Shown: positions 1 through 64,000, counted from the stretch's first letter. The stretch is DNA of 64,000 nt from Protoeuglena noctilucae (GCA_958009085.1 OY253680.1:558001-622000); one strand, 5' to 3'. Program-made: numbers and translations. The notes: generated from the sequence alone by a model not told the origin.

Positions 1-695
1 ACGTCCTCCCCGTTCACGTCCCGAATGATGCGCTGCATGAGCTCCACCGCCGACGGAAATCGGTTATCCAAGTGGTCGAGGAGACCCGCGAGCTCCTCAC
101 GCGCCTGAGAGCAAGTCGCGAGGGGACCTGCGTCGCATCGGCGGCCTGCGAGCCCGCCACGGCGGATGGAACCCGGTGCGTTCGGCTTCCCGCGGAGAAA
201 TGCCCGGCGCGAAGGACCTCGCCTTAGCCAGGTCCTCTGGCGACATCTCGGCAAGCTTCATCATCTCATCGGGGTCCGAATTCTCTGCGAGAAAGCGCGG
301 GGAGCGCGAGAGGGTGGTTGCAAGCTCAGCCCTTTGCAGGTGGCCGGCCCGGCCGCCAGCCGTGACCGGGCGCCGTTCTCCGCCGCAAGCAGCTTCTGAC
401 GCTTCGTATGAATGCAGCGCGACTGCGTGCCGCGGCTCTCATGCACTACGGGCGGGGTGCGCGGGCCCGCGGTCCGCCACTTACCAAGGCCCCAGCGCAA
501 GAGATGCTGGATCCCCTCGAAGTTGATATCGCCTTCCGGCACCGTGTTGCCAAAGCCATCACTGGGCACATCAATGTGGGACAGATCGACCCTCACGTCC
601 GCCGCGGAGGCGGGCACTGCCACGAAGGACGACAGCACCACCAGGACCAACACGGCCAGGGCGCCGAGCGCCCATCCGGGTCGCACTCGTCCCAT
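1..695 (-). CDS. Signal-peptide-bearing Hsp70 nucleotide exchange factor, Fes1/SIL1-like (5' part; continues beyond window start)
   Basis: Hydrophobic signal peptide, then spliced LLRWGL|ENSDPDEMMKLAEMSPEDLAK|AREELAGLLDHLDNRFPSAVELMQRII. This resembles the Fes1 N-terminal LLxWxIxNSDP motif. Donors are GT at 484 and GC at 222. Confidence 0.6.
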
Positions 696-968
696 CTCGC
701 CGCGTGCGTGTTTCCGAAAGCGTGGCGCGCGCCTTGCCTCTTTGCTTTCGCCACCGTGTCAGGCGCACTCGGGTCGAGGCCAGCAATGGGTTGCAGTCAA
801 ATCATGCGCTCCAGAAGGCTGCCGCTCACCACTCACTATATGGCTTCTCCTTGGGACCATCGGATTGCGCTGGGGCCGACTGGACAAGGATTGGATGCCC
901 ACAGTCCGTGACATTGGCATCACGCTCTCCTAGTCGCCATATAGTCTAGCAGGGGAGGCGTCGAGGAG

Positions 969-2501
969 ATGGCGTGTGCGCTGCACGCCCCGGCCGGGGC
1001 CCCGCGAGCCCAGGGGATGCGGGCACGCGCGGCTTCCCTCGCCGGCCGCCAAAGCGGTTTCCTGGGGGCCGGCATCCCGGGTGAGACTGCGACCGGTGCT
1101 ACATTATACTCCGCATTCGCTGGCGTGGTTGCCTTCGGCTCATGGACGGTCCGTGCTTCAGTTCTCGCGCCATGACACGGCATCCCCACCCCAGCGCGAA
1201 CGGGGCGTCCTCGCCCCTCGCACACAGTGGCGACGAGAAGCTCTGAAGGGACGTGCATGGCGCGCACAAGGCGCCCGCTGCGGCCCCGTGCCCTGGACGC
1301 GGCGCAGCCGTTCGACTTTGAGGCGCGGATGGCAAAGAAGGTGGCGCAGCAGAAGAAGCTGCGCATCGGGATCGTGGGCTTCGGCAACTTCGGGCAGTTC
1401 ATCGCCAAGCGGATGGTGGCGGCGGGCCACGAGGTGATAGCCACGTCGCGCACGCCGTACTACGAGCAGGCCAAGAGCGTGGGCGCGACCTTCTACAGCG
1501 ACCCCGACGACTTCTGCGAGGAGCATCCGCACGTCGTCATCCTCTGCTGCTCCATCATCTCCGCTGACAAGGTCCTCCGCAGTCTGCCCCTGCAGCGACT
1601 GCGCCGCAGGTGACGCCGCGTGCCCCTCCCAAACGAGCACCTGCGTCAGCTACCAGGACGCCGTGGCTGACCCCACCTCACCATCCCCGGCGGCCCGTTC
1701 GCAGCACGTTGTTCGTGGACGTGCTTTCGGTCAAGGTGTTCCCCAAGCAGCTCTTGCTCAAGGAGCTCCCGGCCGAGTTTGACGTCCTCTGCACGCACCC
1801 CATGTTCGGCCCAGAGTCCGGCAAGGGCTCCTGGCAGAACCTCGCGTTCGTCTTCGACCGCGTCCGCGTGGGCGCCGAGCGCCGGCGGCAGGAGCGCCTG
1901 GAGGCCTTCTTGGACTTCTGGCGCGCCGAGGGGTGCCGCATGGTGGAGATGACGTGCGAGGAGCACGACCGGCAGGCGGCGTCGACGCAGTTCATCACGC
2001 ACACGGTCGGGCGCGTGCTGGGGAGCATGAACATCCAGGCCACGCAGATTAACACCAAGGGCTTCGAGTCCCTCCTGACGCTGCGTGACAACACGGCCAA
2101 CGACTCGTTCGACCTGTACTACGGCCTCTTCATGTACAACCCGAACGCGACGGAGGAGCTGGAGCGCCTGGAGAGGGCATTCGACGCCGTCAAGAAGGCC
2201 CTTTTCCACCGGTGGGTCTGCAGGGCAGCAGGAAGCCCGGCCGTGTGCGTGGAACGCGTGCTGGCGGGTTCAAGTAAGCTAAGTTCGTCGCTGCCCTCGC
2301 AGGCTGCACGACTTGGCGCGGAGCCAGCTCTTCTACGCGGAGGGCGGGAACATGGGGGCAGCGCCACCCGCGCCCTCAATGCTGCTCCCCGCGGGGTTGG
2401 CTGAGGAGGACTCTTCCGGTTCAGACGGGGACGACGCCGAGGCCGAGGTTACGGAGGCATCAGAGATGGGCAACGGGGTGGGCAAGATGGCGGCTAGGTA
2501 G
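969..2501 (+). CDS. TYRA: Arogenate dehydrogenase (plant TyrA type), plastid-targeted, 4 exons
   Basis: ALDAAQPFDFE, Rossmann IGIVGFGNFGQF, DVLSVK, CTHPMFGPESGK, EHDRQAASTQFITH, SFDLYYGLFMYN. Confidence 0.95.
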
Positions 2502-2617
2502 GCACGAGCGCACCCAGGGTGGTATCGAGAGCCGAGGGTAGCGGCTGAGTGAAAGCTGCAGAGGAGCGCCGCAGTGGGCGTGCAGTCGTAGGAAAAGGAT
2601 GATGACACAATAGGCCG

Positions 2618-3171
2618 CTACAAGCCCAGCAGGACGTTGCTGGCCAGCAGGCCCATCGCCACCGGCGACATCCCCTGCATCTTCTCCGCGGAAAAGCAGT
2701 CCTTCCCTGCGAACGCACACGCGGGTTGATGCTGAGCGATGCGCGCAATCCTCGATTGCACTGCTGCGCTGCCAGCGGGGGCGTCCAGGGTCCACCTGCT
2801 CCTCGGGACGCCGGCACGGACACGGCTTCCGACGCGGCTCTAGGGCGCTGGATCAGGGGCGTCGTGGCCGCGGAGCCCCTGCGCGTGTCTGCGCTGGTCG
2901 GCGAGGTGCTCGTCGACGTCTGGGCCTCGACGAAGGGCGGAATCTGCACGCTGACGCCGCGCCGGAGCCACGAGGGCACTGCGGCGCTCAGCGCCTTCGC
3001 CAACCCGTCGTCGATGGCCTGCGGCGGTCAGGAGGTGGCGGAGACGGTTGGAACCACGCGGGGGCCGTGCGTCGTAGCGGCACGGCCCGGCAGGGATCCC
3101 GGCAGGCCTACCCGACCCGATAGATCAAGTTAAATGCTACTCACTTGGTTCGAAGATCCCGGCGACGACAT
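2618..3171 (-). CDS. Small hypothetical protein (112 aa, 3 exons: 3171-3145, 3018-2796, 2706-2618)
   Basis: ATG, two GT-AG introns with consistent phase, and a TAG stop: MSSPGSSNQ|AIDDGLAKALSAAVPSWLRR...|GKDCFSAEKMQGMSPVAMGLLASNVLLGL*. No recognisable family. Confidence 0.5.
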
Positions 3172-3558
3172 TGGAGACTTTAAACCATTTGCACAAGCAG
3201 ACACTGTGGTGGACTGGAGGTTGACGCGTCCAGCACTGATACACCCAACTGCCCAAATTCGTGGTCGTTTCCGCGAATTTGAGGGCTCGGTAATGTCCAG
3301 TTTCTGACTTTTTCTGGCGCCTTTAAAACGGCGTTCTAAGGCTCCCCTGAGGTCACAAGCGCACCAATCAAAGGTTGCAGAACAGCTCTGACCTCTCGTA
3401 GTATCGGTAGCTTTGCCTCTGCCTGACCCGCACACAGCGTGCACTAACGCAGGTGTTTGCGTCGGCCCGCCGAGATTGAAGCGACGCTGGCGACGCCACA
3501 GCAATAAAAGGAAGTCCTCTCACACGCTGGGATTGGATATCAAGCCTGGGGAACAGCA

Positions 3559-6500
3559 ATGACGTCGGACAACCAGCCGATCCTGTTCGAAACTTTTGCG
3601 CTTCCCCGCGAGCTTCTCGTCGCGCTCGCCGCCATCTTCAACACCAACGCCACAGGTGAGATCCTGCGTATCGCGGATCGTGCGGTCCGGCCCACACGAG
3701 ATCCTGCGTATCGCGGATCGTGCGGTCCGGCCCACACATAGGCCTAGTCCGCCCACGGACAGCATGCATCGAAATGTTGTCGACATTCAATCGGGTGCAA
3801 CCCCGTGGAGCGACCGAAACGCTTCCCCACGCAGTCCCGCTGGGTGCGCTGATCGCGGGCGTCTACGAGCGCGGCGTGGATCTCGTCACGTATGCCCTGC
3901 AGGCAACCGGGACCGAGGAGCCCAACGTGGGGAAGAAGCGTGGCAAAGTGTACCTGCAAGCCATCGGGGCTCTCATCGACAGCCTGTGCCTCCTGAAGGA
4001 TGGGAAAGCGGTGTATCTTTGCAGGTGACCCGAGCGAGACCCAGCGCGCAGCCATACTTTGGGTGCATCTCGGGCCCGAGACGCCCTCTCATGCGTGCCT
4101 CACGCGCGTCTCCAACCGTCCTCTGCTCGCAGTGACATCAGTCACCAGATCGACTTTGCGCAGCTGGGCACGATCGCCACCGAGATCTGTGCTCATCGCA
4201 AAGCAGAGAACCTCAAAGACATCCCCGCGGCCCTGGTCAACGCCCTCAAAGCCAGGTCCTTCCTCGGGACCATCGTGTCCCTCATCGCCGGCGCCGACTT
4301 CGCCTACCAGCTCCCGCCATACCTAGCCGATGTCGTCCAGCCCGTCAGCGACCTCATCTACCTCTCCACCGTCACCGTGCAATGGGCGACGGGCGGCCTG
4401 GAAGTACACGAGCCGGATGGTGCCATCTTCGTGGACTATACGCAGCCGATTGCCGTCGCCGTCGACGACCTGGCCCGGCACATCCGCGACGCCCAGTGGG
4501 TCGCCCTGGACCTGGAGTGGACGCTGTTCCAGGGGAACCCCAAGCCCCGGCCCGAGCTGGCGCAGCTGGCGCTGCCGTCCGGGCAGGTGGTGGTGCTGGA
4601 CCTGGGCTGCAGGGCGGCCGTGGACCCCGAGATGGCCCGGGCATTCAAGGTCGACCCGGGGACCACGGTCGGGGAGCTGGGGGCCACAATCGTACGCAAG
4701 CTGTTTGAGGCCGCGGGGGACGGCCGCACAGTGGTGGTCATGCACGGGTGCGACGGCACGGACATGGACGCGCTGCTGGCGATGGGCGTGGCGCTGACGC
4801 CACAGGTGCTGGGCGGGGTCGTGGACACGCAGCTGCTGTTCGATGCGGTGCGGGCGCACGTGGACGCGGAGCGGCTGACCGCGCTGGGGCTGGGCAACCC
4901 AGCCAGGAAGCTGGGCCTGCACGAGCTGCACCTGCGCTACGGACTGAGGTGAGGGGTCGGTGCGACGGCATGGCGGGTGGACACTGTGGCGAGCCGGCAG
5001 CGCTCACGATGGTCAGCTGCACGCTCCCGGCTCCCTTCTAGTGTCCCTGAGCGGCCCCCGCGTGCAGGGGCAACCCACTCAAGGTCCAGGTACAGCCCAT
5101 GTTCGGCGGCAAGCTCCACGGCCCATGGACCGTCCGTGGCAGCGTCAACGAGTTCAAGCATGCGCGGTGGAAGCTGCTGCTACGCTATGCAGGTCTGTGC
5201 TCGCGTACGCTTGCCTACTCCGATGCCAGTCCTATTGCCCCATGTACATCCATGGCTGGGCCTGGCGTTGCCCACCTGCCAGGCCGCTGCTTCCAGATCG
5301 TACTTGTACAAGCAGCTGCCGGGCTTCCTTGCTGGCCGCAGTGGAGGACGTGAGCGAGCTGCTTGTGCTGGCCGACCTGCTGCAGCGGGACCTGGCGGTG
5401 CTGCAGGGCAAGCCCCAGTCCCCGCACTTCTTCGGCCACGCGCGGGACGCGAGCGGGAAGCTCCTGGGGTCGGACACGACCATTGCGGCCCGGGCGCAGC
5501 AAGCCGCACAGGCTGCGGCAGCAGCCGCGCCTGGGGTAATGACGCCGCCGCCACCCCCGAGGGTCGTGCCCCTCAAGGGGGCGGCGTTGAAAGCGGCGCC
5601 TGGGGTTGTTCCGCCGCCGTCACCTGCGAAGGCCAAGTCTGCTTAGAAGGCTGGGAAAAAAGCGGCGCCTGCTGCCGCGAGCGGCGTGCCTCGGACCCCA
5701 CGCGCCCACACCCCCGCCAGGGAGTGGGACCCGCGCGAGGAGGTGGCGCAGCAGGTGGGCGAGGCGGACGCCCACTTCCACGACCACGACGACCGCGTGC
5801 GGGCGACCGAGGTGGAGGCCATCCTGCGGCTGCTGCCGGCGCGGTACCGCACGCAGCTCGTGCAGGCGAGGCGCGGCGGAGATCATGGATGGCTTGCTGC
5901 TGCGAGGTGCAGCTGTCTTGACTGCGCAGCAAGGAGTCATCCCCGCAGATGCGCAGCCACGAGGTGGAGGACTTCTTCCTGGACCTGGGCCGGCCCCCGC
6001 GCATGGTGCTGCCGGACCAGGGGGCGGTCCTGTTCAGCGCCGACCCCGTGACCCAGGCGGACCTGGACGCCATCTACAACACCATCGGGCACGCCAACTT
6101 CCGCACCGGTGCGCGCATACGGCATCGGCAGCATGCGTTCATGTGTGCATTGCTTGCGACGCACGGCATCTGGCGGCAGACGTATGACCACCTGCATGCC
6201 TGGGGCTTGCCTTGCCAGCCAAGCAATGCCCCGCGCTTGCTCATTGTGGACAGTGCGCCTGACGTCGGTGACACGGCTGTCGTATGTGCCACCTTCAATC
6301 ACCATCCGGCACTCGCCATGCCTCCGCCACCCGCAGACAACCGCGCGGGCATCGACGGGTACCTGCACCGCGTGAGCGTGCTGCGCAGCGTGCGGGGCCA
6401 GCCGGTGGGCTTCACCCTGCGCGTGGGGCGCACGCTCAAGGGGAGCGCGGAGCTGGTGACGGACCTGGCCTTCTCCGGCAAGGGGCTGCTGCTGGTGGGC

Positions 6501-7727
6501 CCGCCGGGGCGCGGCAAGACGACGGCGCTGCGGGAGATCTCGCGGCTGCTGGCGGCCACGGGGAGGCGGGTCATGGTGGTCGACACGAGCAACGAGATCG
6601 GCGGCGACGGGGACGTGCCGCACCGGTCGCTCGGCAGCAGCCGCCGCATCCAGGTCCACGAGCGGGGCAGGCAGGCGCAGGTGAGCGAGGGGCGGTTTTG
6701 CTGGGGACGTGCGCTCCATCGAGCTCCAGGTGACGTTGCCTGTCAAGTCTGGGCCACCTGCACCCGCACTGCCACCCGCGACATGCCACCCTGCGCACCA
6801 CGGATGGCCCACCCAGGTGACTGCACCGCCCGCCACTCCTACTACCCCCGCAGGTGATGATCGAGGCGGTGCAGAACCACAACCCCGAGTGCATCGTCAT
6901 CGACGAGATCTCCAACCGCGCCGAGGCCGACGCCGCGCGCACCATCGCCGAGCGCGGGGTGCAGCTGGTGGCGACGGCGCACGGGCTGACGCTGGCCAAC
7001 GTGGTGCGCAACCCGGCCCTGTGCCACCTCGCGGGGGGCGTGACCACGGGTGAGGGCCGTCCGGGGCGGGCCAGAGGGGCGCCGAGCTCATGAGCCATGC
7101 GCATTGTCTTGCGTCATGGGGTGTCGCATGCCCCGTGTGCCTCGTGTGCCTTGTGCGACTCGTTCGCCTGTGATGCCCTGCTCCCTGCGCCCGCGTCGAT
7201 GCAGTGATCTTCAGCGACATCTCGATGAAGGAGCGCGGCATGACCAACAAGACGCAGCAGGAGCGCGAGCACGAGCCGGCCTTCCAGGCCGTGGTGGAGC
7301 TCCTGTCGCGCACCGTGTGGCGCGTGTACCCGGACATGAAGGCCGCCGTGGACGCCCTGCTCAGCGGCGAAGGTGAGCGACGAGGGGCGCGGCATGTGCG
7401 GTGCACGACAGTCAGCTGCGGGACACACGGTGCGCCACTGCCGCCCCTGCGCCTGTGTTCGGCGCAGAGCCGGTGTACGAGGTGCGGGAGCTGCTGGCGG
7501 ACGGGCGGGTGCGGGTGGTGTACGACGCCGAGGCGCGGGAGCTAGTGCAGAGGGTGGAGCGGGAGCAGGCCGAGGCGCGGATGCGGCGGCGCGACGCGGA
7601 GGCATCCGTGGGGGTGGACACGGGGGATGCGGGCGGGGGCATGGACGCGCCAAACGTTGGGGACACGGGTACGGCCTCCCGAGGGGGGTCGTTCATGAGG
7701 AGCTTGCTCGCCTGGAGGCCCACATGA
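3559..7727 (+). CDS. DEDDy 3'-5' exonuclease fused to a Ycf45/SpoIIIAA-like AAA+ ATPase
   Basis: ExoI WVALDLEW, ExoII VMHG..TDMDAL, VVDTQL, spliced ExoIII RYA|VEDV. Then [26 protein letters not shown], Walker [48 protein letters not shown]. Confidence 0.85.
3658..3737 (+). repeat. Perfect 40-bp tandem duplication at the start of intron 1
   Basis: gagatcctgcgtatcgcggatcgtgcggtccggcccacac x2 (3658-3697, 3698-3737). Confidence 0.95.
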
Positions 7728-7858
7728 CCTAAGAAGGAGTGGTGAGGTGCCCAAGTGATGGGCACTTGACCGAGTAATGCATTGCATAGTTTCGGGATCT
7801 TAAAGCAGCAGGATATTTGCCCAAGATCAATGTCGTCGATAATAATGGGAGGTACACC

Positions 7859-10800
7859 CTACACCGGGTATCCCCAAGCATCCCTCAGCACGCCACCACG
7901 CTGCACCAGGTTGGTCACCTCTACCCTATGCATCTGCACCATTCTGTCAATGTCCACGTCTATCTCGTCATACCATTCGTACAGGGGCCGAGTACCCGCC
8001 CCAAACACCCGCGGGAGGTAAGCACTGACGCGTGCCTGCCGGCCATGCCCTGCTTCTCCGTGGTACCATCCCATGCTGGGCACGTAGACTGGGCCATGAG
8101 ACATGCCCTTGCCGCCCCCGCGGCCTCCTCGGTATGGGAGCTCGCCTGCACGCCGCGAGCCTACGAGCCGGCCCCGGCGCCGCCTGTGACGTCCGGCAGC
8201 CGCGTCGGAGGAGTCCGGTGAGCTTGGCGCTGTGGTCAGCTCCGACTCGCTAGTCTCAGTGTGGACGGTCTCAGTAATCCAGGAGGCATCCTCCTGATGG
8301 GCCCCGTGCGCCGTGGCCAGGAGGTCCACGTCCTGGCGCAGCACGATCACCTCGCGCAACACGTGCTCTGTGGCCCGCGCAAGCACGTCCACGTCCACGT
8401 CCATCGGCCCACGCCCCGTTGCATCGACGACTGGACGAGCAGTGGCCACTGGAGACCCCGCGGAACCCGATGCCGTTGCGTGGAGCTGACCGGGGCCCGA
8501 GTCGGCGCCCAAATGGCTCTGCTCCGCCCAGCCATCCGCTCTAGCTGACATGCCAGACCGCCCTTGGCCGCTGGCAGGCGAGCTCGCCACCCTGCCATCG
8601 TTGGCTGCCGGCGGTGCATCTCGAGTCGCCTCAAAGTCCAGGCGCCGGCCGGCACTGTGCACAGCACCCTCCGCCCCACCACGCGCGGTCCTCGATGAGA
8701 GTCCGCGCCGTTCCTGCGATCGGACCGCGCTCGACGCCGATGCGCCCGCCCTATCGGGGTGTCTCTGCAACAAGGCCCTTGCATCGGGGCTCGGCCATGT
8801 GGCCCGCGCACCGCCAGCCACCGTCGGCCAGCCCCCGCTGGCCCTCGGCAGGGTGGCAGCGGCCCTGCTCGCCCTCCGCGCCGTCCCTGGGCTCGGCTGG
8901 GAGTGGCGTGTGCCCTGTTGGGGCCTTCGTTGAACGCTGTCCCCGCCGGAGGCCCTCGTGTGACTGCCGGGAGTGGCCAACGCTTTCAGCGCCGCAAGGA
9001 GGGACCCCACGGCCCCACCAGAGCGCAGGACACTCGTGCGCTCCGACGCAGCTCTCCTCGTGCCTTCCCCTGGCGTCCCACTCATACCCCGCATGCGAGT
9101 GCCCGTCTCAGGGGTGACGCTGTGGCTGCCCCGTAGGGGGCCGCCATTCACCGGCGGCGTGGCATGCAAGGCCGCCCAGTTCGGGGCCACCGGCGAGGCG
9201 TGCTGAGGGTCCGGCACGCTGGGCTCCCGAGCCCCCTGCATGCCCAGGGACCTTGGAACATCGCCCTCTGAAACAGCAGGCGGACTTGGCAGGCCCGTTC
9301 CGTCACGCCACCCAGGCGATGGGCCGGGTGCCTGGCGAGCCTCGGCCCCCTCCCGAGCCCCTGCTGTCCCTGACCACCCATGCGGTGCCCTGGGCTGGAC
9401 TCGTGCAAAGACGCTTCTATCGTCGTAAGCACCTCGCTGCCTGCCACGTCGGCGACTCTCCGCAGCCCCGGCGTTGGGGCGAGGTCCTCGGACTGCCCCA
9501 GGCCGCCGCGACGCGCAGATGAGTCCAGGGAGGGCACCTGCAGGGCCGCGTGGAACCCACCCCAGTCCTGGGATGGGGCGCCTGCGGGCGACCCTGGTGC
9601 GCTGAGGATACTGCCCGGGAGGGGTGACTCGACTTGCTCAGTCTCATGCCCATGGGCCGTGGGCGCCGGGCTCCGTTGACCGGGCGCCGTGCGGGTTTCC
9701 ACCTCTTGTCGTTGCTGTTGCGATGGCCCCGACTGCTCTGCGCCAAAGTCGAGACGGCGGGGCGCCTGAGGGCCATCAGCATCGGCCCTGGCGCTGACCT
9801 GCCACGCTGGCCCACCGGCGACCGACAATGCGGTCGCAGGCGGTGCGGCCGACGCTGCGTTGGGGTGGCCGAATCCCCCAGGGCCCGCGGAGCGCGACCA
9901 GGGCCCGGTCACATCAGGGACACCGCCTGAGGCCGCAACGGCGCTCACGCCCGTCCACCCAGGCGACCCCATCACACCGGGTGCCAGTCCCCGCCCTCCA
10001 CCGTCTGTATCCGCGCCTGGCCGCACCCTTCCCATCTGCGGCAGGAACCCCGCCCCCCGCAGTGTGTCGGACACGAGGGCTGCCTCGTGCAGCACGCCCG
10101 ACGACACGGATACCGGGCCCGACCCTGTGGTGCCGGAGCCGGAGGTGGAGAGCGAGACGGGCCCCGCCTGGCTCTGGGCGAGGAACCCCGCGGGGCTCGG
10201 GGGAGGGGCGGCATCCACAAGGGTTGGCCCCGGCGACAGGGGTGGGGGTGCTGGCGGTGATGCTCGGGTAGGCAGCGCTTGCACAGAGGTCTCGAGATGC
10301 ATCCCAGCGAGACTCTCGCCAACGCTCAGCGAACCACGGAGCCCCGAGGACGGAAACCCTGCACCGGTCGCTGTGCTGGGGCCTTCCAAGGTCCCCATCG
10401 AAGGCACGAGGGTCCCCGGCGTGCTGCGGGCGAGTCGAGACGCAAGATTGTCGGCGGAGATCGTGACGAGTCGGACGGGCTGGCGTCGAGATGCGGCTCG
10501 TTCCTGCTTTGGGCCCCGTCGGTCAGCACGCTACAAGCACCCCTCACCTGTGAAGCCTTCCCCCCCTCGATAGCGCCAGCAGCTGGGCGGGTGAAGGCAG
10601 GGTCGCGCTTTGTGATGGGCTCCCTCCTTTTGACGTAGCAGATGGGGGCGGGGAAGCATGCGTGAAGGACGGCATGTGGAAGGAAGGGTCCTGCAGGTGG
10701 ATCCCCAAGCGCTGTTGAACAAGCACTCCGACGTCGGAATCTTCCACATGCTCTTGGGTGAGAGCGGCGCAGCGGCTCGCACCTGGTACGCTTTCCCCAG

Positions 10801-11658
10801 CATCGTGGCCGCGGACATGCCGGAAGTCCATCGGTCTGCAGGCGACTGCCTCGGTGCAACTGAGGCAGTCAATGGGACACCGGACGGGCCGGCAAGCGAC
10901 CCAAGGGACGCCTCCTGTGCCGAGGGAGAGCCGCTGGCACTGTCCCCGCGCTGCATGCCCGCACTCTCTTCATGAACAGTGGCACCGCCTTGTGCGTCCG
11001 CATGCTCCAGAGCTGCCGGGGACCCCGGTGAGTGCACCTGGCGCATCCCGGGCAGGGGAGTTGGGCCCAGGGTGAGTGTGGAGGCGCGCTCCTCCATTGG
11101 CGCAAGGTCACGGAAGACGAGCACAGGTGTCGGGGGCCTGTGGGCGCAGGGGATGGATCAACGTGAGGCGATGGCAACCCGGAAGGTGCGGCGGAGGAGA
11201 AGCTCGGACTAGGACCCGCGCTTGTCACCCGGCGGCTGCGGGATCCTGCAGAGGGCGTCGCAGCGCGTTATGTCTGGCATCACGCAGCTCCTCGTCCGAA
11301 ATTCCGCCGGGGACCAGGGCCCACTGCGATACGGCAATATTCAGCGCCTCGGAGTCGAGGTCCTCCCCAAGGAACTGCAAGGAATAGGCGAGCAGCCGGT
11401 CGCGGGGATGCTGATGGGCGCACTGAGGATGCACAGCGATTTTGCACAGGCCGCGTGGATAATCGCGGTCGCGCTCATAGCAGCACCTGTCTCGCGTAAT
11501 CGGGAAGCTCTTCCAGCTGAGTGGACGAGGCCAAGGGCGAAGGCCTGCGGGAAAACATCACGAGGCGATGGCGGTCCCAACCGGCTCAGGCGCATTCTCG
11601 ACGCTTTTGCGCGCCGCCCGCAGCGCTCCGTAATTCTCGCAATTCACCTGTCTGACAT
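7859..11658 (-). CDS. Large low-complexity (S/P/A/G-rich) hypothetical protein; internal exon structure uncertain
   Basis: Spliced start MSDR|PSPLASSTQLEELPDYARQ|FLGEDLDSEALNIAVSQW, long open frames 10407-9148 and 9241-7859, and a more ordered C-terminus (LYEWYDEIDVDIDRMV...DAWGYPV*). Confidence 0.5.
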
Positions 11659-11768
11659 TCCCGACGCAACCCGCTGGGTCAGGGCCCTTCGACTGAGAGG
11701 CGCGGGCTGGCGTCCAATGCAAGCAGCTTGGTTCCGTCCCGCCACGAAGTCTGGCGCCCAGCGTGCAG

Positions 11769-11773
11769 TTACA
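11769..11773 (-). promoter_or_regulatory. Possible chlorophyte TGTAA polyadenylation signal
   Basis: TGTAA on the minus strand about 170 nt downstream of the stop at 11944. Confidence 0.3.
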
Positions 11774-11943
11774 AATTTCTGGTCCTACTTTTGTTGTTCC
11801 TGTGATGGTTGGGCAGAACCAGCAGGCGCGGCGTTCAGTTTTGGCTTCCCGCCAAATTCACTGGCTGTGTCGGCGCAACTCTTCGCGTACCACAGTTTCT
11901 GCGCGTGCCTCAGAAGTCACATTGCCATTCGCTTCACTGGCGT

Positions 11944-13492
11944 TCACAGCGCCCCCACTGCCTCGCTAACCAGGGCTAGCCACCGCTGGTGGAGAGTGTC
12001 GAGGGCGGGAGTCGAGTCGGCGGGGTCAACCTCGAGGCAATCCACTCCCAGGGCCTCGCACTCGCGCCGCAGGTAGCTGGCCACCTTCGCCATGCCGACC
12101 GAGACCCTCGTAGCGGGTTCTTGGCCCCCACCTGCGGCATACACGTGTCAGCTCCGGTCAATAGCGACATTATCCGACTGCGCGATCCCAGCCGTCTTAG
12201 AGCCACACACTGCGCCGGTATGCGATGTCGGCCTCGCCTGCATCGGTGCCTGCCAGGAGGAGGCACGGCATGACAATGGGGCTCCTGCCGCTCCTCTCTG
12301 ACGGGGGGCTATAACCGACGCTGGGTTCGCCTGGGTCATGTCCGTGCTCTCGCGAAGGCCCAGAGTGCTCGCCGCGGCCGCTGCCGCCCTGGCCGCCGGC
12401 ATCGGTGCCACCGGGGCCATGCCCAAGGGCAGGTCCCCAGCCGAGGTCCCTCGCCACCTCCGTCACCTGCCGCAGCATGGCTGCGGGATCCATGCCCGTG
12501 CCCTCAAATATGACGCACTTCCCATCCCTCAGCGCCTTCTCCAGCTCCCCGCGCATTGCCTGCGCAATGGCTTGGCCCTCACGCCGGAATCGATCCACCA
12601 CGTCCTCCCCAGAGCTGCTCGCATCTTCCCATGGAGGAACTTCGCCGAACCCCATGGACCCTGCCAACGCAGCGCGAGATGCACTGCAGTCAGGCGCGCA
12701 CGTCACGCAGCACGCCAGCCTCGCCACGATGACGGCCTGCGCTGGGGAACTCGCGTGGGCTGAGGCGGTCACCTGAAGCACGCAGCACGTCTGCCATGAG
12801 GTCCACGTGAACCACGTGGGGCATGTTGAGGCGGGAGGCAAGCTGCATGGCGACGCCCGTCCCGCCCGGCAGGGGCGGGCCGAACAGCAGGGCGACCAGT
12901 GGGATTCGCTGCCGGTGGAAGGCATCGATCAGACGGTAGCGGTCCAGGAAGACTCGCCCGAAGCCCCTGCGAGCATAGACCACAGCACGGCGCATGTGCC
13001 AGCACAAACTCCCAGGTCCACGCCCCGCCTCTCGCTACACCATCTCCACCAACGCTCCTGGACTGCCAGAGAGTCAGCTTTTGCGGGCAGCACGCACCGA
13101 GACGACAGGAGGCGGAAGAGGTGGTGCTCGAGGTCCGCTTGGCTCAACTCCGAGAGCCCCTCGTCCACGAGGTGCTTTTTCAGCGCGAGAGAGACATTCA
13201 CCGCCTCATCCGCAGGGACTTGCGTCGCTGTCAGCCTCCGAGATACGAGGAATCTGCTTGGGCACAACACATGAGGGCCAGGTGGGTCTGGCCCTTGTGT
13301 CAGCCGAGCCGCGCGTCGGAAGGATGGGTGCGGATCCATCAGGGGGTCGCGACATCAGCATGGCACCCATACTTGACCGCACACGGTCGCATCTCGCCTG
13401 GATAGCACGTAGTGGTGCGTACCGTCCAGCCAGACCTTGACCTTGACGTTGTCGTATTTCGCGTCTTGTTTAGGAGATTTCCCCGACATCAT
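11944..13492 (-). CDS. 2-phosphoglycerate-kinase-like / LPA1-related P-loop protein with degenerate Walker A
   Basis: KYDNVKVKVWL..HYVLSR|FLVSRRLT, LALKKHLVD, SQADLE, FHRQRIPLVALLFG, QLASRLNMPHV, GKCVIFEG match the plant 2-PGK-like family as I recall it. Confidence 0.8.
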
Positions 13493-13630
13493 CTCCTTTG
13501 TCGCTGCCTATATACCCCGCATCGCCACCGTTCGGGTCAGGGCGACCTCCTCAGCGCGGCGCATTCCGCCCCGACCTCTGCCCCAGCGCCCCGCGCCGTC
13601 ACGCCCGATGCCGCGCGTTCTCTGGCACAG

Positions 13631-15492
13631 ATGGGGAGACTTGTGATTGCGACGACATCCTGCACAGGCGAGACTCCAAGACACGGGCCCTGTCTTGCGC
13701 CAGTCACGGCCGGCAGCGCAACCGCATCCAGGCCTCCCGCAGCTGGAGTCAACGAGCGATCCAGAGGCTTCCTGGGTAGCAGCTATGAGCCAAAAAATCC
13801 AACCGCGAAGTCGCGCGCCGGGCTGCGTGCGCCCCCTCGCGCGGTCCCCACGCGAAAGGCGAGCGCAGAGGCGCTCGGCTGAGCTTGAGCCATTTCCTCT
13901 TTCGGCGTCATTGACGATGCCGCCGCTTCCGTCGTCTGCGCAGGTGGGCTCGAGCGACCTGTCGCTGTCGAGCTTGTGCTTGGGCACCATGATGATGGGC
14001 GAGCAGCTGAGCCGGGCCGAGTCCGTGGCGCTGCTCTCCGCGGCCTGGGAGTTGGGCGTGACAACGTTCGACTCTGCGGAGATGTACCCCATCCCCCAGC
14101 GCGCGGCCACCCAGGGCGACAGCGAGCGCATCCTGGGGGCCTTCTTGAAGAACGTGCCGCGGGAGCGCGCGCAGGTGCGGCACGGGGCCAAATGCGTGCT
14201 AAAGCAGGCTCTTGGGAGCAAGTAAGGCACTGGGTGGATATCCAATTCCCTCGCAGGTTTGCACCAAGGTGACGGGACCCTCGGGGCAGATGACGTGGAT
14301 AAGGGGCGGGCCGCCCTGCGTCGACGCTGCTGCGATCACCGCGGCAGTGGACGGCAGCCTTCGCCGCCTGGGGACGGACTACATCGACTTGTTCCAAATA
14401 CACTGGTGGGCAGCAGCAAGGCCCCATGGTCGGGGGGCAGCAATTGCTTCTTTCTCAGCACCAGCACCAGAGGCCCCTTTGTCGTGCACCTGTGTTCGCA
14501 GGCCTGATCGCTACGTGCCCATGTTTGGGGATGTCGACTACGACCCCCGCTTCCGAGTGACTTCCACGCCGCTGGAGGAGCAGCTGGAGGCATTGCAAAG
14601 AGCGGTTGGTGAGAATCATGCTTGTTTCTTGCTTCCACAGCAATATCTCAGCAATACGTGGGAGGTATTTGCTTCACAACGGCAGCGTGAGGGAACGTGT
14701 GTGGGCACTACCCTTCCCCGCAGATGCTGGCAAGGTGCAGCACGTGGGCCTCAGCAACGAGACGCCGTTTGGAGTCATGCGCTGCGCCGAGGCCGCGCGG
14801 CTCGCGGGTTCGCGTGCGGCGCGGGTCGTCTCCTTGCAGAACGCCTACAGTCTGACGTGCCGCACGGCGGAGCAGGGTCTCGTGGAGTGCTGCCTTGAAG
14901 AGGGTGTGGGGCTGCTTGCCTACAGCCCGCTCGCTATGGGACTGCTCACGGGCAAGTACCTGGAGGGCATGGGGAGGGAACGTGGACAGATCAGGGTAGC
15001 TGGCGTGACGGGCCAAGCCTCTTCACGGGAGAGTGGCACTCAGGAGCGGTGGCGGTGGGGCGGACCCCAGAACGCACGGCTCAACGTCTACAGGCGAGTG
15101 CGTGTAGTGGGAGCAAGCACGCGGTGGGAGCTGGATGCTGGACGCGAGTCAGCATTTGGGCTACCCATGAAAGGGGCTTCGGTCACAGCTCGTCCTTACG
15201 CATGCGCAGGGGCCGGTACGCGGAGGGCGAGGCGAGGTACGGGCCGCGAGACAGCGTGGTGCGGGCTGTGCGGGCGTACCGTGCCGTGGCGGAGGAGTCG
15301 AGGCTGAGTATGACCGAGTTGGCTTTGAGGTTCGTGCTAGGTCGGCCGTACGTGAGCACAGCCATCGTGGGGGCTTCCACGCCCGAGCAACTGCGGGAGC
15401 TCGTCCGGGCCTGCGAGGCGGGGCCGCTTGACGAGGAGACGCTCGAGCGCATTGACGAGGTGCACCGGGAGATTCCCAATCCCACGCCTTGA
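13631..15492 (+). CDS. Aldo-keto reductase, Tas-like, with probable transit peptide
   Basis: VPTRK|VGSSDL..LCLGTM, FDSAEMYP, TKV, DYIDLFQIHW|PDRYVPMFG, GLSNETP, SLQNAYSL, LLAYSPLAMGLLTGKY. Confidence 0.92.
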
Positions 15493-15627
15493 TCGTGATG
15501 TGCCAGTGAGGGGCCACTTGAAACGCCCGTCGCAAGTTGCTTGTGCGGAGGCCCTGACTGGGAATCTCTGCATGTCTGCGGTAGCCTCACGAGCCTGGAG
15601 ACGGGCAGGCGACGCGCGGGGCCCAAG

Positions 15628-18189
15628 ATGTCTCCCGTCGAGTGGACCTGGGTCGTTGCCGCGCCCTCCGCGCTATCAGGCAGCTCCGCGATCGCAGCGG
15701 TGCTTGCATTGGCGATAGTTCTGGCTGTTATTGCCTGGTGGTTGCGGCGGGAGCCGACGAGGCAGGCGCACGGGCACGAGTTCCCTCCGTGCGTCCCGGG
15801 CCTGCCGCTCTTGGGGAACGCCGTGGCTCTGGGTGTCGGCCACGCTTCGTTTATCCACGAGTGAGGCGAAGCTAGCTTTGTACGGGGAAATCGATGGCAG
15901 GTCACCCGCGGCAGTCCTCATCCGTCGCATGCATGTGTCGCGACTCAGAAGCCAGCGCATCCTGCCCCCCATACGCCCTCAGCTGCCGCAAGAAGTACGG
16001 CGATGCCTACACTCTCAACGTGCTTGGCCGGGAGATGACGTTCCTCCACGATCCCAAGGACCTGGAGACGTTTTTTGGGGCCCCAAGCGACCGGATCGCC
16101 TTCCAGCCTGCCGTCGAGCAGTGGACGTTTGTGAGTCGTCAAATGAGTTGTCAGATTGTAGAACTTCCACCTCACCCATCCTCTCCCGCTTGTCTCACCT
16201 CACGGCATCGTCTCGGCATGCAGCGCATCTTTGGCGTGGACTCGGATGAGTTCTTCCCCAACCACCACCACGTCCTGCACTTCCTGCGATCCTCCTTCAC
16301 CCCGAGCGCCTTGCCGTCCATCCTGCTCCCCATGGCGAACAGCGCGCTGCGGCACGTGGACGAGCTGCTCCTCCCGAGCGGAAAGGTGAGAGCTCACAGA
16401 GCATCCTGTCTGATGCCAAGTGCTCCAGGTCTGCCTACTCTCTGTTCGCGAATGCCGATGACTCAAAGTCTATGCAGGAGGCCACGCGCACCGTCGACTT
16501 CGTCACCGCCACTCGGGACATCCTCCTGCTGTCCGGTCTCGAGTCGGTCTTAGGGTGAGCTCCTGCCTGCTAACCGTGTTGATCCCTCGTTTGCCCTTGC
16601 CCACCCTCCATACCTGTACCGAGCCCAATACCTCCCAGTATCAGCATCGCTGCCCTGCGCTGTCAGCTGCAGCTCATCCAAACCACCCCCGCAGTGGCCG
16701 CTTCCTGGACCGTTTCCAGCCCCGCGGCCTCGCCTCCCACTTCCTGACCTTCGAGGCGGCGTTCGAGATCGCTGCCTCGCCGCTGCCCCACGCCCTGCAG
16801 CCGGGTTTCACGTCCGCCAAGCGCGCCCTCCTCGCCATCTTCGCCGAAGCCGTGCGCGACGACCTCCTGAAGGGCACTCTGGCCCAGGGCTTGCTGGAGC
16901 ACAGCAACATGGGGCCAACCACGTGGCCCCATGTGCTCCTGACGCTGCTGTGGGCTTCCCAGGCCAACACGGCTGCGTCGCTCTTCTGGTGCGTGGCGTT
17001 CCTGCTTCTCCCGGAGAATCAGCGCTACAGGGACCGGGTGCTGAGGGACGTGTGCGGGGCGATGCGTGCGGGGGACGCGTGGAGAGCGCGTGAGGAGGCG
17101 AAGCGGGGCGAGGGGGCGAAGGTGGAGGGTGGGGAGGGCGGGGCAGACGTTCGTGCCACGCTGGCCAGTGCGACTCGTGAAGATGTCGCCAAAGTGAGGG
17201 GTGCCACACGCGTTGCCATTTCTCTTGCCATTGCTGCACAGCACGTGTCACCTGGCAGATTCCAGTTGAGATGTCGGGCTGTTGCTCTAGTTGCTGCCAC
17301 TTCCTGCACCCGCAGGCCTGCGTGCGCGTGGCTGCGGACCGCCTCAGCTTCGTGCACGCGTGCAACCAAGAGTCCCTTCGCCTGAGGGCCCCGGGCATGG
17401 CGGTGCGCATGGCAGGCGTCGACCAGCCCCTGCACGCAAGAGCCCCGGCGAGCACCAGCACCGCGCACGAGTCTGGAGATGTGCAGGACGAAGCCAACAA
17501 AGGGGACAGTGTGCCGATGTTTGTGCCCCGGGGTCGATACCTGGCCATCATGCCCTGCGAACTGCACCTGGATCCGCGGTACTTCCCGGACAGGCCCTGG
17601 GTGTACGACCCGGAGAGGGAGCCGTGGCGGTGGGCTGGGAACAGGCGAGGCGGCGCGGGCAGCGGCGGCAGTGACGACGTGAGATGTGGTGACCCATCAG
17701 CATGACGCCTGTGTGACTGTCTCTCCGCTCCGTGGTCGCGTTTGCAGGGAGGCAATGCAGCGGGTGCCAGGCCCCAACGGGCTCGGGGGCGTGGTGTTCG
17801 GTGGCGGGGAGTACCGGTGCCCGGGTCGTTTCTTTGCGGAAGCAGAGTTGGCGTTACTGGTGCTGCTGGTGTTGGTCGAGTGCGACGTGGAGCTTCCCAA
17901 AGCCAAGGGGGCCGAGTCTGCGACCAGTGCGGGGGCTAGCAAAGGCCAGCGCGCGCGGGGATGGTGGAGCCAGAGGGTGGGTGCGGGGCTGCCGGCGCAT
18001 GTGCGGCTGGCGATGAGGGAGTGCGGGGAGGAGGCGGGTGCAGAGGCGTGGCGTGGGGAGGCGGGGGACCCGGGCGGGGTGCTGCCTGGCATGGATCTGA
18101 CGCGGCTTGTTGGGATGAAGAAGCCATTGGGGCGGTGGGATGTGCGGGTGACGCAGGCGCGTGGGGTGTCTGGCAATGGGGAAGGTTAG
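15628..18189 (+). CDS. Cytochrome P450, CYP7/CYP39 (clan 7)-like
   Basis: N-terminal TM anchor, PPCVPGLPLLG hinge, I-helix LLWASQANT, ExxR (ESLR), heme motif FGGGEYRCPGRFFA. Confidence 0.9.
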
Positions 18190-18399
18190 GCTCACAGCAA
18201 ATGTGTGCTGTGACGTGGCGGTGTGCGGGGTGACAGATAGACGCTGCACGGTGCCGTTGGTCGTGATTCCCGATGTAGATTAAAAAGGCTTCTCCTGTGT
18301 CTGATTCCATAGCCAGCGCGCTCGCACCGACAATAGCCATGGCACTAGTTACGGCTACCGGCGTAAACTTTGAGAAAAAGCTCGTCAGCACCAGTCGCC

Positions 18400-20439
18400 T
18401 CACAGCGTGGTGTCCATGGGGTACGACCCCAGCACCCGCAAGAAGGGCGCGATCTCCTGGAGGTTGCGGAGGGCGTTCTGGCACTCCTGCTGCGCTAACG
18501 TGCCCACGAAGTCGACGTAGAAGAGGTAGTTGTACCTGCGAGGGGACAAACTCGCACGTCCATGCGATAGGACGCTGCAGTGCGTCACATCAGAGCAAGT
18601 GGCGGCAAGGGATCACAGCTCTGGTGTGGTGAGACCTGGGAATGCACAACACTTACGACGCAATCAGCGCCGTATCTCTTCATGCGAGCAGCCCTTGCCC
18701 CTGCCCCTCACCTCCGGGTCGTGTCGGCCGTCTTGGTGGAGGTGGTGACGAACGGGTTGGTGCGCATGGGCCGGGACTCGATCTTCGTCATGTCGATGTC
18801 CCGCAGCGCAAACACGGACAGCGCCTTGAAGAGCTGCCCCGGGCCCTCCTGCAGGCGCGACCCCCGTATCGATGTCAACCACCGCGATCGTCATGCCACC
18901 ACGGCAGGCTTACAAGCAGGGGCCGTCATGGTCGCGCTACTCAAGACGACTCGCCTTGAGAGAGAAGACGATGGAGGTCTTCATGGGCACGAGGGGCTTG
19001 TCCATCTCGGCGTGCACCAGCGGGTCTCGCGACAGCACGATGAAGCGCGTCACGTTGTCCTTGTTGTCCTGGATGTCCTCCTTCAGGATGTTGAGTCCGT
19101 AGAGCTGCGATCAAAGAGACAGATGACGTCAGCGGGACCGAGCCAAGGCCGCGTGCATGCATGTGGGCAAGCGTGGCGGTGCGGGCGGAGTAAACGTGTC
19201 ACGGTGTTCATCACCTGGGCAGCCCTTCGGGAGGCAATGGCGGCGGCATCCCGCAGATTCTGCCGCGCAATGTCCTGCGCTGCGCCTGCGGTGTCGTCCA
19301 CGGCCTCGCGGCGCACGCTGGGCATGGCACGCAGGAACTGGTCGCTGCGAGGGCGAGCAGGAGAGCGCACTGGTTGGGATGCGATGCGGCGGGTCCACTC
19401 CATAAAGCCAGGCGCACAGCCATGTGGATGCACCGACGTGTTGCCGGTGCAGCTAAGGGTATCACAGGCTGTGCAGTGCTCAAGTGTGATGGAATGTGCC
19501 TGCATGCTCACCACTGGGCGAGGGCCTGAGGGTGGCTCAAACACCGGCGGACGTCCTTCAGCTCTACGCCGGGCAGGGCCATGAGGCAGTGGTTCACCTC
19601 CACCGTCACCTGCGGGCGCCCGCAGAGCCGGCTGTGTCACGCACACACGCTGGCAGGTCACAGCTCGGTGTAGAACCTCGCATTCCCTTCGCCGCCAAGG
19701 CGAAGCCAGTTCGTCGGCTAACAAATGAGAAGCTGCTGCGCACCTCGCCGACGATGTGAAGCCGGTAGCGAAGGAGGAGGTCGTAGACAGCGTGGATGGA
19801 GCCGCCGAGGGAGTTCTCGATGGGCAAGACGCCGCGCTCGGCCATCCACTGGCTCAGGGCCTGAAAGGCCGTCTCGAACTGCTCGCAGGGCAGCGTCTCC
19901 CATCCGGGACACGCCTTGAGGGCTGCACCCTCTGAATAGGCACCCGGGACACCCTGCGGGCGGCGTGGAGGGTCAGCTGCCGTCATGTGCAGTCCCGCGC
20001 CGCGACGATCAGGTGGAAATAGGATTCGCACAGGTGGTGGGCCCCCGGGTCGGGCGCCAGAGGCCGCGGAGAGCGCAGGAGGCTGCATTACGTGACCGCA
20101 GGGGTTCCGAAGAGCAGCAGCGCACCTGGTAGGCGACGACGAGGGGCGAGCCGGTGGACGACTTGACCTTATCTACGTCCGTCGCCTCGTCCATGGATCC
20201 CAGGGCGGAAGACCGCACCGCGTTCCGCATGCGGCCCAGCTGTGCGGGCGTCCACAGGCCCGCGGGCAGAGCGCCGTCTCCGCCGGCCAGGGCACGAGTC
20301 TCCTGCGCTCATAGAGATGCGAGTTATGCGCTGAGTACAACGCGCGGGCGCAGGGACGCGTGACCAGGAGCGTCTGGACCCCGGCCTGTGGGACCGGCGG
20401 CCCGAGCTGTGTGCACCCGTGCCGAGGGCGGGGCGTCAT
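18400..20439 (-). CDS. ADT: Arogenate/prephenate dehydratase, plastid-targeted (start codon tentative)
   Basis: [98 protein letters not shown]. Confidence 0.95.
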
Positions 20440-21515
20440 CGCTGCAGCCTCAGTCACAGACCTCTCCTCACACCGCCCACGCACGAGGCGCAAGGCGGGT
20501 AGGTTCTCAACAACGGATATAAAGTTCGGTCTGGATCATCACCAGCTGCTCCAGGGCCGCCGCGCACCGACCGTGCACGGCAGCGCGGACATTTGAAACA
20601 AATAAAGCAATCGCGAAAGGTAAAACGCGTGTATCAAGCCGTCCGTGTGAGAGCTCGGTCCACAAGCGTGCCCCATTTTCCTGGCCCCGAATTGCGGCGT
20701 CCAGGCCGGCGATGGAGCCGTTATAGCTGTGCCAGCAGGTCATAACAACACACATCATCCCACTAACAAGGCCAATGCTTCACGAAACGCCCTCTGCGTG
20801 CGGCTCACCAGCGCGGCATCTGTTGCCTCGTCCGCCGCCTTCATGGCGCCCCTCGAGCTTCCCACCCGCACCGGTCGCTGGACCGTTGCCCTTGCCGTCC
20901 GCGAATCCCGCGCTAGAGCACAGCTACCCGTGTGCGCGGCCAGTGCAGCCACACACACGGCCATGGCGCCTCGCGTTCCCCGCGCGCCTGTCCCCAATCG
21001 GTCTCCAATCGGCAGCAGCGAGACCCACGGATGGACAGCAGGACGCGAGAACTGGCGAATAGTTGCACGGCGGCGACAGCAACAGCGAGGACGCCGTGAT
21101 CTGGCACCGGGAACGACTGGCAGATTTTCTGAACCGCAGACTTCGAGATGAGGGGGGCGGGTCTTCGTTTCCGTACCTTCGTAAGTATGTCTTGTAGTCG
21201 GGCATGGCATAGTGACCCAAGGTATCACCGGTGACTGCTTTCGGCCCAGCGTGCACTCCGCCCCCTTGTTTAGCGATTGGCCGCGCCTCCGACCCACCGT
21301 TCGACAGACGTCGTCCTCCTGCGTTGTCTGTCAGCACATCTCTGCCAGCGGCTGTTTCCGCGTGGCTGCAGAGGCAGTGTCAATCGAGACGAGCCCCGCG
21401 GCTCGCTTGCTGGTGCTGCCTTCCTTGCTGCCAAATCTGTCGCCGGGCCTCTGGGCCGCCACGATAGGCGTGCCTCGCCAGGACAGGGCGCGTGCACGGG
21501 CCTCCCAGCGTGGGC

Positions 21516-25799
<4,284 letters not shown>

Positions 25800-25985
25800 C
25801 ACCGGGCTGTCTTTTCTTGATCGTTGCTCAGTCGGCAAGTGTTGACACTCGACCGTGCTATTGAATGCTCTGTCCCCATGCTTCAATGGGCCCGCGTCTG
25901 TCGATGTGCGTGTGACATGCAACTCGGACCCAACCATAGATGCCTGCCGGTCGCTGGCTAGCACGTGACGAAACATGACACGCCC

Positions 25986-27651
<1,666 letters not shown>

Positions 27652-27971
27652 TCACGTCCCCGCCCAAGCCGCGCCCGCGGGCCTAGCTGGGTGTGCTCTG
27701 TCCGTGCCCGCGAGTAGTTCTACGCCCTGCCCGAGACGACGGTCTCTGCCTGCGTCGCTGCCTGATGCCCGCCCGTGTTCTTTGCAAAGACAGCAACAGC
27801 TAGAGGCGCAGGGACAGCCCAGGCACTCAAGGACGTCTGGCGTTTCTGGCAAGCGCAGCATCGCCAGTCTCCGCCCCGATATCGACCCCCGCGCCTGGCT
27901 CCACACGGTCCTTTCCACCGCACCCATCCACGTCCTGCCGCTGCCGTGGCCGCGTCTCGGGTGGTTTCGGC

Positions 27972-29392
<1,421 letters not shown>

Positions 29393-29695
29393 GGCGGCGC
29401 TGCAGGGGGCGCAGGTGCCCGGGACCTGGCGGCCGCAGTCGGTCGCCGGGAGGGCCGAGCGCCACGGGGTTGTGGAGCAGGGCGTAGCTGGGGCTCGTCG
29501 TCACTGCGTGGTCCGTTTGCCCTCGGCACGGCGCCCGGTGCGATTGAAGTCGCTGAGGATGACACTATGCGTTCAACGAGCGCGGCGCTGGCGCTGGCGA
29601 GGCAGCATGCACACGTATGTGACCACCGACGGCGCCGGCGGGCGAGGCGCAGGACTTATGCAGGCAGTGCGGCCGTGGACACAAGCAGGGCCTCA

Positions 29696-31585
29696 TCACT
29701 CCTGTCCCTCAGCCGCGTCCTCGGCAGCCGCGCCCTTGCCCTCCGCGGGTTCGGCCTCGGCACCCTCAGGAGCGTCTGCCTCAGCGGCCTCCTGCTCTGC
29801 AGCCTCCTCTGCAGCATCAGCGCCTTCCTCCGCGGCGCCTTCAGGAGCGGCGTCCCCGGGGTGACCCTCTCCCTCAGCGGCACCCGCGGCGCCATCGCCC
29901 TGCGCCTCGGCAGGCCCGTCACCGCCCTCAGCGCCGCCCTCCTGCTCCGCCTCCGGTGCTTGCTCCGCCTCCACCGGCGCCGACTCCCCGACGATGTGCC
30001 CGCCCTCCGCCTGGCGAATGCGGGCGTTCTCGGCCTGCAATTGCGGCAGAAGTTAGCGCAATGGCATGGCGCGACCTCAGCTGAGCCAGCTACTCGCCAC
30101 GGTGCGCTGCGACGCCACGCGCATGTCGTGCAGCATCGCCCGCAACCCTTCACCCACCTCGGCGTCCTCCGCTGCCTGCAGATCCTGCTCCTCCTTCTGC
30201 AGCTCCTTCTCCCGCCTGTCAATGTCCTCCTTCATGGCATCCACGCGCTTGCGTGCCAGCATGCCACGGCCAGCGGCCTGGATGCGCACCGCGGCCTTCT
30301 CCAGCTGCGGGAACGCGAGAAGCGATGCATGGAGTGCATGGCCAACCCTGCTCGACCGCCGATCCGTCGACCGTTTGGGTGATCAATCAATCCATTCCCA
30401 GGCAGGAGCGCTCTGCCGCCACGTCAGCGCTGCCCCACCTCCTCGACCTCCTTCTTGTCCTTCTCGAGGGCGGCGCGCTTGTTGGCCAGCCGCCGGCGCG
30501 CGAGGGTGCCCCGGATGTGCGCCTGGATCTTGACGGCGCTCTGCTCCATGAGCTCAATGTCGACGGCCTGGTGGCGCACGAAGCCGCTCTCGTCGTCCAC
30601 CAGGTCCTCCGGGAGAGGAAACTCCTCCACCATGCGCACGCGCGGCTTGTTGGGGTTGTTGTCGAGCAGCCACGCCGACAGCCACTGAAGGGCTGCCACC
30701 TCGTCGGTCGTCGGCCGCCCCTTGCTCAGCTCCACGAGGCCCCGCGTCAGGGCCGGGCCCAGCTGCCGCTCCAGGTACGCCTTCGCCTCCAGCTTGTCCG
30801 GGACAGGGTCCACCGACACCCTGGGGAAGAAGAACTTGATCTCACGCGCCGCACTCTGCGTGTGGCGACAGGCGGGGTCGGTGGATGGAGTGAGCCGGCA
30901 ACGTCGCATGCGTGAAAAGCGGGTCATGAACTGAAGCGAGTAGCAGAGGTCAAACGTGACATACGCAAACCCGAAGCACTGCGCGTGCATCCTGCACGTA
31001 CCTCGACCGAGTCGGAGCCGTGGCAGGCGTTCCTGCGGCCGTCCGTGCCGAAGAGCGCGCGGAGGGACTTGGGAGCCGTCTCCCGGGCCTTCTCGCTGTT
31101 CGTGGGGCCCATGGCCGCGCGCCATGCGTGGATGGCGTGCGCCTTGGCCAGGCAGAGGGCGTAGATGGGGCCCGAGGTCATGAACTCCACGAGACCGGCA
31201 AAGAAGGGCTTGCCGGCATGTTCCGCGTAGAATTCCTCCGCCCGCCTCCGGGTCAGCTGCGGGCGGCGGGCGCGTCGGGCCTCGGCGCAGGGCAGGCACA
31301 TGTTGAGGGGCACCCGCGCCGCTGGTGGCCGTCCCCGTGGGCCGAGACCCCCGACACCACGGGATAAGGGAGCTATGCTGCAGGCAACGCGGTGCGCGGC
31401 AGCAGGCGCGGCGAGGAGCCCACCTGCAGGCGCTTCTTGTGGACAATCGTGAAACCGTGGTGCTCAATTAGATGCAGGATATCCCTCGCGGCCCCCGACG
31501 CCACGGCATCCGGCTTGATCAGAGCCAGCGTCTTCTCGACCTTGGGCACGTCGGCCAGCTCCTCCAGGAGCGACTGCACGGTCAT
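29696..31585 (-). CDS. NDK5: Flagellar radial spoke nucleoside diphosphate kinase (NDK + Dpy-30 + IQ motifs + acidic tail)
   Basis: EKTLALIKPDA, FYAEH, NACHGSDS, AREIKFFFP, Dpy-30-like AYLERQLGPALTRGLVEL, IQAHIRG and IQAAGRG, E/A-rich C-terminus. This is the architecture of Chlamydomonas RSP23. Confidence 0.88.
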
Positions 31586-32382
31586 GGTGCCGCCCAGTGC
31601 CCACGGCCCTCCTCCTCGCCTATGCCGTCGGCCTCCCTGCGCATGGAACGTCACCGTCATCTTTCTGCAGCTGCGCTATGCTGCCGAAGACCGCTCCGCC
31701 TCCGCAGGAGGCGGCGGGGACACGACACGGTCCGACATGTGCGCATGCCCATGCGTGGGCGCGAGACGGGCCCACGCGAGCAGCAGTGCCCCGTTCCGCA
31801 ACATCCAATCATCGCATGTCTGCTGTCGCGAGCGCGAAACAAGTGCGATGGCCTGCGAGCTCGGCTGGCACCTCGCCGGCTCGACTCCTCAGACGTTGGC
31901 CAGCCCAGCAGGTCCTCGCTCTTGAGAAACAAGTGACAAAGATTCCTGGGCCAAGCGGTTGCTGCGGCAAGGACGCTCGTCGACGAGAAATGCGGGAACG
32001 ACTGAGGTCGCAGCAAAGCAGGCTGGAAGCGCGAGGCCACCCACTGGTGAAGTGAGCTCAAAATTGCGAGTCGTGTATGCGATGGGCCGGCCGTGTACGA
32101 GGCAGGGAAAGCCCTCCTGTCAGTAAACGAATCCCAAAGCCGAGGCCGCAGTTTGCCCAAGGGTCTTCTCGATGTCGCGAGAAAGATGTGCTAGCACGAC
32201 GTTGCATTTGTTCGAGGAACGCGCTTGTCTTTTGTCGAAGCGTGACAGCTTTTGGCTGGGATCTTCCGCCTGCCCGGCCTCTCCCGCCATCGCCCCCGCC
32301 ATCGGGACCTTCTCAGACGTTTGTACCGTGGAGCGTTTGAGATCGGCGTAACGAGTCCCTTCCGCGCAATATCCGGGGGAAA

Positions 32383-34698
32383 ATGTCCCTCAGGCGGTCC
32401 GCGCGGCTCGTGGCGCGCGTCTTGGCGGGCCAGGCTTCGTCGTCGAGCACGTGTGCAGCATGCCAAGCGATCCGCTCCTTTGGGGCCCTCACTAGGGCGG
32501 AGAGGTGGGCGGTGCTGCATGCTGCACATCGGTTTCCCTTTCGCTGCCCCCCCGCGCCGCTGTCGCAGCCCGCGCGTCCGAAGTTGCGGCTTATCTGGAT
32601 CATATACCTTCTTCCGCTGCTTGTGGGTGCCTCTCCATCTGATCCCCCCCCTCGGAACGCAGGGGAGGGCGCAGGCTCGCACCCGCGCGCACCCAGCAGC
32701 CTTGGCCACGGCACGCTCGTCCCTTTGCGTCCCTGCCGAGCCACGAGAAGCTGAAGATGCCGGCTCTGTCTCCGACGATGGATCAGGGGTCCATCGCGTC
32801 GTGGAAGGTTAAGGAGGGGGACAAGGTCGGCCCGGGTGACCTCATCGCCGAGGTCCAGACCGACAAGGCCACCATCGTGAGTGCCCGGAGCGAGTAGCGA
32901 GCGCGAGAGCCTATCCGCGCGCCACGACAGGGAGACCTATGCAGTGCCTTGTTGCCATTGCCGCGACAACATCCATGCCCGGCATCTTGCCCCGCGCGTC
33001 TCGCAGGGATTCGAGGTCCAGGAAGAAGGGTACGTGGCGAGAATCCTGGTCCCCGATGGCACCATGGACATCAAGGTGGGGACGCCCGTGGCCATCATCG
33101 TGGAGGAGGAGGCGGACGTCGCGGCCTTCGCCAACGTGCCCGTCGCCGAGCTCAGCGGGGGGGCGGCGCCGTCGGACGGAGGAGGCGCAAAGGGCAAGGG
33201 CGCGGAAGCGCAGGCGGGCGGGGAGAAGAAGACTGCGCAGGTGCGGGTTGTGCGATGCGGGGGCGGTGCGGGTGTATGCACGCGTGTACAGTCCCCGCTT
33301 ATCGAGGATCGCCGCCGGCCCGCACCGATGCGTTGCGTGGCTTATGATTGATATTGCGCGGGTGATGGGTGACGCATCGCTACCCCCGCGGCACCGCTCT
33401 GTGCGCAGAAGGGTGGCGGCGGTGGCGGCACGGAGCGGCTGGTGGGCCCCGCGGCATGGCACCTTCTGCGCGAGGGCAACCTGTCGCCGAGCCAGATCAC
33501 GCCGACGGGACCCAAGGGGAACATCACCAAGGGCGACGTGCTGGCGGCCATAGCGGCCGGGGTCGGGCCGGCGACGAGCGCCAAGCCGGCTGCTGAAGTG
33601 CCCAAGCCAGCAGCAGCTAAACCCGCGGCCCCCGAGGCGTCGCGCGCGACGCCGAGCGCCCCGAGCCCCTCGCCTGCGTCGCCGTCTGCCGCCGCGCCCC
33701 CCGCGACGGGCGGCGACCGCGACGTCCCCGTCACCAACATGCGCCGCGTCATCGCCCGTCGGCTCTTAGAGTCCAAGACGCAGGTGCCGCACTGCTACTA
33801 CGCGGTCGACGTGTGCATGGACGGCATCCAGGACTTCCGGACGTCCCTGGCGGCACAAGGGGTCAAGCTGTCCGTCAACGACCTGGTCATCAAGGCCGTG
33901 GCCGCGGCATTACGCGAGGTGAGGGGGGGAACGAGTGACGCTGTCATGGTGTCTTGCTTGGCATTGGCAGCGCAGCGTGTGGGGGGCATGCGTCCCAACG
34001 CAGCGATCAAAAGGCACCGTGTAATGCCAGTCTGTCCCACGCGTGCCTCGCGTCACGCCTTGCAGGTCCCCGGCGCGAACGTGACGTGGGACGCCAAGGG
34101 GGAGGAGCTTGTGCTGCAGCCTTCCGTGGATGTGTCGGTGGCAGTGGCGACCGAGGGCGGGCTCATCACCCCGATCGTCAAGGGCGCGGATGGCAAGACG
34201 CTCAAGCAGATCTCCGCGGAGATCAAGGACCTCGCGGGGGTGAGCTGCGCGGCCACCGGGTGGGCTCATCACCCCGGTCAGATGGCACGAGACGTGAATG
34301 CACGAGAGTGCGCGTCTGCGGGTGCGTCTGCGTTTGGCCAGAGCCATGTTGCCATTTCAAGGCAGAGCGGGTGAGCACATCCGTTTCCGCGTCCGCAGCG
34401 TGCCCGGGCTAACAAGCTCAAGCCGGAGGAGTTCATGGGGGGATCATTCAGCGTGTCGAACCTCGGCATGTTCGGCATCGGCGAGTTCAGCGCCATCATC
34501 AACCCGCCCCAGGGCGGAATCCTTGCGGTCGGCTCCTCCGTCTCCCGCGTGGTTCTCGAGGCCGGGAAGCCCCGGTCAAAGAGCTTCATGACGGCGTCGC
34601 TCTCCGCCGACGCCCGCGCCATCCCCGGGAGCGTCGCGGAGTCGTTCCTGGACGCGTTCCGGCGCAACATGGAGAGCCCTGCCAAGCTCTTGCTGTGA
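32383..34698 (+). CDS. Mitochondrial pyruvate dehydrogenase E2-family protein lacking the catalytic His (E3-binding protein/PDHX-like)
   Basis: Lipoyl domain MPALSPTM...[18 protein letters not shown]...[13 protein letters not shown], core domain ending [11 protein letters not shown]. Confidence 0.88.
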
Positions 34699-35002
34699 CG
34701 GCGTTCCGGGAGCGCTGCGGTTGAAGGATTGCGGCGTTGCTGCGGCCGCTGGCGTGTCAACTGGTCCGGCAGACGCGATGCAGTTCCTGCGGTGTTCTCC
34801 CAGAGGCTCTCCCAGAGGAACACTACTTGCCTGTCGTGAACGTGGGGGGCCAAAGGGCTCGATTGCCACCCTGTCTAGCCAACCGCGGGCAATTACCCCC
34901 TCGCTGTAGCTTTTGCGTGGATTGCTCTTCGCCTGCGTTGCTCTCTCAACTTGGAATACGGTGCCATGTCTGCGTAGCTATTCCTCGCGATGGGTGGCAG
35001 CG

Positions 35003-38000
35003 ATGGGTCGTAGGCACATTGCCTTGGTTTGCGCGCTCGCCTCGCTGACCTTGGCCGTCGGCACGTGGTGCGCGGACGTTCATCAGGTGCGTATTTGCGA
35101 TGTCGACCAATCGACATGCCAGTCTCAGCCAATAAACACGCCGGGAAGCGGGCACGAGATGGCGCGTGCAGTAGGTTTGTAACTCGCCCGGCGCCACGCC
35201 GCAAAGGCTCATGTCCCTCTCCGCCATCGCTGTTGCTCAGAAAGCTGCTTCTGCGATATCCGCGGGGTCATGCGGGACCCTGGAGCACGCGTGGGCGCTG
35301 CGCGAGGAGGGACGTCCTGGGGAGGGCCTCGCAGCCCTGCTGGACGCTGCCGCGGTCAACTACACAGGTGCGATGCGTAAAAGTTGATGTCATGTACGGG
35401 TGATTGTCAACAGCTTGCCGGTTGGATGCCACGCCGCAACCTGCGAGGCCCCTGGAGGGAGTAAGGGCCCAAGCAGGGCTCCCGCTTCGCGTGCCCGGCC
35501 GACGCCGCGCCTTCTGCCCGCCCATTCGCACGCAGCGAGCAGTCAGAATGACACCGTGGCGCTACTGCGGCTGCTCCCGGGTCGGAAGGCCGACGCGGAC
35601 GCGATGTTTGAGGCAGCGGTGTGGGCCGAGGAAGGCGCGGGCTCCGACGGGGCCCCGGACCTCGCCATATCGCTGTTGCTCTTCCGAGCCGCGAGCGACT
35701 TCGGGCATCCGCGCGCCCAGGCGGAGATCGCGATGCGGCTGGTGAGACGGGCGTGAGCACGTGCCCTGCGCTCCACAGCTGTCGACTGTGGGAGCCCACG
35801 CGGTCGACAAAAGGCCAGTTGCTGTCTCTACGACACTCCCTTGACTTGCGCTCTTGCCTATCTCCTGCCCGCAGGCGCTAGGCATGCCTGTGCCCGTCCC
35901 AGCTGGGCCCAGTGCGTGGGCCCTGCCCGCGTACCCGCCCCCTGTCTCCTTCACCAGCGCCCCCGACGTCCCCTCCGCACTCGTTCTGTACGTCTTCGGT
36001 GAGGAAGCGCCACCATTACTTGCAAAGCACAACGTCACGCTTCTCACTCCCACATGCGGAGGGACTGGTACTTCTCCGTGGCCCTGGGAGTGAGCAGGAA
36101 GCAGCTGTGACGTCGATGCGTGCGGTTACGTAACCACCTCCTTTCTCGCACGCAGCTGCCGCGGCGGGCGATCCGATGGCCAACCTGGCCTTGGCGCATC
36201 GACACTCGACCGGAGGGGGCGTGCCGGTCAGTTGCAGGGCTTCCATCGCCCACTACCGCGCTGGCCTGGCCTCTCTCCTCTCCGACGCCTTCCCTGGACT
36301 CTGCCTCGACTGCCGGCCGGGGCCGGGGCTGGGCCCGGGCGGCCTCGCCTGGGGGTGGGTGGGGGCACCGGGCGACGGGGAAGCAAGCGAGGCTGACCGG
36401 GGTGCCGAGACGACCGACGGTGGCGGCGCAGGCGGGGTGGTGCGGGACTGGAGGCGGCGGCTGGGTGGTTTTTTCAGCAAGGCGCACCGATGCAGCACCG
36501 GCGCCCGGCTGGTGGCGCGCCGGGGCGATGGTTCGGTAGATGGGGCGGGGGGGTCCTCGTTTGTGCTGCACGGTCAGCGCCCCGAGGGCCGTGAGCTGTA
36601 CGTCATGTCGGTCCCCGTGCTGGAGCCCCAGCACGTGGGGGTGCGTGGATCGACCTGGCGGTGGTTTGACCAGGCGAAGGGCGACAAGTCGGAGATACGG
36701 GACATCGTGGAGCTCCTGCAGTCGGCCGCGGACGACTCGGACATTGGGAAGGCGAGACGTGCGATGTGGCGGATTGCAGGGGCCAGGAGTCCATGTCCGT
36801 TGCTCGGGCGTGTGTTGGCCATTGTCCATGCCGCGCCGCCAATCAAGAGAGTCATTGTCGTCGTCTGTGTGACTGTCATCATTTGATTATCGTCATTCAA
36901 CTCATTTACCGCTTATCAATCAATCCTCTACAGGGCATTAACTTCATCCTGGGCAGCGTGCTGAGCCGGTCGCGGGACCGCGGGCTTCGAGACACCGACC
37001 GGGCGAGGGAGCACTTCACGGTGGCGGCACTGGCGGGTGACGTGGGCGCCATGGCGCAGCTGGGGCAGATGTACGCGGGGGTGGCGAGGACGAGGGGGGA
37101 GTGGGAGGAGGCGTCGAAGTGGCTGAGGCTGGCGGCAGAGGGGAAGGACGCGGCGGGGCTGTTTGGGGTGGGGGCCATGCTGTTGAGGCGAGTGGGGGAA
37201 GAGAGCGGGAGAGAGAGGGCTGTTTGGGGTGGGGGCCATGCTGCTCAGGCGAGTGGTGTGCATGCGTATGTCAGTGAGCGTGGCGGTGCTGATGGGGTGC
37301 TGGATGATGAGCGTGGGGGTGAGGACCAACCTAAGCGATCGTGACACTGTCAAGAAAGTCTCTCATTGTCCTTGGCGATGTTGTCAATTACAATCACGAT
37401 GACCATGTTGCTGGTAATCATCCATCGCTCCCACGTCCTCCCAGGGGCCTGTATCCCGAGGCGAAGGACCCCGAGTCGGCCTTCCGTTTCCTGCAACAGG
37501 CGGCGGAGTCGGGTCACGCGGACGCCCACTTCCTGATTGGCGCCATGCTCATGGCCGGGCTGGGCGTGGAGCGGAGCCCTGTGCGGGCGGCGCAGGCCTG
37601 GGCCGAGGCGGCGTCCAAGGGACACCTCGCGGCGCTGTGGAACCTCGCGGCACTGCAGGTCCAGGTGAGAGAGCGGGGATGAGTGCGGTACGACAGGCAC
37701 TCAGCTGCATTGCAGGTGAGAGGGCGGGGTTGAGTGTGACAGGCACGTAGCTGCTCTGCAGGTCCAGGTGAGAGAGAGCCATGGCGAGTGGGGCAGGCAC
37801 GTCTTGACGCAGAGTCCTGGTAGTAGCAACTCTGTAGTTGCTGTACTGCTTACTGGCAGGCATCAGCACCACTGTCCGACACGCTTGTGCTCTCAGGGTG
37901 AGCTGGCGCCCGAGGGTGGCAAGCAGGGGTACACGGTATCGGTGAAGAACGACTTGTTATTCCCGGCGGGGGGCAGCGGGGCGCGGCGCTTCGGGAGCGC

Positions 38001-39633
38001 GAAGGAGGCGGGGACGTGCGCAGTAGCGGCGCGGCTGCTGGGGATGGTGGCGCAGGGGGGGCCGTGGGTGGCTGTGGTGGAGGTGAGTGAGGACGGTGCA
38101 CCTGGGGAGTCTAGAACATGAGGATAAAGTAGCTTGGCGTCTGGCAGGGCTGTGGGTGATATGTCCTAGCGGCCACCACGCTAGGACACTTCCCCGCCCA
38201 CCTACCCACCCATCTCGCAGGCGGCTTCGGCGGACGCGATGGCCGGGCGGCTGCCCCAGGCAGTGCTCAAGTACCTCCGCGCGTCGGAGTGGCTGGGGCT
38301 GGGGGCGGCAGCCGAGAGTGCGGCGGTCGTGCTGAGGAGCAGGCAGTGGGCGCAGCGCCTGGAGTCGGGAGGTGAGACGAGGGTCTCAGTCAATGCAGAG
38401 AGACCAAAGCACGTGGCGTTACACGTTTCGATTGCGATCATATCTCCTCGCCTGCGTCGCTCTCAGGTACGCTGGGCCTCGCGGCCACCGTTGCCGCCGA
38501 CCTCTCACACGCCTGGGCATTCCTGGTGGGCCTGGTGACGGGCTCGGGCGCCCCCAGGCCAAACCTGAGAGTGGTGGGGCTTCGCGTTACGACAGCAGCC
38601 GCGGCCGATGCGCTTGATGCGCGGGCAGCGGCGCAGGGGAGCTACGGCGCGATGCTGTCGCTGGGCCTGTCGGTGGGGGGCAAGGTGAGACCTGAGGGCG
38701 GGCGGTGTCGTGGAGGTGCGGGAGGGAGGAGTAGAATGAGCCATTTGCAAGCGCTCTCAGGCACCCGCTCTTCAGGCACCGGTCATGACTACATCAGACC
38801 ACGATCACCGCTCGTTCTGTCACCCGCAGAAGCCCGCTTTGGCCGCCACGCTGCTGCGCCACGCGTCGGCCACCGCCGCCCCCGCCGCCGTGCGCGCGCG
38901 TGCGGCGTATCACCTCGCCTTCATGCACCAGTTCGCCATCGGCCTCCCCGGCGACCTCCACCTGGCGGAGCGGCTGCTGGATTACTCGCTTACCGCGGAG
39001 CCCGGGGGCTGGCTGGCCGTGGGCCTCTCTGTGACGGTGCTGATGCTGCAAAGAGCGACGTGCTGGGTGGGAGACCCCACCACGTGGCTCGGCTGGGCGG
39101 CCTCCCTGGCGGCCTGGCCCACGCGTGCCGCGCTCTCGTGGGCAGGGGCCGAGTGGGTGGTGGAGTGGGTGTCCGCGCACTGGCTGGCGCCGGCGGCGGT
39201 GGTGTGCGGCACGGGCGGCAGCGTCCTTGATTACGTGCCGCGGGTGTTACGGGGCCCGGGCGGCGCGTCGAGTGGCAGCGCGGCCGGGCCGCGGCGGGTT
39301 GGCGGCCCAGCTGCGGGGCTGGATGGCCAGGGTGTGCTGGCGGGGCTGCTAGCGGGGGTGCGGGGGGTGCACCGCCCGGCGCCCGCCCTCAACGCGGAGT
39401 TCCGGGCGCGGCTGGAGGCGGCGCTGGCCAAGGACCCGGAGCTGCAGCGTTTCGTGCTCCAGCTGGGCGCCATGATCGTGGGCCTCGGGATCTGCGTGTG
39501 GATGTTTGTGGTGGTCCTGGCGGTGCGGTCGCTGAGGCGGAGGCTGGTGGCGCGCGTCGCGGCGGCGCGGGCGGCGCAGAGGGCGGCGGAGGGCGACAGC
39601 GGGGGGGCGCAGGGGGAGGCCCAGGCGCAATAG
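35003..39633 (+). CDS. Signal peptide + Sel1-repeat protein with C-terminal TM (SEL1L/HRD3-like)
   Basis: Repeats AASDFGHPRAQ, AAAGDPMANLALA, AALAGDVGAMAQLG, AAESGHADAHFLIG, AASKGHLAALWNLA, AYHLAFMHQFAIGLPGDLHLAER; terminal hydrophobic helix. Confidence 0.75.
37156..37256 (+). repeat. 40-bp direct repeat of an exon end plus GC donor (37156-37195 and 37217-37256)
   Basis: gggctgtttggggtgggggccatgctg(ttg/ctc)aggcgagtgg, 2 mismatches. Confidence 0.9.
37653..37802 (+). repeat. Three diverged tandem copies (about 46-57 bp) of an exon/donor junction
   Basis: ctgcaggtccaggtgagagag...gagtg...caggcac recurring at 37653, 37710 and 37756. Confidence 0.85.
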
Positions 39634-39698
39634 GGCGTGGAGAGGGGCGGCGTGACGGGTTAGATAGCGACGATTCAAGCGTTGTCATCGGAGCTGAC

Positions 39699-41471
39699 CA
39701 TGCAGCGCCGCCGCCAACTCCCCGAGGTTCCGCACGCTCCTTTCCGCGGCGGTCGCCTCTTCCGTCGCCGCTTCCAAGAACGCGTCGATCGCATGGTGCG
39801 GTTTCCTGCGGGCGTATGGCTGACGGTGCGAATGGCCGAATATCTGGGCCCTCCCGGCTCGCCTGCACCTTGCATGCCGCACGCACTGGGTTCCCGTCAG
39901 GAGCTCCTCGGTGAGCTGGGCGAAGTCCTGCTGCAGAGCGTCCAGAACTGCGAAAGCAGGTTGGATAAAGGTGTTTTCGTCTTGTAGACATAACGCCTAC
40001 GCCCAGCCGAGCGCCAGCACACCTCGTTTGATGGCATCTGCAGCATCAGCTAGAGAAGATGCCGCAGCAAGCCCTGGGGCCTGCGAGCCAGGGCCGGGTT
40101 CCATTTTCGAGCACACCGGCACCCGATCCCGCGCGATTGCTGCTCTGATTCCACTTGCGCCAACGACTCGAGCATGTCATGCGCGAGATGCCAACTCTGG
40201 GCTACGACAGGGCCCCGTCGGTCACTGACTCGGGCCAGGTCTTCCGGCAAAAGGCTGTCGCCGCGCGCCGTCCTGGGCCACTTGTATGCATCACTTACTC
40301 GCCTATCGCTCTTAACCAGCCCTCGACGGCCTGCCGCAGTCCTGGTAGGGCATTCGGCGTGCACGGTGGATAGGAGCGGCGCCGACATTCTCCAGGTGAC
40401 AATTCGACTGCTATTATGGTCAAGGCTAGCATCCGTGTCTGCCGAGGCCGCCTGTCGATCTCGTTCCAGCGTCCCGAAGATGCTGTCCCGAGTGCTGTCC
40501 CCGCGCGCCCTCATGCGAGCCCCCGAAGCTCTCGGTCGGTCGCCTCTGCAATCATAACATTCACGCGACACGGGCAGCCCCATCATCTGCGCGCGGGGCT
40601 TCGGCGATGCGTCAGAAGAGCCTACCAAGGTTGTTGACGCCCGCAGGCCCCCTCGATCGCCTTCCTGCGGCCCAAAAGCACGCCATGTCTTCGGAAGCGA
40701 ATGAGGAGTTTACGGGCTTTTCCTGGGGCGCGCGGGGTGCTTGTTTAGCGGCGGAGGGGAGCAGGAGGGCGTCGAACGAGGCCCGCCCTTCCACCACGGC
40801 CCACACGTGCGGCGGACCTGCCTTCAACCCCTTCTTGGTGAAGGCCAAGCTCCAGAACACCCTCCTCATCCCCCCGTCCTCCGTGTCGGACGCGGAGACG
40901 CCGGAGAGCGGCGCGGACACGGGTGAGGGCCGTGGAGCTTGGGGTCACGGTAGAACGTAGCCGAGAAGGCCAAGGCCATCCATCGTGGTCTCGTCGAACA
41001 CGTGGGCCCCTCGCGTTCCCTGCAGCTCCCCAGCCCTCTACCGACGAGCACACCGAGCGCGTCAGCCCGGCTCACTCGCCCGCCCCCTCGCCCTCCACGT
41101 CCCCGCTGGCGTGGTCCTGCCTTCGAAGCCTCCCCTCGTCTCCGGTGAGCTTCGCAGGCCCACTCTGGGCTGACTTGATTGTATCCTTTTTACGCCGATA
41201 ACGTGCTTGGTGATTGGCACGACCGCAAGGGTGTCCATGCCCATCGAACATGCCGCAAGGTCCCTTCCGGTCGCAGGGGGATCGCGGCATGTATATCGTG
41301 CGCGTTCCGAGGCCTTTGCCGAGGGACGCTTTGGACAGCCCGTGCTTCTCCTCGCACGTCAGCGCGGCCCTGAGCCCGAGGGACCACCCTTTGCGCCCCA
41401 TCCTGGAGTCCGACGAAAGCGAGTGCCAGGAGGGCCAAGACGGGGCGAGCGCGAGCCCGAAGCGCGCATGA
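39699..41471 (+). CDS. Hypothetical spliced protein, start and exon structure uncertain
   Basis: Protein-like open segments (ELLGELGEVLLQSVQNCESRL; AQRLEHVMREMP; PAFNPFLVKAKLQ; PILESDESE) bounded by GT/AG sites. No family recognised. Confidence 0.35.
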
Positions 41472-41716
41472 CCACGACGGCGCACGCGCGGGGGTGCGCC
41501 CTCCTCCCAGCCACTCCCAGCCGCCGACCTCGGCGCTGCAGCCACGCTTGCGTTTCCCTATGCTCTTCGCCTGTGCGGGGCCCGAGCATCTTTCAGGCCC
41601 CCGGTCATTGGCAGCCGTGCCGCGCGGCAGCAGTGCCTGTGCGGGTGAGATGGCAATGAGACCTTTCCCTACGTCCACTAGAGATTCCTCGTTTATAGAC
41701 GGCGCCTACCGTGTCA

Positions 41717-43340
41717 CTAGGAGGGCACGTAGGTCCACAGCGCGACGGCGTGGCACGCCGACGCCATGACGAGCCGCTGGGTCGAGAAGGCCACCCGGCG
41801 AGGCTTGCCCGCGTGTCCTCGGAATTCCTGCACCAACTGCGTGCGAGGAACCGAGCACGACGGGGCATGACGAGAAGAGACGAGATAGTTGCGATGGGCA
41901 GGGTGCATTGAATGCCATCAACAGCGCACAGCGCGGTGCGAGCGGGTGCCTCAAGTCGCAAAGGCAATCCACAAAGCAGGGTGGGTTAGAACTGGCCGCG
42001 CTCACTTGCGGGGCTGCGCTGGGCGTCTCCGGCAGTCGCCACATCTTGAGGGTGTTGTCCTCACACCCCGAGATCACGTGCAGTCCCTCAGGCGTGAAGC
42101 ACGCCTGCGGGGTGTCACCCTCCACGTTGTCCGTGTTAATCTGCGGGGTGAAGACGGTGCGCTGTCGATACCGGCAGGTACCATGGATCGCTCGCCGCTG
42201 AGGAGCGCTGAGTCGCTCCCCGCACAGCCCCGCTATGCCAGGCCCCGCTGGCAGCACCAGCACGTGCCTTGGCAATGACGGGGCCGTCGAAGGAATCCAA
42301 GACGTAGATGCTCGAGTCCGCCACCCCGAGGATTTGCTTGCCGTCGAAAGAGGGCGAGATGTGTGAGAACGGGACCGTCGCATCGTTGACCTTCAAATTC
42401 ATGAAGGCACCCTCGTGGTACTTGCGCATGTCGAACAGCTGCAATCGAAGGGAGATGCAGAGGCTCACGTCTTGTGGCGGCATCGCAGGACCACCTCGCT
42501 GCTGCACAACCAGGGCGGGCGACCTGGGGAACCCTGTGGGTGCGCCAAGCTCGCCCACTGCGCCCGAGTGCCTCGCCTGAATGAGCCCCGGCTCGGTGGA
42601 CACCGCGAAAATGGACCCCTGGTAGTCGAAGCAGACGCACTGGGATGCGTTGCGGGCGGGTATCTTGCCCTGGATCGCGTCTGCCCGGATGTCCCACAAC
42701 AACACCGACCTGTCCGTCGAGCAGGAGAGCATCGTGTCGTTCACTGCGGGACAGATGCAATCGTCGGATCAGCAGCAGCGGGCGAGGGTGCCGTGGGAGT
42801 CACCCGCATGAACCCAGGGAGCCACGGCACACAAGGACACGTGCGTGCGCACTGCGACACTCGCCTGGGCTCATGGCGAGCCCCGTCACTCTGTCGACGT
42901 GGCCCCGGAAGTACCGCACGTACTTGTTTTGCGACAGGCTGTGGTAGCGAAGGGCGTGATCTGCGCCCCTCGAGGAAGCGTACACGACGCTGTCCTGGTG
43001 GTGGGTGAAGCGGATGCAAGAGCACCCGTACTTGCGGCTCGACAACCGCATCTTCAGCTTCCCCTCCAGCAGGTCGTAGACGCAGATGGACGTGTCCGTC
43101 GCACCGGCTGCAGCGACGGCCGGAACGCGGCCTTCGTCCCTCCGCCGGCGCGCCGGGGAGTCCTCCCTCGGGCTGCAGCACCCGAACGCAAAGAAGGGAC
43201 TCACCTACAACCATCAGGTCCTCGGATGCGTGCATATCCAGCGAATCGACGACCGGCGCCTCCCCATCATGCTCGGCGTGCACGTCGCGAAAAACCCGGC
43301 CTATCTTGAGGGACCGGAGCACGTCCTGCGTAATCAACAT
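41717..43340 (-). CDS. WDR82: WD40 protein WDR82/Swd2 (COMPASS / 3'-end processing)
   Basis: LRSLKIGRVFR, SRKYGCSCIRFTH, LRYHSLSQNKYVRYFRGHVDRVTGLAMSP, DRSVLLWDIR, ACFTPEG. Confidence 0.9.
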
Positions 43341-43739
43341 AGTTGCCCCCTGTCACCCAGTCCCCTCATGGGACACCTCGGGCCCGCTTGGGGCCCTCTC
43401 GCGGGCCCTCCCGAGGTGTGAGTGTTGCCTGTCCGCGCAAGAGGAGGTTTTCCGCAACAGCGACTTCCCCGCAGTCGAGGAGCGTCGTAATACATCGGCA
43501 GTGTTGGGCGATTCCGCGAACGCATCAATTGCGCGCTGGACTGCTCTGGCGCTCGCTGCTGGCGAAGGGCTCGCGCTGTTCCGCGCTCCCTGCTGCCCAC
43601 TCGCGCCATTCTTCGGCACCTTCAACTTGTCCTTGCGGTTCACGGTGCAATCTTACCTGCTGCGTTCGTCCAGGGGAGGTCTTGCTGGTTTTCCGCGAGC
43701 GACGGGGCTTGTTCAGGCCGGGTTGGGCGTGGGGCCGCC

Positions 43740-45136
43740 ATGGGAGGCATCCCGATGGAGGATCAGGGGGGGTTTGGCTTCGATCTGTGCAGGAGGAATG
43801 CGGCGCTGGCCAAGATTGGCCTGGAAGCACCAAAACCTCACAAGACCGGCACGACGATCGCGGGGGTGATCTTCAAGGTGACTCGCCACGCTGTCGGGTT
43901 GGAAGGAGCGTGCGGGTGCGGACTTTCCCGCGCTCGCTGCGCGGGGGAGGCTCTGCGTCCTGACCAGCGATGGTTCAGCGCGGGAGGTCCCGCCCACGCA
44001 CCGAGAGCCCAGCTGGCGGGCCCGCGGCCATGCCATCTCGAGATCTTGATGTCGAAGCATCCGTTGTATCTGCTGGATTGGCAAACCGGGCCGCAGAGTG
44101 CCTTGCCGGGCTCACTTTCTCGCCACGCCGAGTTCGACCCCCGCCACTGCCCGGGCAGCGTCGCTGGGCGTCCCACGCGATGCGCGATGCACTCTCTTGT
44201 CCAACTTGGTTCCGCAGGACGGGATTGTGCTCGGCGCTGACACCCGTTCGACGAGCGGGAGCACCGTGGCAGACAAGAACTGCGAGAAGATTCACTACAT
44301 CGCGCCCAACATCTATTGCTGCGGCGCGGGTACGGCAGCGGACACGGAGCAAGTGACGTCCATGATCTCGGCGAGCCTGGAGCTCCACCGCTTTGACACG
44401 AGCCGGCAGTCGCGCGTCATCACGGCGCACACCCTCCTCCGCTCCCACCTCTTCCGGTACCAGGGGTACGTGTCTGCGGCCCTCGTCTTGGGCGGCGTCG
44501 ACCCCACCGGGCCCCACCTCTTCACCATCTATCCCCACGGCTCCTCGGACTCCCTGCCCTTCTGCACCATGGGGTCCGGCTCCCTCAACGCCATGGCTGT
44601 ATTCGAGGCGGACTACAAGGCAAGCGGCGTGCTGCGCGCGCCCCTCGCTTGGAACTGCCTCGCGAGCGCCTGGGCCCGACACATGCGTGTACCGTCGCCT
44701 GCAGGAGAACATGGAGCGCCAGGACGCCATCGCGCTGGTGGCGCGCGCGATCCGGAGTGGCATTTTTAATGACCTGGGCTCGGGGTCCAACGTGGACATC
44801 TGCGTCATCACTAAGGACGGCGCCGAGTACCTGCGCAACTACGACAAGCCCAACCCGAAGACGTACCAGCGCAAGGCGAGCGCGTGCCCTGTGGAATGTA
44901 GACATGCGCTATGCAGCATGCTCTGCGGCGGTGCACTGCGCTCTGGCCCTTTGCTTGACGTCATGTAGAGCTGTGATCCCGGGCAGACTGAAGCTCTCTG
45001 CCCCCGCGCGCAGAAGCCCGTGGCGTTCCCGCCCGGGACGGCTCCCGTTGTGTATGAGAAGGTCATGCCTGTGGGCGTCCCGCTGAGCGCCGTGGTCGTC
45101 ACGGAGGGCGCGCCAGAGGGGATGGACACGGACTGA
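43740..45136 (+). CDS. PSMB7: 20S proteasome subunit beta-2 (beta type-7)
   Basis: [10 protein letters not shown] propeptide, [47 protein letters not shown]. Confidence 0.97.
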
Positions 45137-45252
45137 GTCAGCGACAGGCGCCTGGTAGGGCCCACCTGTTGCGCAGTTGGCAGCGCGTCATCCCCACACA
45201 CGTGCACTCTTCTGCCGCGCGGCGGCCAGGGGTCGTTGAATAAAAGGAAGCG

Positions 45253-46808
45253 ATGACAGCCGCCGCGGAGAACCGGTGCGCCAAGTGCGCGAGGGTGTGC
45301 CCGAAACGGCGCGCGTATTGCTCTCGATGCTACAAACAGAACCCAGGCCTCGAGGAGGAGGAGCGAGAGGCGCGGCGGAGGGCTCTCGCGGAGAAAGGAC
45401 CGTCTCGCGAAGAGGCGCAGGAAGCGTGCGGATCAGCGTGGAAGGAGGCTGTGCGGCATCTTCGGGAGCGACAGGACGACGCGAAGGATCTCGCTGTGCA
45501 GGTGAAAGCCGCGATTGCGCTGGACGGACCGCACAGAGCATGGTGCACGACATGGCGGGTAGCCGATGGCCTCTGAGGTGCTGTGCCGCGCCGCCCGCAG
45601 GTCGAATGCATCGAAGAAGACGTCGCCGAAGCGCGGGAGGTCCTGCGGGGCTTTGCTGCTTCGGGCACACCGCTGGTCGACGTGCGGGAGCAGGATGACT
45701 ACGACACGTGGCGGGTCGCAGGGTTGCCCGTGATCAACCTCCCCTGGCGTGATTTCCGGACCCGAGCTTTCGAGTTCCCGCCTCGTGATGTGCCCTTCGC
45801 CGTCCTCACCTACGATTTCCCAGGTGCCGGGGGCTTGCTGGCGGCATGCGGGGGTGCTGCTGCATATGCACGGCACGCAAGCTAACGCATCTCATCGTTC
45901 CTCCACCCTCCGCAGGCTTGCCCGAGCGCCACCTGGCATGCCTCCGCTCCGTGCACACCGAGCGCAACCAATGGGAGCGTGAGCCCTGGCAGGTATTGGC
46001 GGTCCTGCGGGCGTCCCCAGCCCTGCGAGCTGCCGCTGAGGCCGAGGGCATGCTGGCCACGGGTCACCAGCCCACGTCTCTGCAACCGTTCCTGTGGAAG
46101 CCCTGCACCCTCGTGGAGCGGCTGGTCCCGGTGGTTCTGTCGCGCTTGGGCGGCGTTGGTGCATGGAGCGCCGTGGACCTCGGGTGCGGGCCGGGCCGGG
46201 ACTGCGTTTTCCTGGCCAAGAAGCTTGTCGAGGCGGGGCTCGCGCGAGGGTCGGCCGATGCGGCTGGTGGCGACGCTGGGGAAGGGCGAGGGGTGGTCGT
46301 GCACGGCATTGATTCGCACCCCGGGTCCGGCGTTCGCCTGGAGGCCTTAGCGGCACGGGCAGGCGTGGCGGGCGCCATCTCCTGGCACGGTGGGGACTTG
46401 AAAGGCCCCCCAGACGCCGTCCTGGACTTCTTGCGCGGCATCCAACCCCAGCCGATCATGCTCGCCCTGGGGGTCCGCTTCAACCACCGCCCGCTCTTCG
46501 GCGTGCTGCGTGAGGCCGTCGCCCCAGGCGGAATCGTCGCCTGGGCGCAGTTCCAGGTGCTGTGGCCTGCCGGCGATGCCAAGCTGCTTGAGATGCGTGG
46601 CAGCCTCGAGAGCCGAGCTCCCGTCTCGGGCTTGCAGCGCGAGGAGGGTAAGGCATGGACGTGGGAGCATCCCAGCAGGCCGGACGACATCCTGGAGCCG
46701 GGAGAGCTCGCTGCGGTGTTCCATGACTGGGAAATCCTCACGGACGAGACGGAGCACCTGCACGACGGCCGGCCGCTGCAGCACTTTGTCGCGATCAAGC
46801 CGCGATAG
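45253..46808 (+). CDS. CxxC..CxxC finger + rhodanese-like domain + class I SAM methyltransferase (TehB-like)
   Basis: CAKC...CSRC; LVDVREQDDY...VINLPW...FEFPP; VDLGCGPGRD, RPLF...VAPGG, HPSRPDDILEPGEL, DGRPLQHFVAIK. Confidence 0.75.
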
Positions 46809-47045
46809 GATGGGCTTCCAATTGCGCGACTGCGCGAGGCGCATGAAACGTGTCAGATCTCGGGATCGGCCAGGCCAGCGGTTGAGCTGCCCTCGTCGCC
46901 CGAGCGGCGAAACAAAGCCTGGCGAATCAACTCCTGCCCCCGCCCGCGGGTCGTTGCCTGAAGACCGAGCAAAGTTAGGGAGCTTTGAGGGCAGGCTCGT
47001 TGAATCTCGCCTGAGGGGGCGTGTCGGGGGAGGAAACGATCGAAG

Positions 47046-48877
47046 ATGCTGCGTGCCGCGGCGAGGAGCCTCGTCCGCGGCCCGGATGGGGTCGCCTCGG
47101 CGCCCGCGTTCGTTGGCGCGCTCCTCCAGGTTCGTGGGCGACTGCTGCCGCCGTTCGCGTCCTCCGCGGCGTGTTTTATGTTTCGAAGAAGCCATCGCAC
47201 CGTGATCTGTCGTTGCACACCCTCGAACCGAGCGCGGGGGGGCCTCCTGTCCCTTGCAAGGAGCCGTTCCCTCTCCTCGCGAGATGTCCCGGACACTTTT
47301 CCGCCAAGCAGTGCGGACTTCCCTGTTGCCCCCGCAGAGCCGCAACTTCGCAGCCGGGGATAGCCTGGAGCTCAAGATTGGCCGCCCGTTCCTTGCGCAC
47401 CACATCGACCCCCCCTCCGAGACCGTGACGACCTCCAAGGTGGCCGCGACGCCGCGATGTCACGAACGCTGTCCCTGGATGCGTCTGCGGGAGCGGAAAC
47501 GCGGCTCCGTGATCTCCGCGCGCCGGTCTCGCGCGCCCCGCCTGCCTCACTGCCTGCGGCCGGATCCGCGGCGCTGCGCCTCACGCTGATCGCAGGACGA
47601 GCTGATGGGCTTCTACAAGCAAATGTACCTGATGCGCCGCATGGAGATCGCTCTGGACGTGCTCTACAAGTCCAAGATGGTGCGCGGCTTCTGCCACCTC
47701 TACGACGGTCAGGAGGCCGTGGCTGCGGGCATCAGCGCGGTTGCTACCCAGGAAGACTGCATCATCACCTCGTACCGCGACCACTGCCATGTGAGGGCGC
47801 CCGACCGCGGCCCGCGGCGGGTGCGCAAGATGGCACGTTGAGCCCATGCGAGCGCATGCCGCCTCCCCTCCTGCAGCACTTGATCCGCGGCGGGACGCCC
47901 AAGGAGGTCATTGGCGAGCTGATGGGGAAGGAGTGCGGCGCGAGCAAGGGCATGGGCGGGTCCATGCACATGTACAACAAGGAGTGGAACTGGTACGGCG
48001 GGTGCGGCATCGTGGGCGCCCAGATTCCCCTGGGCGCTGGCCTGGCCTTCAAGCTCAAGTACTCGGGGCAGAAGAACGTGGCCTTCACGCTCTTCGGCGA
48101 CGGCGCTGCCAACCAGGGCCAGGGCTTCGAGGCGTTTAACCTCGCAGCGATTTGGGACCTCCCAGGTCAGCGGGCGTGCCTGGCTGGCTGGAGCTGCGTG
48201 GTGGTGTGGACTTGCATCGCTCTCTCTGCTCATGCCGCTGGTGCTGGCCGCACTGTCCGCTGGCCGGCGCGCCCGTACTTGCCAGCTGCACTCGCGCACT
48301 CTCAGACCCCTCTCTCCGCACTCACCACCAGCCCCTCTTTCCTCTTCCAGTGATTTTCATCGTGGAGAACAACCAGTACGGCATGGGCACGGCGGCCACG
48401 CGCGCGGCCAAGTCGCCGTCCTTCTACAAGCGCGGCGACTACGTGCCGGGCGTCAAGGTGGACGGCATGGACGTCCTGGCGGTGCGCCAGGCGTGCAGTT
48501 TCGCCAAGGACTTCGCCGTGGAGCACGGCCCCATCATCCTCGAAATGGACACGTACCGCTACCACGGCCACTCCATGAGCGACCCCGGCTCCAGCTACCG
48601 CACCCGCGACGAGATCGCCTCGACGCGCCAGGAGCGCGACCCCATCGAGCGGGTCAAGAAGCTCGTCCTGGACCAGAAGCTGGCCGACGCGAGCGAGTTC
48701 AAGGCGATCGAGCGCGACGTCAAGAAGATCGTGGATGACTCGATTGAGGAGTGCAAGGCCCACCCGCCCCCCGACGTGGCCACCTACATGGCCAAGTACG
48801 TCTACTACGACCCCCACCCCATGGGCAAAATGGCACGGGGCACGTGGTTCGGCAAGGAGTTCGCCTACAAGCCCTGA
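47046..48877 (+). CDS. PDHA1: Mitochondrial pyruvate dehydrogenase E1 alpha subunit
   Basis: [28 protein letters not shown]-binding GDGAANQGQ...[16 protein letters not shown]. Confidence 0.97.
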
Positions 48878-49034
48878 GGGGCGGTAGGGCGAGGCCTGCG
48901 TGCGGCTGTGTTGACGGCAACATGGCGCGCGATGCGGGGTGCAGGGAGACTCGCATGTTGAATGGAAGTACATCACATGGAGCGACTAGTGCTGGCAGGG
49001 TCACATGGGATCGTCGGCAGGGCGCGACGCGAAG

Positions 49035-50964
49035 CTAGCTGTGGATGGCGGCCTGGTAAGCGGCGAGGATGCGGGTGGTGATGAAAGCGATGGCGCTGAC
49101 CACGATCGTTTGGGAGCGGAAGAGGGCCTCGCGGTCCAGTCGGAAGCCGAAAACTGTGACTCCAGGCAGAGAGTCGGTCATGTAGGTCAGGATGGCCTGC
49201 GGGTGATGGGGCGCGTAGAGAGTTCTGGCGGGCGCTCGGTTCACAGCTCGGTCTCGTCGATGTCTCCACACACCTGGCGCTTCCTGAACTCCTCGGGAGG
49301 GTCCCTGTCCTCCGCCGCAGTGGCCCCTCCGCACTGCGGGTCGCCTCGCACGCTCCCCTCGCCCGCCTTCGCACCGCCCCAGGGCGCACCACTGCCAGGC
49401 TCGCCAGCCCCGTCCGCATGCGCGCCCCCCTGACCGGCCTCCCGCAACTCCGCCATGCTGGGCAGAGACCCCGGGTCGGGGGGCGCGCCCTGCCCTGTGG
49501 ATGCCACCCCGCAGGCGGCCATGGCGTGAAGCCGCGCGAAGTCCTGCACCGAGTCCTTGATCCTGTGCGAGATGATGGTGGCGGCGCGGATCATGAGCCA
49601 GAACCCGGCGATGTGGAAGGCGGAGGAGAGGAGCAGGAGCGAGGAGAGGGCCAGTTGCTCCGAGGAGGCCAGGATCGACTCGCGGTGTGTCTCCTCGACT
49701 ATCGCGTTGTGCGCCACGTAGTAGATGCAGTGGCAGGCCTCGACGGTGACGAGCACGGCGTAGGCCACGAGGAGGAAGCGGTAGCGGTGGGACAGCCGCC
49801 GCATGACGGCACGGACGTCGGTGAAGGCCGCCAGCGTGCGACGCAGGTCGGGACGCGGGACCACCGGGGGCACGTGCTTGGGCACGTCGTCGGTAGGGTC
49901 CTCGCATACGGGCTCATGCACGGGCTCGCAGTCGACGGGGCTGGGTCCCAGGCACTCAGCGTGGTCTGCCTCGCTCGCCCTCCGTTTCGGGATGCGGCTG
50001 GCCAGGGTCACGAGTGCCAAGGGGTCGTCGGCATCCTGCGATCGAAATGCGAGAGCTCATAGTCGTCGTTAGCAAGGCACGGTCTCTGCCGCAAGTCATG
50101 TTCTAAGGCCCATGCCAGCATGCCAGTGAAATCACCTCCGCCATGAGGTAGGTCTGCCGCAGGCAGGCGACTCTGTGCAGGGCCTGGGCGCACGCGACGC
50201 GGAAGAGGACGCAGGGGAGCATGAAGACAGCCTGGGCGTACGTGGCGCCCGCCCAGACGAGCAGAGCGAAGGCAGTAGCTCCGACCCCGCGCGCAGGCCA
50301 AGGGATGCCGTCCAAGAGCCCGGGGAGGGCCAGGAGGCCGCGGTAGCCGTAGAAGTAGGCCATAATCGCCGCCTGAGCCGCCGCGGCGGGGACCACGAGC
50401 AAGGCGACCTCCCCTGCCACGCTGCCCAGGAGGCGCGAGGCCATGACCCGTCCCCCGCGTGTCAAGTGCTCCGGGCCGAGGGTGAGGGCCAGGTCCTGGA
50501 CGCTGGTGCGGCGAAAGGCCTGGCGGAGCAGGTACGCGAGGGCCACGGCGTAGAGGGCCGCGCGGAACTGGTAGTTGACCTGCGCGGCCTCCGACACATT
50601 CCCATCGGGCGTCAGGCCCCGGAACTCGGCGTACCATCGGCACCCCGCCGCCAGGCCGCCCAGGAGCACGAGCGGCAGGACTGCGATCCACATGCGACGC
50701 CCACGGTACACGGCGGGGACGCCGAGCCACACGAGGAGCGCAGAGAGGGCGCGCACGGACGGGTCATCGTCGCTGAGGGCCTCGGGTCCACATCCGGGCT
50801 GCGAGAGCGTGTGAAGGGTCCTACGTCATGCTTCGTTGCATAATCTATCCCGCTGCGCAGCCTGCGTGGTAGGAAGTGGTGCTCACGGAGCAATCGTCCT
50901 CGGGAAAGTCCCCGTGTTGTGCGGTGAGCAAAATCCTCCGCGTGGGCATGAACCGGCTCCGCAT
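49035..50964 (-). CDS. DUF3537-family multi-pass membrane protein (gustatory-receptor-like fold)
   Basis: Several TM helices, RLSHRYRFLL, RAATIISHR, spliced C-terminus FRKR|QAILTYMTDSLPGVTVFGFRLDREAL. Confidence 0.75.
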
Positions 50965-51370
50965 GGGTCTCCGTTGCTGCTGAAAGGACATACTTTGCGT
51001 GGAGCTACGATGCGCGGGCGATCAACCTTTCAGATTACGCGACGTGTGGGAATAGGCCTAGGCACCTCCAGCACCCTATGAGTTGACGCGGACAGGCTGG
51101 GCGATGGGTCACTTGGATGGTCAGCAGCACAACCTATACGATAGCTGAATGGCTGTGAGAGCTAGCCTGCTCTATTGACGGAAGCCTGCGCTGCAACCGT
51201 GATTTCTGACACACCCGCAGCTCAACAGTTCCGCACGCCCTCCGCATCAGTTTCTCAGCAGTGCAATAAGCAACTTTCACAAGCCCAGCGTTGCTTGATC
51301 ATCGAGCAGCCGTGCCGGTGCAAGCGTACCCTGCTGCAAGCGACGTCGATATGCGAAGCGGGCCTGCGCG

Positions 51371-54300
51371 ATGAAGCACAACGGCATCAGGAGCAAGTTT
51401 CGGCCCCCTATCCAGGGCGTGCCGCTCCAGGGAGAGGAGGCGCGCGCATGTGGACCTCAGGCGCCACCTGCGCTTCCCCTGGAGCCATGCCCGGCACCAA
51501 TGGACTACCCTGCGGCCCTCGAGGAGACTGCGTTTCAACTCATCAACCTGGCTCCAGTAGCTGGGACCTCCGCCAACCTGCCCACGCCCTCCGCGGGACC
51601 TCCCCTCGCTGCCCCGCCAGTAGACATCTCTGACCGATTGGTGGCCGTCCAGGAGCTGCCGTACCCTTTCCAGGCATGCTATCAATGGGCCTACTTTAAC
51701 CGGGTCCAGAGCGACTGCTTCACCCTGGTGAGAGCGCGGGGCGCGGAGTGGCATTTTGCTACGCACAGGTGTTGGTCTGCACGACTGCCGTGTCCCACGC
51801 GTCCTCGTCTGACCCTCCCAGGCGTACGAGACGGACGAAAACTTTGTCGTGGCGGCCCCCACGGCGAGTGGCAAGACGGGCGTGGTGGAGCTGGCCATCT
51901 TGCGCATGCTCCGCCGCTCCCTCACGCCGTCTGGGGGCCTCCTGCACCAGCCGGGCCTGACCAAGGCCGTCTACGTGGCCCCGATGCGGGCCTTGGTCCA
52001 GGAGAAGATGCGGAGCTGGGGGATCCGCTTCAAGGGCCTCGGCATCAATCTGTTCGAGATGACGGGCGACACGGACTATGTGGGCAAGGGCGTCAGCGAG
52101 GCAGACGTCATCCTGACGACCCCGGAGAAGTTCGACGCCGTGACGCGTAGGAACCAGGAGAAGGGCAACGTCGGATGGGTCGGGGACATCGCCCTCGTGG
52201 TGCTTGACGGTGAGGCGCTTGCGACGACACGTGTGCTAGCAAGGCAGCGACTGAGCTGCGAACGCTTGCATGGCCATCTCCACTTTCTCGTTGCCTGCGC
52301 TCACTGCTCGCCACCTGCACCGTGCCCCTGCAGAGGTGCACCTTCTTGGCGAGAAGCGCGGCTGTGTGCTGGAGGCCATCGTGAGCCGGCTCAAGCTGCT
52401 GCAGATGTCGAGCACCATGGAGGGGCTGCCGCTGTCGTACCTCCGCTTAGGGGCCGTCAGCGCCACGGTTCCCAATGCCGATGACGTGGCCGCATGGCTG
52501 GGGGCGCCCCCGCACGCCCTCCGCGTGTATGGGGAGGAGATGCGGCCCGTGAAACTGGAGATCAACGTGCGGGGGTACAAGGAGGACCGTCGGGGACCGT
52601 TCATGTTCGAGAAGACGCTCGGGTGAGGGCTGCTTTAGAAGGCAGTGGGTAACTACGACGTAGCTCGATGCCAGAGCTGGGAGGGCTGCAAGGCACCAGC
52701 AAGCGATTTGTGTGGGAAGAGACTGTCTGAATGACGATGACAGGTGTCGCGGTAAGTCCATGATGCTTGCTGGCACATAACCTCGACCACTGCTGCACTG
52801 GGTATGCAGGCACCACGTGTTTGGCGTGTTGGAGAGCCACTTCCGGAGGGGTGCATCCTGGCAGTGGAAGCCAACGCTCGTCTTCTGCAGCACGCGCAAG
52901 GGGACCGCCGAGACGGCCGGGTGAGCCCTGCAACCGTGGCGCACGCCCAGCTCTCACCGGGCCTGTGGTCGGTGTCCACCAGCGGCACCTCCTGCTTGGA
53001 AGGAGTGAACGAACTGGTCTGCCACTTGCCTCGCAGGGCGCTCGTGACCACGTTGGGCCAGAGGGGTGTGAATCTGGTGCGCAGCGCAGAGCAGCGGCGC
53101 GCGTTGCAGGCCGCCGCACAGCAGGTCCAGAACAAGGCGCTGTCCGGTGAGTGCCTGCATCGACGCAGTCGATACAAAGATTGTAGAGACCAGATGTTCA
53201 CATCCACATTTAAGAGTAGTGGTGAACTCCGTGTAGGGGCCTGGGGTTTAACCCAAACGCCCCGCCCGCCCTTGGCCCCCACAGCCGCCATCCTCCAGGG
53301 CTGTGCCTTCCACAACGCGTCCCTGAGCGCCGAGGACCGCTTTCTCGTGGAGGACCTCTTCCTCAAGCAGCACGTGCTCATCCTGTGCTCCACGTGCACT
53401 CTGGCGATGGGGGTTAACCTCCCGGCGCACCTGGTGGTGATCAAGGGCACCAAGCAGTGGTCCGCGGACCGGCACGACTACGAGGACTACGACACGTCGA
53501 TGATCCTGCAGATGGCGGGCCGCGCGGGCCGCCCGGACTTCGACACCCAGGGTTTCTGCGAGGTGCTGACGGGCGAGGGCGACGCAGCCACGGTGCGGGG
53601 GCGCGTGCGGGGGGCCGAGGTGCTCGAGAGCCACCTGCGGGGCGGGCTGTGCGAGGCGCTGAACAGCGAGGTCGTTCTCGGCACCGTGGGGACCGTAGAG
53701 GACGCCGTTCGATGGTTCAAGCTCACCTTCTGCTACATCCGCATGCGCAAGCACCCCAGGCACTACCGCGTGCCGGACAAGGCAGCCAATAGCCCCGACG
53801 CTTTGGAGGAGTTCCTCACCACCATGATCCTCAACCGCGTGCAAGAGGTGAGGCGCATGGCCTGGGCGAAGTTGACCCGGCAGGCGCTGGACTGCGCGAG
53901 ACTGTAGATCTCAGTAGCGCCAGCCCCGTGTCAGTGTGTTCCATTGGCGCTCCTTCCTCGTTTGCTATCCTCGAGGCACTCATCCTTCCACGACAGCCCC
54001 ACTCTGACAGCCCCACCCTCATTCCTGGCAGCCCCGCCCTCGTGCAAGCCGACACCCCGGCGCCTATCCCCGACAGCCCTCCCCCGTCCCCAACATTCCC
54101 CCCGTTCGTCCCCGCAGCTGTCGGACGCCAGGGTGCTGGTGCAGGAGGACGGCCGTCTGCGTGCCCTGGAGCCCGGCCGCCTCATGTCGTCCTTCTGCGT
54201 GTCGTTCGGCACCATGTCCCGGGCCATGCGCTACGCCAGCGACACCGACATGCCCGCCGCCGTGCGCCTGCTGGCCTCCTGCGACGAGTTCTCCTCCATC

Positions 54301-56616
54301 ACCCTCCGCCGCGCCGAGAAGCGACCCCTCAACGAGGCCAACACGCGCTCCGGCCGCCTCCGCTTCCCCGTCTTCGACCCCAAGCGCCCCGACCGCCCCA
54401 TCGCCCGCATCCGCGACCGCCAGGACAAATTCGTGGTCCTGCTCAACCTCGCCCTCACCGGGCAGGCCGAGGAGAAACTGGAGTGGTCCCTGCGGCAGGA
54501 CATGGAGCTGATCTGCACCAAGGGCGAGCGTCTCGCCAGCTGCTTCTTCCAGCTCTTCTCCCACAAGCGGTGCCTGGCCCTCGCCGTGTGCTTCTCCCTC
54601 CTCTCCCGGTGCCTCGCCGCTCGCCTCTGGGAGGACAGCCCCGTGCTCGTCACGCAAGCCCCGCGTGTGGGGCCCCTCCTGGGCCACCGGCTGTCCACAT
54701 GCGGCATCCAGACCCTGCGGCAGCTCGCCCAGGCCGACCCCCGCCGCATCGAGCTGGCGGCCGGCAAGCCCTTCCCCTGGGGCAACCAGGTCAAGAAAGA
54801 GCTCAAAGGCGTCCTGCCGCCCGAAGTCACCGTCCGTGCGTCGTGGACCGCCCGCCTGCGGGGCGTGGACGTCCGGGTCACCCTCAGCCCGGTGGAGGAC
54901 GAGCACTCGGCGGGGCAGGGGCGGTCTGGGGGTGCCACGCTGGTCGTGGGGGACCTGGACGCTGACCGCGTCGCTCTCTGCAAGCACGTCAACGTGCACG
55001 ACCTCCGGGGCGACTGGGAGCAGTCCTGCGCTCTGGAGAGGCCCTTGGGGGCCGGGAGGAGCGTGCGTGTGGTGACGGCGCTGCTGTGGGACACAACGGT
55101 GGGCAGCGACGTCACGCTGCTGAGCGACGTGCCGCCCGGCGTGAGCAGCAGCGAGGGACAGGAGGCCAGGGAGATCCGGCCCACGGACGTGCGGCCCCCG
55201 ACGGGCGAATGCAAGCCGCTTGTGCTGCCGGTGGCGGCGGCAGTGGCAGGTGGGGCTGCCAAGGGCGCCAGGGCAAGCGGTGAGGAGCCCGCAGCCATCG
55301 AGTGCTCTTTGGAAAGCGCAGCGGCACCTGGGGATGCGGCGGGCGGGGCTGACGGTGGTACAGAGAAGGAGGAAGCGGGGGCCGGGACGCCCCCGGCCCG
55401 TGCGGGGGAGCCGGCGGCGGCGGCCGCGAAGGCTGAGCCAGCTGTGAGGAAACGGCCAGCCGTCCCCGCCAAGGCCTGGGAGATTCTCAAGCGCCGCAAC
55501 GGAGGCGGGGTCCAGGCTGGGAGCTCGGCCGGTCCTATGGCTGCTCCAGGTCCCAAGGCCGGGGCAAATGTACAGAAGGGCGAGCCGCCGCAGCTGTCAG
55601 ACGCGGACTTGCTGATGGCTTTGGAGTCTGCGGAGGTCAGGCGGTCTGGAGAGAGCGGGGAGAGGGCCGCGAGGGGTGGCACAGCGGGGCTGGCGCAGGC
55701 AACCGCAGCGATGACCCAGGCGAGGGTGGTAGGATGGGCGCCGGCGATGGCGAGCGGAGGGGCACGGCAGGCGGCGCCGAGCGCAGCTGCGCCTGGGGCG
55801 GGGGCTGCGGCTAGAACGCAGCCGATGGGCACAGCGAGGCATGCTGCTGGGGCGGGGCACGGAGCAACCGGTGTGATGGCGGGTGGAGCGGGAGGGCAGA
55901 TGATGGGCCTGGCGAGCGTGGCTGGGATGAGCGCGACGCAAGGCCTGAGCAAGAGGCTGGGAAATGCCCTCCCCGGACAGCCTGGGCACCCCTCAACGCA
56001 GCCGCACTGGACAGGCGCCCGGCAGACGGCCCCTGCGCCCCGGCAGGCCCAGTCGAGCCCCGACGTCGACTTCTGGGCCTCTTTCTTCCAGCAGCAGGGC
56101 CCGGACCCCAGCCACGCGCCTGCTCTCACGCCCGCGCCACAAGCGGCCTATCCCGGCCCGTCACTGGCCCCCACCCCGTCCCCTGTGCCGCAACACCTGC
56201 AGCACTCGCAGCCCATCCCTGGGTATGGTACTGTGGGCATGCCCAGCCACATGGGCCAACTGAGCTCATTCATGGACGCCACCGCCTTCTTCGAGCCCCC
56301 GGCAGCTGCGCACACTGGCACGGGCATCCACCCCAACTTCGGCGCCCACCCAGGCACCTTCGGGAGGGGCTGGAGGAACCCCGCCATCGCGCCTGAGCAC
56401 TCCGTCATCGACTCATACCGAACCTCTGACTCCGGCTTTGGTTTTGGTCAGCCGGTGACCGGCGGGGCTGCGGGGCTGGAGCCCGGCTGGGGCCAGGCCC
56501 ACCCCTTCAGCCGCAGCCATGCAGCGCCTACGAGCCAGCGCAATCAGGACCCCGCGTATGGCAGTGCCCATGGCGACTACTACGGCGCGGCTGCCATGGA
56601 CCCGACCTCCAGGTGA
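51371..56616 (+). CDS. MER3: Meiotic DExH helicase MER3/HFM1 (Ski2-like, Sec63 domain, long low-complexity tail)
   Basis: FNRVQSDCF, APTASGKT, TTPEKFDAVTR, LD|EVHLL, SATVPN, EEMRPVKL, LVFCSTRK, TLAMGVNLPAHLVVIKGT, QMAGRAGRPDFD, DPRRIE...FPWGNQ. Confidence 0.9.
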
Positions 56617-57120
56617 ACTGCGAGCGATGCCTGTACGGCACTGGATGGGATGCGTGAGCTCCTGTTGGGGTGGCATGAGTGACATTGACATGACGCATGA
56701 CTAAATGACAAAGCGCCTCTGCTTGTGTCGCAGTACGGGTCACGGCTGGGGCTTCGGTCCTGACCCAGTGCGCGGCTCATCCCAGGGTCCCTCGCACGCA
56801 ACGACGAAGCCTGCATCGATGCCCGCGCACAATGCGGGCCGTGCAAGCGTGGCAGACTTCTTCGAGAGCTTCTCTTACTCCTGATGGGATCAGGTGGACT
56901 CTGGCACGCTAGCCTGTTGGCGCCTAGGAAGGGATGCAATCATGTGATTTGTGGAGCTCTGGTGGTTGCCTGTCTGGGGCAAGACGTGTCCACGAGCACT
57001 GCAGGCGCACATTCGCGCTGCGATGTGCTTGGCTACCTCAGGACGTGTTTGCCATAGCACATCTTACCATGAGAAGAGACGAGCGAGCGTTCAATCGAGC
57101 CACGCATCTACCATCAAGCA

Positions 57121-57125
57121 TTACA
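57121..57125 (-). promoter_or_regulatory. Possible TGTAA polyadenylation signal
   Basis: TGTAA on the minus strand about 55 nt downstream of the stop at 57178. Confidence 0.3.
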
Positions 57126-57177
57126 CTTTGCTGAATCTGCACCAACAAGCTGCGGCGACACGCACTCTACGCACCCC

Positions 57178-60100
57178 TCATGCACCCGACACGGGTCCCC
57201 CCCCCTTCGCCGCGCCTAGCTGCCCATCCCCCAAAGTCGGGCAGTGAGCACGATGGGTCAGCAGCAGATACACCGCCAAGTGCAGGCACCCGACGTACCC
57301 CGCCATCAGCATGGTCCGGTGCGCCAGCACCCAGTCCAGCACGGACTGGGCCCGATGACCCCGGAAGGCGGATGGCGCGCCGCCCGGGCCCGGGGGGCCT
57401 CGTCGCTGCGACGTGGCAGTGGTGTACTTGGGCAGCCCGTCTGCGTCACGGGATGCCTCCGCGGGCGCCGCATCAGATGCGCTATGCTGGTTGCCTGCGG
57501 GGCGAACGGCACACAATAACGATAAGATAGTAACAATAAGAGATAGGGTTGACTGACGGCAGGTGTGCGGCAGTCTTGCCACCCTTCGCCCACGCGTGCC
57601 ATCCACCTCACCTTGCAGCATGGACACCTGCCACGCCAGCTGCCGGTTCCTTCGTTCCAACTCCGCCACCCGCGGCGCCGCCCCGGCCTCCACCTCCCCC
57701 AGCCGCCGCTCCGCCTGTGCTGCCCGTGACCTCCAGGTATCAAGCTCCCTCCTCAGCGCCTCCACGTCCGCATCTGACACCGAGACGTCCTGCATCGGAC
57801 GCTCCTTGACCGCGGGACCCTCCACGCGGCCCCCATTGGCAGCCGACACCCGGCCGCGCTCCACCTCCCGCCGTAACGCCTCTGCTTCCACCCGCGCCCG
57901 CTCCGCCCCCCGCGCCGCCTCGTCCCGCACCTCTCGCAGGCCCTCCAGCTCCCGCCTGAGACCCTCGGCCTCAGCCTCAGTCCGCCGAAGCTCCTCTCAC
58001 AGCGCCCACCTCCGCCTCCCACTTCGTACGCGCCTCTCCCTCGCCTGCGCTCGCCGCCCGCACCGACCCCAGCTCCCTTTGTAACTCCTCGATCTGCGAC
58101 TCGGCCGCCATCGCGCGCTCCTCCCACGCAGCTGCGCTCTCTGCCAGCCGCGCTAGCCGAGCGCGCTCCTCCACCCCTGCTTGGCTGGCCGCCCGGGCCT
58201 CTTCCAACACAGCTGCGGGCTGGTGGTGGCTATCATAAGCGAATGGCTGTCATAAGCGCGTGGCAATGAGCACGTGGCGGTGCAAGATTGTCTCGGCTGG
58301 CTACCCTCGCCTGTCCGTTCCATCGCCTGCCTCACTTTGCCCACCACCCCACTTTGCCACACCCCATCCTGCCCAGCCCTCGCCTGCCAGTTCCGCCGCC
58401 TCGTCTTCGGCCCGCGCCCGCGCATCCTCCGCCGCTGCCGCCCTCGTCTCAGCGTCCCTCAGCTGCCCCTCCGCTGTCCTCGCTCTCTCCTCTACCTCCT
58501 CCTCCCTCCTCGCCCATTGCTCCTGCACCACCGCAAAGCGCTCCTTGCGTGCGCCCTCCTCCGCTCGCAGACGCTCCAGCTCCACCTGACACACACGGCG
58601 GTAGAGATCACTGTTTCAGCTAAGAGAGCACAGGTGGAACCTAGCAAACTGTCCCGGCAGACCGTAGCTGAGCGCCGGACTGGTGCATACATTGCACAAT
58701 TATCCAAGCTGTGCATTTCGCCACTGTCAGTAACTGTCGACGACAGCTCCCCGGGCGTCACCTGCAGGTCCCGGAAAGTGCCAGCCGCCGCCTCCGCCTC
58801 GCGCCGCGCGTCCTGCGCCGCCTCCTCCGCCGCCGCCCGCGCCGCGCGCTCCCTCGCCGCCTCCTCCTCCAGCGCACGCACCCGCGCCTCCGCCCCGTCC
58901 TCCTCCACCCGCACCCGCTCTGCCACCCTTGCCTCCGCCTCTCTCGCCCTCGCTTCCGCCGCCTCCGCCGCCCCCGTCGCCACGCTCAGCGCCTCCCGCA
59001 GCCGCTCCGCCTCCGCCTCCGCCTCCCTCGCCCTCTCCGCCGCATCCGCCGCGCGACGCCCCGCTGTGTCCCCCGCCTCTTCGGCCCGCTGGGCCCGCTG
59101 CAGGTGCTCGGCCGCCAGCCCCTCCGCCTCCCTCACGCGCTCCGCCTCCGCCTCCGCAGCCCCGCGCAGGCTCCCCAGCTCCCGGGCCAGCTCCGCCGCC
59201 TCTTCCCTGGCCTGCGCCGCCGCCCCACGCTCCGCACGCAGTGCAGTCTCTGCCTCTTCCCGCCCCGCAGCCGCCTCCGCCGCCGCCCGCTCCGCGCTCG
59301 CCAGGCGCGCCTCGGCGGCAGCCCGCGCTTCCTCTGCCTCCCTCGCCGCTTCCTGCGCCGCCACCACCTCACCGGCCGCCGCCTCGGTCGCCGCACGCAG
59401 CATCTCCAGCTCCTCCCGCGCAGCCGCGAGCTCATCGCGCAGGCTGCCCGCATCAGCTGCTGCAGCGCCATTGTCCGACAGAGAGCGCTCCAACTCTGCG
59501 CACCGTCCCCGCAAAGCGGAGGCCTCTCCCCGCAGCCTCTCTGCCTCTGCTTCTACCTCAGCAGCCCTTCCTGCTTGCTCCCGCAACCTCTCTACCTCGC
59601 CCTCCACCTCTGCCATTCGACCCACCCTCTCACGCAACCTCTCCACCTCGCTCTCCACCTCAGCAGCCCGCCCCACCTGCTCCCGCAGCCTCTCCACTTC
59701 GCCCTCCAGCTCCCGGCACCGCCCCTCCGCCGCCCGCAGCCCCGCCACCTCGCCTTCCACCTCAGCAGCCCGCCCTGCTTGCTCCCGCAGCCTCTCCACC
59801 TCTGCCTCCAGCTCCCGGAACCGCCCCTCGGCTGCCCGCAGCCCCGCCACCTCTGCCTCCATCGCCCCCATCGCCGCCCGCGCTGCGTCCGCTTCCGCCC
59901 GCAGCGACGCCGCATCGCCTGCCTCTGCGCCCTGGGCCCTCGCAGCCTCGATCTCCGCACGCAACGCCTGTATCTCCGCATCGTGCTCTGCCACGACCCT
60001 CCGGTACCGCCCATTGGCCTCTGCCAGTGCGCTGCCCAGCTCCTCCCCTTGCTGCTGCGCCGCATGCACCTCCTCCCGCGCCCTCCGCAGCTCCTCGGCG

Positions 60101-60699
60101 AGGCGCGCCATATGCGATTCTCGCTCCTTGGCCTCCCGCGTCATCTCCCGCACCACCTCCTGCGCTGCGGCGAGCTCCTCTGCAAGGTCGTCCGACCCTC
60201 GCCCGCTCCCACGGACCGCCTGCAGCTCTCCCCGCAGCGCCTCGACCTCATCCTGCAGCTCCCGTTTCTCCTTCTCCAGACTCTTGCCCTTCTGCGAGCG
60301 CGACGAGTTCGCAGAGTCCGCTCAATTAAATAGTACGGAGAAGAACGTTCGCAAAGCTCATTCCTGCCCTGTGCTTCTCGCACGGCACCTGGATCGCCTT
60401 TTCCAGCTTGTCGTGTACCAAAGAAACATCGCCGTCCCCCGCTTTGGCCTCCAGTTCGGCCTGCGCGGGGCACTGGGAGCTGGTGTTGCACCGGGGCACT
60501 TTCCCATCGATCCCAACGCAGAAGCCGAAGCGCGCGCATCGCATGGACTCACCACGCGAGCCTCCAAGCGCGATATCGTCAGCCGCGCCTCATCGCGCTC
60601 TGCCTCGATGGCCTTTCCCTTGCGCACCGCTGCGGTGAACTTTCGTCTGAGCTCGTCCCGCTCCTTCTCCAGCTCCGGAACGGAGACGTCTCCCGCCAT
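57178..60699 (-). CDS. Long coiled-coil tail-anchored protein, golgin-like
   Basis: N-terminal RRKFTAAVRKGK, E/A/R-rich coiled coil, C-terminal TM LMAGYVGCLHLAVYLL with the Y...LH pattern of CASP/golgin-84/giantin anchors. Confidence 0.65.
59530..59859 (-). repeat. Coding 51-bp (17-aa) tandem repeat, about 6.5 units
   Basis: EAEVAGLRAAEGRFREL / EAEVERLREQAGRAAEV / EGEVAGLRAAEGRCREL / EGEVERLREQVGRAAEV / ESEVERLRERVGRMAEV / EGEVERLREQAGRAAEV. Confidence 0.9.
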
Positions 60700-61214
60700 C
60701 CTGCCAACCTCTCCTGTCAATCGCTGTGGCTGTGATTGACAAGCGGAGACAGCGCCCTCACAAAGCTTGCTCTGCGCCCAGCCTGCCCAGCCTGCGCCGC
60801 TGATCACGGCAAGACCTGTGATGCATCTCCACGCGTGACGCTCTGGCATGTGCGAGCTGCACGTGGTCCTGAAGGCTTCAGGACGTGCCAAGGACTTTCC
60901 TGCGTCGGCACTGGCGAACCCGGCGCCATGAGGAGGGGCTGCGGTGGTCAGATTCCTCATTGTCGCTCGTCACTAAACCAATACACACGCTTGCTTTGGC
61001 CCTGCCTCGCGCCTCAGGGCGTCTCAGGGACATCCGCTGCTGCCGCACTTGCTTCCCCATTGGCGCCTAAAGCAAGGACGTCGCCGCGTCCCGGCTGCCC
61101 CTGACGCGCGATCTCGCAACAGGAGGAGGGGACTGTGCCCGCAAGCGTGCCAGGGGGACGCGTGAGGGGAGCGGGGCCGTCATTTTACGCTCGCAAAAGG
61201 GCCGGGGCCGTGCG

Positions 61215-62898
61215 ATGGGGGCTGCCGTGGAGGGGGGGAAGCGGAAGAGCCCGCGACGCACGGCATTGGACGCCGTGTCGGGGGCAATCGCGGGGATGGT
61301 GTCGCGTTTCGTCGTCGGACCCCTGGACGTCCTCAAAATACGGTTCCAAGTCCAGGTGCCGCCGCGCACGCACCGCGCACCCGTCGCGCGGGACCATCGA
61401 CGTCATCGATAATAGACATCGCAGAGTGTCGCCTGGTCCTGGCATCGTCCGGCCATCGGGAGCATCGCGGACACACACGCCCGTCCTGCGCCGCGGCATG
61501 CAGGTCGAGCCGACCCGCGCCACGGGGCCGGCGGTGACCGCGCTCAGGAGCCACTACACGGGAATGTCGCAGGCGATCAAGCAGATTTGGGTCGAGGAGG
61601 GCATCGCGGGTTTTTGGCGCGGGACGCTCCCGGGGCAGCTCTTGACGGTCCCCTACTGCGCGGTGCAGTTCGTGGCGCTCCAGAAGTGCAAGGAGTTCGC
61701 CCACCGTCTCCAACTGGACAACGGGAGGCAGGTGTCGTCCGTCTCGTTTCTGTCGGGGGCCGTTGCAGGCATGGCGGCCACCGCCGCGTCCTATCCCTTT
61801 GACTTACTCCGCACCACCCTGGCGGCCCAGGGGGAGCCCAAGGTGTACCGGGGCATGGTTGACGCCGCAAGAGGTGACCGTGTGCGTTTGCGCTGCCCTT
61901 GGCCCACTGTGCACCACGTGGGGGCGTGTGACGCGGACCCCTCCCTTGCGTACTACGCTCTTGCATGCATGGGGCCGGCATGGCTGGATACCACTCCCCA
62001 CGCGCAGGCATCGTGCGGGAACACGGATTCAAGGGCCTGTACCGGGGCCTGGGGGTCACCCTGGCGGAGATAGTGCCTTACGCAGCCTTGCAGGTGCGCC
62101 CCGGTGTGCCAGGCAACCCTCGTTCGGCCTCGGCTTGACCAGTCGCTCGCAGCAAGGCTGCGCATCGGTACCTGTCGCAGTCAACACTTCCCGCGATCTC
62201 TTGTCTACCGCAGTTTGGTCTGTATGACACGTTTAACCGATGGTACACGAGCGCCACGGACGCGGAGGCTCACCGCGGCCCGCGGTCCGTTGGCGTCTCC
62301 AAAGGCGGCGTGTTTCAGCAGTTCGTCTGCGGGCTTGCCGCGGGCATGCTGTCCAAGGTGACGGGCGTTGACAGCCTCACGAGCACTGCGTGGGGTTGCA
62401 CGCAGGCAGTGTGTGGGATTGTTGCGTTGGTGGAGGGATAGGAGAGGAGCAGACAGGTTCCGATTCGGTCTCTTCTCGCAGCTGGCGACGCACCCTCTCG
62501 ACGTGGTGAAGAAGCGGTACCAAGTGGCCGGCCTGCAGCGGTCGCTTCGATACGGGCAGCGCATCGCAGCTGAGGTGAGGGCGTGATGCGATGCGCCTGC
62601 GTGCTGGGTCAGGGTTCCTACCCTTGCTGTCATGTGACGTCGTGGGACATGACAATACGTGGCATGCAACTCTCTTTCATTCATCCCGCAGACGGTCGCA
62701 GAGGGCCTGTTGCAGACCGTGCAGGGCATTCTGAGGAAGGAGGGCGTGCAGGGGCTCTACAAGGGCGTGACCCCGAGCCTGATCAAGGCCGCGCCGGCTG
62801 CGGCCGTCGTCTTCGTCGTCTACGAGGTCATCGTGGCGCAGCTGGCGCCCGTGATGCTGTTAGAGCACGAATTCCAGCAGTTCCAGCAGGGCAACTGA
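61215..62898 (+). CDS. TPC1: Mitochondrial carrier, thiamine pyrophosphate carrier type
   Basis: Three MCF signatures: [30 protein letters not shown]. Also QVEP, YTGM, FWRG..P..L..PY.AVQF, QGEPKVY. Confidence 0.88.
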
Positions 62899-62972
62899 GC
62901 CTCTCCCGATGTGTTGTCAGGTTTATCGAGGTTTCTATCCCGCGTTTCTACGCCCGCTGGTCCCGCGAGCCG

Positions 62973-63936
62973 TCAGGAGAGCACGCGCAGTGACTTGACC
63001 GCGTTTCGCATCGCCGCCATCCCCGGGAAGTCCCCGCCCTCGCACGACTCCCCCTTCTCGCACCGGAACTTGCCATTAGCAATGTAGAGCTTGGACTTGC
63101 TGATGCTCACCGTCGTGAAGAAGCGGTTGGTGCCCCTGCGGCTGGGCCGGACTCACTGCGCTCCCAGGGATGCCATGCCATTGGCGCGAATTGACAGCCG
63201 GCACGTGCCTCACCTCGTGGACTCGACGACGTACTCGAAATCGTAGGCCAGCTGCCCGTCGGGGAGCCTCCGCGACTCCTGGACTTGCAAGTCCACGCTC
63301 AGCGTCCCGTCCTTCGCCTTCTGCGACAATTACAGACCATCCGTTGCCTCTGCACGTTAGTTGGCTCCGTGAGATGGCGCAGGTCGCTAATGCCTCGCGC
63401 ATTACCTCCGCGTCGACAAGCCGCTTGCCCACGTCCGCCTCAGACCCAAACTGCTCCAGGCTCGCCACCCTGACGGGCAAGACGGTCACACCCACGCTGC
63501 TGTACTTCTTGCCAACCTCAAAGTACGCATCCGCGCCAGCCTTGTCTGCGCTAGCGCGGGGAGCTCGCGGCCATCGCCCCCAAACGTTGCGACACCCGAG
63601 GGGCCCAGCGCGTCGATCGGACACAGATCAAACGGCACTTGGTAGCAAGGTACGCAAATCCGCTCGAGATGCATCCTTCCATGCACCTTTCAGCTGCCAT
63701 TCTGCCGGAACTTGGAGCCCAAAGCGCCGCTTGTCGTCCACGAACTCCACCGGCTCGTCCGACGCCCAGGCGGCATTCCCAAGCAGAGGATGGGTGGCAA
63801 CTACCGCCCCAAAGCCAGCGAGTAAGGTGCGGCGACGCGACCCGCAGCAACTCGCGCCACCAGGGGGGGCGGTGCGAGTGCACAGTTGGGCCATACCCTG
63901 TCCCGCGATGCAACCAGCCTCTCCCACGATGGGACC
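62973..63936 (-). CDS. PsbP-domain thylakoid lumen protein, PPD2-like (5' end uncertain or outside the window)
   Basis: Tat signal SRRRTLLAG...AWA, SVGVTVLPVRVASLEQFGS, YDFEYVVESTR|GTNRFF, KLYIAN. Confidence 0.8.
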
Positions 63937-64000
63937 TATGATGCGTCAATATGCTTTTTGGCTATTTGCAGAGGGCCGTGATGTGTCATGTGGCTCTCTC

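Follow-up and report, generated by a model that had tools for sequence, protein, structure and literature searches.

Does the locus at 3559-7727 encode one protein, in which a 3'-5' exonuclease is fused to a Ycf45/SpoIIIAA-type ATPase, or does it encode two proteins, or a protein followed by a relic? The original prediction had described one continuous spliced frame running from the exonuclease into the ATPase. We found that the two parts do share a transcript and a reading frame, but that the frame is not continuous: the spliced coding sequence, 2880 nt long, meets one stop at codon 511 and another at codon 960, and the first of these, a UAG, separates a 510-codon ORF1 from an ATPase part of 448 codons that has no start codon of its own. 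Our tentative answer, which we hold at somewhat less than even confidence, is that this is a fused exonuclease-ATPase gene whose main product would be the nuclease alone and whose full-length product would need the UAG to be bypassed. Coordinates are those of the window, that is, the whole stretch of 64,000 nucleotides analyzed, which comes from an alga, a GC-rich marine eukaryote.

The exon model that had been proposed from the DNA agrees with the RNA, in which all nine introns were seen as joints (eight GT-AG and one GC-AG) and a single poly(A) end, at 7815, serves the whole mRNA. The 5' untranslated region extends upstream at least as far as 3383, and exon 3 through the ATPase exons are joined in a single RNA contig of 2446 nt (X1 record 2). 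We read the locus as one gene with one mRNA, laid out as an N-terminal module, a flexible linker, and an ATPase:

3383..7815, + strand: spliced, polyadenylated mRNA, minimum extent (RNA contigs from 3383 or farther upstream, X1 record 1; loose poly(A) end at 7815, X2)
3559 (ATG) to 7725-7727 (TGA), + strand: gene, ten exons (RNA contigs)
3559-3655, + strand: exon 1; its start ATG at 3559 has no other ATG ahead of it in the mRNA from 3383 on, and the database protein P0136 starts here
3835-4024, + strand: exon 2 (ORF1, N-terminal region without an assigned family; RNA joints 3656-3834 and 4025-4132)
4133-4948, + strand: exon 3 (ORF1), with the end of the N-terminal region and then the ExoI, ExoII, and D-T-Q motifs (RNA contigs, motif map)
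5068-5192, + strand: exon 4 (ORF1; RNA joints)
5342-5865, + strand: exon 5, which takes in the last part of ExoIII, the Pro/Ala/Lys-rich linker with its in-frame TAG, and the first ATPase-homologous coding sequence (unspliced in RNA)
5866-5948, + strand: GC-AG intron, 83 nt (joint in X1, X3, and X4; ends read in sequence)
5949-6108, + strand: exon 6; it opens with the earliest ATG 3' of the TAG, a codon located within the conserved N-domain
6337-6680, + strand: exon 7, with Walker A at 6498-6524 (K698; joint 6109-6336; Pfam P-loop matches)
6854-7049, + strand: exon 8, with Walker B at 6890-6910 (D769, E770; Spore_III_AA on this exon)
7205-7372, + strand: exon 9, C-terminal part of the ATPase (RNA joints, family profile alignment)
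7468-7727, + strand: exon 10, ending in the TGA at 7725-7727, without a PTPase-like or R3H domain (RNA, Pfam)

Three features of exon 5 bear on how the two parts are connected:

5494-5718, + strand: low-complexity Pro/Ala/Lys linker with relaxed codon bias (A/T-ending codons 14/48 and 9/29, versus 0/48 after 5721)
5644-5646, + strand: in-frame TAG (codon 511), which ends ORF1 (DNA, RNA contigs, P0136)
5719-5865, + strand: start of homology to the ATPase of the closest relative, and the family's N-terminal helix at 5809-5859 (BLASTP, family profile; upstream of any ATG)

The stop codon is genuine: the exon that bears it is covered without a joint or a differing letter in all four RNA runs (X1 record 2, X2 record 6, X3 record 14, X4 record 18), and P0136, a protein of 510 amino acids from a separate JGI/IMG contig, is identical with the spliced ORF1, its last codon directly preceding the TAG. 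Since such a stop sits between the two parts, a fusion protein is possible only by stop bypass. Around it, the linker contains an in-frame, degenerate tandem duplication of 69 nt (5521-5589 and 5590-5658), the units of which share 42 of 69 bases, a value reached by none of 10000 shuffles; the TAG stands in register with an AAG of the preceding unit, although this register is weak in the TAG-containing half. The stop is followed by A, and this UAG-A context corresponds to no stimulatory readthrough context known to us. The 120 nt 3' of the TAG folded no better as RNA than shuffled sequences did (z = 0.05).

What does ORF1 encode? Its product of about 55 kDa carries the D-L-E, H...D, and YAVED motifs that had been named for it, just as both named Walker motifs were located in the ATPase part:

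4503-4523, + strand: ExoI-like D-L-E motif (D222, E224), aligned with D28/E30 of Escherichia coli RNase D and D355/E357 of Pol I
4740-4775, + strand: ExoII-like H..D..D motif (D306), aligned with D85 of RNase D and D424 of Pol I
5183-5352, + strand: ExoIII-like Y-A-V-E-D motif (Y-x3-D; Y408, D412), split by intron 4 (5193-5341) and aligned with Y151/D155 of RNase D

All five residues (D, E, D, Y, D) are collinear with those that we take to be catalytic in the two reference enzymes (D28/E30/D85/Y151/D155 in RNase D, and their Pol I equivalents), the identities of which we confirmed in the sequences. Among 200 shuffled controls, 41 aligned none of these residues, 81 aligned one, 63 two, and 15 three, and none aligned more than three. 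ExoI, ExoII, D-T-Q, and ExoIII follow one another in the same order and with the same spacing as in the PF01612 enzymes (E. coli RNase D and the proofreading domain of Pol I), from which ORF1 differs by additional insertions between the motifs. Beyond the motifs, the proposed resemblance to EXD1, Egalitarian, and RNase D did not hold up at the sequence level. The whole 510-residue ORF1 matched no Pfam family at an E value of ≤1, PF01612 included, and no NCBIfam family at ≤0.1; a PDB sequence search returned nothing at ≤10 and no Egalitarian chain; and BLASTP against E. coli RNase D gave no significant similarity (E = 1.1). As positive controls, E. coli rnd and polA scored 182.8 and 152.7 bits with PF01612. 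A feature search of a protein atlas placed PF01612 in 24 of the 30 nearest clusters, with a top score of 0.92, although only 155-159 features were shared, versus the 170 typical of true members. From its motifs, we read the part of ORF1 that follows the N-terminal region as a very divergent predicted 3'-5' exonuclease domain of the DEDDy type (DnaQ/RNase D-like). ORF1 had no homologue other than itself among 1.84 billion representative proteins; we read it as a lineage-specific protein whose N-terminal region is probably helical. The suggestion that this region is a winged-helix or LOTUS-like module found no backing, since no Pfam family matched it and the one fold model, a single-sequence AlphaFold2 prediction of ORF1, had a mean pLDDT of 38.3, unusable for a fold search.

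The identity of the second part is clearer. A custom profile built from 102 family homologues matched residues 542-907 of the read-through translation with 469.4 bits, and the last two exons had no R3H or other Pfam match at an E value of ≤1, in line with the predicted Ycf45/SpoIIIAA-type ATPase lacking R3H; Pfam PF19568, run on a single 65-residue exon, gave 25.8 bits, below its cut-off of 27. Walker A and Walker B are kept together with other family-conserved motifs, and of the 118 columns with at least 95% conservation across 120 canonical homologues, the ATPase part keeps 99, compared with 101 in its intact closest relative, which argues that it has not decayed. In a quick tree, the ATPase fell on the eukaryotic (green-lineage) side of the split from bacterial sequences (100% support) and formed a clade with that relative (99% SH-aLRT); it has the longest end branch of the tree, 2.43 versus 1.36 for its sister, with one sister cluster only.

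This relative, protein cluster P0003/P0125 from metagenome contigs L001 and L002, is informative about domain layout. BLASTP gave 51% identity between the two ATPases (193/379 columns), and P0125 itself matches PF19568 with 49.8 bits. Canonical members of the family, annotated as R3H domain-containing AAA ATPases and found in cyanobacteria, myxobacteria, and Chloroflexota as well as in nuclear genes of green algae and plants, combine PF19568 with the PTPase-like PF25516 and, in bacteria, with the R3H domain PF01424; in three such members, PF25516 scored 61-70 bits, and the bacterial one also had R3H. In contrast, both our gene and P0125 have an N-terminal module, a Pro/Ala linker, and an ATPase without PTPase-like or R3H domains, and in our gene a module precedes the ATPase where canonical Ycf45 proteins have a transit-peptide-like extension. 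The two also differ: P0125 is a single open frame of 505 codons without introns, and its N-terminal module is a C2H2 zinc finger (zf-met, 22.8 bits) rather than an exonuclease, none being encoded upstream. PF01612 was likewise absent from the matches listed in two protein searches (120 each; P0003-P0121 and P0137-P0249 plus overlaps). When the model of the relative's ATPase, not of the gene's own protein, was searched with Foldseek, the best match was 5f4h, an archaeal RuvB-like Holliday-junction helicase and hence a motor acting on nucleic acid (E 3.7e-12), followed by PilT, PilU, FlaI, VirB11, and DotB; identities were 11-18% and TM-scores 0.3-0.54. The model, which is of good quality, shares a two-domain fold with 5f4h and the PilT/VirB11/FlaI hexameric "traffic" ATPases (E 3.7e-12 to 1e-9), and the AAA+ label first given to this ATPase finds no support in these matches. 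The second part is an intact Ycf45/SpoIIIAA-type P-loop ATPase that has lost the PTPase-like and R3H domains and that, judging from its relative's model, belongs to the PilT/VirB11 ring-motor fold class.

Next, we asked where coding resumes after the stop. BLASTP similarity to P0125 begins 25 codons 3' of the TAG and 76 codons 5' of the ATG at 5949, and the 219 nt between the TAG and that ATG contain no ATG in any frame, against 1.97 expected; a count of zero has a Poisson chance of about 1/7. The family profile aligned a conserved N-terminal helix at 5809-5859, and helix H113-129 of the relative's model is confidently folded (pLDDT >90). Scored alone, 5719-5865 gave a weak match (6.6 bits, E 0.034) that exceeded both the best of 200 shuffles (3.5 bits) and the other two frames. 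Codon usage changes at the same place: A/T-ending codons number 0/48 in 5721-5865 versus 9/29 just upstream, the GC3 of 5719-5865 is 1.0, and GC3 minus GC2 lies at 0.38-0.56 in the segment after the linker, compared with at most 0.22 in 18 non-coding windows. Homology to the ATPase family thus starts upstream of the first available ATG, and the extension past the stop, in the same frame as ORF1, is of the coding-like, homologous kind by which readthrough genes are recognized.

Several explanations could account for a stop in this position. While the TAG could simply be a recent nonsense lesion, a linker substitution (possibly AAG to TAG) that truncated a formerly continuous fusion and left only the 510-residue protein with the ATPase as an untranslated relic, we consider this possible but on balance rather unlikely. 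It would be the simplest account of a single stop within a low-complexity linker whose codon bias is relaxed, and the register with the AAG of the previous repeat unit, the failure to find a readthrough-promoting RNA structure, and the long end branch all speak for it. However, the register is weak just where the TAG lies, and the ATPase part shows no decay: its 448 codons are open, its five introns are spliced correctly, and its GC3 is near 1.0. The lesion would therefore have to be very recent, yet the assembly, four metatranscriptome runs, and the JGI/IMG record all carry the same allele. Alternatively, gene fission may be under way at this locus, with the UAG terminating ORF1 and the ATPase being made as a second protein from an internal transcript, by reinitiation at the ATG at 5949, or from a non-AUG codon located somewhere from 5647 to about 5760. 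That first ATG past the stop is in the ATPase frame and follows an ATG-free spacer, in-frame GTG and CTG codons are present at 5686-5860, and two published studies establish polycistronic nuclear mRNAs in green algae (PMC7896298, PMC11291117), which our gene resembles in having two ORFs on one capped, polyadenylated mRNA with a short, ATG-free spacer. The algal bicistrons described there differ in that ORF1 is short, with a median of 291-357 nt, and depleted of ATGs (PMC11291117), whereas ORF1 here has 1530 nt and 16 ATGs, versus 13.9 expected, and conserved coding of ORF2 starts 5' of its first ATG. Leaky scanning to ORF2 is implausible given this length, the 16 ATGs, and the purine at -3 (start context: G at -3, A at +4), and reinitiation after long ORFs is described as inefficient in the discussion of PMC11291117. 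Moreover, a start at 5949 would remove conserved, confidently folded N-domain helices, the coding signal already begins by about 5720, and an ATG-free spacer of this size is no rarity. Taken together, we regard a two-protein locus as unlikely.

Two further ways of making the stop disappear appear far less probable. An in-frame intron of 84 nt at 5637-5720, usually retained, would delete the TAG and join both parts when removed. Of 316 in-frame GT/GC..AG pairs flanking the TAG, this one ranked best; it has a donor similar to that of intron 4 and a size close to the 83 nt of intron 5, and its acceptor falls where homology begins and codon bias shifts, near 5720. Yet its joint was not found in the RNA contigs of the four runs, it has neither the G at donor position -1 nor the GCAG acceptor that 9/9 real introns of this gene share, and the candidate was chosen after the fact, all of which makes a minor alternative splice very unlikely. 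Hardly credible, finally, is a nuclear code in which UAG is a sense or ambiguous codon. Though an open, coding-like frame lies to either side of the lone TAG, there is only one TAG in 958 codons, and the window, a weak test at 64 kb, contains no tRNA gene; of its 129 isolated in-frame TAGs, only 2 are flanked by coding-like sequence, each of them on the minus strand and one simply antisense to the gene.

The reading that we tentatively prefer, a fusion gene with UAG bypass, draws on the continuation of coding-like, homologous sequence in the same frame past the TAG, on an undecayed ATPase part whose relative has the same module-linker-ATPase layout, on the single RNA contig that runs from exon 3 into the ATPase exons toward one poly(A) end, and, for the nuclease, on the five collinear residues and the atlas neighborhood. 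Against it stand the absence of a recognized stimulatory context or downstream RNA structure, the weak score of the N-helix segment on its own, the failure of the exonuclease assignment in every profile test, and the lack, among the 1.84 billion proteins searched, of an ORF1 orthologue with which conservation of the stop could be shown. The codon-bias gap between ORF1 and the ATPase part (A/T-ending codons 57/460 versus 10/424; Fisher p = 6e-9) is also unexpected in a reading frame of long standing. Readthrough at the basal level normally stays well below a few per cent, so the fusion would be rare, and a premature stop upstream of five introns should subject the mRNA to decay. A shared frame, too, is expected by chance in about one-third of genuinely bicistronic algal ORF pairs, according to PMC7896298.

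If the gene does work by UAG bypass, termination in the linker would yield the nuclease-only protein of about 55 kDa as the main product, and bypass, most likely by near-cognate readthrough and much less likely by a rare in-frame splice, would yield a nuclease-ATPase fusion of about 103 kDa. In this fusion, the ATPase ring may grip or translocate single-stranded nucleic acid, probably RNA, and feed 3' ends to the tethered exonuclease, with the N-terminal nucleic-acid module taking, in this lineage, the place of the canonical R3H domain. ATP-coupled RNA trimming is the function that we would predict from the domains. It is tempting, if doubtful, to go further and see in the UAG a translational switch that provides free exonuclease by default and, by regulated readthrough, a small and tunable share tethered to the ATPase. 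No function is established for the Ycf45 family; of 34 full-text matches for ycf45, the 25 listed are mostly plastid-genome or phylogenomic papers, judged by titles and the openings of abstracts. If the switch reading is correct, the organism would possess an ATP-driven machine for RNA 3'-end processing or degradation, and the gene would offer a first functional hint that ATPases of the Ycf45 type act as nucleic-acid motors with an interchangeable binding module, be it an R3H domain, a zinc finger, or a nuclease.

The window has a GC content of 63-72% (2-kb windows), is eukaryotic, and its introns are short. Reading the sequence together with the RNA contigs over 3000-8300, which come from four metatranscriptome runs (X1 to X4) that belong to a single study and stem from no more than three samples, we resolved the gene of interest into ten exons on the plus strand:

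3559-3655, plus strand, exon 1
3835-4024, plus strand, exon 2
4133-4948, plus strand, exon 3
5068-5192, plus strand, exon 4
5342-5865, plus strand, exon 5
5949-6108, plus strand, exon 6
6337-6680, plus strand, exon 7 (start set by an RNA joint)
6854-7049, plus strand, exon 8
7205-7372, plus strand, exon 9
7468-7727, plus strand, exon 10

All nine introns were seen as joints in the RNA, eight of them GT-AG and one GC-AG (5866-5948), and a single 2446-nt contig (record 2 of run X1) runs from 4149 across exons 3 to 8. The mRNA has a poly(A) loose end at 7815 and extends 5' to at least 3383; counted from there, its first ATG is the one at 3559. Together, these observations show that the exon model of the original prediction was essentially correct. 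Contigs of run X2 also cover introns (5236-5446, 6091-6397, 6379-6750, 6836-7148, and 7267-7815); these are unspliced pre-mRNA or carried-over DNA, present alongside the spliced forms in X1, X3, and X4, and are not evidence against splicing. Because contigs are uninformative on transcript starts or levels, depth differences along the gene were left out of the evidence, as were the contig ends of X2 to X4 at 5527-5571. Intron 1 holds a perfect 40-nt tandem duplication (3658-3737; 2.0 copies, 100% match). One X4 contig joins 8112-8129, downstream of the gene, to 4555-4575 in exon 3 across 30 foreign letters and has loose ends on both sides; it is probably chimeric or reflects a short shared motif.

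The spliced coding sequence of 2880 nt does not form the one continuous frame that had been predicted: it has stops at codons 511 and 960, the former being a TAG that occupies 5644-5646, midway through exon 5. This exon is covered by RNA contigs of all four runs, with no joint and no differing letter, and the database protein P0136 (510 amino acids, from a 2925-nt JGI/IMG contig) equals the spliced upstream part, ORF1, letter for letter and ends just before the TAG. DNA and RNA thus both carry the stop, and an assembly error or an unrecognised intron at codon 511 is ruled out. The gene reads 510 codons, UAG, 448 codons in the same frame, and UGA, so that the original observation is confirmed in its exons and not in its continuity.

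Judged by its sequence, the part after the stop is a bona fide ATPase of the Ycf45/SpoIIIAA type, as had been proposed: residues 542-907 of the read-through translation score 469 bits against a profile of 102 homologues, and Walker A and Walker B are both present. Among the columns whose conservation reaches 95% in 120 canonical homologues (a sample of 206), this ATPase keeps 99 of 118, compared with 101 in its intact closest relative (P0003/P0125, a cluster on metagenome contigs); at a 90% threshold, each keeps 111/143. At the sequence level, the ATPase part thus shows no decay. Canonical Ycf45 members have a PTPase-like domain (PF25516), joined in the bacterial ones by an R3H domain. Pfam found neither in the last exons of the window's gene, bearing out the predicted absence of a C-terminal R3H. 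Conserved ATPases of the Ycf45 type range from cyanobacteria to the plastids of plants. Among the literature matches listed, mostly plastid-genome or phylogenomic papers seen as extracts, no function is established for them. The gene has no paralogue within the window by tblastn. Elsewhere in the window lie an exon of a 2-oxoacid dehydrogenase acyltransferase (34375-34695; PF00198, 106 bits), an exon of a dehydrogenase E1 component (48140-48874; PF00676, 186 bits), and, tail to tail with the gene, a 592-codon open frame on the minus strand (7862-9637), which is of low complexity, has no Pfam match, and is overlapped by an RNA contig over 7925-8174.

ORF1 is an orphan. As a query, exon 3 (271 amino acids) scored with 0 of 7996 candidates among longer proteins, and an exhaustive HMMER search of 1.84 billion representatives retrieved only exon 3 itself and P0123 (E 1.8e-4). 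In the latter, a 2855-amino-acid protein, a segment repeated four times weakly resembles ORF1 residues 177-213 (4374-4484), just before the ExoI motif, with 14/37 residues identical; we treated this match as probably due to chance. P0123 also holds a stretch that we take, from its motif, to be Tudor-like. For the full 510-amino-acid ORF1, Pfam (E<=1) and NCBIfam gave no family and the PDB no relative, Egalitarian included, and BLASTP against E. coli RNase D was not significant (E = 1.1), so that the suggested resemblance to Egalitarian and RNase D was not recovered. A viral contig scan with the exonuclease-like part gave no match, and an AlphaFold2 model of ORF1 made without an alignment was unusable (pLDDT 38). 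A winged-helix or LOTUS-like module, proposed for residues 1-185, was supported by none of the searches.

Two results argue for an exonuclease nonetheless. When MAFFT was used to align residues 185-435 with the proofreading domain of Pol I and with E. coli RNase D, the catalytic positions were occupied by D, E, D, Y, and D of ORF1 (5/5); 0/200 shuffles exceeded three. In addition, when the whole putative domain was run through the protein-atlas feature search, PF01612 turned up in 24 of the 30 nearest clusters (top score 0.92), although ORF1 shares fewer features than is typical for true PF01612 members. The original assignment to the DEDDy class therefore stands on its catalytic residues but not on any family-profile or structure match, and we consider it likely that ORF1 carries a divergent predicted DEDDy exonuclease fold.

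Among the matches listed, P0003/P0125 is the closest to the window's ATPase (68% identity over the core exon, 51% over 379 columns); at the next match the score falls from 859 to 307 bits. A quick tree groups the two (SH-aLRT 99) and puts them with the eukaryotic sequences, across a 100%-support split from the bacterial ones, a placement made unsure by their long branches. The relative's ATPase lies at 1850-3439 of contig L001 (also on L002), a 74% GC contig, as a single 505-codon ORF; its neighbours on L001 encode an alpha/beta hydrolase and a DUF6816 protein. In this ORF, an N-terminal C2H2 zf-met zinc finger is followed by a Pro/Ala linker and then the ATPase. The layout is that of the window's gene (N-terminal module, linker, ATPase), and both lack the R3H tail, but the relative is intron-less and uninterrupted and has the zinc finger where the window's gene has the exonuclease-like domain. 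PF01612 was absent from all matches listed in two ATPase searches (best 120 per search), and among 249 proteins examined the longest extension before the ATPase was 251 amino acids, none being a fused form. An AlphaFold2 model of the relative (95-row alignment) reached a mean pLDDT of 75.7 and exceeded 90 over most of its core (113-466). Its best Foldseek match was the archaeal RuvB-like Holliday-junction helicase 5f4h (E 3.7e-12), followed by PilT, PilU, FlaI, VirB11/HP0525, DotB, and TadA. By this model, the fold class is that of the PilT/VirB11 ring motors rather than classical AAA+, the label originally given.

ATPase coding is already under way well before any start codon. From the TAG to 5949, none of the frames holds an ATG, yet similarity to the relative starts 25 codons past the TAG (~5719), and the family's conserved N-terminal helix, confidently folded in the relative's model, is encoded at 5809-5859 by profile alignment; this segment alone scores a weak 6.6 bits, above the other two frames and 200/200 shuffles. 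Codon usage also switches sharply, A/T-ending codons making up 14/48 in 5494-5636 and 9/29 in 5635-5720 but 0/48 in 5721-5865 and 10/376 in the rest of the ATPase. Within the linker lies a degenerate 69-nt duplication, in frame (42/69 identical, reached by 0/10000 shuffles), in which the TAG is in register with an AAG; the TAG-bearing half is poorly conserved. Together with the relative's layout, the upstream coding start and the register of the duplication weigh heavily in favor of a fused origin over two independent cistrons.

Tentatively, we favor a fused gene that makes mainly the nuclease-only protein and whose full-length product needs bypass of the UAG. Against this stand the lack of a readthrough-promoting RNA structure downstream of the TAG (z = 0.05) and of a recognised readthrough context around it, and a codon bias gap that fits poorly with a long-standing single frame: 57/460 codons end in A/T in ORF1 (3559-5493) versus 10/424 in the ATPase part (5721-7727; Fisher p = 6e-9), which suggests different ages or constraints of the two modules. 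A nonsense lesion is somewhat unlikely; it would have to be very recent, given the undecayed ATPase.

Separate translation of the ATPase we regard as doubtful, because its coding begins well 5' of the first ATG, at 5949. Leaky scanning, described in extracts of two papers as the mechanism shown for green-algal bicistrons (PMC11291117, PMC7896298), is unfit for an ORF1 of 1530 nt with 16 ATGs (13.9 expected) and was rejected. A rare splice removing the stop is very unlikely: the candidate, an 84-nt in-frame intron at 5637-5720, lacks the splice-site features common to the nine real introns and is absent from the RNA contigs. Most improbable is a variant code in which TAG is sense, as the window offers no sign of reassignment; it also contains no tRNA genes.

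Should the UAG of the fused gene be bypassed as we favor, the PilT-class ring ATPase would hold single-stranded nucleic acid, or thread it, and offer 3' ends to the DEDDy nuclease tethered to it. The original interpretation is partly supported, in its ATPase and predicted nuclease. Among the matches listed, literature on Egalitarian or exonucleases together with SpoIIIAA made no mention of SpoIIIAA. In this eukaryotic alga, the UAG and a downstream domain without a start codon form a clean natural test case for readthrough versus fission versus very recent gene death. The finding would be an ordinary one if the stop proved to be a fresh nonsense mutation. In both the window and the relative, an ATPase without the R3H nucleic-acid-binding tail has gained a different N-terminal nucleic-acid module, and nuclease, zinc finger, and canonical R3H would be interchangeable; the relative's best structural match, 5f4h, acts on DNA junctions. 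Such module swapping is circumstantial evidence that the Ycf45 family may act on RNA or single-stranded DNA.
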